49,832 nt of DNA, taken from Chrysochromulina tobinii (lineage: Eukaryota). The notes beneath the pieces were generated by a model. The model was given only the letters and a program-made list of their open reading frames with translations, was not told where the DNA came from and searched no databases. Below are positions 1-49,832 of the stretch, one piece after another (position 1 is the stretch's first letter; each line of letters opens with the position of its first letter). The stretch is from positions 1 to 49,832 of the forward strand of contig JWZX01002423.1 of assembly GCA_001275005.1 (NCBI GenBank), written 5' to 3'. The position numbers and the translations under genes were made by a program.

Positions 1-238
1 AGCAGGGACCGGGATGTCGCGCTCACCAGGCTGCCTTTGTGTAGTTTGATGAACCTGCAATCACCAACCTACGCGACCAAGTTTACCCACACCTGACAAA
101 TTTCATGTCCGCGTTACTGAACGCGAAAATCCACAATGATGTTAAAGTTCAAGTTTATGTTCGTTTATGTAGTAACTTGAACTTGAACACGATGAAATGT
201 CTACTAAGAACTAACGACAGCGGCGCGCGCGCTCACGC

Positions 239-2134
239 TCACTCTTCTCTGAGGATCATGCGTGACGCCTTCTCAGCGATGGCGTAGGTGGGCAGGTTGG
301 TATTGCCTGATGTGATGGTGGGCATCACACCGCAGTCGGCAACGCGCAGGCCGCCGATGACGCCTGAGCGCGTGCCGTCGCGCACCTGCAGCCTGCTGTT
401 GAGGACAGCACCCGGCTCGCCGTCCCTGCCCATCATCGTCGTCCCGGCCGGGTGGAAGATAGACGTCCCTATGTCGCCCGCCGCGCGCGCAAGCTCCGCG
501 TCCGTCGTCAGGAGCGCTCCAGGCACGTGCTCCTGCGCGCGCAGCTCGGGAGTGAGCTGCGCGGCGATACGACGAGTCCAGCGCATCGCCGCCGCCGCGA
601 CCGCACGGTCCGCCTCTGTCGAGAGGTAGTTCGGGTCGATGCGTGGCGCGTCGCGCGTGTCCGGCGAGGTCAGCTCAACGCTACCGCGGCTCGTGGGGCG
701 GAGGTGGCACACCGAGGCAGTGAGACCGTTCCAACTGTGCAGAGGCTCCTCCCACGAGTCGAGCGAGAGGGGCTGCACATGCCACTGCAGGTCAGGCGTC
801 CGCGCCTCCTCCGAGCTGTGCGCGAAGACTCCGAGCTGTGAAGGCGCCATCGAGAGCGGCCCCGACTGGCGCAGCACGTACTCGGCGGCGGCCTGAGCCA
901 TGCCCCAATGTGAATTGAGACGCGTGTTGAGCGTGTCGACGCCATCGGCGAGCCGGAACACGGCGCGGATCTGCAGGTGGTCTTGCAGATTGCGCCCCAC
1001 GCCTGGCAGGTCGACGCGAGTCTGCACGTTGTGCGCCCGCAGCAGCGCGTCGTCACCGATCCCAGAGCATTGCAGCAGATGCGGAGAGCCGACCGCGCCG
1101 GCCGCGAGCACGACCTCGCGCCGAGCTCGAATGGTGCACGCCACGTCCGCTTGCTTCTCGGCAGCGCTGTCCTTGCGACTCTTGATGAGTCCCATATCCA
1201 CCGCAATCGCGCGCAGATAGCTGGCCACCCCTTCCTGCGTGTCGCGCTGCCACACATCGATCCCCGTGCACCGCAGCTTGCCGTCGCCGGACTCGTCGCG
1301 CTCGAGCTTGAGCTTGGAAGCATGGATGCCCCTCAGGATCGTCAGGTTCGGGCGCGCCGTGAGGATGGGCGTCACAAAGGCTCGGTAGGGCGAGAGGCGC
1401 ACCCCGCCACGCCGCGGGCCGGACGCGTCGGACGACGCACCCAGTACGGCACCCAGTTGCGTCTGCGTCACCTCAAAGTAGCCAACGCCCGCCGTCTGGG
1501 AGTCGATGAAGTGCGTCCGCCGCGGTAGCTCGACTTTCTCGCACGCGTCGGCCCACTGGTCGAGAACGCGCCAACTCATCGCCTGCCGCGTCACTTCCAG
1601 TGGACCGTCAGTTCCAAGCATGCTGCCATCGGCGAGTACCGGCGTGGCGGCCGTGTACTTCATCTGGCGCTCAAAGTGGGGCCGCATCGACTTCCAGTTC
1701 CAGCTGTCATCCTCGAGCGCTGCCGCCCAGCCGTCGTAGTCTTCCGCCTGCCCACGCATCGCGATCATACCATTGATGCTGCCTGAGCCTCCGAGCAACT
1801 TGCCTCGCGGGTAGAAGATGAAGCGTCCGTTGAGGCCGGGCTGCTCGCACGTTCGGAAGCCCCAGTTGGTCCGGTCCTGCGGGTAACGCATCGTGTAGAT
1901 GTAGCCAACAGGGATTTGCACCCAGTGATACATGTCGCTTCCGCCTGCTTCCAGCATGACCACGGTCTTGGAAGGGTCAGCGCTCAGCCGGTTGGCGAGC
2001 ACGCAGCCTGCACTTCCTCCGCCCACGATGACATAGTCATACTCACCCAGATCCTTCGGCGTTGCAACACTGCGGGCTAATCGCCGATGAGAGCCTGGCA
2101 GACGTCTCGTCGCCTTGCGCAGCACCGAGTTCAT
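239..2134 (-). CDS. GMC-family FAD oxidoreductase (choline dehydrogenase-like), probable mitochondrial presequence
   Basis: 631-aa ORF with DYVIVGGGSAGCVLANRL (FAD binding), RGKLLGGSGSING, GAVGSPHLLQCSGIG, GRNLQDH, SIFHPAGT and ITSGNTN motifs; Arg/Ser-rich, acid-free N-terminus. Confidence 0.93.
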   Translation of the reverse strand: MNSVLRKATRRLPGSHRRLARSVATPKDLGEYDYVIVGGGSAGCVLANRLSADPSKTVVMLEAGGSDMYHWVQIPVGYIYTMRYPQDRTNWGFRTCEQPGLNGRFIFYPRGKLLGGSGSINGMIAMRGQAEDYDGWAAALEDDSWNWKSMRPHFERQMKYTAATPVLADGSMLGTDGPLEVTRQAMSWRVLDQWADACEKVELPRRTHFIDSQTAGVGYFEVTQTQLGAVLGASSDASGPRRGGVRLSPYRAFVTPILTARPNLTILRGIHASKLKLERDESGDGKLRCTGIDVWQRDTQEGVASYLRAIAVDMGLIKSRKDSAAEKQADVACTIRARREVVLAAGAVGSPHLLQCSGIGDDALLRAHNVQTRVDLPGVGRNLQDHLQIRAVFRLADGVDTLNTRLNSHWGMAQAAAEYVLRQSGPLSMAPSQLGVFAHSSEEARTPDLQWHVQPLSLDSWEEPLHSWNGLTASVCHLRPTSRGSVELTSPDTRDAPRIDPNYLSTEADRAVAAAAMRWTRRIAAQLTPELRAQEHVPGALLTTDAELARAAGDIGTSIFHPAGTTMMGRDGEPGAVLNSRLQVRDGTRSGVIGGLRVADCGVMPTITSGNTNLPTYAIAEKASRMILREE

Positions 2135-2272
2135 GCGAATTGACGCACCCGCGCGGTCGGCGATACGCGAGGAGAAGGGATTGGAAAAGGCGCGGAACGC
2201 ACGCGCAGCGAGCTGTAAATGTTTGAATGGAAACCAAGTTTAAAGTAACCAACAACATTAAATTCCTAAGAG

Positions 2273-2298
2273 CTTGACTTGACTTGACTTGTCTTGAC
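2273..2298. repeat. (CTTGA)n pentamer microsatellite in a divergent intergenic region
   Basis: cttgacttgacttgacttgtcttgac between the divergently oriented GMC and coiled-coil genes. Confidence 0.8.
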
Positions 2299-2355
2299 AC
2301 GCCAAAATGCGCGACCGTCTTCCGCCTCTGCACACCACCTCCCTGTGCCGCGGCG

Positions 2356-5300
2356 ATGTCAACGGATCAGCAACTTGGCTGGCTACGCAACCTCTCGAAG
2401 GCGCAGCTATCTGAGGCCACGCTCGCCGTCGTGCAGATACAGAAGGAGGTCAACGCCCTTGCAACACGGGTGAATGGCGAGCACGAGCTTCGATCGCTAG
2501 GCTGGGAGCGCCGTCTCGCCCTCGCCAAGCGCGAGTGGCAGGATGATCTGGAGGCGATGCGTACCGAGTGCTCGATTATGCTCAAGGAGGCCGACGAGCT
2601 CGTAGCGCTACAACGCGAAGAGGCCGAGCTGTACCGGGAGGAGGCTCTGCTGCGCGTGGCCCAGCGTGACGCGGCCGAGCAAAAAGTGCTGATGCTGCAG
2701 GGGAGCCAGCGGCGCCTCGTCTTGCGCGCGCGCGGAGCGTTGCGGCGAGCGGAGGAGGCTGAGGCCGAGGCGGCCGAGGCCACCGCTGCAGCCGACCGCG
2801 CGAGCGCCAGTAACGAGGCGGCCCGGCGGCGGGCCGAGGCGGAGCGCGACGTGCTCGTGGCGGCGCTGGCGATCGGCGAGGGCGAGGACGGTTACCTCGA
2901 GCGGATCGCGCACGACCAGTCGCTGCCCGTGGCGCAGCGCGAGTCCGCCATGTTGCGCGCCAAGCTGCAGGACTTGCGCGATATGGCCGCGAAGCACGCG
3001 GTCGATGCGGGCGCGGTGGCCCACGCGATGGCAGAGGTGGAGCTGCGGGAGGCGCGCGCGGAGAGGCGTGCGCAGGCGCTCGAGCAGCGGCTGCACGCGT
3101 GCGAGGGCGAGCTGGGTGCTCGGCGCATGGCCGAGCTCCAAGCGGCGCGGCGCGCCATGGTCGTACACAAGCCCGAGGGTGGCGGCGGCGAGGTGTCGGG
3201 TACACTGACACTTGGGAGTGCTGGTGGCTCGCAGGGCGAGGCCAAGGGCGCTGGCGCGTTGCAGGCCAAGGGCGAAGGCGCGTTCGACGCCGATGAGAGT
3301 GGCCGCGGGCCGAGCGGCGTCGGCCCCACACGTTGGCAGATCAGCCTTGCCGAACGCTGTGCTCTGGCAGAGGAGATGGTGGAGGCTCGAAATGCGGAGC
3401 TCGAGGCCACAAGGGTGGAGCTCGCGGCGGCGACGGAGGAGCGGCGCCTGATCGGCGAGGGCGCCGCCGCAAGGTCGAGCGCGGCCACGTACATTGAGGC
3501 CCGATGTGCGGCGGTCGAGGCTCTGCTCGCAGCGAGTGAGAAGGAGAATGTGGCGCTACGCAGTGAGGTCGCGACCCGCGCCGCCGAGCTTGCGGCGGCG
3601 ATGGCGAGGGAGCGCGCGCAGGCCGAGCTCGCACGGCTGCGCGCCAAGCAGCGCGCCCTGCCTGCGTCCATCGACGCCCTGGCGTTGGAGGTGGTCCCGC
3701 CACCATCACCACAACCAAAGGACGTCGGCGGCTTATTCAACCGCGGGGTCAGCTCGCCGCCTGCCGCCCCATCGCCGTCGCTGAGCGGCCGGCCGGGGAC
3801 GTCGACCGGGGACGTCGACGGAGTGTCGCCGGCGGCAAAGACGCTCTGGCGCATCGGCGAGGCCTTGGTCGGTGCGGATGTCGACGCCGCAGGTCTCGGC
3901 GCCTCACCGTTGCTGGGGCAGGCGGCCGTCGAGGCAGCGAGCATCGGCGCGCGCTTCGGCTGGGGAGCGTCGCACGACGTGCCGCTTCCCAAATGTGGCT
4001 ATGAGTGGGGCACGGCCTCCCGGAGCGCCGAGGCAAAGGGTTCGCCCCCGAAAAGCACGGCTCCCGCGCCGAGCACCGGTGCCTTCACCGAGGGCGCCTC
4101 AGGCGTTGCGGCACTCGTTGCGCTCCACGCGGCCGATGCCTTTCTAAAGGCCGAGACTTCCGAGGACGCGTCTGGCGTCGCCCCCTCGGCGGGCGCGAGC
4201 ACTCAAAGCCCGGTGCAGAAAAAGAGGCCCGGAGCCATGGTGCGCCACGACACGCGCGCAGCCAACCTTGTGAGCGGCGCCGTGGTCGACGGCGGCATGG
4301 GGCATGCAAATGTGGAGGCGTATGGAGGCCGGGCGGCGAATGGCGCTGTCGCGGGTGCCTTCGACACGCATGACAGCGTGGTCGAGGCTGTGACGGCCGC
4401 CTCGCTCGAGGCGACGCGTGCACAGCTCGGTGCGGCGCGCGCCGAGTGCGCTCGTCTCGAGGAGGAGTGTCGACTCAGCCGTCGAGAAGCCAGTGCCCTC
4501 GCACGATCATCGGAGGCGGATGCGGCCATGTGCCTCGCGCTGGTAGCGAGGCTTGAGGCGAGCGACGAGCGGCTGGGCACCTCGGAGGCGCGCGCGGGAG
4601 CCTTGCAGCGCGTTGCCGAGGCACAGGCGGCAGAGCTCCTGGCGGTGCGTGCCCAACTGGACGCGGCCAACGGGCGCGCGGTGGCCGCGGAGAGGGGGCA
4701 AGCTGCCCTCAAGGCCCGTACAGCGCTGCAGGCGGAGAGCCACGAGGTCACTCGGCGCGCAGACGCGGCGCTGCGCGAGGAGCTCGCTCAGATGCGGCGC
4801 GTGTGCGAAAGGTATCGCGGCGAGGTGAGCCGCGTGTGCGCCGAGCTGCACACGACGCGTATGATGGTCGCGCATCTCAACGAGCGGCTCGATGCGCAGA
4901 GTGAGCTCGCTCGCCTTCAGATTGGCCTTGACCCGGTGCCGCACAGTGGAGGCATGTCGCCAGAGCGCAAGCACGCGCTGCTCGCTCGAAAGCAGCAGGG
5001 GACGACGCGCACCATCCTCCAAAGCGTGGATGGCGCGGCAGGCGTGGCGGCGGGCGCGGCGGCGGGCGCGGCGGCGGGCGCGGCTGCGGGGGGCAAGGTG
5101 TTGCTAGCCGGAGCGACGACGCGCGTGCCGCTCGTTCGAGTGACCTTGCGCCCGTACGACAGGGCAGAGTTTGGCCCCAGGAGCGCGGCCAGGGATGCCA
5201 AGGGCGACGGCTCGGCGTCACAGCCTCTCCATGGCACTACCTTTCAACCAGTTGGTGGCGTCGTGCGCTTTGGGGGCTCGCAGGGGGCGGTGGCGCAAGA

Positions 5301-5508
5301 GGAGGCGGTGGCGAAGGTGGCGGAGGTGGCGGAGGTGGCGGCGGCTATGGAGCAGGAAGCGTGGAAGGCGGCGGTGACGTCAGCTGCCACCTTCCTGGCA
5401 GAGTCAGGTGGTGGCACTGGCAGCGAGCGGCCGCGCGTCTCGACCGCAAGCCAGTTTGAGCGCTGGTTCGACTGGGGAGTGGCACCTCCTCCAAAACCAA
5501 AGAAATGA
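2356..5508 (+). CDS. Large Ala/Glu/Arg-rich coiled-coil protein, unknown function
   Basis: Long open frame (track 2284..5508); first ATG at 2356 (MSTDQQ); heptad-like helical segments separated by low-complexity linkers. Confidence 0.7.
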   Translation: MSTDQQLGWLRNLSKAQLSEATLAVVQIQKEVNALATRVNGEHELRSLGWERRLALAKREWQDDLEAMRTECSIMLKEADELVALQREEAELYREEALLRVAQRDAAEQKVLMLQGSQRRLVLRARGALRRAEEAEAEAAEATAAADRASASNEAARRRAEAERDVLVAALAIGEGEDGYLERIAHDQSLPVAQRESAMLRAKLQDLRDMAAKHAVDAGAVAHAMAEVELREARAERRAQALEQRLHACEGELGARRMAELQAARRAMVVHKPEGGGGEVSGTLTLGSAGGSQGEAKGAGALQAKGEGAFDADESGRGPSGVGPTRWQISLAERCALAEEMVEARNAELEATRVELAAATEERRLIGEGAAARSSAATYIEARCAAVEALLAASEKENVALRSEVATRAAELAAAMARERAQAELARLRAKQRALPASIDALALEVVPPPSPQPKDVGGLFNRGVSSPPAAPSPSLSGRPGTSTGDVDGVSPAAKTLWRIGEALVGADVDAAGLGASPLLGQAAVEAASIGARFGWGASHDVPLPKCGYEWGTASRSAEAKGSPPKSTAPAPSTGAFTEGASGVAALVALHAADAFLKAETSEDASGVAPSAGASTQSPVQKKRPGAMVRHDTRAANLVSGAVVDGGMGHANVEAYGGRAANGAVAGAFDTHDSVVEAVTAASLEATRAQLGAARAECARLEEECRLSRREASALARSSEADAAMCLALVARLEASDERLGTSEARAGALQRVAEAQAAELLAVRAQLDAANGRAVAAERGQAALKARTALQAESHEVTRRADAALREELAQMRRVCERYRGEVSRVCAELHTTRMMVAHLNERLDAQSELARLQIGLDPVPHSGGMSPERKHALLARKQQGTTRTILQSVDGAAGVAAGAAAGAAAGAAAGGKVLLAGATTRVPLVRVTLRPYDRAEFGPRSAARDAKGDGSASQPLHGTTFQPVGGVVRFGGSQGAVAQEEAVAKVAEVAEVAAAMEQEAWKAAVTSAATFLAESGGGTGSERPRVSTASQFERWFDWGVAPPPKPKK

Positions 5509-5767
5509 ACAAGTACGCGCCGTCCGCTGTGGGGACATGTTGAGGATGGGAGGATAGTAGAAAGTCAGTTGACGATAGATGGGACTCCCGGTTTCGCGGA
5601 GGCTCCACAGTCGGAGGCTAAACTCCCCGCGAACCACCGTCGGAGCCGACGGAGTTCTCATTGTTATGTTCAGCCCGTTTTTCATCAGAGCGCGATCTCC
5701 CCGGCGCTCCCGTCTGCATTGAGCAACCCGACAGAAAGCAAGCTGAGAGACGAACATATCGTCTAAG

Positions 5768-6251
5768 ATGCAGATGACCAAGGTCCTCCTCATCTCGTTC
5801 ATCGCCACCGCCTCGGCCACGTGCGGCACGCAGTGCGGCGGCTGCACTGCGCCCTGCGTCAACGACCCGTCCGCATATTGCTTCGACTGCGGCTTCTCAC
5901 CGTGCGAGGATGTCAGTGGCTACTGCTGGTCGTGTGCCGGAGCCGACGGCAACTGCTACGCATACGACTGTGTGCTCTGCGCCATCCGCCCCGACCTTCG
6001 CCCTCATCCATTCCCATATCTTTACGACACCACAACGCCATCGGGCACTCGCCGCGCTCGCGAACCCCATACATACCATGTGCATCGCAGGTGGCTCCAC
6101 CTGTTCGACCGTTCCGTGCTTGGACGTCGCGGCCACCGCCAACGCGGTCCTGAAGAAGACCAACTCGACCACCGGCTTCGCAAAGGCCAAAGGCGAGCAG
6201 CTCGCGACCCGCATTGGCTCGGCCACGTCGAAAGCCGCCGTTGCCAAGTAA
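5768..6251 (+). CDS. Small secreted cysteine-rich protein, ~120 aa, two exons (5768-5969, 6091-6251)
   Basis: Signal peptide MQMTKVLLISFIATASA. A GT..CAG intron at 5970-6090 joins two track ORFs in frame (..YAYDC|GSTCSTVPC..). 13 Cys, then a basic Ala/Lys tail. Confidence 0.75.
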
Positions 6252-6708
6252 GCAGACGGTCAAGTAAGCGTGCGGTCCACAGGTGCCGTGAACGTTCCAG
6301 CTGCGGACCGCACACGACCAGGGATGTTGGGGCTTCTCGATGGACGCTCTACCGTCGTGTGTAGTGTGTGCCCCCTGTGCGTGGCCCTAGTCCGCGCTTG
6401 CGGTCCCCGGTGCGTGGCACGGACTCCGTGCCTCCGATTTCCTACTTTAACGACCATGCAACATGCAAGCACCAAGCTTTAAACGCAGATACTACGGGAC
6501 ACGGCGCTTGGGCCTCGGCCGCTCTCATCCACTGAGAGGAATAGCATACGCTTCGCGCAAGCGCGCTTCCTTTCCGTCTCGTTACCAATACGCGCTGTAA
6601 ACGCGCTGAACCGCTCGACTCGACGTAGCGCTATGCGTTAGCCACTTCATTTACCTCCATTTACCCGACTATTGAGATATTGACTATATACGGCTTACCA
6701 CTAGCGCA

Positions 6709-9132
6709 CTACGTGCTGCACCGAGTCGTCGCGCTCAACTCGGTCGCGCTCAACTCTTTGTAACTATGGAGGCCATGTTTGGCCGCGGGATAGAGGCAGT
6801 AGTGCTGCACGATAAAGATCGAGTCGAAGACCATCGTTACAAAGCCGAGGGCAAGTTTAACGGGATCGCCCGTGAGGGCGGCCCAGTCACCGCTGCAGCC
6901 CGCATCCAGCACCTCCTGCACGAGCGAAAGCACCCCTCCCGAAAAGTCGAGCACGATGTTGTCGATGACCCACCCGGCGGTGCTGCGGCGGCGTGCGTTG
7001 AGAAAGACCTGTGGAACGTACTTGGTGACCGTGATGGCGAGCTTGACGTACGAGAGCGCATACAGAAAATGGAGCCACGTGCACTCTTCGCAGGCTCCCA
7101 ACGCTACGCTCGGCACCGCCACGACGAGGGCCACGACAAAGGCCGACAGTGCCAGCTTCACCGGGAGCGACACGTGCTGAGTGCCGCGCGGATACGCGCG
7201 CGTCTGAACGTAGATGATCGTGGACAGTAGCAAGCCGTGGAGGGAGAAGAAGACATCGGATACATGCACGATGGGCAGGTTGCCATGGTTTGCCTCGGCA
7301 AACTCTGAGCGAACGGTCCCGATGAATGCGAGCGAAACGTTGAAGGCGCTGTAGCATGCGTAGCCGCACACGTTTAGGGCGACGTAGTCTAGCGAAAGGC
7401 CAATCACCGACTTACGCTGATAATTCAGCAGAACTTGCGGGTAGAAGGACAGGGACCACGCCGCGAAGTAGGTCCATCCGAAAATCGAACTGGCCACCCG
7501 CGCCGCCGTCGAGCACGATGCGATCGACTCGTCCAAATTAGGAATGCCGAGGCTGGTCCAAAGCCCCAATCCGAGGCCGAGGAGCACCAACAGCAAGGTC
7601 AGCACGGGCCGGAGGCGGACGTACAGCTCTGCGTGTTCACCGCCAGGGCCGTGGTTGCGGGCATCATGGCGATGGTTGCTCGTCTTGAGACACGAAAAGT
7701 GCATGTGGAGATGGGAGTGGGTGCGCATGCCCACCCCGTCGGCGTTGACCTCGAGCGCACGGAGCTGCTGCGTCGTGTGCTTGTGGCTGATCTTTTCAAG
7801 AATCGGGTGCTCGTGCACGTGTTCGTGGTAAAGCAGGACCCACAGGGTGTATGTCAGAGCCGCCCCGCCGACGAAGCCCGCTGAAGCATATACGAGCACG
7901 TCGAAGGTGAGCGAGGAGGCGACGTCGGTGGTGGCGGTGGTCGAGACCACAAAGGCGCCCACGTAGGCGGACATCGTGCCGAGCGAGCAAATCGACTTCT
8001 CGACCGCGCCCACCGAGCCGCGGTAGGCCTCATCCACATGAAGCTGCTGGAGGGTCTCGTTGGCGAGGTCGAACCCGTACAACCCGAAGCGCGAGACGAC
8101 GATGAGGGCGAGGAAGACGAGCATCGGGGCTGAGAGCCCCACCTCGCCGTGTGTGGCGTAGAAGCACGCAGTTGCGCCTGAGACCGCCGCGGACTGCAGC
8201 CAGAGGTGCCCTGTGGCCACCATGCGAAGGCCCGCACGCGCCGAGAGCCACGTGAAGAAGGTCGTGCCCAGCACGCCGGCGAGGGCGCCGGCAGCGCGGA
8301 AGGCGGCGAGGGCGGCGGGTGGGACGCCGCGTATCTGGAGGTAGGCGGTGAGCATCACGTCGTGCGGAGAGAGCACCGTGAAGTACAGGAGCGAGTACGA
8401 GAGCACCAGCAGGGGGATGCCCGAGGGGTGCCGGATGAAGATGGGCCACGCAGTGAAGAAGCCGGGTCGCTCCTCCGCCTCGGCCGCCGGCTTGGGAGAC
8501 GCGAGCACCTCGTTTTCGGCGTACACCGCGCTCAGCAGCCTAAGCTCGATCGCAAAGGTGACGACGTTCGCGCTCGCGACCGCCACGAAACCCGCATCTG
8601 CACCGAGGAGGTGGATGGCCACGCCGGCAGCGAGCGGCCCGAACGACTCGGCGAGAAGGTCAATCCTCGCCATCGCCGAGTTCACGGACGAGAGCTCTTC
8701 CTGGTCGCCGTCGGCCCAAATGGTCGCGACCCAGTCCTTCCTCACGGCGACGTCTGAGATGAGCGCGCCGATGGCCTCCACGAAGCCGCATCCGATCATC
8801 GACGCGAGAAGAGCCCACGGAATTCCTCCCGATCCAGCCTTCTCGTACTTGCACAGGAGCCCGAAGACGCCGATGGCGCCGACGACAGCCACGGCCTGCA
8901 ATGCGATCCCGCGCCGCACGACGGGCATGCGCGCGGTGTGGTCCATCCACTGCCCCACAGCAGGACCCATGACAAACTGGAGGCCAAAGACTGCAAGGCC
9001 GAAGATTGCCGGCGCGATCAATCCACCGTTCGAGGAGAAGCGAAGTAGGAGGAGTGGCGTAGCGAACTCCCACGCCTTGGAGCCGAGCTTGGTGCACGTA
9101 TGTGAGAGCAGCAGGCGCAACTTGGCTGGCAT
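6709..9132 (-). CDS. Ferroportin (SLC40/FPN1-like) - His-rich linker - cystinosin (PQ-loop) fusion transporter
   Basis: N-half has ferroportin-like motifs (AWEFATPLLL, VGQWMD, VAVRKDWV, VNSAMARIDL, LLYFTVLS, SRFGLYGFDL). C-half has two PQ loops (WSLSFYPQVLLNYQRKSVIGLS; KYVPQVFLNARRRSTAGW) plus GDPVKLALG and QHYCLY, typical of cystinosin. One continuous 807-aa frame. Confidence 0.85.
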   Translation of the reverse strand: MPAKLRLLLSHTCTKLGSKAWEFATPLLLLRFSSNGGLIAPAIFGLAVFGLQFVMGPAVGQWMDHTARMPVVRRGIALQAVAVVGAIGVFGLLCKYEKAGSGGIPWALLASMIGCGFVEAIGALISDVAVRKDWVATIWADGDQEELSSVNSAMARIDLLAESFGPLAAGVAIHLLGADAGFVAVASANVVTFAIELRLLSAVYAENEVLASPKPAAEAEERPGFFTAWPIFIRHPSGIPLLVLSYSLLYFTVLSPHDVMLTAYLQIRGVPPAALAAFRAAGALAGVLGTTFFTWLSARAGLRMVATGHLWLQSAAVSGATACFYATHGEVGLSAPMLVFLALIVVSRFGLYGFDLANETLQQLHVDEAYRGSVGAVEKSICSLGTMSAYVGAFVVSTTATTDVASSLTFDVLVYASAGFVGGAALTYTLWVLLYHEHVHEHPILEKISHKHTTQQLRALEVNADGVGMRTHSHLHMHFSCLKTSNHRHDARNHGPGGEHAELYVRLRPVLTLLLVLLGLGLGLWTSLGIPNLDESIASCSTAARVASSIFGWTYFAAWSLSFYPQVLLNYQRKSVIGLSLDYVALNVCGYACYSAFNVSLAFIGTVRSEFAEANHGNLPIVHVSDVFFSLHGLLLSTIIYVQTRAYPRGTQHVSLPVKLALSAFVVALVVAVPSVALGACEECTWLHFLYALSYVKLAITVTKYVPQVFLNARRRSTAGWVIDNIVLDFSGGVLSLVQEVLDAGCSGDWAALTGDPVKLALGFVTMVFDSIFIVQHYCLYPAAKHGLHSYKELSATELSATTRCST

Positions 9133-9443
9133 GTTTTTTCATACGTCATGAATTCATTTCTATGAATTCACACCACACGTAAACAGCCGACGGGTATCTC
9201 GAAATGAGACACATGCAGGCGGAGAGCTGAGAAACAGCCCAAAAAGAGAAATAATTCACTCTGACCGAAGTGTAAATCACAACACAGCGCCGTTGCACCG
9301 GTTGTTGCGTCTGTCGAGTTTTGACGTGGTTCACACCAACACGTAACACGCAAGCACAAAAAATACTTCTGATTTTCACGCAGACGTCACATGGAATACC
9401 GCGCGGGCATACCGCTCAAGTTACCGCTCATGCACTCCGCGCT

Positions 9444-12400
9444 CTACCCGAAGTTGAACGCAAACGATTCGACCGCTGCCGTTCCTGCAGCTGCGGCTCT
9501 TCGCTTGGTGTCGCTCGCCCCGATCGCGTGCCCGTTCGCTTCCGCTCGAGGCTCGTCCGCGCGCGCACGCTTCGCCAGCAGTCCGCCCATCGTCGCGCTC
9601 GACTGAGCGTCGTGATGAGCGTCCCGCAGCGGCATCTGGGGCGGCTCGTCGACGAAGAGGAAGGCGGCGATGATGTACCGCGTGCCGTGCACGATGGGTT
9701 CCCCTCCATGGAGGGCAGCGCCATCGAAGGCGATGACGTGGCCGACGCCCGGGCAGAGCGAGCGGCGCAGGCCCGCAAAGTACGTGCCGCCGCCACAGAA
9801 GCCGTCGTTGAGGACAAGCGTGAAGCTCAGCCGAGACTCGTCCATGTGGAGCGGTAGATGCGCCTGCGCGCCCGCCGTGTACTTGACGAGGAAAGCATCG
9901 TGCACTCCCACTGCCTCGGCGGCGATCCCAAAGTGGCGCGCGAGCAAAGGGCGCAGCCGGTCGCGGAGGGCGCGCCGGAACCACGCGAGGAGCGCGGGCA
10001 CCTCGTGCACGGGCACATCCGTCGTGGGGACGGCGTGGTGGCGGCTTGTCGTCCATCCGCCTGTGACGGCCGCGTGCGCCTCCGCCATCGCAATCGCCTC
10101 CGCACACTCGGCGGCGGCGAAGAGGGGTGCGCGTGTGCTCACGACCCGAGAGCGACACGGGAGCACGACCACCTCACACTCCGCCCCCGCCGGGACGACG
10201 CTCGGCGCCCAACTCGGCGCCTCGTCGTCGACCGCCAGCGGCACGTGAGCACCGTCGCCGGCCTCTGCGGCCACTGCATACGCAGCATCTTTGCGCGCCT
10301 GCTTGGCCAGCAGTGCATGCGAGGGCGCCAGCAGTGCGCCCGTATGCCACGCGGCATGCGCCTCGTGCCATCGGCCCAGATTGAGCAGCGCCATCCCGAG
10401 CATCATCCACCCGTCACCCTCCGCCGCCGAGCTCGACAGCGTCGGCCAAGCCCCAGTCGGCGCGTGGGTGGCGCCGTAGTGAGCACTTGCATGCAGGCCT
10501 GCCCCAGTCGGCGCGTGGGTGGCGGCGGCGGCTGCGTGGCTCCCGTAGAGTGGCCCATGCAACAGAGCGACGACCTCCTCAAAGCGCCCGTCTTCGATGG
10601 CGTCCCTGGCGATCTCGAGCCGCGAGCACATCGCTACCCCGCGTCCTCCTGAGCGCTCGCATTCACACCGCACGCATTCACACCGGTAGCGTCGCCCGAG
10701 CGTCGCCTGCAACATCGCCGCCCGCGCCTCGACGTCCGCGGAGCTCACGTTCACCCACGCCAGCGTGGGTGGCTCCCATGCAGCCGAATCGGCGGCCCCG
10801 TTCGTGGACGGCTGTGCATGCATGTGCTCACCACAGCGCGTCGTGGACGGCTGTGCTGGTCGCAAGGGCACGAGAGCCACACGCAGCCCCGACGCGCTGG
10901 CGGCAGCCGGCTGAAGCTGGGCAGTGGGCAAGCACGAGTGCGCGAGCGACCCTAGCCGCGGGTCAAAGACGACGAGAGAGGCCGGTGGAAAGAGGTGCGG
11001 TGCGCACTGGGCAAGGAGGCAGCGACGGCGGCGCTGCGCCACCGCCGTCGCATCGGTCGCCGTGTCTGGCGCCGTATCGGTCACCGTGTCTGGCGCCGTA
11101 TCGGTCACCGTGTCTGGCGCCGTATCGGTCACCGTGTCTGGCGCCGCGTCGGCCGCCGCGTCCGCCGCCGCGTCCGCCGCCGCCTCGGCGAGAAGGCAGG
11201 CGTGGAGCTGCTCCGCCGCAGTGCCGCCGGCCGGGCCGGATGCCGCGCGCTGTGCTGGGCGCTCGGGACGACGCCCCGCGCGCCGCTCTCGCTCGCACAG
11301 TGCCCAGCACAGCGCGCGTGTCGCGGCCACTGCCCGGGCTTCAGCATCGGCCACTGCCCGGGCTTCAGCATCGGCCGGCGCGCGTGCTGTAGAGCCTACC
11401 GGTGGCGCTGTGCTGGGCGCGCCTGCCGATGGCGCTGTGCTGGGCGCGCCTGCCGATGGCGCTGTGCTGGGCACGCCTGCCGTGGGCGCTGTGCTGGGCG
11501 CGCCTGCTCTGGGCGCTGTGCTGGGCACAGCCAGGGCGCTGCAGTAGGCGAGGAGAGGCGAGGGCGTCTCGATGGGCACGAGGCGGCAGCGTATGGCCCC
11601 GACCAATCGCACAAAGAGGGCGCGGGAGAGGAGGTTCGGTGCGCTCGCCTTGCCAGCGGCCTCGGGTAGTCGTTCACACAAGCCGACCCGAAGCATGTGC
11701 CACGCCTCGCCCAACGCCTCCGCCCGCTCCGCCCGCTCCGCTGCCGCTGCTCGGAGGAACGTCAGCTGCCGCCGCCCCGCTTCAGAAGTCGCCGCCTCCA
11801 CTGCCGCCTTGCCCTCCTCTACCAAGGCCTCCTCGTCCTCCAGCTCGTCCTCCAGCTCGTCCTCCAGCTCGTCCACACCTTCCACCGCCTCGCCGATGGT
11901 GGTCGCAAGCTCTGTAGCCCGCGCCGCGGCCGCAGCTGCGAGCTCGGCAAGCGGCAGCGGCGGGACCTGCCGGGCTAGGCGCTGCACCTCGGCCAGCGCC
12001 TGGCTGAGGAGCGACGCCGCGAGGGTGAGGGAAGCGTCCTCGTGAGCGTCCTCGTGCTGACGTGTGAGGCGGCCGAAGGCTCGCAGAGGAGCGCCCTCTG
12101 CCAAGCCACCCTCACACAGCAATGCGTGGCCATCGCGCGCCGCCTCGCGGCACGCGTCCGAGCAATACGCCTCCAGACATGCACCGCCGGCCTCGCCACC
12201 CGCCGCAGCCTCGCCGCAGCCCTCGCTGCCGCCGCCCACACCGCCGCCGCTGCACGTCGCTGCCACGTTGCACCATCGCGTCACCACTCCGCCCGCCGCC
12301 ACGTCCTTGGTATCTGGCAGGCAAGCGGCCGAAGGCAGCGCCGCCCGCCCGCCCGCCCGCAGCGCTCGCCGGCTCCGTAGTCCGAGGCTGAGGCAGAGCT

Positions 12401-12581
12401 CCTCGGACATGCCTGCCGCCGGCCGCAAGCAGTGCGCGCACAATAGGCGACGCGCGCGCGAGGCGCTCGTCTGGTAACAGAGCAGCGGAGCAAATGGGAC
12501 GCCTAGCGCCGGCAGCTTCGCGTACGCCGGTTCCGTCGGCGGGACTGCGAGCAACGTCGAGGAGCTCTCATCACACTCCAT
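9444..12581 (-). CDS. SMYD-like (MYND/SET, degenerate) - TPR - 2OG-Fe(II) oxygenase multidomain protein
   Basis: CAHC and YCSDAC (MYND-like), AHSCLPTA plus CECVRC (SET/post-SET-like), TPR-like WMMLGMALLNLGRWHEAHAAW, and a C-terminal dioxygenase with HMD...HGGEPIVHGTRY. Confidence 0.75.
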   Translation of the reverse strand: MECDESSSTLLAVPPTEPAYAKLPALGVPFAPLLCYQTSASRARRLLCAHCLRPAAGMSEELCLSLGLRSRRALRAGGRAALPSAACLPDTKDVAAGGVVTRWCNVAATCSGGGVGGGSEGCGEAAAGGEAGGACLEAYCSDACREAARDGHALLCEGGLAEGAPLRAFGRLTRQHEDAHEDASLTLAASLLSQALAEVQRLARQVPPLPLAELAAAAAARATELATTIGEAVEGVDELEDELEDELEDEEALVEEGKAAVEAATSEAGRRQLTFLRAAAAERAERAEALGEAWHMLRVGLCERLPEAAGKASAPNLLSRALFVRLVGAIRCRLVPIETPSPLLAYCSALAVPSTAPRAGAPSTAPTAGVPSTAPSAGAPSTAPSAGAPSTAPPVGSTARAPADAEARAVADAEARAVAATRALCWALCERERRAGRRPERPAQRAASGPAGGTAAEQLHACLLAEAAADAAADAAADAAPDTVTDTAPDTVTDTAPDTVTDTAPDTATDATAVAQRRRRCLLAQCAPHLFPPASLVVFDPRLGSLAHSCLPTAQLQPAAASASGLRVALVPLRPAQPSTTRCGEHMHAQPSTNGAADSAAWEPPTLAWVNVSSADVEARAAMLQATLGRRYRCECVRCECERSGGRGVAMCSRLEIARDAIEDGRFEEVVALLHGPLYGSHAAAAATHAPTGAGLHASAHYGATHAPTGAWPTLSSSAAEGDGWMMLGMALLNLGRWHEAHAAWHTGALLAPSHALLAKQARKDAAYAVAAEAGDGAHVPLAVDDEAPSWAPSVVPAGAECEVVVLPCRSRVVSTRAPLFAAAECAEAIAMAEAHAAVTGGWTTSRHHAVPTTDVPVHEVPALLAWFRRALRDRLRPLLARHFGIAAEAVGVHDAFLVKYTAGAQAHLPLHMDESRLSFTLVLNDGFCGGGTYFAGLRRSLCPGVGHVIAFDGAALHGGEPIVHGTRYIIAAFLFVDEPPQMPLRDAHHDAQSSATMGGLLAKRARADEPRAEANGHAIGASDTKRRAAAAGTAAVESFAFNFG
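11048..11145. repeat. 24-bp coding tandem repeat (APDTVTDT), ~4 copies
   Basis: Repeated gccgtatcggtcaccgtgtctggc within the SET/oxygenase gene. Confidence 0.85.
11404..11527. repeat. 27-bp coding tandem repeat (GAPSTAPxA), ~5 copies
   Basis: Repeated ggcgctgtgctgggc(g/a)cgcctgc.. units. Confidence 0.85.
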
Positions 12582-12709
12582 GGCAGTCGAGGAGGTGCGA
12601 GGAGTGTGAACTGGGCAAGGCTGTTAATACTTTGTCGCCCACTCATCTTCCTTTTCATTCCCACAAACTTCACAGCCTGTTCACACCGTCACCCTGTGAA
12701 TCAGCAAAA

Positions 12710-15466
12710 ATGGCGGACCCTGGAGCGCAGCGCGTGCGCTTGAGGGCGCGCGAGGGCGAGGATGTCGAGTGGACGCACCGGGTAGCCCAGCGAGCAAGCA
12801 CGCTCAAAAACATGATGGACGACGCTCCAACAGAAGATGGCGTCTACCCGCTGCCGACGATTGCGGCGGCAGAGCTGGAAATGCTCATGGAGATGTGCGA
12901 GGCCGACTCCATGCCGGCGAGACTCGAGCTGTGCTCGATCCCGGAGCTCTTCAGGCTCGTCGAGGGCGCCAGCTTCCTTGATGCCCCCGGGGCGCTCAAT
13001 CACGCGCAGCGCACCCTCGCCTCGCGCCTCGAGGGCAAACGCGCCGATGAGCTGAGAGAGGTGCTCGGCGCAACGGATGACTTTGGCAGTGTGGAGGATC
13101 GTCTGGCGGCACTCGCCGAGCCGGCGTTCTCGCCGGAGGGGCAGCTGTCACTAGCCACGACGGGCTCTGCGGGGCCACCCGCGCTGGAGCCGCAGCCCTC
13201 GCTGTCGGGGGTAGAAGTAACGGACGATGCAAAGGAGGCGGCGTTGGGCATGGTCGACGTGGGCACGCTAGCCGAGCTCAAGGGTGTGAGCCGATCGTGG
13301 TTGGTGCTCGCGCGGCGCGTGCTCTGCTCCCGCCTCGGCCGCTGCGAGGGGCAGCCCGCGCCGACTGAGCTGGCTGAGATCACCGATCTCAACATCAAGA
13401 TCATCGTCGACGCGGGCCGGTCATGGGAGGCGGCGGCGGCGGGGAGGATGCTGCCCAGCCTGGCCCGACTGCGCTGGGAGGGCTTCGAGGTGAATGTGAC
13501 CGCGGTCCGCGGGGTGGATCTGGACGAGAGGGATGATGACGAGGACGATTACGAGGACGAGAGGCCGTTCCTTGGAGGCCCTGCCAAAACCGCTCTCCTC
13601 AGCTGCATCGAGGGAGAGGGCGAGCCGCCGCTCGAGCTACTGCTTGCAGCTGTCGCCTGTGCCGGCTCTGGCGAGATTCGCGGCATACCGGTGCAGATGA
13701 TGCGCGACGACTCCGCCTCTAAGCTCGACCTGCAAGAGAGAGATATCCTCGAAGAAGGCGGCATGCTTCTTGCGTACCTCGTGCCTGTCATGGGCGCGCT
13801 GACGGCCCTGAATTTGTCCTCTAACTGCCTCAATGATGAGGGCGTAAGCGCAGTCTGCGAGGCTATCCAGAGCAACAAGGAGACCAAGCTCGCGTCCCTC
13901 AACTTCGGGGACAACAATATCAGTCCAGTTGGAGCAAACTCTGTGGCGGCTATGGTAGCTGTCACAGGCGGGCTGATGGCCCTTAATTTATCCCATAACT
14001 ACCTCAAGGATGAGGGCGTAAGCGCAATCTGCAAGGCCATCCAGAGTAACAAGGAGACCAAGCTCGCGTCGCTCAACTTCAAGAACAATGGCATCAGTCC
14101 AGTTGGAGCAAACGCTGTGGCTGCTATGGTAGCCGTCACAGGCGGGCTGACGAGCATCAACCTGTCCGGAAACTATCTGTGCGGCATCCGGACTGACAGC
14201 TATGGCGACCAACATGGCACCTACACCGCAGAGGGCATCACTGCAATCGCCGACGCCCTGCGCGTCAATGGCGCACTGACGAGCATCTCCCTCGCAAACA
14301 ACATGATCTCTGGCATTGGAGGGCAGTTCTCAGATGGAAGTGGAGACCTAAGAGGTGCCTTCAGCATCGAAGGCATTGCGGCCCTCGCAGATGCTCTCTC
14401 AAAGAGCATGACGCTTCGGTCAGTGGACTTATCCAACAATTCTCTAGCTGGAGTAAACCGTTCTGGTCATGGAACCTTTCGTCCCGAAGGCATCAATTTG
14501 ATCGCTGATGCCATCCGCGTTAATGGCGCGCTGACGAAGTTGTCGCTCGCCCAAAACAAGTTGGAGGTGGAGGGCACCAAAGCCATCTGCGAGGCACTGG
14601 AACAGAACAAGACGCTCAAGGAGCTTGACATCAGCGGCGATAAGCGGAACAGCAACATTGGTGGGTCAGCAGGAGTCAAGCACGTGGCCAAGATGCTTGG
14701 CGTCAGCGGCGGGCTGACGAGCATCAACATGTCCGGAAATAATCTCACCGACTCCGGCAGGGACATGACGGGCATCAAGGAGCTCGCTGCAGCTCTTGGC
14801 GTTAACGGCGGGCTGACGAGCCTGGACCTCTCCAAAAACGCACTCTGCGGATTGGTCCAATCCTTCGGCGGCGGCGTCAGCGGCACCTACACTGCAGAGG
14901 GCATCACTGCAATCGCCAACGCCCTGCGCGTTAATGGCGCGCTGACGAAGCTGTCGCTCGCCCAAAACAAGCTGAAGGAGGCGGGCACCAAAGCCATCTG
15001 CGAGGCACTAGAACAGAACACGACGCTCAAGGAGCTCGATATCAGCGGAGATTGGCAAGGCAGCAACACTGGTGGTTCAGCAGGAGCCAAGCACGTGGCC
15101 AAGATGGTACGCGTCAATGGCGCGCTGACGAGCCTGGACCTCTCCAACAATGCACTCTGCGGGTTGGTCCAGGGCAGGGTCAGCGTTACCTATTCTGCAG
15201 AGGGCATCACAGCGATTGCGGAGGCTCTGCGCGTTAATGGCGCGCTGACAGAGTTGTCTATTTATGGCAACCACGTTGGTGATGAGGGAGTTGTTGCGAT
15301 CTGCGAGGCCATCCAGAGCAACAAGGAGACCAAGCTCGCGTCGCTCAACTTTGGGAACAACGGTATCAGTCCAGTTGGAGCAAACGCTGTGGCGGCTATG
15401 GTAGCCCTGAAATGCATGTACGCACCGTGCGGGTTTACGCACCACAGGATGGAGGATGCAACGTGA
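12710..15466 (+). CDS. Skp1/BTB-like domain + F-box-like segment + RI-type (NLRC3-like) leucine-rich repeats
   Basis: ATG at 12710 after aaaa context. Skp1-like motifs (RLRAREGE, ASTLKNMMDD, YPLPTI, LFRLVEGASFLD, LEGKRADELREVLG..DDF), F-box-like LAELKGVSRSWLVLAR, and many LTxLxLSxNxL repeats. Confidence 0.8.
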   Translation: MADPGAQRVRLRAREGEDVEWTHRVAQRASTLKNMMDDAPTEDGVYPLPTIAAAELEMLMEMCEADSMPARLELCSIPELFRLVEGASFLDAPGALNHAQRTLASRLEGKRADELREVLGATDDFGSVEDRLAALAEPAFSPEGQLSLATTGSAGPPALEPQPSLSGVEVTDDAKEAALGMVDVGTLAELKGVSRSWLVLARRVLCSRLGRCEGQPAPTELAEITDLNIKIIVDAGRSWEAAAAGRMLPSLARLRWEGFEVNVTAVRGVDLDERDDDEDDYEDERPFLGGPAKTALLSCIEGEGEPPLELLLAAVACAGSGEIRGIPVQMMRDDSASKLDLQERDILEEGGMLLAYLVPVMGALTALNLSSNCLNDEGVSAVCEAIQSNKETKLASLNFGDNNISPVGANSVAAMVAVTGGLMALNLSHNYLKDEGVSAICKAIQSNKETKLASLNFKNNGISPVGANAVAAMVAVTGGLTSINLSGNYLCGIRTDSYGDQHGTYTAEGITAIADALRVNGALTSISLANNMISGIGGQFSDGSGDLRGAFSIEGIAALADALSKSMTLRSVDLSNNSLAGVNRSGHGTFRPEGINLIADAIRVNGALTKLSLAQNKLEVEGTKAICEALEQNKTLKELDISGDKRNSNIGGSAGVKHVAKMLGVSGGLTSINMSGNNLTDSGRDMTGIKELAAALGVNGGLTSLDLSKNALCGLVQSFGGGVSGTYTAEGITAIANALRVNGALTKLSLAQNKLKEAGTKAICEALEQNTTLKELDISGDWQGSNTGGSAGAKHVAKMVRVNGALTSLDLSNNALCGLVQGRVSVTYSAEGITAIAEALRVNGALTELSIYGNHVGDEGVVAICEAIQSNKETKLASLNFGNNGISPVGANAVAAMVALKCMYAPCGFTHHRMEDAT

Positions 15467-15845
15467 CGACGTGTGATGACCCGAAGTGCGAAGACGAATT
15501 CTACTTAGCGCCACAGCCACCACCGGACCCACCGAGACGGGGTGTGGCGGACTGCCTGACTGACCCACCGTACTAGCGTTCCCACCGTAGTTCCCACTGT
15601 ACGGTGCTGCTGACGCAGCGAATTTAGTTCCCCCACCGTGCATGGGAATGCGGCGCTCTATGGAATTTGCGAAAAGGACATTTGAATCGACACACGCGAA
15701 CGCGCAACATTCGGAATTCGTCAATTCCTGTTAATTCACACCCGGAACGCGTCGTGGTCGCAATGCCGCGCGGCGCACTGCCTGCGCACGGCAGAACCGT
15801 TGACGTGAAGCGCCAAAAATCTCAGTAGCGCCAATCCTGCCATCG

Positions 15846-18800
15846 ATGCAGAGCAAGAAGTCGTCAAATCCTCCGTGGTGCGATGAGCTCGTCCAGGGGC
15901 AGAACCGCCAGCCCATGCATGCGCCGCTGCACGCGTACGAGAGCATCGCGAACGCGCTCACAGATGGCTGCACTGCTGAGCCGCCATCCTCGCGCTGGGT
16001 GCTCCGGCTCACGCCCGCGCAGTGGCTCTTCCACCTAGCCCCATCACCATCCATAGCGCCTGCGCCATACAAGGGAAGAGGCTTCCGCACCACGGGCTGG
16101 GGGTTGATTGCGGTCCCGTGCTCATGGCAAGTCGCCAACTACCAGCAGGGTGCCGCAGCTGGAGGCACCCCTTATACCGATCTCCCAATCTACGCAAATT
16201 ATCGGTACCCCTTCGCCGGGGACGCGGCGAGCCTGGCGAGCTTCCCAGTGCCGCGCGAAAATAATCCGGTCGGCTCGTACCAGGTCGAGTTCACCATCCC
16301 GGAGGCGTGGGACGGACGGCGCATCTTCCTGGTGCTAGAGGGTGCTGAATCGAACGCAACGGTGTGGATCGACGGCCGGAAGGTGGGCTACTCGCAGGAC
16401 TCGCGGCTTCCCGCGGAATTCGACGTGACCGCCGCCTGCGCTGGTCCGGCCCGCGGCGCTCCACTGGCAGCGGTTGGAGATGCGGCATCTCAGCCAAAGG
16501 TGGCAGGCCCACACGTGCTTTCGGTGCAGTGCATGCGGTACTGTGACGGCTCGTACCTCGAGGACCAGGACCACTGGTGGCTCTCCGGGCTGCATCGGCA
16601 CGTGTGGCTGTACGCCAAACCGCATCGTCTCTCGCTGGTCGACTACCATGTCGTCACCACAGCCGTCCAGCCCGAGGCATCGAGCCCGCCGGCCGGCCCG
16701 TCGGCCGAGATGACGATCTCCGTGCGCTGCCAGAGTGACAGACGCCTGGCGCCGTCAGAGCTCGAGAGTTATCGTCTGGTCACTTCGCTGCACGGGCCCT
16801 GCTTGCTCACACCCGGCGAGCCGGCGCCACCGCGCGCCGAGCTGTGGAGCGACGTCGAGCGTCTAGAGCCAGCCGACGCAGCCGAGCGGAATGACGTCGC
16901 TCTCACCCGCGCGCGTGCGGCGTGCGCGGCCAGCTGCGAGGAGCTCATGGAGGCAGGTGGACTGCTTGTGGGCGATGCGTGTGCGAGCTTCAAGCTGCGG
17001 CTGGACAATGCCTTCCTTTGGTCCGCGGAAGCCCCGTGGCTGTACACGGTCGTCGTTGAGCTGCGCGATGCGAGCGGCCAGACGATCGATTGCGAAGCGT
17101 GCCATGTGGGCGTTCGAACTGTGAGGTTGCAGAATGGCTGCCTGCTCCTCAACGGTCGCGAGCTGACCATCCGTGGGGTGAACCGACACGATCACTGCCC
17201 GCTGCGGGGCAAAGCAGTGGACTGGGCCACCATGCTGACCGACGTGAAGCTGATCAAGGCGCACTCGCTCAATGCTGTACGCACCTCGCACTATCCGAAC
17301 GCCTCAGAGTGGTATAAGCTCTGCGACGCGCTAGGCTTGTATGTGGTCGACGAGGCGAACTGCGAGACGCACGGCTGCCTCTTCATCGGCGACGAAGGCG
17401 CGCTCGCCAAGAAGCGCTCGTGGCGCGCCGCGTTTGTGCAGCGCTTCACACGCATGGTCCAACGGGACAAAAATCACGCATGCATCGTCGGTTGGTCGCT
17501 CGGCAACGAGGCCGGCTACGGCGGACACCACGATGCCATGGGCGTGTGGTGCCGAGCGCACGAGCCTTCCCGGCCTGTGCAGTACGAGTCCTGCGGCGGC
17601 GCCGCGTGCACCGACATCCTGTGCCCAATGTATCCGTCGGATGCGCTCGTGAAGCGGTTGAACACGCTCGCAGGCCAGCTGGCCTCTTCTCGGAAGAACA
17701 AGCCGGAGGACCTCACCCGACGATACCCTGCCTCGCAGCACTCGGGTGGCATGCGGCCGGTCATCCCGTGCGAGTATGCCCACGCGATGGGCAACTCGAC
17801 AGGCAACCTGAGCGAGTGGTGGACTCTCTTCGAGAGCCTGCCCTTCTGCCAGGGCGGGTTCATCTGGGACTTTGTAGATCAGGGGCTTGCGCAGTCGATC
17901 CCAACCGTCGCCGCCGCTGCCGTCTCGGCCAGCGGGGCAGCGCCGCCGGCGATCACCCTCGCTGACGGCACCGTACTCGCTGGCAAGCGATGGGCCTACG
18001 GCGGCGACTTTGGCGAGCGCGTGCACGACGCGCGCTTTTGCATCAATGGGCTCGTGGGCCCTGGGCGGCGGCCGCACCCCGGCCTTTTCGAGGTGAAGAG
18101 CGTCCTGCAGCCCGTACGTATAGCGCTCGGCAAGAGTCCGTGGGTGTACGTGGCGCCAGAGGATGGCGTGGGTGTTCGAGGCGCAGCGCGCGCAACGGGC
18201 ACGCTACGGCTCCGAAACCTATATGGCTTCCGATCCCTCGCGGGGCTTCGAGTGAGCGTGTCGCTGCAGGTCGACGGCGTCGTGGTCGGTCGATCTGTCG
18301 TAGAGTGCCTTGATGACGTGGCAGCCGGTGCCTCGCTCGAGTTGCGCATTATCGTGCCGCTCGGCGACGGTGAGGCAACGAGGACGGTGCTGCCCGAGCC
18401 GGTCGTGCGTAACCCGATGCTGGCGCGCGAGGCCTTCCTCGATGTCGAGGTGACCGACCCAGACGTCCCAACTTGGGCCCACTCGGCAGCACGCATCGTG
18501 GCGACTGCGCAGTTCACCGTGACGCCGCCATCGATCCCGCCGCCGTTGGCCTTCGCTGGGCATCTGATTTCCTCGGCTGATCTCGCCGACGTTACGTCTT
18601 CTCACAGCAGCGACGGCACGGACGGCACGGACGGCACGGACGGCGCGGACGGCCTGAGCTTTGCAGAGGACGTCGAGCGCGTTCTCATCCGCGGCGGCTG
18701 CACCGGCGGTGGCACCTTCAGCCTGGTGATCAACCGAGCTGATGGTACGGTGGGGCCGCTGAGTGTGGATGGGCACGTGGTCTTGAGTCGTGGCGGTGCG

Positions 18801-20155
18801 GCACTCAGCTTGTGGCGTGCGCCGACGGAGAATGATCAGGGCTGCGTGTTCACCGCCTTCGCGCACCCCAAGGACGAGACGATTGCGAGCCTTGTGTGGT
18901 GGTACCGTCTGATCCTCGAGCTCAGCAAGCGGCTCCCGCATTGGCTCTTCAAATTAGGGGCGTCATACGCGGATCTGTGGGATCTCGATGGCCTACCCGA
19001 TCTGCAACCGCAAGATCGCGCCCCCACGGTCACAGTCACGCACGCCTCATCTGCACGGGTCGATGTGCTCATCCGGCGTGAGCTCTGCGCGCCCAACGGC
19101 TCGAAGCGCGCCGCACACGACATCACCCTCACCGTCCTCCGAGGCGGCGCCATCCACCTGGCGAACACAGCCTCGGTGGCGCTCGTGCACAGCGACACGC
19201 TTGCGCGCATCGGGCTGGGCTTTGCGCTGCCACGCAACGCCGTCGGTGGCCATCAGCTCGAGTGGACAGTGCGCTGGTACGGCCGCGGCCCGCATGAGAA
19301 CTACCCCGATCGTCAGGCGTCCGCGCCCATAGGTACGTACGACGCGACGCCGGCGGAACTCGCCGAGGAGCTGACGGTAGGGTACGTGTATGCACAGCAC
19401 TGTGGACGGCGGGGTGCGGCCCGATGGCTCTCCCTCGCGACTGCGGCCGGGCGCGGGCTGCTCGTGAGCGGCGGGGTGCCCTTTGGCTTCACGATGATGC
19501 CGTGCCCGGACGCAGTCATCGCGGCGGCGCAGCATCCACACGAGGTGGCGGAGGCCATGGCGGAGCGGCAGGCGGCTGGTGAGCCTGCCGAGATGACGCT
19601 GCGCCCTCGCTGCGCCCTCGCTGATGACCGCTGATGACCGCTGATGACCGCTGATTGCCCTCCTCATCAGGTGAGCCTGCCGAGCATCATTTGACCATCG
19701 ACCACAAGATCATGGGCGTCGGCGGAGACGTCGCCTGGTTCCCGTCTGTCAGAGAGGGCTACCTCGTCCCTCCGGGCACGTACCGTTGGACGATGTTGCT
19801 CCAAGCCTTTGCCGCTTGGCCGCCGCCCCCCGCGCTGCCGCTACCCGCCGACTTGGCGCCCGTCGGCGCCATCGGCGGGCGCAAGCGGCCTCCCGCCTTT
19901 GAGCCAGTGGGGCTGGTGGACAAGGCCATGAGGGTGGTGTGCCTGCTTCTTCTCGAGGCGCCGCCTCTCACTCGGTCACTGACGACCACGCTCCTGCTGC
20001 TGATTGCCCTCGCACTCATGTTGGCAGCCGAGGCGACACATGCCTGGCTCGTAGACGCCACACCAAATGAGTACATATATGGCAATCAGTCTGATGCTCC
20101 GAGATCCACCGAGGAGATCCCGAGCGTCCCTTCCTCACCCGAACTAGTGATGTGA
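15846..20155 (+). CDS. Glycoside hydrolase family 2 beta-galactosidase (LacZ-like), two exons (15846-19578, 19671-20155), C-terminal hydrophobic helix
   Basis: NRQPMH, GYSQDSRLPAEFD, EDQDHWWLSGLHR, IRGVNRHDH, NAVRTSHYPN, WSLGNE (acid/base), CEYAHAMGNS (nucleophile), WYGRGPHENYPDR. The C-terminal GVGGD motif is restored by splicing a GT-AG intron at 19579-19670. Confidence 0.92.
19579..19670 (+). other. Repeat-built, introner-like spliceosomal intron (92 nt)
   Basis: GTGAGC...CTCATCAG. Internal (CTGATGACCG)x3. A 15-bp direct repeat GGTGAGCCTGCCGAG spans both junctions (19578-19592, 19670-19684). Removal restores the frame. Confidence 0.8.
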
Positions 20156-20309
20156 TGATTTGCACGGCATGGCATTGAGCTCATTGAGCTCTGAGTACAG
20201 AGTACACTTGAGCTGGGTCGTACTTAAGGCCGATGTAGGACGTAGCTCGTATGTCGTGTGGAAAGGGCGCCGCGCACCGCACGTTCATTCCTCCCCTGAC
20301 CGTGGTAAT

Positions 20310-23300
20310 CTAGGAGCTCAACCCCACGTACATACACGAATCATGTTCATATGTGCCCCGTCGGCGGTAAAGACCGCCAGCTGAGCCCACGGGCATCGCA
20401 GGAAGCACGAAGCTCAGCGGAGGCGCGAACCTCCGGTCATACTCGGCCCGAGTCACCTTCGGTTTCGCTCGCGGGGTAGCTGCTCGGTTCAGAGCCCTAT
20501 ATTCGATAACTCCGTAGGCTCCGTAGCACCTATCGCTGCTCGTCTCGGCCAACGGCTTCCGACGGTGGACGTTCCCGATTAAGGCGGCGTGACCGTCCAA
20601 TTTGGGTCGTCGAGACGGAGCGATGGAAGGAGTCATTAAATGAGAGGCCGGTGCGGCGCTGGTACCTTGGCTCAGCGGCGCCAGCTGTGCCAGCGGTACA
20701 TACCTGGGTGCATACCAAGTCAGAGCTCCAAGTGTGCCGCCCGGGCTGAGAGCGACGTATCCCCGTCCTTGGCTCCCCAGCACCCTGTCCTCAACGCATC
20801 GGCCACTTTGACGACTGCTCAGCCTTAAAAGGAGGCCATCTCCAGGTCCATCTGCAAGGCCATCATGGGCCGAAGCCTTAGTGCGAGTTTCGCGGCGCGG
20901 CATGCCCTGGGTGGCCGGGCGCACCGAATGCCGAACCAAGGCTGGGTGTGCTGATGTGTTTGTCGTGGCCACGCGCGCCGAATATGGAGCCGAATATGGA
21001 GGCATAAATGGCAGCCGGGTAGTACTCGGACGCACGGACGCACCCGGATTGAGATCATCGTTGATGCTGGGAGCTATACGAACAAGAGCTTGAGCTTCGT
21101 CGTCTGTCGCGTCACCGACGACTCTTTGGGGGTATCCTTGGGGCGGCGTGTGGGGCCGCGAAGGCGGCGGTGGCGCTGGCGGAGGAGATGATGACAGCGT
21201 GGCGTCGAGCTCGCTCTGCTCTTGAGCCTTGAGGCTGTCGAGCGCTTTGTTGTACTCGAGCGCCGCGATCTGAGCGTCAAGATGGCTGTCGCTCAGCCCT
21301 GTGTACGGTCCCCTGGCCGGCCCAGCAAGCCGCGAGCTCGGCCTGTCACCCTTCGGAAGCTGCGGGGGTGTCGGCACATGATGAGGCTGCATACTTGGGC
21401 TCGACCCTTCAAGACGTGCTGCAGTGACGCAGAAGAAGGCACCCGAACTCGGTCTACTACTCAATTCCCCCATAGGTTGAACTGCGGGAACCATCGAGAG
21501 AGCCGATTCGCGGAAGCGCACTCCGTGTCGTTTGATAGCTCGAATGAGACAGAGGCCCACCACGTGCCGCATCGTGCCATCCTCTGCTTGAGCCCAAACG
21601 AGAGAGCGCACCAGCATGCGCTCGTGGAGCGGCGTTTGCGTGCTGTTACCCCACCATCCGTTTCGCTCGATGGCGTCTGCTCGGCGCTGGAGGAACTGCA
21701 AGCGCTTCTCCGGAGGCAGATTGGCGACGAAGACCTGATCGGCCCTAGTCAGATCAATGAACACCACCCGAAGACGAGGATCAAGCTCCTCGATCACCTC
21801 TGAAGCTACTAGACCCTTGTCATTGATGCCTCTCCGGAGGAACTTGATTCGCTTCTCTTCGGAAAGGCTGGCCACAGTTTCTTGATCCTCTTTACAGAGC
21901 TCATCAAAGGCTTCCTGCAGCCGAGGCGGTATCCCTTTGCGCAGCGCCCAGTACTGCTTCTGTCCTCGCACACCTGCGACACTCCTCCCCTCACCCTTGT
22001 CGTCGCGGCTGCGCCTCTCTGGGTAGCATGATTCTGCCCAGACATCAAAGGCTTCCTGCAGCCGAAGCGGTATCCCTTTGCGCAGCGCCCAGTACTGCAT
22101 CTGTCCCCGCACACCTGCGACACTCCTGCCCCGATCCTTGTCGTCGCGGCTGCGCCTCTCTGGAGCTAGCTCCTTGGCACGCTTCTTATGAGTGTTCTCC
22201 ACCTTCTTCGCAGCCTGCTTATGGATGGTGGCGACGGCTTGCTTGCGCATCTCCTTCTCTTTCACAGCCTCCCTCTGCCTGTGTTTCGACTGTATCACTT
22301 TCGCAGCCTGGCTCTTTTTGCTCGTGTCCTCGCCTTTCTTCTTGATTCCGTCCTTGGCGCGGGCACGATAGTTCTTCCTCTTCTTTGGCGTGGAGATCGG
22401 CTGTGGCTCTGGATCCGGCACGTCCATTGTACCCGCCTTTGCATCCCGCGGTGGCTGTGCGCTTTCCTTGGCATCCCGCGGTGGCTTCGTTGCCACGGCA
22501 GGAGCTGCGGCGCTTGCAACCACGGCGGGCTGCTCCTGTTCGACGATCTCCTCCTCCTCCTCCGCATACTCTTCGTCGAATACGCAGTCAACCTCGTCTT
22601 TCCACACAAATGAAACCATGATCAGCTGCCCGTCGGCTCCGACGACCGGCTTCTTGACGGTCACTGTGCCGAAGAGCACCTTCAAGAATGCCGCGTACTC
22701 ATGTGCATCAATGCCGGCAGTCCAGGTATCTGCGAGCTCGAAGAACGCGTCGCAGAAGAGCTTGCGAGAGAGCGTCTCCTTTCCCTTCGTGTCGCGCGCC
22801 CAGTCCTCTGCAATCGAGCGCTCGCACTCGTCGGGGTCGAAGTCCTTGATCATCACGCGGTAGATGCGCCGCAGCATCAGCGCATGGCCCTCCTGATGCA
22901 GCTCGTTCGCGGAAGGGTCCCCCCCCGAGTGCAAGCTGCGCTGCGCCGCTTCCCAGTACATCTGAAGCGCTTCAAGCACGACCTTGTGATGCCTGAGCGC
23001 CTGACGCGCCTCCATCTTCTCCTTGGTCGCAAGGCTCGCATCGCCTTGCTGCCAGTACTCCACCTTCTCGAGCTCAGCTGCATCGTCAACGGAGGTCACG
23101 ATGCCACCCGCAGCCATCAACTGGTGCGCCTCGTCTGTCGCTCTCCGTGCATTCGCATGGAGATTGAATGCAGCGACAGCGGGACTGCCCTTGACTCCTT
23201 TGCGCAGCTTCTGGATGTACTCCGAATGCTGCCGTGTGCCTCCTCCTCCGCGTGGTGGCTTGGGCGGCTTCAGGGTCTTTGAGCCTCCGAGGGTTCTGCT

Positions 23301-23396
23301 CACCGCCTGGAGCGATCTGGCAAAGGACTTGAGCGTCGCCCAGTGAGCGTGTTGGTTGCTCTCGTCGACGTAGCGCTCGACTCGTGCATGTCGCAT
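20310..23396 (-). CDS. Uncharacterised 1028-aa protein with EF-hand-like region, IQ-like motif and internal duplication
   Basis: Long ORF with DWARDTKGKETLSRKLFCDAFFELADTW (EF-hand-like), AAKVIQSKHR (IQ-like) and a duplicated 47-aa block. Confidence 0.65.
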   Translation of the reverse strand: MRHARVERYVDESNQHAHWATLKSFARSLQAVSRTLGGSKTLKPPKPPRGGGGTRQHSEYIQKLRKGVKGSPAVAAFNLHANARRATDEAHQLMAAGGIVTSVDDAAELEKVEYWQQGDASLATKEKMEARQALRHHKVVLEALQMYWEAAQRSLHSGGDPSANELHQEGHALMLRRIYRVMIKDFDPDECERSIAEDWARDTKGKETLSRKLFCDAFFELADTWTAGIDAHEYAAFLKVLFGTVTVKKPVVGADGQLIMVSFVWKDEVDCVFDEEYAEEEEEIVEQEQPAVVASAAAPAVATKPPRDAKESAQPPRDAKAGTMDVPDPEPQPISTPKKRKNYRARAKDGIKKKGEDTSKKSQAAKVIQSKHRQREAVKEKEMRKQAVATIHKQAAKKVENTHKKRAKELAPERRSRDDKDRGRSVAGVRGQMQYWALRKGIPLRLQEAFDVWAESCYPERRSRDDKGEGRSVAGVRGQKQYWALRKGIPPRLQEAFDELCKEDQETVASLSEEKRIKFLRRGINDKGLVASEVIEELDPRLRVVFIDLTRADQVFVANLPPEKRLQFLQRRADAIERNGWWGNSTQTPLHERMLVRSLVWAQAEDGTMRHVVGLCLIRAIKRHGVRFRESALSMVPAVQPMGELSSRPSSGAFFCVTAARLEGSSPSMQPHHVPTPPQLPKGDRPSSRLAGPARGPYTGLSDSHLDAQIAALEYNKALDSLKAQEQSELDATLSSSPPPAPPPPSRPHTPPQGYPQRVVGDATDDEAQALVRIAPSINDDLNPGASVRPSTTRLPFMPPYSAPYSARVATTNTSAHPALVRHSVRPATQGMPRRETRTKASAHDGLADGPGDGLLLRLSSRQSGRCVEDRVLGSQGRGYVALSPGGTLGALTWYAPRYVPLAQLAPLSQGTSAAPASHLMTPSIAPSRRPKLDGHAALIGNVHRRKPLAETSSDRCYGAYGVIEYRALNRAATPRAKPKVTRAEYDRRFAPPLSFVLPAMPVGSAGGLYRRRGTYEHDSCMYVGLSS
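21902..22163. repeat. Tandem duplication with 141-bp period inside the CDS
   Basis: catcaaaggcttcctgcagccga... begins at 21902 and again at 22043; protein ERRSRDDK..SVAGVRGQ.QYWALRKGIP.RLQEAFD occurs twice. Confidence 0.9.
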
Positions 23397-23664
23397 TCAC
23401 GTCTCGCGTTACTCGCCTCGTGTCGCCCGCTTCCGCGCACGCCACGACAGCGAGCGGAGGAGAGCCAGAGTTTCAGGCTTGACCGTTCGCTCGTCGTCGC
23501 CGCTCTCGACCGGACCGCAGCTGACTGTCTCTGTTTGTTACAAAGTCAAACCCTCGACGTTTCACGTCCGCTTCCAAACACATGCAAACATCGGGAATTG
23601 CGTCGCAAGGAGCTTTGCATGCACAATAATACTGAAATTGATGATCGCTTCGCGCCACAAAAGT

Positions 23665-24717
23665 TTACCCATTGAGTCGCCCTTGGACCGGAGCTACCTG
23701 CCACGGAGCGAGCTCGCCCGCCGGAGCCGGCGGCAATGTGATAGCCGCGGTGGCCGCCGCGACCTCTGCCGCCGAGCTCGCCGCGCCCGCGGTTACAGCC
23801 CCAGCGGCCGCACCCGCCTCGCCGGCTGAGGCGGCTCCGCCTGCCGCAGCCTTCCTGTGACGCTTCTTGAGGAGCTGGCCGACGGGAGGCCCAAAGGAGA
23901 AGCGCGTGGCGCACACGGGGCATGAGGGCAGCTTGTCGTGCGCAAAGACGGCGAGGCACACCGAGCACGCGAAGCCGACTTCGAGCGGCTGCTTCGTCAG
24001 GAAGCAGCGCGCGCGCGTCTCCAGCTCTCCCTGCGGCGGTGCGCTCAGCAGCTGGCGCTCGTACCGATCGGGCAGGCAGCTCGTGAGCAGGTACTGAGCG
24101 AGCGCTCGCTGCGCGGGCGTGCCGCTGCGCGCGTGCAGGTACAGCCCGCCCGTCAGGTGCGCCGCCTGCTGCAGCAGCATCGAGTGCGAGGCGGAACCGA
24201 GCAGCACGGCGTCTATCAGCACGCCGAGCTTCTGCGCTGCGAAGATCGAGTTCATCGTGGCAAGGTGCTGAGCCGCCGAGTCAGCCGTAGCGTGCAGCAC
24301 TAGAATCCGTGGCTGGACGCGCGGATGCGCACGCGTGGCGCGGTGCAGCCGGCACAGTGCCGCCGCGAGTGCCGCCGAGAGGAGCGGCGCGTCCTCTTCC
24401 GAGCTGGATGCTTCAGCATAAGACGAGGACGCGAGCTGCGCCACGCCTCGAGCCACGGCCGCACGCAGGCCATGTGGGTCGCTCATGGCCACCACCACGT
24501 CTGGGGCGGCCTCTGGCGGCGGCCACAGCACCTCGACTGCCGTCGCATTGCTCGCGAGCACCGTGAGCTGGTTGGTTGCCGAAAGTAGCTGGTAGGCGTT
24601 GAGGAAGACGAGCATCTGCTCGAGCACTGCGCCGAGCGCTTCGGGTTCCTCCCATGATGGGCTGCAGTCCACGATTACTGCAAGCACCGATCTGTCATCC
24701 TCTGTGGGCTCGCGCAT
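23665..24717 (-). CDS. GTF2H3: TFIIH subunit p34 (Tfb4)
   Basis: vWA-like N-terminus (LAVIVDCSP, LVFLNAY..N.L), MNSIFAAQK, LLQQAAHLTGGLY, and C-terminal Zn finger GFACSVCLAVF..CPVC. Confidence 0.9.
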   Translation of the reverse strand: MREPTEDDRSVLAVIVDCSPSWEEPEALGAVLEQMLVFLNAYQLLSATNQLTVLASNATAVEVLWPPPEAAPDVVVAMSDPHGLRAAVARGVAQLASSSYAEASSSEEDAPLLSAALAAALCRLHRATRAHPRVQPRILVLHATADSAAQHLATMNSIFAAQKLGVLIDAVLLGSASHSMLLQQAAHLTGGLYLHARSGTPAQRALAQYLLTSCLPDRYERQLLSAPPQGELETRARCFLTKQPLEVGFACSVCLAVFAHDKLPSCPVCATRFSFGPPVGQLLKKRHRKAAAGGAASAGEAGAAAGAVTAGAASSAAEVAAATAAITLPPAPAGELAPWQVAPVQGRLNG

Positions 24718-24936
24718 GCGCGAGGACCTCCGCCTCGGGACTCGAAGGAGTTTCGGAGGTGTGAATTGGCTCGTGTGAAACTGTGAACAACTCTGGCCTT
24801 TTTTTCCAGTTTGCTCGTAGCCACATTATTTTACAGGTTCTGTTTTTTTCACGCCGACATCACGCGGGCGGTATTTAACTAGCCTTTTGGAAACTCGACA
24901 CGTTGACACTCGACAGTCTCTACGCTGTACGCTCAC

Positions 24937-26280
24937 TCACCGCCACGATGAATTGTAAACGATGATGGGCGGCTCCGCCAGCTGTCGATCCTGTGGTGGG
25001 TGTGGCCACGCAATGAGCGGCGGCATCGGCGGCGGCACCCACGCAACAGGTGGCGGCACGGCCACAGGATCCTTGTGCACCACCTCGACTGTGCCGGTGG
25101 GCCACACCTGCCCTCCCAGGTCCAACCCTCCCCGAACCCAAAGATGGGATTGCTCCGATTGCTGAGGCGGCGGCTGCCGCCTTTGCTGCTCCAAACGGAG
25201 TGATTGGATGAGCTGCTTCTGGTCGAGGGCGTGCACGTGCGCTCGCCGCTGCTGGTCGCGCAGCACGGCGTTCTCGCGCCGCGTGGATTCCACTTGCGCG
25301 CGCCACTTGAGAAGCAACCGATGTGTCTCCGCGTCCATCGAACCAAGGAGCTCACCCACTGCCGCCTCGAGCACCGCCACGCGTGAGCTGCAAGCCGCCT
25401 CCGCCTTCTCGACCGCTGCATTGCGAAGCTCGTCCAGAACCTTTCCCAACTCCCCTCCGACGATGCCTCGTACGAGCAGAGAGAGCGCGCGTTCCGTCGC
25501 CGAGCGACCGCTCGCCGTGTCGTCGAGTTCCGCCGCGGAGACGACCGCCATCGTCTCTGGTGCCGGTGGTGCTTGCGGTGACACCGGCGGTGACACCGAC
25601 GGTAATGACGGCGGCACCGATGGCACCGCTGGCGCCGGCGGCACAATCGCAGTGGGTGCTACCAGTGCCGCTGAAGCACGCATCGGAGTTGTTGCCTGCT
25701 CGACGTGCCGGCGAGTCTCCCGCTGCGCGAGCTCCAACAGGTGCTCCAGATCTGCAACCTGGCCGCGCAGCGTGTTTGCGCGCTGCTCCTGCCGCGCGCG
25801 CTCCGCATCGGCGAGTTGGCGCGCCTGCTTCTCTGCGGCAAGTTCGCCCTCGGCGCGCTCACGAGCGCGGCGCTCGGAGCCCAGCTCCTTCTCAGCAATG
25901 TCGCGGGCTTGCTGCACGTAGCTAAGCTCTAAGGCCATGCGCCGCTTCTCGCTCCTCTCGGCCTCGATCTCAGCCACGTGACGGCGTCGATGCTCATCGT
26001 CGAGTGCGAGCGATTCAGTGCGCTCATCGATCTGCCGCTGCAAAAGATCGCACTTGGCCGCAAGAGCCGCCGCCTCGGAACGCGCGGCCGCAACCTCGGA
26101 ACGGGCTGTCGTCCCGGCCCCTGCGGCCTCTGCCTTCACTAACGCAGCGACGGCGGTCGCTGAAGCAACTTGCTCCCGCAGCTTGCTCACCTCGTCGAGA
26201 AGCTCACCGGCGCGCCGAAACCACATGTCAGCACGGGTTTCGGATTCAGTCGCATCGCGGACGGCTCTCATGAGAGACAT
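24937..26280 (-). CDS. Coiled-coil protein with Pro-rich segments, unknown function
   Basis: Track ORF 24937..26451; coding-like composition begins at the ATG at 26280 (MSLMRAVRD). Confidence 0.6.
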   Translation of the reverse strand: MSLMRAVRDATESETRADMWFRRAGELLDEVSKLREQVASATAVAALVKAEAAGAGTTARSEVAAARSEAAALAAKCDLLQRQIDERTESLALDDEHRRRHVAEIEAERSEKRRMALELSYVQQARDIAEKELGSERRARERAEGELAAEKQARQLADAERARQEQRANTLRGQVADLEHLLELAQRETRRHVEQATTPMRASAALVAPTAIVPPAPAVPSVPPSLPSVSPPVSPQAPPAPETMAVVSAAELDDTASGRSATERALSLLVRGIVGGELGKVLDELRNAAVEKAEAACSSRVAVLEAAVGELLGSMDAETHRLLLKWRAQVESTRRENAVLRDQQRRAHVHALDQKQLIQSLRLEQQRRQPPPQQSEQSHLWVRGGLDLGGQVWPTGTVEVVHKDPVAVPPPVAWVPPPMPPLIAWPHPPQDRQLAEPPIIVYNSSWR

Positions 26281-26547
26281 GTTGGAGATGAAGAAGCCAT
26301 TTTTAAAGAGGAGCGCCCGGGACGACGCGCTTTGACAGTCGATGTCGGGATTCGCGATGCTCAATTTCGGAGTATTCTTACCGTGATCACAACTCTTGAA
26401 AATTCGCATGCACAACACACGTTTCAGGCAGGATTCACGGATTTCACACACGCACGTACACGCGCGCGCGCCAGCGCCCGATGTGCCGTCTCAACACAGC
26501 AGGGTCCCGCCAAGCCGCCATACAATAGTACTGTGATGATACACTTC

Positions 26548-27633
26548 TCATGCTCTCGCACTCGGCACGTTGATGCAGTAGGTCTCAAACGGGCGCGAGT
26601 CCACGAGCCAGCGGAAGAGCTCTTGCACGGGCACGACGAGGCAGCCGTCGTTCTCTAATAAGCGGCAGCCATCGCGGTCGCAGTGCAGGCTCGTCTGCTT
26701 CTCGTACGGCAACGGCGGTGAGAGCTCCTGTGCGAGGAGCCTCTCGATGCGCGGCAGCAGAGTGGGCACAGAGCCCTCGACGGTGTGCTTGCCCCATCCA
26801 GTGATGATCTTGAGGTCGGCGGGCAAAAAGTTGCCGACCTCATGCTGGAGCACGTAGCGCACGGCGGAGACCGCCGTCGCTTGCGAGAACATATGCAGAT
26901 CCAGCGAGAACGGCTCGCCCGCATGCCAGTGAGTAAAGACCTTGTCCTGCACACCGAGTGCGTAGATCTCGACCGCCTTGGCCGCCTCACCCGCGTCGTC
27001 GCACGCGCCGATGACCTGCGAGTAGAGGCCGACCGTGCCGCGCATGGAGTGCCCGCGCTCGCGCACCCGGTTGAGCAGCGAGATCGCACGCGCCCACTCA
27101 CCACCCGCGCGGCACGCGCGCGCCGCCTCGGTGTACGGCGCCAGGTCCGTCGCGTCGCCCGCATCCTCGAGCTCGCGCAGGAGCTTGAGGGCGTCACGCC
27201 ACTCGCCGGCGTCTGCGCACGCGCCGATCGCTGTGACGAATAGCTCCACCAGCGGCGGCTCCTCGTCGCCGCCCTCTGCGGCATTCCTGCTGCTGCTACT
27301 GCTGCTGTGGTTGTCACTGCTGCCGATGCTGCTGCTTCGCAAACTGAGCGCTGAGAGCGCCAGTTGGCTCACCGCCTCATGACCGCCAGTGGACACCGCG
27401 AGCTGCGCTCGCTCGAGCCAATCTTCTCGCCTCAGGTGGTGCGGCGCCTCGTCGCCTGCTGCGTGCAAGCTCATGACGGGGGCGGCTGCGGAGCAGAGCA
27501 TGCCCGGCGCAGAGGACCGTGGCACGGTGCAAACCGCGACAAGAGCCGGCGTCGGGTGAACCGCGAAGGGGCGAACCGGCTGGAGGCTCACCGCCAGCGC
27601 GGCCGCCATCGTCAACAGCAACAGTGGCACCAT
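26548..27633 (-). CDS. PPR + Smr (MutS2-C) domain protein, probably plastid-targeted
   Basis: Signal-peptide-like N-terminus, PPR-like repeats (AIGACADAGEWRDALKLL, YSQVIGACDDAGE), Smr motifs LDLHMFS and KIITGWGKHT. Confidence 0.8.
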   Translation of the reverse strand: MVPLLLLTMAAALAVSLQPVRPFAVHPTPALVAVCTVPRSSAPGMLCSAAAPVMSLHAAGDEAPHHLRREDWLERAQLAVSTGGHEAVSQLALSALSLRSSSIGSSDNHSSSSSSRNAAEGGDEEPPLVELFVTAIGACADAGEWRDALKLLRELEDAGDATDLAPYTEAARACRAGGEWARAISLLNRVRERGHSMRGTVGLYSQVIGACDDAGEAAKAVEIYALGVQDKVFTHWHAGEPFSLDLHMFSQATAVSAVRYVLQHEVGNFLPADLKIITGWGKHTVEGSVPTLLPRIERLLAQELSPPLPYEKQTSLHCDRDGCRLLENDGCLVVPVQELFRWLVDSRPFETYCINVPSARA

Positions 27634-28096
27634 GAAGAAGTGTCACCGGAGATGGCTGGAGACGGTTTCCGGCCGCGGAGACTTGCGGAGATTCCCAATT
27701 ACGTCTTCGAATATCACGCTCTCATGTGCCTGGGCTTCAATAGCCTGATTACAACTAGGCTTGCCTCGGAGGATTCCACGGTCTCCACGTCTTCTCGTCC
27801 ACGACGTGTCCTCCGACAGCCTCCGAACCCGCGTCAGGACGATCTTCGCCCAGGAGTACGCGGACACTCCACAAGGCCCGACCCACCATTACCTACGCCC
27901 TCTGAATTCTCCGTGGCCGCTCGCCTCTCCCATTGGCTCGCGCGTCCCCACCGGATGGCCACAGCACCTCGCCCCCTGTCAGCGGGGTGGCTCTTCCCGG
28001 AGCCGAGCCTTCCCGTTCGAGGGTGGCATGCACTCTCTTCTCTTACTCACTTGCATGGCGCACGGGTGGACGTGTGTGTGTCGCAGGCGATTCCCG

Positions 28097-28978
28097 ATGG
28101 TAGCCTCTCAGACGTGTCCAGTCAAGGACTCGCCATCCGTCGCGAGCGGATGTCCGGTGGCTCCCGCAACTGCAGCAAACGGCACCGCCAGCCTGACGAG
28201 CGCCACCGCCTCGGGATGCGGCGCCGGCGGCGGCGGCGGCAGCAGCAGCAACACTGCTGGGGCCCCCGTGGCGAGCCGCTGCCCGGTGCAGCGGCGCGGA
28301 GTCGACGCCGGCGCCGGCGCCGACGTGCTCAACCCGGCGAACGCCATGCCGGTGACGCCCAACCAGCAGCCAGCGCCTGGCCAGCGCGCACCGCTCTCGA
28401 CCCACCGCGTCACCTCGACGATCCCAAGCGCGGAGCGCACGGAACCGCGCTGGGTGTACCCGTCCGAACAGATGTTCTTCAACGCCATGCGCCGCAAGGG
28501 GTACGACCCGCGTGAAGAGGAGATGGGGATGGTCGTGGCCATCCATAACTCGGTCAACGAGCGCACGTGGGTGCAGGTGCTCGAGTACGAGGGCACGCTG
28601 TACCCTGAATGCGTCGACACGCTCCAGCTCGTGCGCTTCGTCGGCAAGCCCGACGAGCCCACCCTTAAGGCGCGCGCCCGCGCCCTCACCGGGTACGCCA
28701 AGCCCTTCGACCGGCACGACTGGGTGCTTTCGCGCTGTGGAAAGGAGGTCACGTACCTCATCGACTTTTACAACGGCACGCCGACGCCTCTGAAGCCGGT
28801 GGCGATGCACATCGACGCGCGCCCCGCCGCCGACGACCTGCAGAGCGCGTGGGATCGCGCTCGCATGCCCTTCGTGCGTTTTTGGCGATCGGTCCGCCCG
28901 CAGCAGGCCGCCGCTGCAGCGACGGCCGCCGCTGCGTACCCCGCCGGAGGAGCCGCCGCCTCGAGCAAGGCGAACTAG
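28097..28978 (+). CDS. HCCS: Holocytochrome c synthase (cytochrome c/c1 heme lyase)
   Basis: Three CPV heme-regulatory motifs, WVYPSEQMFFNAMRRKG, HNSVNERTW, PFDRHDW, YLIDFY, IDARPA. Start inferred at the ATG at 28097. Confidence 0.92.
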   Translation: MVASQTCPVKDSPSVASGCPVAPATAANGTASLTSATASGCGAGGGGGSSSNTAGAPVASRCPVQRRGVDAGAGADVLNPANAMPVTPNQQPAPGQRAPLSTHRVTSTIPSAERTEPRWVYPSEQMFFNAMRRKGYDPREEEMGMVVAIHNSVNERTWVQVLEYEGTLYPECVDTLQLVRFVGKPDEPTLKARARALTGYAKPFDRHDWVLSRCGKEVTYLIDFYNGTPTPLKPVAMHIDARPAADDLQSAWDRARMPFVRFWRSVRPQQAAAAATAAAAYPAGGAAASSKAN

Positions 28979-29466
28979 AGGAGGCGCTAGCGCGCCAGAG
29001 ACCATTAGAGGAGGCATATCGGACCGCGTGTATTCGACGATGCGTCCGTGTGTGTATCTGTATGGAGGGCCCTACATGTAGATGCCTGTGCCCGCGCGCT
29101 GTGGAAATCGAGTCACAACATGTGTCTTTATTATCACACGTACTGTGATTTTCTTACTCCCCGGGTTCGCGGTGTTTAACCTTAACCTGGGGTCCGGGTC
29201 CAGACATCATGCCAGACATGTGACCGTTACCAGATCTAGGCGTACTCGCGTACACAATTGCGCGTACAAGCACAGAAGTCAAGTAACGAGTACCAGTCAC
29301 ATGCGAGTACTCAGTACTTGTGTTGACCGAGGGGTGAAAAAACATCCTTTGAGACTGCGACGGTGTGCATGGGTGGGGTTAGCCATTTGCGCGGGGGACC
29401 GCGACGAAACTGACTGCCAAACCGAATCACGACCTCTTGAGTTCTTGCGCGAGCCACCACTCCACG

Positions 29467-30741
29467 ATGCTCAAGGATGAGGCTGGAAGAGAGGTTCAGG
29501 TGCACATGCCGCTCCTCTTGTGGTTAGTCAACAACTGGCTCATGGTCGAGCCGCTCCTGAAGGAAGTCACCTCGCGCAAACTGGATGCAAAGCACGACAC
29601 AATACTGCTTGATGTACGGACAAGGAGAGGCGTAGAACTGGCTACGCTTGACCCGAGGCACGTGTTTGCGGAAGCGCGCACGATCGAGCTGACAGCGATT
29701 CGGGGGACTCTGTCAGAGCATCCCTTCCTCTACGATGGCAAATGGACAAAGGGCGTTGTCGTTCACATCAAACAGGCAGTGAAAACCACCAAAGGCGCAA
29801 AGGGACCATGCTGCTTGTTTGCTTACGGCGACTCGTGCGTGCACGCCCCGGATCAGGACGATCCTAAAGCCGACTTTTACATGAGCATCGCGTCACACTT
29901 TGCGGACGACCTCCGAGCAATCGCTGAGAAAAATCTCACGCCAGCATTGAGAGAGCACCAGCAACGGGCCCTCCTGGAGCAGGGGACGAGCTTCCAGCCA
30001 CTGCTCCCTGCCGCAAAGCCTACTCCGACCGCTCCGCCCGCTGCCCCGCCCCCCGGCTTGCCCGCCGTCGGCACGGCCCGTAGGCGGCCACCTGCCAAGC
30101 TGTCCCCCGCAGAACCGCGAGCTGCGCCGTTGCCAGCGGCAGCATCCTCACTGCTCGCGGCGTCGCCACATCTGATCGGCTTGGAGCCACCCGCCCCACT
30201 GCCGCCGGCCGCATCGCTGCCAACGCCGCCAGCCGCAGCGCTGCCCGTTGCATCGCCGTCCGCGACAGCGCCCGCTACAGCGCCCAAATCAGCGCCCGCT
30301 ACAGCGCCCGCTACCGCGCCCGCTACCGCGCCCGCTACAGCGCCCATAACAGCACCCGCTACAGCGCCCGCTACAGCGCCCATATCAGCGCAGCTCCAAG
30401 ACGCCGGACCTCTCTCGGCGGCGACGATGCGACCGGTGCAGGTTGGCGACCGGTGCACCGTCAGCGGCCTTCGGGGGCGGGCGGATCTCAACGGCCGGAC
30501 GTGCGTGCTCCTCACCTTCTCCGAAGATCGCTGGGGCATCGAAGTCGAGGGCAGCAAAGAGTGCGTGCGCGTGAAGCTCGCGAATCTGGTGCTCGTCGAA
30601 GGTGCGGAGACGCGAAGCATCGAGCTCACGCGAGATATCGATCTCGCGGAGCTCCGGGAGCGCACGCGAGAAGCACTGAGCTCTATCCGAGTGGACCTCG
30701 CGCCCGCCTGCTCTGTGAGCCAACTGGACAGAGTCGACTAA
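29467..30741 (+). CDS. Uncharacterised protein with APAT repeats and a C-terminal SH3/KOW-like module
   Basis: Open frame with 12-bp repeats (acagcgcccgct) at ~30264-30380 and C-terminal VGDRCTVSGLRGRADLNGRT...VRVKLANL. Confidence 0.6.
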   Translation: MLKDEAGREVQVHMPLLLWLVNNWLMVEPLLKEVTSRKLDAKHDTILLDVRTRRGVELATLDPRHVFAEARTIELTAIRGTLSEHPFLYDGKWTKGVVVHIKQAVKTTKGAKGPCCLFAYGDSCVHAPDQDDPKADFYMSIASHFADDLRAIAEKNLTPALREHQQRALLEQGTSFQPLLPAAKPTPTAPPAAPPPGLPAVGTARRRPPAKLSPAEPRAAPLPAAASSLLAASPHLIGLEPPAPLPPAASLPTPPAAALPVASPSATAPATAPKSAPATAPATAPATAPATAPITAPATAPATAPISAQLQDAGPLSAATMRPVQVGDRCTVSGLRGRADLNGRTCVLLTFSEDRWGIEVEGSKECVRVKLANLVLVEGAETRSIELTRDIDLAELRERTREALSSIRVDLAPACSVSQLDRVD

Positions 30742-31004
30742 GCACTGCGTCGTCAACGCACACATTCACAGAGAGCGCTGGTTTTTGCAGGCTCCCGTCT
30801 ACGGAAGCTGCACGCTCCACATGCCTGCGGAGAAGGCAGATTCCACGAGGTCCTTTCGAGGACCTGATTATTGACGACTTTACATATGCGGAGATTTAAA
30901 GAACGACGTAGCTTAATTTGAGACTAAACTTTCCGAAGTACTGTACTGTAGAGCATCCAGAGCTCTCCACCTCCGAATGATCTCCGTCGAAATTGCGCGT
31001 CGAA

Positions 31005-32516
31005 ATGACCTCTTTTCGGCATCTTCTCAGTCCCGTACTGATGGCTTCCGAGGGCTGGATGGCTGCAGAGAGTCGGACGGCTGCAGAGAGTCGGATGATA
31101 CAGCTCAAGCGCGAAATTCAGCACGCTGGCAAAGGCACTGCGAACCAGCTGCCAGGAGACTCACCTCTCTTAGTGGCGCCGCTGCGGCACCCCGGCACAG
31201 ATACGAGGCTCATTGCTGAGCTAAGTGCCCAGCTTCATGAGTCACAAGCGGAGTCGAGAGTGCTGAGCAAGGAGGTAGCTGCACTCAAGGAACAAATCGT
31301 GCAGCTGCAGACGCAGCACACGACGCAACAGCAGCTCGTCCACCAGACGCTTCAGAGTATGCAAGAGCAGTTGCAGCAGCACCACGATCACCTTCAGCAC
31401 TTCCACCAGTTGCAATCTGGTCCAGGCAATGGGCGCAGTCCGAGCGCCAACGGGCACGCGGCGCACGAGCACACGGTGGTGGTGGGCGCAGTGCCGGCAG
31501 CGCATCCGCGCTTGGCTGCGTGCTCCCAGGCGCAAGCCGTGCCCTGCCACGCCATGCACATGCAGCCCCGCGCCCAATTGCATTACAGCGCGTCTCAGAT
31601 GAGTGTACCACTCTCCTCGATGAGCCAGCCGACGCCCGGGCTGATGGCCTCGCTCACCTCTCCGAACACGTCGCCACTGATCTCCGCCGAGCCCAGAGTG
31701 GAGGAGCGGACTAGAAGCGGACGCACTGGGGGCAGTGGGGGCTCATCACAAGTGGCCTCGCACTGCGCCTCGCCGTGGCAGCAGCTGGCGCACGACCCCG
31801 CGACAGCCGCGCTGCCGAGGTGGGGCGTGCAGATGCGCGCGCCTCAGAACAGGCTGATGGCGCCGCCTCACAACCCGTCAAGCTCGACCTGCCCACCGCT
31901 GCCCGTGTTCGTAGGTGGACTTGGCGGCACCGACGAGGGCTGCAGCTACGGAGGGAGCGCATGGGGCGCGGAACCGTCGCCTGCGCCCGGCACCGGCACC
32001 GACGGCACGGCGTCCGGCATGAGCCGTCCAATCTCGTCCAATCTCGATCTCCTTGCCAAGCTCTCGATGTCCTCCCCACCCCTTGAGCATCGGACGGTGG
32101 TCGGGCTGCCGCCTCTTCCCGCAGTCGAGGCGGGCTCAACCTCGCCCATGGGGGCGAAGCGGATGCGCGACGAGCGCGGCAGCACGCAGGCGGAGACGTT
32201 GAGAGCGCTAGCGTTGAAAGACCATGCGAGCACGAGTGAGTCCAGCCTCTGCAGCGAGTCTTCCGCCGATGATCCCATCGCTTCAGGCCTGCCCACGGTT
32301 CCCGAAGACTTTGACGAGCCCAAACCCACCAGTGCCCGAACGATGCCGGAGCCGGAGGACCAGCAACGCGACGTTGTGCTGCCCACGGCGGAGGTCGCAC
32401 ACCCGCACGCGCAGGCGCGCCCCGTACGAAGCCCGTGCTCCCTCCCGCTCCCTTATGCCCGATCGAACAACCCTGTACCGTCGGCCTTCAGCCTGCCGAA
32501 TGGCGCGCCGTCATAG
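31005..32516 (+). CDS. Uncharacterised protein: N-terminal coiled coil/Gln-His-rich region, disordered remainder
   Basis: ~500-aa ORF with no recognisable domain; start uncertain (31005 or 31041). Confidence 0.5.
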   Translation: MTSFRHLLSPVLMASEGWMAAESRTAAESRMIQLKREIQHAGKGTANQLPGDSPLLVAPLRHPGTDTRLIAELSAQLHESQAESRVLSKEVAALKEQIVQLQTQHTTQQQLVHQTLQSMQEQLQQHHDHLQHFHQLQSGPGNGRSPSANGHAAHEHTVVVGAVPAAHPRLAACSQAQAVPCHAMHMQPRAQLHYSASQMSVPLSSMSQPTPGLMASLTSPNTSPLISAEPRVEERTRSGRTGGSGGSSQVASHCASPWQQLAHDPATAALPRWGVQMRAPQNRLMAPPHNPSSSTCPPLPVFVGGLGGTDEGCSYGGSAWGAEPSPAPGTGTDGTASGMSRPISSNLDLLAKLSMSSPPLEHRTVVGLPPLPAVEAGSTSPMGAKRMRDERGSTQAETLRALALKDHASTSESSLCSESSADDPIASGLPTVPEDFDEPKPTSARTMPEPEDQQRDVVLPTAEVAHPHAQARPVRSPCSLPLPYARSNNPVPSAFSLPNGAPS

Positions 32517-33523
32517 CTTAGACGCGCCCGGTGCATGAGGGCTCAACCATGTACATGTACGAGAATTTGAGAGGAAGGGCGCTCCAACCGCCCCGCACTC
32601 CGCATGACGCGCCATTGAACCGGAACGATCAACGCATCCCGCGCGTACCGTACCCGCCCCGGGACCGGTCTGCGGTCCTCCCAGAGCCGGGTACACTGTG
32701 CGGAGCGTCTAGCGTAGAGCCAGGTCGCGACGACGCCGACGTACGCGTGACGGGAAGGGGAATCGGCCAGAGGCCCAGAGCCACGCAGACCGGGCATCGT
32801 GTGACCGTGTGACGGGCTATCCGCCACACGGCCTTAGTGCTTCGGAGAGCGTTAGACCCTCCGGCGTTTACTTATTTAACTTTAGTACATTTGTTAGATA
32901 GATCTAAGGTAGACCTAAGAATCCGCATGCGGCCGCGGGCGGCGGTTGACCCCCCACTAAGACCGCGCGCGCCGACCCGCGACAGCGCGCCGACTTACCC
33001 GGAACCCGCGCGACCGCCGAGCGCGACACGTGAAATCCCTAATCCGGCAAGCCGGGCATGCGGCAATTCCGGGAGAAGCGCAAGCGGGATGAAAACGCAA
33101 CTTCTTAAAGCTACACACGCACAGGACTCCCGCCCTCTCTCCGAGACGCGCTACACGACGCACTCAAATAATAGACGATCACGATACGCACTAACCGGCG
33201 CACGTGCAGCCCCTCGAGAGCTCGAGGGTTCTGGGTTGCCCCATGTCGCATGTGCCACACACATCCACAGTCCAGTCGCAGTCGCGCTCCCCGTCCTCAC
33301 CACACCGAGGGCACGTCGACTCATCACAACGGGTCCGAGCGAGCTGCGAGATTCCTGCCGGTACCGCTCACCATGGCACCGCGTGGGTTCGAGTGTTGGG
33401 AGCGGAGGGGCCATGCCGGCGCGCCTCCAGCCGCCGGGCCGCCGCTGCGCCTCCGCCGTCACCATCACCAGTGGCGGCTTGCGGTTCGCGCAATACCAAG
33501 GGTCGCTAGACGCGCGGGCCCGC

Positions 33524-34465
33524 CTACTTTTTGGCCTTGACGGCCGCCATCTCCTCCTTGAGCTGGTAGAGCGTACCATAGGGCAAGAACTCGTCGGCAT
33601 GCTTGGCGGCGAGAGCAGCCGTCGCTTCGGCCGACACCTGGAACTGTGCGAGCTCCTCCTTGGAGAGTTTCCGAATATAGGCGGCCGGGCTGCCGCCGTA
33701 CACCTCGCCCGAGGGCACGCGCGCGCCGCTCGGCAGCAGCGAGCCCGCCTCGAGCATGGCATTCGGCTCCACGAGCGAGCCCTCCTGCAGGATGCAGCCG
33801 TCGCCCACTACCGAGTTGTCGTCGACGGTGCACGCGCGCATGATGCAGCCCTGCCCGATGGTCACGTAGTCGCCCACATATGTGCGGGCCGAGAAGCCCG
33901 TCGGGTTGATCGCCGCCGACTGGATCACCGTCCGGTCGCCGATGCTGCTGAAGCCGCCGATGTGGATAGTGCTCTGATCGGCGCGGATGACGGCGCCGTA
34001 CCACACGGACGACAAGTCCTTGATCTCGACGCTGCCGATGACCGACGCGTTGGGAGCGACAAACACGCCGCTGCTCAGCTTCGGCCGCTGGTCGAAGAGG
34101 TTCATCAGCGCGCGGTGCCTGCAGATCTTCTCCTGGAAGATCCAGTTGTCCTGCGCCCGCGCACCCATGCGCTGGAGCGCCTGCCCCGTCTCGCGAAAAC
34201 CACGGCCGATGCCGACGACAACCCTGCGAGGGCGCGCAACGAGCGCGTCAGGCGCACCTCGGGAGGCCGCTCGCGCGCGATGCACAAGTGGCGGCAGAGG
34301 CGCGCGTGCGTGCAGCGCTTTGGGCGCAATTAGGCGCTGCAGTCCCGAAGGGTGTGCTGCGCGTGTCCGCACGCGGGCTGCACTGCGGTCTGAAGCGAGC
34401 ACGCTAGCCATCATGATGGCCGCCACCGTGTCGCAGGCCATGACGCACCTCCGCATGAGAGACAT
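33524..34465 (-). CDS. Mitochondrial gamma-carbonic anhydrase-like complex I subunit, two exons (34465-34449, 34223-33524)
   Basis: Splicing the GT..CAG intron at 34448-34224 gives MSLMRRVVVGIGRGFRETGQALQRMG...RHRALMNLFDQRP, matching plant/algal gamma-CA N-termini. Hexapeptide repeats and SSVWYGAVIRAD follow. Confidence 0.88.
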   Translation of the reverse strand: MSLMRRCVMACDTVAAIMMASVLASDRSAARVRTRAAHPSGLQRLIAPKALHARAPLPPLVHRARAASRGAPDALVARPRRVVVGIGRGFRETGQALQRMGARAQDNWIFQEKICRHRALMNLFDQRPKLSSGVFVAPNASVIGSVEIKDLSSVWYGAVIRADQSTIHIGGFSSIGDRTVIQSAAINPTGFSARTYVGDYVTIGQGCIMRACTVDDNSVVGDGCILQEGSLVEPNAMLEAGSLLPSGARVPSGEVYGGSPAAYIRKLSKEELAQFQVSAEATAALAAKHADEFLPYGTLYQLKEEMAAVKAKK

Positions 34466-34637
34466 CTTCGAGGGCAAGGCTTGTCAAGCTTTATGCCACT
34501 GCCCGAGAGGCACAGAGAAACTTAGCATCGCGGCGCGTCGAAGCGAGCACAATCAGCTTGAGTGTGACCTTTCAACGTGATTCAAATTCGTAGTTGGCGA
34601 ACTCGTTCGTGCTCAAAAAAACGCCGTGGCGGGCACA

Positions 34638-34675
34638 TGACTTGACTTGACTTGACTTGACTTGACTTGACTTGA
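34638..34675. repeat. (TGACT)7 microsatellite in a divergent intergenic region
   Basis: Seven perfect TGACT units ending ~20 nt upstream of the ankyrin-gene ATG. Confidence 0.9.
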
Positions 34676-34696
34676 GCCTTCGGTTGACGACAGGAT

Positions 34697-37600
34697 ATGC
34701 CATCGTCCAAGGTTGCGCCTGAGCCGCCTCCGGCGGAGGCGGAGGCGGCGGAGGCGGCTGCCTCATCTTCTACACCGATGCCCCGCGCTCCCATTCTGAA
34801 ACGTCTCGCGGAGATCGATCGCTCAATCGCCAAGATGCTGGTAGAACCCAACCTCGATGGCTACAAGACGCTGCCACTGCACACGGCAGCGCGGCGCGGC
34901 GACATGCGCGAGGTGGCGCAGTTGCTCCCTGCTCATCGCGAGGCCCTCTCACAGCGCGATGAGTCCGGCTGGATGCCGCTGCACCACGCGTGCTGCGCGG
35001 GCCGGCGCTTGATCTACCGCATCCCATGCGCGACGACCAAGCTGGTCGACTCGGCGGACCGCGACAAGCTGATGGCGGAGCTAGTTAAACTGATCGAAGC
35101 TGCGACGGCCGCCGCGGAGGCGCTCGAGCCGACCGAAGAGCCCACGGGCGGCGACGACGGCGCGGGCGTGAGCTTCAGCACGAAGCTCGCGCGGTTGCTC
35201 GACGACCACATCCCGGACGCGCCGCGCTACCGGGACGCGCCGCTGCCGTCCATCGGCGGCGACGCGGGTGCGGGCGTCGGGGCGCCCGCCTCGCCCAAGC
35301 GCGGAGGCCGCAAGAAGCCCCTCCCGCCGATCGCGGAGAACGCGGCTGGCAGCGCGCCTGGGACTTCGTCGGACGCTTCAGTGGGCAAGCGCGCTGAGGC
35401 GAACGCGCTGCGCCAGCTGCGCGAGGAGCAGCCCAAGGGCATCTGGGTCGAGGTGGCCTGGGTGCGCCCGGGCCAAATGGGCAACGGTGTGCCGCTCACG
35501 GGAGCCGCCGCGGAGGAGGCGAAGGAAAAGGCCTTCATCGAGATTATTCTGATGCAGCTGCACGATTCCGAGTACGAGAGCCACGTGGCTCGTGTACAGG
35601 CCGCGGGTTCGGGCGTAGGCCGGCTGATTGAAAAGGCGCCGCTCGACGTCGCGATGTCCGCCATCGGGCGCGGCCTCAACGTGTGGCCTCCCACTTTTGA
35701 GCGCATGCGCAACCAGTTCGAGTTGCCCGAGATCGACGCGCCTCCGCCCGAGGAGTACGCCGCGACGAGCTCCTCGAATGACCTCTGATGGCTCCTCGAA
35801 TGACCTCTGATGGCTCCTCGAATGACCTCTGATGGCCTCTGGAATGACCTCTGATGGCCTCTGGAATGACCTCTGATGGCCTCTTGATGGCCGCTGATGG
35901 TCGCTGAGTGCGTTCCCTCATCAGGTACGACGAAGAGCTCCTCGGTCCGAAGTCCTTGCTCGAGCAGGGCTGTGTGCTGAACACGCTGGGGCAGAGGTCG
36001 GTGGTTCGTCTGACCGGGCTCATGGTCGACGGATCGCGCCTTCAGTATACGGGCAGCGCGTACAAGGACGTCTCCGTGCGCGCGACGCTCGTGGTGCGGA
36101 CCACGGCAGAGGAGCTCAAGGCGCAGGAGGAGGCCGCCAATGCGGCCGTGGGAGATGAGGGTGGCGACGACTACGAGCCGATGGCGCTGCGCGTGATGAG
36201 CGGCAACCCGGCGATGAACGCGAAGACAACGACGCGTCCCCGGCCTTCGTCCCTCGACTGGGGCGCCGAGCAGCTCACTCTCGAGCTGCCGGGCCCCGTG
36301 CAGCTGCCCATCTTCGTGCAGTTCCTCATCCGCGCGAAGGATGCAAACGGGCAGGCTGTGACGCTCGGTCACGCGCTCGGCATCATCGATTCACTCAACG
36401 GGTCGCTCAACGTCACCATGATCGACGAGTCTGACATGGCCGAGGCAGGCTATTCGGCGCCACCCTCGCCCCCCGACTCCGAGCCTCCCTCGCCGCCCTC
36501 GTTCTCGCCGCCTCGTTCTCGGCCGCCCTCGCCGCCGCCCTCGCCGCCGCATGCGATGCTCGCGTGGGGCAGTGACGCCGGCTCGGCGCCCCCCAGGCCC
36601 CCCTCGGCGGCGAAGGGAGTCGACCCGGCCGTGTTGCAGCAGCGCCTGTCCTTGCACCCGCGGAGGCCGCCGCCTCTGCCGTTGATGGCGCCGGCCGACC
36701 AACTCCCGCCCTCGCCGTGCCCCTCACCGCCGGGCTCGGATCGTCCGATGACAGCACCGGATGGGCGCGGCTCGGGTAACGGCCGCGGTGGCAATGGCTC
36801 GGGCAGCGGCTCCGATGGGCGGCCGTCGACAGCGCCTGGTGGCGGCGGCGAGGTGTCTCAGAAGCCGATCTTGCCGATCACGACGCAGAAACCGACTGAT
36901 CTGCTCAAGGTCGAGGTGGAGCACGCTTACAAGGCCGTCGCCCAGGGCCATAATGCGGAGGAGAGAAAGGGCCCCGACGCCCTGATCTTGCGCTGCGCTT
37001 ACGCCGTGTCGACGCCCTTCCCAGCCCTCTCGGCCGACTTTTTGCGCACGCGCCAAGACGAGAGCACGCTGCGCGCGATGAACGGCGGCGTGGCCTCCGA
37101 CGACGACGCTGGCAAGAAGCCCCAGCTGACTGGCCCGCCGCCCCTCGGCAGCTTCGCCCAAGGTTTGCTCTTCGATGGGCCCGCGTGCGTGCGTGAGCTA
37201 CTCAAGCACGGTGCTCCGGTGGGTGGGACGGACCTCGTGACCTCAACGCCGCTGCACAAGGCCGTCGCCAACGGCGACCAGCGTGCGATGCAGCTGCTGC
37301 TCGGCGGGGGCGCGGACATCAACTTCCAGAACATGTACGGCGACACGCCCGTGCACCGTGCCGTCGAGAACTCGCGCCTGTACACATTCACGCATCTGCA
37401 GCGCATGGGCGCCGACATCAACCGGCCCAACAAGGTGGGCAACACACCGCTGCACCTGGCGGCCGCGATCGGGCACGTGCAGCTCGTGCGAGCGCTCCTC
37501 ACGGCGGGCGCGGGCGTGATGAACTACAATCTGCGCGGCCAGGTGCCGTTGCACGTGGCCGTCGCGGCTGGCAAGAAGGAGGCGCTCAAGGAGTTCGTCG

Positions 37601-38313
37601 CGTTCCACAATAACCGCAAGCTCCCTTGGGCCACGCTGTGTACGCAGGCCTCCAACGACACGCCGCTACACGTGGCCGTGCGCACGTTGCGCATCCCTCT
37701 CTTCGTTTGGATGGTCGACAATGGTGGTTTCTCGGCCGGGATGGTGATGAAGAACGTGGAGAACATTGACCCCATGAAGCACCTCAAGAAGGCGCAAGGC
37801 TTGCTCAAGAAGATGCAGGGCTACCAGAAAAAGGTGGACAAGGCAGATAAGAAGGGTGCCCCGAAGCCACCGATGCCCGCGGCCATCATCCCACCGGCGC
37901 CACCGCCGCCAGACCTGCGCCCGCTCGCCGAGCAGATGGCGACTCAGAAGCAGGGCTCCATCCAGGCGTACCTGATGGAGGACCCGATCTACGTCAACTT
38001 CCACGAGGTGCCCGCGCCGCCGCCGGAGCCCAAGGGCAAGAAGAAGAAGGGTGGGGGCAAGGCCAAGAAGGAGAAGCTGATCCCGCCACCGCCCTTTATT
38101 TGCACGCTCGGCCAGGCGCTCGAGGTTGAGCGCACCGAACGAAGGGGCGCGCCCTACATAGGAGAGAAGCTCAAAGACATGGAAAAGAAGTACGAGGAGG
38201 AGAAGAAGGCCGCTGAGAAGATCGCCGCCGAGAAGGCCAAGCTCAAGGCGCAGGCGGAGAAGGAGGCCGCAGCTAAGGCCGCAAAGGACAAGCCGGCGGG
38301 CAAGAAGAAGTAG
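34697..38313 (+). CDS. Ankyrin-repeat protein, two exons (34697-35754, 35925-38313), ~1148 aa
   Basis: Ankyrin motifs LPLHTAARRG, MPLHHAC, TPLHKAVANG, TPVHRAV, TPLHLAAAIG. A GTACGC..CATCAG intron at 35755-35924 joins two track ORFs in frame (PPPEE|YDEELLG). Confidence 0.82.
35755..35924 (+). other. Repeat-built, introner-like spliceosomal intron (170 nt)
   Basis: Five 22-bp units ending AATGACCTCTGATG; ends CCTCATCAG; the 5' end (gtacgccgcgacgagctcctcg) resembles the downstream exon (gtacgacgaagagctcctcg). Confidence 0.8.
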
Positions 38314-38583
38314 GGCGGTGCCACGTGATCGGCACATGAGGGGGCATGACGTGTGGCATGGTGATGACGATGCGCCGGATCTCGCCGGATCTCGCTGGAG
38401 TCCCCCTCGTGTGGAGGGTTGACGCGCATGCGCTTCGGCGGGGCTGGTGTGCTGCGGCCTGCGCCCGCTCCCTCCTCACTGCGTGCCGGAGTGGGCCTTA
38501 TTTCTGTGTGGACTCAAATTTTAATGAACGATTGCATGCCCATGCAAAAAAAGAAACAGAAACCAATTTTTGTACCGTGCGCC

Positions 38584-40056
38584 ATGCAAGGACTCTGCAG
38601 CGACTCGGGCTGGGCGCCGCCAGCAACTACGAAGGTCGGAGGGTACGCCTGCACGCTACACGGCCGGCCCATTGGCCTCGACACCAAGGTTCTTGTCTCT
38701 GGCTGTGCACGCAAGCTCGGCCGAGTGCTGACGCGTGGCGGCCAAGTGCATCGGCTCATTGACGAGGTGCTCCAGCACAGTGCCAATCGTGGAGGCGGTG
38801 CGCTTGTGTACGCAGATGGGCCAGGAGTGGATGACACGTACGACAAGTTGCGCAGCATGGTCGCGCGCGATTCGCGCGTACGAGCAATCCTCGCGGTCGA
38901 TGAGCCACCTGGCCGACTCGGTCGTATCGCCTTGTGCCGCAACGTCCTCATCGGCGAGGCTCTGAGCCGCTTGCCCGACGAGGGTCTGCTTGTGACACTG
39001 GATCTCGACTGCATGGTGGATGTGGCATCCATTTTGGCCCTGTTGCCATCGATGATGCCTCACGCTGGTCATGCTGCTGCTCAAGGCCTCGCTCGCCTCG
39101 ACAACGGCGAGGCTGATTCGTCCGGACCAGCGTGGGACCTACTGACTGGCAACTCGAACCCGTACCGCGACCTTTGGGCGCTCCGCAGCCGCCGCCTTGG
39201 CGTAGACTACGACTGCTGGCAAGATGAGAAGACGATGCTCTTTCGCGGCTCCTGCCTGCGCTACCGCATCACAATCGCACCGAGGGCCCCCGTCGTGCGA
39301 GTCCGATCTGCCTTCAACGGCGTGTCTGTGCTGCGCGTAGGAGCCGTGCGCGCTCGCAACGCATCAGGCTGCCGCTACCCTGACCCATCGAGCACGGCCG
39401 ACTCGGCACCGGGCTTGGACGGCGTGTGGCCCGGCCATGCGGACGCGAGCGAGCGCCTCCCGTTGAGACCCTCTTTGCATGCCCTGCACGAGGAGGCCCA
39501 TGATGAGGAGACTGATCGCAGCTCGACGAGCGACTCGGCAAGGGGCAGCAGCAGCGGCGGCGGCGGAAAGGATGACCCTTTCCTAATTAGGGGCTCTCGT
39601 GCGGACTCGGCGCAAGGACGGCGCGCTGATCATGACGCAGCTAATCGGACGGGCGTAACGCCACTTCCGCGCGCCGTTTGTGAGCACGTGGTTTTCAATG
39701 AGTGCCTCCATGCGCATGGGCTGCGCATCGGCATTGCACCGTCGCTGATCACCAACTGCCCGTGCGGTCCGATCTGCGGCGACAAGCAACGATTCTTCTA
39801 CCGCGTCCAGATCCATCCGAACGGGAGCTTGCTCGTGCGAGACCACAGGAAGCGACGCCCGTTCACACCGGCTCTGTGGACGCAATTCATCGAACCGCTA
39901 TGTGCGGCCGGCGCTTCGGGCGTGACGCTTGTTGCGTCGAGCAGCAACAAGTCGCTTCAGTCCGTGGCCGTGGCTTCGGCTGAACCGCGACCCGAACTCT
40001 TCCCGCTGTTGAAAGAGCGCGTGGCGCCGGCGGCGGCGCCTACAGCGGTGTGCTAG
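38584..40056 (+). CDS. Putative GT-A glycosyltransferase (CAP59/CMT1 mannosyltransferase-like)
   Basis: RIALCRN, DxD motif (LDLD), YRDLWALR, VRVRSAFNG and CEHVVFN. Start uncertain. Confidence 0.6.
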   Translation: MQGLCSDSGWAPPATTKVGGYACTLHGRPIGLDTKVLVSGCARKLGRVLTRGGQVHRLIDEVLQHSANRGGGALVYADGPGVDDTYDKLRSMVARDSRVRAILAVDEPPGRLGRIALCRNVLIGEALSRLPDEGLLVTLDLDCMVDVASILALLPSMMPHAGHAAAQGLARLDNGEADSSGPAWDLLTGNSNPYRDLWALRSRRLGVDYDCWQDEKTMLFRGSCLRYRITIAPRAPVVRVRSAFNGVSVLRVGAVRARNASGCRYPDPSSTADSAPGLDGVWPGHADASERLPLRPSLHALHEEAHDEETDRSSTSDSARGSSSGGGGKDDPFLIRGSRADSAQGRRADHDAANRTGVTPLPRAVCEHVVFNECLHAHGLRIGIAPSLITNCPCGPICGDKQRFFYRVQIHPNGSLLVRDHRKRRPFTPALWTQFIEPLCAAGASGVTLVASSSNKSLQSVAVASAEPRPELFPLLKERVAPAAAPTAVC

Positions 40057-40683
40057 CATTATGCACGTCGTGCACCTGGCGTGGGCTGGTGTGTGGATGA
40101 ATTATTCTGTGAAAATATACCTCATCCGGTCGGACGCGGGGGCGGCTCGGCCCGCCCCATCCGATGTCTCTCGAATCTCCGCCACGCGGCGCGCCGCGAA
40201 CGCGCGAAGCTAGTAAAAAGAAGCTTGTAGCCCCTAAACGCACGAGGATTTCGCTACCACTGAGAAACAGAAAGCGAGCGAGCAGGACCGCTCGCCAGCA
40301 CCAAATCATCAGGGCCACCTCGGGGTCCACAGCTAAACAATAGCAACACCTCACTGCACACCGTGTCCAACAGACATCAGGCACACACTTCCACTCATCC
40401 TTTACTCATCCTTGCACTTCCACGACTTCTGCTGTGCACTCTCGCCTTGGCCGCGATTAGGCCCCACGAGGCGTGCTCGGCGCCTTTTGCTGTACTCGTG
40501 TGCTCCTGGGGCCCGCCCCCACCTCATGTGACATGTGACATGCTTCTTCAGATGGACGTGCTCGACTCTGACACCAGAATCCTTCCTCGCACGCTATAGT
40601 GTGTCGCCAGCGTGCGAGGCCAGTGCGAGGTCAGATCTCGAGCCGTGGGCGAGGTGAGTCCGAGAGGTCAGACTTCGGGATCC

Positions 40684-42528
40684 CTAATCGTCGACCGAAT
40701 CATCGTCGCCATCGAAGCCGTGGGAATCAAGCGCGCTGGGTCTGGGGGGGCTGTACACGCTCTCGTTGTGGGCGGTACAGAAGCCCTCCGGCACCGTCTT
40801 TGCGTAACGCTTGAAGCACTCCTCCCGAGACTCCTGAGTGGTTTCCGAGCGCACTGTCGAGCGCGACGAGCGAGAACCTGAGCGGGTGAGTTGCAGGTAT
40901 CTGTTGTAGCCCGACGTGAGGGGTCCGAACGTGGTCAGCATGTCTTCAGGCTCGTCATCGGTGCTGGACTCGTGGCCGACGGAAGCCTTGGCCGAGAATG
41001 GCCCGTCAAGAGGGGACGACGTGCCGATTGTCTCGACGGCCTCACCGACACGCCGGCCAACCTCGTCGCCCTGATCGCCCTCGTCTTCGCCCTCGCCCTC
41101 GTCCTCATCCTCGTCCTCGTCCTCGTTCTCGTCCTCGTTCTCGTCCTCGTCCTCGCCCTCGTTCTCGACCTCGTCGGAGCTGCTGAAGTAGCTTCGGCAC
41201 GAGTTGCTTGCAAGATCGTCCGTGCCCTCATCGCTCATGCCGTCGTCGCGCGCCTCCTCGTCGGAGGAGAGGGTTGCGATCGACTCCACGCACACACCCC
41301 AGTTGACCATGCTGTTGATCGACCCGTTGGGCGACCCTTCGGGTGAACCCTTGGGCTGGCAGAAGGTTGACCTACGCGCGTCCGCCGAGAGGTCAATCGG
41401 GCGCGTCGGGCTCATCGCCCTTGAGTGTATCGAGTTCGCCTTAGGACGATCAGCCGCGGCCTCAGCCTCGTTCGAGGAGCACGCCGACGATGACTCTGAT
41501 GACCTCGGCGTGTCCGACGTTGCAACACTCGTCGATGAACTCATCGATGGCTCGGGCTCCTCGGCATCTGGCGCCACAGTCAGCGCCAATGGATGCGTCG
41601 CGCTCTTCGTATTAGGGCTTCTCGCACTCGTCGATGCGGTCGTTGGTGCCTTGGGTTCGTCAGCATCAGGTCCGTCTCTGGGTTGGGCGGCGCACGTACC
41701 GTAGGCCGCGCAGCACTGCATGCCGCACGCGCCGTAGGCTGGGGGGGAACCGTACGATGCAGGGTATTGGCTCTTCATCCCGAACCCTGAATAATCATTC
41801 ATCCGAGGGTCGAAGGGGTATGTCTCGTAGCCGCAGTAGGGCGTGTAAGGGCTGGGATAGGAGTAGCCGAAGCCACCGTGGCCAAACATGATCGATGGCA
41901 TCATGGGCACGGGTGCCATCGCGCCCATGTTGAAGCCCATGGGCAGTGGGTGGATCGCACTCATCCGCATCTGGGCGGCGGCGACGGCAGCGCTCGCGAT
42001 CTCATAAGGCGCGGCCATCGAACCGAAGAGCGATGGGCCCGCCAGCGGCGGCAGCATCGTGGCGCCATCGATCTGGCCAGTTGCTACTTCAGGACCGGTA
42101 AATGCGTCGTTGGCTGTCCACGATTGCGCGTTGCTCGTAACGTTGCTCGACGGTTGTGCGAATGAGCTGAGCGCGGGATGGCAGTCCGCAGACGCGGTGT
42201 GGTCGTATCGTGGCCGACGTTTGCGCCTCTTGTTGACAGGGAGCAGAGCAGAGGCCGTGGGGCAGACTTGGCCTTGCATGTTGATGGCCACAATGCTATG
42301 GCCTCCCTGGCATTCGCACACGCACTTGTCGAGGAAGGGCACGGGCGAGTACGACTGCTGCTCGTCCAAGCGCATGCGTTGAGGCCGCCGCATCTCGGTG
42401 GCGAGCTCATCGTCCATGGCTGCTGCTTGATGAGTGGTTGGGTCCAGGGCAGAGTCGCACTTGCTCGACCTGTTCCTCTTGGCGGGGGCACAATTGTCAA
42501 AGACCCCGCAGGTATCGGGCTCGGACAT
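40684..42528 (-). CDS. Uncharacterised low-complexity protein (Tyr/Pro/Gly-rich, Ser-rich and acidic tracts, basic NLS-like KRRKRR)
   Basis: Long ORF; ATG at 42528 (MSEPDT); ED-rich repeat at ~41085-41170. Confidence 0.55.
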   Translation of the reverse strand: MSEPDTCGVFDNCAPAKRNRSSKCDSALDPTTHQAAAMDDELATEMRRPQRMRLDEQQSYSPVPFLDKCVCECQGGHSIVAINMQGQVCPTASALLPVNKRRKRRPRYDHTASADCHPALSSFAQPSSNVTSNAQSWTANDAFTGPEVATGQIDGATMLPPLAGPSLFGSMAAPYEIASAAVAAAQMRMSAIHPLPMGFNMGAMAPVPMMPSIMFGHGGFGYSYPSPYTPYCGYETYPFDPRMNDYSGFGMKSQYPASYGSPPAYGACGMQCCAAYGTCAAQPRDGPDADEPKAPTTASTSARSPNTKSATHPLALTVAPDAEEPEPSMSSSTSVATSDTPRSSESSSACSSNEAEAAADRPKANSIHSRAMSPTRPIDLSADARRSTFCQPKGSPEGSPNGSINSMVNWGVCVESIATLSSDEEARDDGMSDEGTDDLASNSCRSYFSSSDEVENEGEDEDENEDENEDEDEDEDEGEGEDEGDQGDEVGRRVGEAVETIGTSSPLDGPFSAKASVGHESSTDDEPEDMLTTFGPLTSGYNRYLQLTRSGSRSSRSTVRSETTQESREECFKRYAKTVPEGFCTAHNESVYSPPRPSALDSHGFDGDDDSVDD

Positions 42529-43459
42529 GGCCTTACTGGACTCTCGTTGCCGATACGCTCGATGCCGCGGGCGCCGTCCATGCTGCTGGTGAAGCATATG
42601 GATCGTGGCGGCCGCGGCGGTCGTCTTGGCCTCGTCTTGATGTCTAGAGCTCTAGACCCTGCAGATGGGTGCAGAATAGCAATATAGCGAGCAGCCGCAG
42701 TCATTAATTGTTCATGTTTATGTAAACTGTTTTTCGTGGGCGACACAGGACCAAGAAAGGGAAGGAGTCTCATTTTCTTGGGCGTTTTTGTGGTTTCGAA
42801 CAGCTATCTCCGTTGGAGAGATCCGAATCGAGATTCCCGAAAAACCCGAAGGATTCTAAGTGTCGTGTTAATCATCCTGGAAAAAATACTGAAAAAATTC
42901 ACAATTTTCCGACGCTCGAAGATGTTCAGTCATCTCGTATCGGCATGTGCCTTCGATTTGATGGTATCGATCCCGCGTGATGGTACCTGGTATCGACCAC
43001 CTTTAGGTGAGCATCTTCTCGCTCGGGTTTAGCTCGGGTCCTTGGCTCGGGTCTGTCACAGTTTCCGGTTTGTTTGTGATGTGGATCTAGTGTGGACCAT
43101 GGTGTGGAACTAAAAAGAGAGTTGCTCCCTGGTACCGGTCCCGTGTGTGTCCCGGCTCCCCCCGGTGTTTTTGAACTCAAGCTCACCGCAGGTGTGGTTG
43201 TGTTCAGTGTGCAGGGTACAACTGTATGAATGAGGGCTCCCCGCAGGCGAGCCGGCCACGCGGCCGGCCCGGCCAAACATGCATGCATGGTTGATGCATT
43301 GTGTTCCATATCCATACGCGGAAAGGGCGAGCTCCGGTACGTCGCTTGTACGTCCACGCCCCTTGTCCCCCTTCCTGGGGTTATATATGGCTGGGGGTTA
43401 TTCTGAGGCATTAGGGGGGGGTCCGGGGGGGTTTGTTATCGAGTTTGGGGGGGTTTGTT

Positions 43460-43860
43460 ATCAGGATACGTATCCTGATGTATTATGATGTATCCTGCAT
43501 GTATCCTGCAGGATACATGTATCTCTTATGTATCCTGATGTATCTCAAATGTAACTTAAATGCCCTGTTACATTCCAAGAGAATACATGTATCTTGATAT
43601 TTTGCATGTATTTTACACGTATCCCAAACGAGTCCAAGATACATTTTGGGAAACATATCAGATACATCAGGATATATGTATCTTGCACGTGGGATACATG
43701 CGGGATACATGCGAGATACATATGAGATACATGTCATTGAGGATACATGCGGGATACATGAGAGATACCTACATTGAGATACATGTATCTCAATTGTATC
43801 CAGAGAGGTACGTATCTGCAAATGTATCTTGTTGTATCCTGATGTATCTTGATGTATATG
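43460..43860. repeat. Array of GATACA/TGTATC palindromic repeats
   Basis: Many GATACA and TGTATC hexamers; perfect palindromes at 43460-43479 (20 bp), 43498-43519 (22 bp) and 43773-43794 (22 bp). Confidence 0.9.
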
Positions 43861-44273
43861 GTTCAGATTTAATCTCCGAGATTTTAATTAGTTGATGACA
43901 CTGACGAACCCTTGACGTAACCCGTCGCGCACTATGACCCTGAATCTTGAGTCTGACACTGGCAGACACACGTGATACTCCAGAGTGCGGGAAACATACT
44001 GGTCCATATGCAAGCACGCGGTTTCGTCCGAGGTGCGGCCGAGGTCGGTCGGGTTTGGGGGTCGTTTCGTCGGTCGAGGTTTCGTCGCGAAGGGGTGACG
44101 TTTTTGGATTTCACACTGAAACGTCCACTGGTCGTCCATATCGACGAACCTCGACCTCGACTCATGAGCTCGACCTCGCCGTTTCGGACCGACGCGCCGC
44201 GGTCGGGCATCGGACGTGAATTTTGTGGACGTTTCACACTACAGTATGACATCTTGCAGCATATGGCGGTTAC

Positions 44274-44290
44274 CGCGTCGTGTTGGGCGT
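44274..44290. repeat. Cassette-boundary motif copy 1 (CGCGTCGTGTTGGGCGT)
   Basis: Part of a 28-bp exact match with copy 2 (44263-44290 = 44557-44584); 1 nt from the stop codon of ORF 44292..44531. Confidence 0.9.
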
Positions 44291-44291
44291 G

Positions 44292-44531
44292 TTAGAACCC
44301 AGGTCCGTAACGGCGATCGTCATACCCCATTAAGTCCAACTCGTCTTCCACGATGTTATTCATAATGTAACGACGTCTGTTAGTCCGGTCGATCAGCGTA
44401 AAGGTTAGCAATTCCAAATAAGTGTCCCAAAGCAGCCTTATGAGATCTTGTGGAATTTGACGAATCTTGTTGGTCATGAGTACGACGAATTCCTGTGCAT
44501 CTAGTGGGTATACTCGCTGACGTGGCGGCAT
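44292..44531 (-). CDS. Array ORF A, 79 aa orphan with F-box-like segment
   Basis: ATG-to-TAA ORF filling the space between motif copies 2 and 1; IRQIPQDLIRLLWDTYL. Confidence 0.7.
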   Translation of the reverse strand: MPPRQRVYPLDAQEFVVLMTNKIRQIPQDLIRLLWDTYLELLTFTLIDRTNRRRYIMNNIVEDELDLMGYDDRRYGPGF

Positions 44532-44567
44532 CGATGTAACACATGTATGTCGGAAAATGGCGGTTAC

Positions 44568-44584
44568 CGCGTCGTGTTGGGCGT
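44568..44584. repeat. Cassette-boundary motif copy 2
   Basis: CGCGTCGTGTTGGGCGT; 36 nt before the ATG at 44531 and 7 nt after the stop at 44592. Confidence 0.9.
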
Positions 44585-44591
44585 TCTAATT

Positions 44592-45005
44592 TCATCTGGA
44601 ATGAAACGTAATCTTTCCAAAGTCACTGATGGGCATTCTTGTTGTTATGGTTGTCCCGGCGATCGTGTATTGTAATAAAAACCTCAAAGTACCACCGAGT
44701 TGGCCTATTAACCCTACTATCCTAAAGGGATAAGACCAAAACGCAACCTGGGCCCTCTCCAGTAGAGGAACGAACATGTAATTCACGTTCCGGTATAAAC
44801 GTACGCTCAAGTCAACGTCAGTTGTGTTCGCGGTAATGTCTTCCAATGAAAACCATCGTGAACGAGGAACACCTCGTGTGTAATCGGGTTGGCTCATACG
44901 TTGAGGTGCAACGTAAGGAGGTGCCTGTCGACGGTAAGCGACGTCCATCGCCATTTCTAGGCGCCTGGTAGGGTTGAGTGCTAATACACTCGCTCCAGTT
45001 CCCAT
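44592..45005 (-). CDS. Array ORF B, 137 aa orphan
   Basis: ORF filling the space between motif copies 3 and 2. Confidence 0.7.
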   Translation of the reverse strand: MGTGASVLALNPTRRLEMAMDVAYRRQAPPYVAPQRMSQPDYTRGVPRSRWFSLEDITANTTDVDLSVRLYRNVNYMFVPLLERAQVAFWSYPFRIVGLIGQLGGTLRFLLQYTIAGTTITTRMPISDFGKITFHSR

Positions 45006-45042
45006 GAAGTTTCACAGTTACTTTTAGAAATTACCGGTGTGA

Positions 45043-45059
45043 CGCGCCGTGTTGGGCGT
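45043..45059. repeat. Cassette-boundary motif copy 3
   Basis: CGCGCCGTGTTGGGCGT; 37 nt before the ATG at 45005; shares the 21-bp block AGAAATTACCGGTGTGACGCG with copy 4. Confidence 0.9.
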
Positions 45060-45073
45060 GTGAACTACTTAAC

Positions 45074-45352
45074 TCACCAGGCGGCTAAGCGCCTGGGCAT
45101 GGCCTGAGTAAAGGAATGCCATGCATTTAGAGGCCATGCAGTCCCAAAATCTGTATACGAGTTCATGTACTGTAAGATTGCCCTTGCTGCTCTTCTCCCA
45201 ATGACAACCCGTTTAATTATCGCAGCGAAGAATTGTCGCACTCTAACCCTCCTTTTTCGTCTTACTTCACACCAATCAAAAGTTACTCGCAAACCATCAT
45301 ACATTGTTCGTTGCCTTTGAGCCTCGCGCTGTTGTCGTGTTATTGGCGGCAT
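45074..45352 (-). CDS. Array ORF C, 92 aa basic orphan
   Basis: ORF between motif copies 4 and 3; begins MPP; Arg-rich amphipathic helix. Confidence 0.7.
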   Translation of the reverse strand: MPPITRQQREAQRQRTMYDGLRVTFDWCEVRRKRRVRVRQFFAAIIKRVVIGRRAARAILQYMNSYTDFGTAWPLNAWHSFTQAMPRRLAAW

Positions 45353-45388
45353 GAGTTTTCACAGTAAGCTCAGAAATTACCGGTGTGA

Positions 45389-45405
45389 CGCGTCGTGTTG
45401 AGCGC
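45389..45405. repeat. Cassette-boundary motif copy 4
   Basis: CGCGTCGTGTTGAGCGC; 36 nt before the ATG at 45352. Confidence 0.88.
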
Positions 45406-45417
45406 GTAACGGATCAT

Positions 45418-45681
45418 TTACCTGTACACACGGCGTATGCGTCTCCTCATCATGCGCTTGTATGATGGTCGCATCTCTGTCCAGTACCACCAATCACCAC
45501 TTAGTGGTGACTTTCGTCGCTTGAGGATCCACTTCGCGCGATTCCTCAACCACTTCATAATAGCCGCAACTGACTGTCTGAACCGCACCCAGGTTGCTGG
45601 ACTATTCCGGACGGGTGAACGTCGATTCTCCACCCAATGAACCGAGCCTGGTGAATCGTAACCGTCTGGGGGTGCGTTCAT
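45418..45681 (-). CDS. Array ORF D, 87 aa very basic, Trp-rich orphan
   Basis: ORF between motif copies 5 and 4; VRFRQSVAAIMKWLR resembles VRVRQFFAAIIKRV in ORF C. Confidence 0.7.
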   Translation of the reverse strand: MNAPPDGYDSPGSVHWVENRRSPVRNSPATWVRFRQSVAAIMKWLRNRAKWILKRRKSPLSGDWWYWTEMRPSYKRMMRRRIRRVYR

Positions 45682-45719
45682 ATTCAGATCAAACGTTTGG
45701 AAATTTCGTTTTAGGTCAT

Positions 45720-45736
45720 CGCGCCGTGTTGGGCGC
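45720..45736. repeat. Cassette-boundary motif copy 5
   Basis: CGCGCCGTGTTGGGCGC; 38 nt before the ATG at 45681 and 1 nt from the stop at 45738. Confidence 0.9.
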
Positions 45737-45737
45737 G

Positions 45738-46505
45738 TTACCGAATTCTTGGATTCACCTTGTTTCCTAAGTACCCACCAAGTGGGTTGCGTAACTCGAA
45801 ATCTTCTTCATGTATGCGCCTTTTATTGATTGGCTTATCGCCAAACGTGTAGGACCACCAGTTGGTTTTGGTTTGGAAATCTTCGCCAAGAGGTATGTTG
45901 TTGCTTTCCCATCTTTGTCTCGCTCGTGTTCGGTCATTCCACTGCACATTATCTTTAAGTTCTTGAGGAGTGAGAGATAATGTGAAAGTTCTCTCCATAG
46001 CCGTGGCCATTGTGTTCCAATTCCAGTATTGGGGAGGGCTCATTCGATCGTTCCATTGATCTTTCGTGGAAATTACTCCCTGGCCGTAAAAATGAGACAT
46101 AATGCGCGGTGGGCGTGGTATGTCGAGCTTCCAAGAAAGTGAATTAGGCGACCTCCGCCACCATTCCAAATTCGGTGTGAGTAAGGTGAGGACATCGTTC
46201 CCAAAATGGGTGGTTCTTGCGACCGCTTGCCAGATCGCTTCCCAGAGCCTCCTGACGAGAACCGGGACTACGTCGCCCGTATGGACGTACTGTCGCCGTG
46301 CTAATGTATGTGCAGGCAAAGGTGGGCGGTTCGCCGCCACAGCAGCACGCGCGAGTTGTTTCAACGAGGGAACTTTGGACGGTATCGCCAAGAAGGCGAG
46401 GTCTTTCAATGATGGGACTAATGCAGGGGCTCTTCCAAACAACCCACGCTTATTGTCATAGCGTTTGGCAGGCGGCATGAGCTGTCTTAAGCTGTCGTCA
46501 TCCAT
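45738..46505 (-). CDS. Array ORF E, 255 aa orphan with two tandem BC-box-like motifs
   Basis: VPSLKDLAFLAI and VPSLKQLARAAV; alternative start MPPAKR at 46478. Confidence 0.72.
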   Translation of the reverse strand: MDDDSLRQLMPPAKRYDNKRGLFGRAPALVPSLKDLAFLAIPSKVPSLKQLARAAVAANRPPLPAHTLARRQYVHTGDVVPVLVRRLWEAIWQAVARTTHFGNDVLTLLTPNLEWWRRSPNSLSWKLDIPRPPRIMSHFYGQGVISTKDQWNDRMSPPQYWNWNTMATAMERTFTLSLTPQELKDNVQWNDRTRARQRWESNNIPLGEDFQTKTNWWSYTFGDKPINKRRIHEEDFELRNPLGGYLGNKVNPRIR

Positions 46506-46549
46506 TGGAAATTTCCAAGTATTCTGGAAATAGCGAGCACTTCATCGAG

Positions 46550-46819
46550 ATGACCATTTTTGTCAAACCGCGGCCCTACCGACGCCTGACGCGCTCGTGG
46601 TGCCGCTGGTGCTGCAAGCGCGCGGCGATGCAGGACCTCTTCAAGCTGCGCGACGGGCCGCTCGACTGGTACTTCTGCGACTCCGAGCACGCGCTCGACT
46701 GGCTCGAGCACCGGCACAGCTCGGTCGAAGCGAACCGACTCCTGCGCATGCTCCCGGACGAGCGCGCGAGGGCGCTGAATGGACGGACGATCGAGGAGGT
46801 TACCGCCAGATGCGAGTAA
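46550..46819 (+). CDS. Small GC-rich protein with a TRASH/FCS-like Zn-binding pattern
   Basis: ATG at 46550; CRWC...YFCDSEH; strong GC3 codon bias unlike its neighbours; 3' end overlaps the convergent ORF by 20 nt. Confidence 0.6.
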   Translation: MTIFVKPRPYRRLTRSWCRWCCKRAAMQDLFKLRDGPLDWYFCDSEHALDWLEHRHSSVEANRLLRMLPDERARALNGRTIEEVTARCE

Positions 46820-47162
46820 TTGGGGTATCCTCTAAGCGGTCAAGCCACCGTTCATAAGCGTGGCGTCTCTGCCATGTAGATCCTTCAGAGGGGGGGTTTC
46901 GAAGGCCCCACCTTAGTGCATCCCTCTTGCCATAGGCGTCGTCGGAGCTTTTAGAGTGTTGTGGTGTTGGTGCACGCATGCTGACTCGATTCACCGCACG
47001 ACGAATCCATAGGCGTATCCTCATCGCCCATTTTATTGAGTTGTGATGTATTAAATTGAACCAGAGTGCAGGATTCCGCACACCTATTTCGCGCTTATCT
47101 AGAATGTCATTCAAGTACATCCAAGTTGGGGGGTCGTTGTCTCTGGGTATCGGACCGGGCAT
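46800..47162 (-). CDS. Array-type ORF F, ~120 aa orphan
   Basis: ATG at 47162 (MPGPIP); lower GC; basic helix WAMRIRLWIRRAVNR. Confidence 0.65.
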   Translation of the reverse strand: MPGPIPRDNDPPTWMYLNDILDKREIGVRNPALWFNLIHHNSIKWAMRIRLWIRRAVNRVSMRAPTPQHSKSSDDAYGKRDALRWGLRNPPSEGSTWQRRHAYERWLDRLEDTPITRIWR

Positions 47163-47187
47163 CAACTCTCATACCAAAATTAGAAGT

Positions 47188-47577
47188 TTACACACTCTGT
47201 GTGATCGCAAGCGTATGCACACGAGCCTGCGACGTCTTTAAGGCTAACCCTAACCGCCGATTCCGTCTCACGTGCTCGACATCAGCGGGAGTAAGAATTG
47301 GCCGGTAACCTTGAATGTGACCTTGCACGAAATCGGTTATTGTCTGCGCAGCTTGCATCCATGCTTCGTATCGTAGTGCTAACCATTTCCTTTGAATGTC
47401 AATCAAAGCCTTAAGCGGACCCCATAACGATCGCGTTCCGTAGCCCTTGAAGATTGCTTGGAGTGATAGATTGGCCAACGAAGGCACTTCGTCGGGGAAC
47501 TTCCGGATAATCATCCCTCTCTCAAATCCGTTGAATAAGTAACCTGTCTTTTTGTACCCGACCCAGTGTTGTGACAT
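47188..47577 (-). CDS. Array-type ORF G, 129 aa orphan with BC-box-like and IQ-like motifs
   Basis: VPSLANLSLQAI; AAQTITDFVQGH. Confidence 0.65.
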   Translation of the reverse strand: MSQHWVGYKKTGYLFNGFERGMIIRKFPDEVPSLANLSLQAIFKGYGTRSLWGPLKALIDIQRKWLALRYEAWMQAAQTITDFVQGHIQGYRPILTPADVEHVRRNRRLGLALKTSQARVHTLAITQSV

Positions 47578-47592
47578 GCGAAGGTCTATCTG

Positions 47593-48291
47593 TCATTCCA
47601 AATCCGGAAAATCGTCCGGAGTCGGTGGCAGTGCGCGCGTTTCGACGCGGTCCCAGAAGCCAGTGTCCATGTGCGCGTTCCGCGACTCCTCGACCATCTC
47701 GCGGATCATCTCCTTCTCGCCCTTTGCGAACTTTGGCGGTCCATCGCCATCGCACATCGCTCGGTAGAACTGAGCGTAGTGCGTGCTCTTGAGCACGTCG
47801 TGCAGATCGCAGTCGCGCGTCACGCGGATGACCTTGTACGCTCCGGGCTTCCACGAGATGAAGTCGCACCACTCGCGGTCCGCGCACTCGAGGCACAGGT
47901 TGATCTGCAGGTAGTAGTACAGCGGGATCGTCTGGTGCGGCGTCTTGCTCCAGTAGGGGCACTTAGCCTCAACCATGCCCTCGGTGCCGATCAGCCCGTC
48001 TGGCGAGCCCGCGAGCCAGGGCGTGCTCTCGTGCACGTGCAGGCCGGTCGGCTCGACGAGGTTGCCCGTGTGCGCGCTGTAGGCGACGAGCGCGTTCGGC
48101 TCGTTCGCCGTGCCCCAGCGCGTCGCGTCGTTACCCTCAAACGTGTCCGTGCCGATCGCGCGCTCGTACGCGACCTTGCGGCTCGTCCACGAGCAGAGCC
48201 CGAGCGCAGCGCCGACATTCGAGGCCGTGAGCTTCCCCTTGCGCGCCGCGTGCCACTCTGGCGAGCCCTGCTGCAGTGTGGCCGTCGTCAT
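47593..48291 (-). CDS. YqaJ-like viral recombinase / lambda-exonuclease family nuclease
   Basis: QGSPEWHAARKGKLTAS, WGTANEPNA, LAGSPDGLI, VEAKCPY (PD-(D/E)xK), YYLQINLCLEC, CDFISW. Confidence 0.92.
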   Translation of the reverse strand: MTTATLQQGSPEWHAARKGKLTASNVGAALGLCSWTSRKVAYERAIGTDTFEGNDATRWGTANEPNALVAYSAHTGNLVEPTGLHVHESTPWLAGSPDGLIGTEGMVEAKCPYWSKTPHQTIPLYYYLQINLCLECADREWCDFISWKPGAYKVIRVTRDCDLHDVLKSTHYAQFYRAMCDGDGPPKFAKGEKEMIREMVEESRNAHMDTGFWDRVETRALPPTPDDFPDLE

Positions 48292-48338
48292 TTTACGGCA
48301 GTATCAGAAGATCTAACTGGTGCTTGCTATTGCCAGAC

Positions 48339-48725
48339 ATGCCACCTGCACGAAACACACGCAGTGCCTACCGCACTGGTGGTTCTGTGCTTATCACCGC
48401 TGCGAGACCGGGAGAAAAGGTGACCCCTCCTCGCAACACTAGGAATGGCCGATTCAAGAGAATAGAAGGGGGCAATACAGCGGCCTCAAAGATCGCTGCA
48501 GCTGCGCGAGGAATGGCTGCACGTAAGCAGGCCGCGAGTACTACTGCGGCTGCTTCGAGGATCGCTGCAGCTGCGCGAGGAAGAAAAGTACGTAAGGCCA
48601 ATGCTGTAGCGATGATGTATGCCGGGCCGTCGAAGTGTGGTAAGGGACGAAAGGGGTTGAAGGCCGGCGAGCGAACGAACCGCGGTGGTACGAAGCAGGG
48701 ACGACCTGGTGTGAGGTGTCCGTAA
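48339..48725 (+). CDS. Highly basic Ala/Arg/Lys-rich 128-aa protein, candidate virion core/DNA-condensing protein
   Basis: ATG at 48339, divergent from YqaJ; almost no acidic residues; duplicated IAAAARG block (23-bp repeat at 48491-48513 and 48560-48582). Confidence 0.7.
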   Translation: MPPARNTRSAYRTGGSVLITAARPGEKVTPPRNTRNGRFKRIEGGNTAASKIAAAARGMAARKQAASTTAAASRIAAAARGRKVRKANAVAMMYAGPSKCGKGRKGLKAGERTNRGGTKQGRPGVRCP

Positions 48726-48757
48726 GGATGCGTTACTTTCTGAAAAGGAAATGTAAA

Positions 48758-48985
48758 ATGCCATTGGCAAGCACTGTGAAAAAGGACAAGTATCGTGCAG
48801 ACATTGTGGGCGCACTGCGATACGAAAAACAAGACAAGAAATGTTTGAAGGATTACCGAGTGAAGAAGCCGGGAAGCAAGACATGTGTTCACAAGACGCA
48901 GAAGAAGCTCATCCATAAGATGATGTACGACGAAGGCAAGCACCACCGTAATCCAGTGACTGGTAGGTTTGTGAAGAAGTCTTAG
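48758..48985 (+). CDS. Small Lys-rich protein (75 aa) ending in RNPVTGRFVKK
   Basis: ATG at 48758 preceded by TTTCTGA; shares an RNxxxGRF motif with the upstream basic protein. Confidence 0.65.
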   Translation: MPLASTVKKDKYRADIVGALRYEKQDKKCLKDYRVKKPGSKTCVHKTQKKLIHKMMYDEGKHHRNPVTGRFVKKS

Positions 48986-49015
48986 AGCTACTTTTCTGAT
49001 GCATGACGTGTGAGC

Positions 49016-49769
49016 ATGCTGTCGCTCCTGACGCCGCGCCAGAGTGACCAGGTCGGTGGGCCGATCGGGTCGCTGCGCGAGGCGAAGAAGGTCGAGTCGT
49101 ACCCGAACTATGACGCCGCGTACCTCGCAAAGCGACTAGGCGCACGAAATCCAACAGTGCTCGAACGCAATCGGTACAACGCGCCGGCGGCTGGCTTCGT
49201 CAATGTAACCGACGAGATGGTCTACTTACAGAACGCTACGAAGGGGTACGAAGCCGAAGCAGAAGAGTGTCTGAAAAAGGAGTTCAAGGATTGGTTGGCG
49301 GGTGTGCATGATGACAACGTGAATCCACAAGTCTACGACAACAATCGAGGAGGCGCGGTTCGTCGGGACATGACAGGGAATCGCGTGAACAACTGGAAAC
49401 CAACGTGGTGGGGCCCGCATCAGCTGACGTACTTGCCTGGCGTGCGCGAATACTTGCGCGAGCAGGCCGAGCGCGTTGACAAGAACTCGCTCGACCTCAA
49501 CGTCCTGGCGCATCTCGGTCCGCAGAATCTCGAGGAGGCTTGGGCGTACTTCAAGCACTGGGTGAAGGCTCGGCCCATCGGGCCTGAGGAGTGCTTAAAC
49601 CCCTCACCAGTATTGCCAGCTAACACTGACATACCTTTCCGTGCCGGGCCAATCCACATGCAACACGACACCCAGTATCACCCAGACCGACCATACCTTG
49701 CAGGTGGCTATGGATATGGAGTTGGTGGCGGTGGTGGCGGTGGTGGTGGTGGTGGTGGTTGGTTTGGTG

Positions 49770-49800
<31 letters not shown>

Positions 49801-49832
49801 CGGTGGCGGTGGTGGTGGCGGTGGCGGTGGCG
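49016..49832 (+). CDS. Partial ORF (>270 aa, no stop in window), globular domain followed by poly-Gly
   Basis: My translation from the ATG at 49016: MLSLLTPRQ...EFKDWLAG...PTWWGPHQLTYLPGVREYL...GPQNLEEAWAYFKHWVK...GGGG. It is missing from the ORF track, presumably because it has no stop in the window. Confidence 0.75.

Follow-up and report, generated by a model that had tools for sequence, protein, structure and literature searches.

Five copies of a conserved 17-bp motif, each lying just behind a stop codon, alternate with five minus-strand open reading frames (79, 137, 92, 87 and 255 aa), and this array is likely to stand, as judged from the neighbouring viral genes, close to the left extremity of a mriyavirus-like element integrated there (gamadvirus/NDDV, for NCLDV-like dwarf virus) of a haptophyte host. 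In the explanation put forward here, to which we give an even chance, the repeats would be regulatory spacers that double as homology patches for gene swapping. Orphan genes dominate the genomes of eukaryotic DNA viruses and the way they are gained and exchanged is an open question; the combination of a fixed boundary with variable single-gene cargo makes this exchange testable in a culturable alga.

Array layout and composite spacer

In the 49,832-nt stretch of Chrysochromulina tobinii DNA analysed here (the window), the motif is found as five exact copies starting at 44274, 44568, 45043, 45389 and 45720, with a first-order Markov expectation, for one exact match to a pattern taken from the five copies themselves, of 5.5e-4 for the whole window and 5e-6 for the region of the array. 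The copies, ORFs, positions and spacings given in a first-pass annotation were all reproduced, i.e. stop-to-motif gaps of 1, 7, 14, 12 and 1 nt for copies 1 to 5 and motif-to-ATG gaps of 36, 37, 36 and 38 nt for copies 2 to 5; the full intergenic stretches in the array measure 56-68 nt. The 17-bp boundary proposed there is real as five exact copies but too short as a description of the repeat, as copies 1 and 2 are identical over 28 nt, while copies 3 and 4 have 36 nt in common at 92%. Beyond the motif, identity breaks off within 0-4 nt towards the gene (ten window pairs), and towards the leader the closest pairs stay identical for another 11-17 nt. Copy 5 has the 17-mer alone in common with the other copies, a stretch that is short for homologous exchange.

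Each spacer successively comprises the stop codon, an imperfect palindrome and a leader of 35-38 nt bearing the hexamer TTCYRR. The palindrome centre, CAACAC, is invariant in all nine sites known from the window and elsewhere, and the arms vary. On the minus strand, copy 1 (44274..44290) is terminal with no TTCYRR behind it; it is followed by copy 2 (44568..44584), copy 3 (45043..45059), copy 4 (45389..45405), an exact motif match, and copy 5 (45720..45736), which forms a perfect 6-bp stem. The leaders of the first four ORFs, c1 to c4, on the same strand (44532..44567, 45006..45042, 45353..45388 and 45682..45719), carry TTCYRR at +13, +14, +14 and +18, respectively; 18 of the first 20 nt of the c3 leader are those of the leaders of c2 and of the metagenome locus L174, and the c4 leader is the most diverged. 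The order stop codon, palindrome, start element and ATG is kept in the four internal window spacers (4/4) as well as in one spacer of L174 (L174a), and in L152a the same leader stands ahead of a decayed frame.

TTCYRR follows the palindrome in 6/6 internal copies and 0/3 terminal copies. Of the 187 ORFs in 11 loci of relatives, 116 have it in the 50 nt upstream, for the most part at 18-27 nt from the ATG, against 7.3% of random windows, the pattern itself having been derived from this same set of related ORFs. From these sequence patterns, TTCYRR appears as a start element general in this virus family and would correspond to a promoter or start site. Gene shuffling and a reiterated promoter, which had been opposed as alternatives, are thus not exclusive, as a start element of family-wide occurrence lies in the spacer; besides, the palindrome behind the last gene comes without a start element, so the palindrome is not just a promoter. 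Folded as RNA on the coding strand, the palindromes reach -2.0 to -13.3 kcal/mol. A hairpin kept by selection found no support, compensatory base pairs being absent from the stem (0/6 pairs over nine sites).

Cargo ORFs and anchor gene

The five ORFs, all on the minus strand, are c1 (79 aa; 44292..44531), c2 (137 aa; 44592..45005), c3 (92 aa; 45074..45352), c4 (87 aa; 45418..45681) and c5 (255 aa; 45738..46505), and stay open after shuffling in 1.45%, 0.05%, 0.4%, 1.95% and 0 of 2000 trials each. Their lower GC, remarked upon in the first-pass annotation, is borne out, with a GC of 0.46-0.53 and a GC3 of 0.41-0.57, whereas GC3 is 0.88 in the adjacent yqaJ and 89-aa genes and ranges over 0.72-0.86 in six host ORFs. 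Likewise, the ORFs are indeed largely unrelated to each other, as none of the 45 pairs among ten cargo bodies scored above its own shuffles. Pfam and PHROG scans assigned no family to any cargo, and Rfam gave no match. The exact c1 protein occurs on 12 contigs (cluster of 1) and c2 on three (cluster of 2), and the sole match of c3 is a 55-aa piece of c3 itself; the orphan status of c1, c2 and c4 is defined by the family scans and 90% clusters.

The view of orphan genes each bounded by the motif holds for c1-c4 as regards the lack of a Pfam or PHROG family but not for c5. Upstream of this gene there is no motif, and 17 unnamed homologues match it at 50-91% identity; it is therefore regarded as an anchor gene and not as a genuine orphan cassette. 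Aligned against the viral contigs, c5 gave no match; its AlphaFold model has a pLDDT of 42.5, and neither the PDB sequence search nor the Atlas returned a usable result. A resemblance of the VPSLxxLA stretch of c5 to a BC box found no support in Pfam or in the comparison of c5 with the 129-aa protein encoded further along.

The host element

The window covers 6.7 kb of the element, the contig stopping before the capsid and replication genes. The left end and host junction were placed at 43131..43176, where a single-copy contig ends at 43162 and many differing flanks are found at 43138 and 43176; the core of this end is also present at the loci L203 and L152. It is followed by a GATAC-rich repeated terminal block (43450..43860), 86% identical in L203, and by a subterminal region with CGACC-type repeats (43900..44273), whose counterpart in L152 shows a weak similarity to it (score 33, against at most 31 in shuffles). 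On the other side of the array come a conserved Cys-rich viral gene of 89 aa (46550..46819, plus strand), retrieved in 12 of 34 related loci, two optional low-GC3 ORFs of 120 and 129 aa lacking the palindrome (46800..47577, minus strand), a YqaJ/PDDEXK-type nuclease of 232 aa (47593..48291, minus strand; PF09588, E 4.7e-20) and a conserved viral gene that adjoins yqaJ in relatives (49016..49832, plus strand) and is cut by the window end. Two short weak matches to the 89-aa gene among the genome contigs were set aside.

The assignment to an endogenous eukaryotic DNA virus is supported by YqaJ and its neighbours, which match viral contigs. The nuclease has 52-69% identity to 16 of them, 15 of which also match the gene at 49016, and the nuclease with two neighbour genes is common to the element and to contigs bearing an NCLDV-type capsid, A32 ATPase, VLTF3 and RuvC, as in the relative L080. 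Members of the Mriyaviricetes, including the Gamadviridae, possess one or more HUH endonucleases, no DNA polymerase and a genome of 35-45 kb. Gamadviruses and NCLDV-like dwarf viruses, namely the Pleurochrysis endemic viruses and Phaglo-G, have haptophyte hosts, as here, and short repeats at the end of the integrated copy are found in both Phaglo-G and this element (10.1101/2024.02.29.582850; 10.1101/2022.07.28.501842). The motif-bounded array, in contrast, is absent from 21 related loci, which are partial records, and from the excerpted gamadvirus descriptions.

Variable content at the motif

A metagenome scan for the motif, covering three of 64 parts, yielded 120 loci. The array spacer was recognised at three of them, L174, L152 and L244, the latter two being one locus in two assemblies. 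In L174, two motif copies and a remnant surround ORFs of 168 and 67 aa unrelated to the window cargo, and in L152/L244 two copies surround one decayed ORF. The motif match in L203, which carries the element terminus, is due to chance, and the other metagenome loci, including L146, L178, L191, L227, L259 and L261, were discarded as chance matches in coding DNA. Similarly, the 76 loci from the viral contigs each held one match and showed no relation to the element, and these contigs gave no hit for the motif with leader, the GATAC block or the terminal unit patterns; the genome contigs had no match to the motif pattern.

In two run sets, contigs link copy 3 with leader 4 and lack c3, departing from the window sequence within copy 3 at 45058 and resuming at 45356 (depth 38 in X1 and 12.8 in X15) or 45369 (depth 40.7 in X1); these joints are known from contig ends, with short sides of 25 and 31 letters at 85% likeness. 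Depth is zero over c3 at 45084-45340, and neither this nor the other depth differences are read as copy numbers. Given spacers around unrelated cargo elsewhere and bridging joints lacking the resident gene, content varies at the motif. Variable cargo between the motifs is thus supported by L174, by L152/L244 and by both read-set joints, contrary to the identical gene content everywhere named in the first-pass annotation as the refuting case. Among the 15 of 20 joints looked at, on contigs only, none was a circle junction; no cargo gene was seen at another array position, and the RNA run X16 (share 0.08) was uninformative on expression. Single genes also turn over in the absence of the motif, both in slots of the marine relatives L084-L092 and within the element for the 120- and 129-aa genes, so that gene swapping is not specific to motif-bounded slots.

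Explanations for the array

Under the reading with even chances, recombination between the short repeats would delete, add or swap single, self-expressing genes among many virus copies. The palindrome, a putative protein-binding site, would close one gene and insulate or activate the next, and crossover would make use of 17-36 nt of homology and general machinery rather than a dedicated integrase, candidates being the YqaJ-type nuclease encoded at a distance of 1.1 kb, host repair, or the RuvC-like resolvase that relatives possess; the cargo may be accessory host-interaction genes. Alternatively, and with doubtful but appreciable credit, the palindrome could be a site-specific recombination site where a viral HUH nuclease, or a tyrosine recombinase from the element itself or from co-resident Polinton-like viruses, cuts out circles of one gene each, to be inserted at the terminal copy in the manner of integrons. 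The arms of about 11 nt around an invariant 6-nt centre, the n+1 layout, whose terminal copy carries no promoter, and the polarity of identity, where the two terminal copies are the same over 28 nt and the innermost is the most diverged, would fit such a site. So would the fold on the non-coding strand, equal or better in 9/9 sites, and, in a single case, the start of the virus-like DNA of L174 at an 11/12 remnant of the centre and right arm that closely follows a host SH3 gene. The attC R'' consensus RYYYAAC lies just behind the stop in 9/9 sites against 0.7% of shuffles, a match noticed after the fact on sites that are not independent, and gamadviruses encode two HUH domains (10.1101/2024.02.29.582850). 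Against it, the partner GTTRRRY (R') was present within 150 nt downstream at 0/9 sites, and the site, below 30 nt, is much shorter than the 55-141 nt of attC sites in bacterial integrons (PMC7370490). No tyrosine recombinase or integrase was detected in the 12 element ORFs or two related records, copy 5 alone folds better than shuffles as DNA and the stem lacks covariation; moreover, a comparable repeat was found behind genes in 0/21 related virus loci (partial records), though HUH genes should be common there. As a tentative proposition, such a virus would own an integron equivalent, with an HUH nuclease or a borrowed tyrosine recombinase cutting the palindromes and adding circles at the genome end; the copies integrated in the alga, numbering hundreds, would then form a common library of swappable effector genes. 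Any enzyme involved would bear on the recombination and integration of mriyaviruses, which are reported to be devoid of integration genes (10.64898/2026.06.19.733378).

That the palindrome is a transcription signal only, a terminator or early-class activator carried along with the genes or maintained by selection at their boundaries while genes turn over by illegitimate recombination, is unlikely. Its placement 1-14 nt past the stop codon (5/5) and 13-18 nt ahead of the start element, the gene-by-gene turnover at motif-free slots and the promoter-rich hypervariable region of coccolithoviruses (PMC5371807) would agree with a signal, but in copies 1 and 2 the coding-strand RNA forms a weak hairpin (-2.6 and -2.0 kcal/mol), the palindrome stands behind five of the 12 element ORFs and not behind the others, and repeats of 28-36 nt that accompany unrelated cargo, together with breakpoints lying at the edge of the motif, are hard to explain without recombination at the repeat. 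Very improbable, finally, is the origin of the array by tandem duplication of one unit followed by divergence, or as an assembly chimera joined at the repeat. The element exists in many copies, and no listed contig covers the full stretch, c3 being uncovered in the runs examined; nonetheless, the cargo bodies are unrelated at both DNA and protein levels, on which ground tandem duplication of one gene was rejected. As for a chimera, one contig crosses copy 5 from c4 into c5 (45578-46612) and another crosses copy 4 into c4, while c1 is present on 12 further contigs, c5 on 11 and the c3 piece on 7; to arise at all, a chimera would need other loci where this spacer flanks different genes.

Comparison with known cassette systems

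The array is not an integron, as there is no R' partner, the site is too short and no integrase was found in the element ORFs and related records searched; the first-pass term "integron-like" is retained by analogy only, the attC test having failed. As in bacterial integrons, co-oriented single-gene units without spare DNA, variable content, a palindromic site with RYYYAAC right behind stops and cargo of unknown function are encountered (PMC7370490). Unlike integrons, the sites are near-identical instead of diverse and every unit brings a start element of its own, so that in place of promoterless cassettes driven from Pc, 6/6 internal spacers hold what appears to be the family start element. 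In dif/lox-type sites, two inverted arms of 11-13 bp flank a conserved asymmetric centre of 6-8 bp and a cognate recombinase is at work; the palindrome has partial arm symmetry and an invariant centre, but no such enzyme in the element ORFs and related records searched.

By analogy of design, with no claim of sequence homology, the closest known system is the PeSL cassette of T4-like phages, and the array may work like it in a eukaryotic virus. In phages RB49 and phi1, the intergenic stretch ahead of ORFans combines a stop codon with an inverted repeat, a promoter and a start codon (PMC2839356; PMC4122927), a layout matched here with TTCYRR as the putative promoter; both systems lie in hypervariable regions where neighbour genes differ between close relatives, with no dedicated recombinase identified (PMC2839356). 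PeSLs, however, number about 50 per phage genome against five copies in the array, and sigma70 promoters, strong G/C stem-loops, demonstrated terminator activity and demonstrated mini-circles are described for them (PMC2839356). The array, known from its sequence alone, has a weak stem and, in the place of a sigma70-like promoter and Shine-Dalgarno, leaders with TTCYRR in the context of a eukaryotic virus. In 2010, the excerpted source reported no evidence for PeSL-type plasticity in other viruses or cells (PMC2839356), and our literature search found no eukaryotic-virus case of such a cassette design. Among haptophyte viruses, the coccolithovirus EhV differs as a giant virus for which the excerpted text describes no one-gene-per-palindrome layout, yet it resembles the array in having a variable region with reiterated promoter elements, namely a hypervariable region of about 80 kb rich in early promoter repeats (PMC5371807).

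Organization of the array and of its genes

Five copies of a 17-bp motif (44274, 44568, 45043, 45389 and 45720) alternate with five minus-strand ORFs of 79, 137, 92, 87 and 255 aa (c1 to c5), exactly where the first-pass annotation had placed them; an exact match would be expected 5.5e-4 times per window, and the feature is real. On the gene strand, the motif reads RCGCY-CAACAC-GRCGCG, an imperfect palindrome with an invariant six-base centre, lying 1-14 nt past the stop codon of all five ORFs and 36-38 nt ahead of the ATG in four cases. The ORFs fill their segments to an extent reached by 0-2% of shuffles, are unrelated when compared with one another and have, as previously described, a low GC content (GC3 of 0.41-0.57 vs. 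0.88 for the closest two of the conserved viral genes); none of them matched a family in Pfam or PHROG.

The designation of orphan cassettes suits four of these ORFs, which are cassette-like units, but not c5, which is an anchor gene since the motif is absent upstream, 17 unnamed homologues exist and, as three database proteins with spurious N-terminal extensions indicate, it adjoins an 89-aa gene in other copies too. Cluster sizes of one for c1, two for c2 and two for a piece of c3, vs. 112 for the 89-aa gene, agree with patchy cargo, though the cluster of the YqaJ/PDDEXK nuclease gene (47593..48291, minus strand) is also small, with only seven members. One c5 variant (P0039, P0060, P0067, P0068) ends in FAPCWDQ and the opposite strand of the motif encodes APCW, a hint of an inverted motif copy. 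Besides, VPSLxxL-type stretches, two in c5 (46300-46430) and one in a 129-aa gene (47400-47505), presumably resemble the Elongin BC-box, a reading without Pfam support under which both products would be ubiquitin-ligase adaptors.

Anatomy of the spacer

Only towards the leader does the repeat outrun the 17 bp: identity is complete over 28 nt between copies 1 and 2 and reaches 92% over 36 nt between copies 3 and 4, while copy 5 has only the motif in common with the others; on the gene side, identity is gone within 0-4 nt in all ten window pairs. In 11 related loci (L077-L083, L086, L088, L262 and L266) with 187 ORFs, the upstream regions are enriched for TTTCT, TTCTGA and TTCTAA, and TTCYRR stands within 50 nt of the start in 116 of these ORFs, mostly 18-27 nt before the ATG, vs. 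7.3% of random windows. This pattern is probably a promoter or start element common to the gamadviruses, of which no mention was found in the mriyavirus literature consulted. TTCYRR occurs at +13 to +18 behind 6/6 internal palindromes and 0/3 terminal ones, so that every unit bears the likely start signal of the virus family; the palindrome is thus an extra element, closing the last gene too. Selection on a hairpin finds no support, its stem showing no compensatory base pairs and copy 5 alone outperforming its shuffles in folding; at 9/9 sites the non-coding strand folds at least as well as the coding strand, a comparison resting on only four kinds of substitution.

Variation of the cargo

A scan of 3 of the 64 parts of a metagenome collection gave 120 loci, and the anticipated variation of cargo was encountered in two elements carrying other ORFs between motif copies. 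In the locus L174, two copies with the leader type of the window flank an unrelated 168-aa ORF, preceded by a 67-aa ORF; 39 nt ahead of the ATG of the latter, and immediately after a host SH3 gene, stands an 11-of-12 motif remnant. In L152 (the same locus as L244), a short remnant element ending in the terminal core common to the window element, two copies flank a decayed ORF, the stop codon of which is 3 nt from the following motif. Two kinds of contig diverge from the window at 45058, the border of copy 3, and re-enter within leader 4, at 45356 (runs X1 and X15) or 45369 (X1), skipping c3. These joints, seen at their two ends, with short sides of 25 and 31 letters and found at 85% likeness, fit replaced cassettes without proving them. 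The circular single-cassette junctions that had been envisaged were absent among 15 of 20 contig joints, and no gene occupied two different array positions among the copies seen.

Genes also turn over without the motif. In marine relatives (L084-L092), single low-GC genes are gained or lost at several slots bounded by short AT-rich sequence only; single-gene swaps occur there at fixed slots, and clusters of Arg-rich low-GC orphan genes are oriented towards a central region with TTAGGG and CGACC repeats (L086, 13000-17300). In the window element, the 120- and 129-aa genes vary with the motif absent, and the C-terminus of the Cys-rich 89-aa gene (46550-46819) changes sharply among 15 cluster members (P0096-P0110). 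At least eight different C-termini follow right after TIEE(V) in this gene, a second sharp variable boundary, devoid of palindrome. A 14-mer recurring behind more than two genes was found in 0/21 related loci, these being partial records with two pairs from the same contig, vs. behind 5/12 genes in the window. A tyrosine recombinase, which the first-pass annotation suggested looking for, was not found in the 12 element ORFs (6.7 kb of element) or in two related records. The array is therefore lineage-specific, superimposed on an exchange of accessory genes that is general in these viruses.

Proposed mechanism of gene exchange and known systems

The array is not an integron, the likeness first proposed holding as an analogy only: RYYYAAC, the attC R'' consensus (PMC7370490, in part), is common to both, lying inside the motif at 9/9 sites (0.7% of shuffles; spotted post hoc), but the integron partner GTTRRRY is found downstream at 0/9. 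By analogy with the PeSL (promoter-early stem-loop) cassettes of T4-type phages, there is about an even chance that the spacer is a regulatory module doubling as a homology patch. Adjacent repeats would recombine to remove or circularise one gene, recombination among many resident or co-infecting copies would swap or add one, and each incoming gene would bring its own start signal; repeat-driven exchange has likewise been proposed for PeSLs, for which a dedicated enzyme was not found (PMC2839356, in part).

A site-specific enzyme acting at the palindrome, e.g. a viral HUH nuclease or the recombinase of co-resident Polinton-like viruses, would accord with the invariant centre, the polar identity among copies, the terminal copy lacking a promoter, the R''-like heptamer and the L174 junction; yet single-gene turnover without the motif, the variable end of the 89-aa gene, the lack of a comparable repeat in the related loci and the missing tyrosine recombinase all speak against a dedicated system, and this reading is the less likely one. 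A purely transcriptional role of the repeat is considered unlikely, and duplication or misassembly highly improbable.

No such array in eukaryotic viruses was found in the literature on gene cassettes, virophages and HUH recombination, subscription papers being mostly outside the search, nor in that on gamadviruses and other endogenous viruses, including those of Chrysochromulina, where supplements with mriyavirus genome maps could matter, nor in the available parts of PMC12220804 and PMC12480563. A variable region rich in promoters is, by comparison, a coccolithovirus feature (PMC5371807, in part). Within this literature, the earlier statement that no such cassette system had been described stands, and the array probably represents a new form, in a eukaryotic virus, of shuffling genes between repeats.

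The probable viral element and its host

The first 43 kb of the window carry GC-rich eukaryotic genes, named by eye as choline dehydrogenase-like, ferroportin/cystinosin-like, Skp1-LRR, beta-galactosidase-like and Tfb4-like, and from searches as cytochrome c heme lyase and ankyrin proteins. At about 43135, a single-copy contig stops and a highly repeated terminal block starts, with many different flanks (3/4 runs); the same block is inserted at another place in L203. Viral contigs contain relatives of the genes to the right of the array, namely the YqaJ/PDDEXK nuclease, the 89-aa gene and the one at 49016, and the related locus L080 encodes the NCLDV-type capsid, A32 ATPase, VLTF3 and RuvC, the set defining mriyaviruses; gamadviruses have haptophyte hosts and encode two HUH domains (10.1101/2024.02.29.582850, in part). 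Two genes of the element have homologues named as Chrysochromulina parva proteins. In agreement with the endogenous virus initially suspected, we infer an integrated gamadvirus-like virus in a Chrysochromulina-type alga, of which the window covers 6.7 kb; any capsid, HUH or recombinase genes would lie beyond the contig end.

A unit of about 45 bp bounded by ACCGGT (43131-43176; L203, 945-1010) greatly exceeds all other stretches in read depth and is joined on either side to many different flanks; it could represent a tandem repeat of the terminus, or solo scars marking hundreds of integration sites. ACCGGTA, the core of the element end (43131-43140), also lies, possibly by chance, inside the leaders of c2 (45026-45042), c3 (45372-45388) and L152a, and is absent from other leaders. 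Finally, c5 and the 89-aa gene diverge from a short spacer (46506-46549) that is likely a two-way promoter, as it contains a start element on each strand and a 10-bp palindrome without mismatch.
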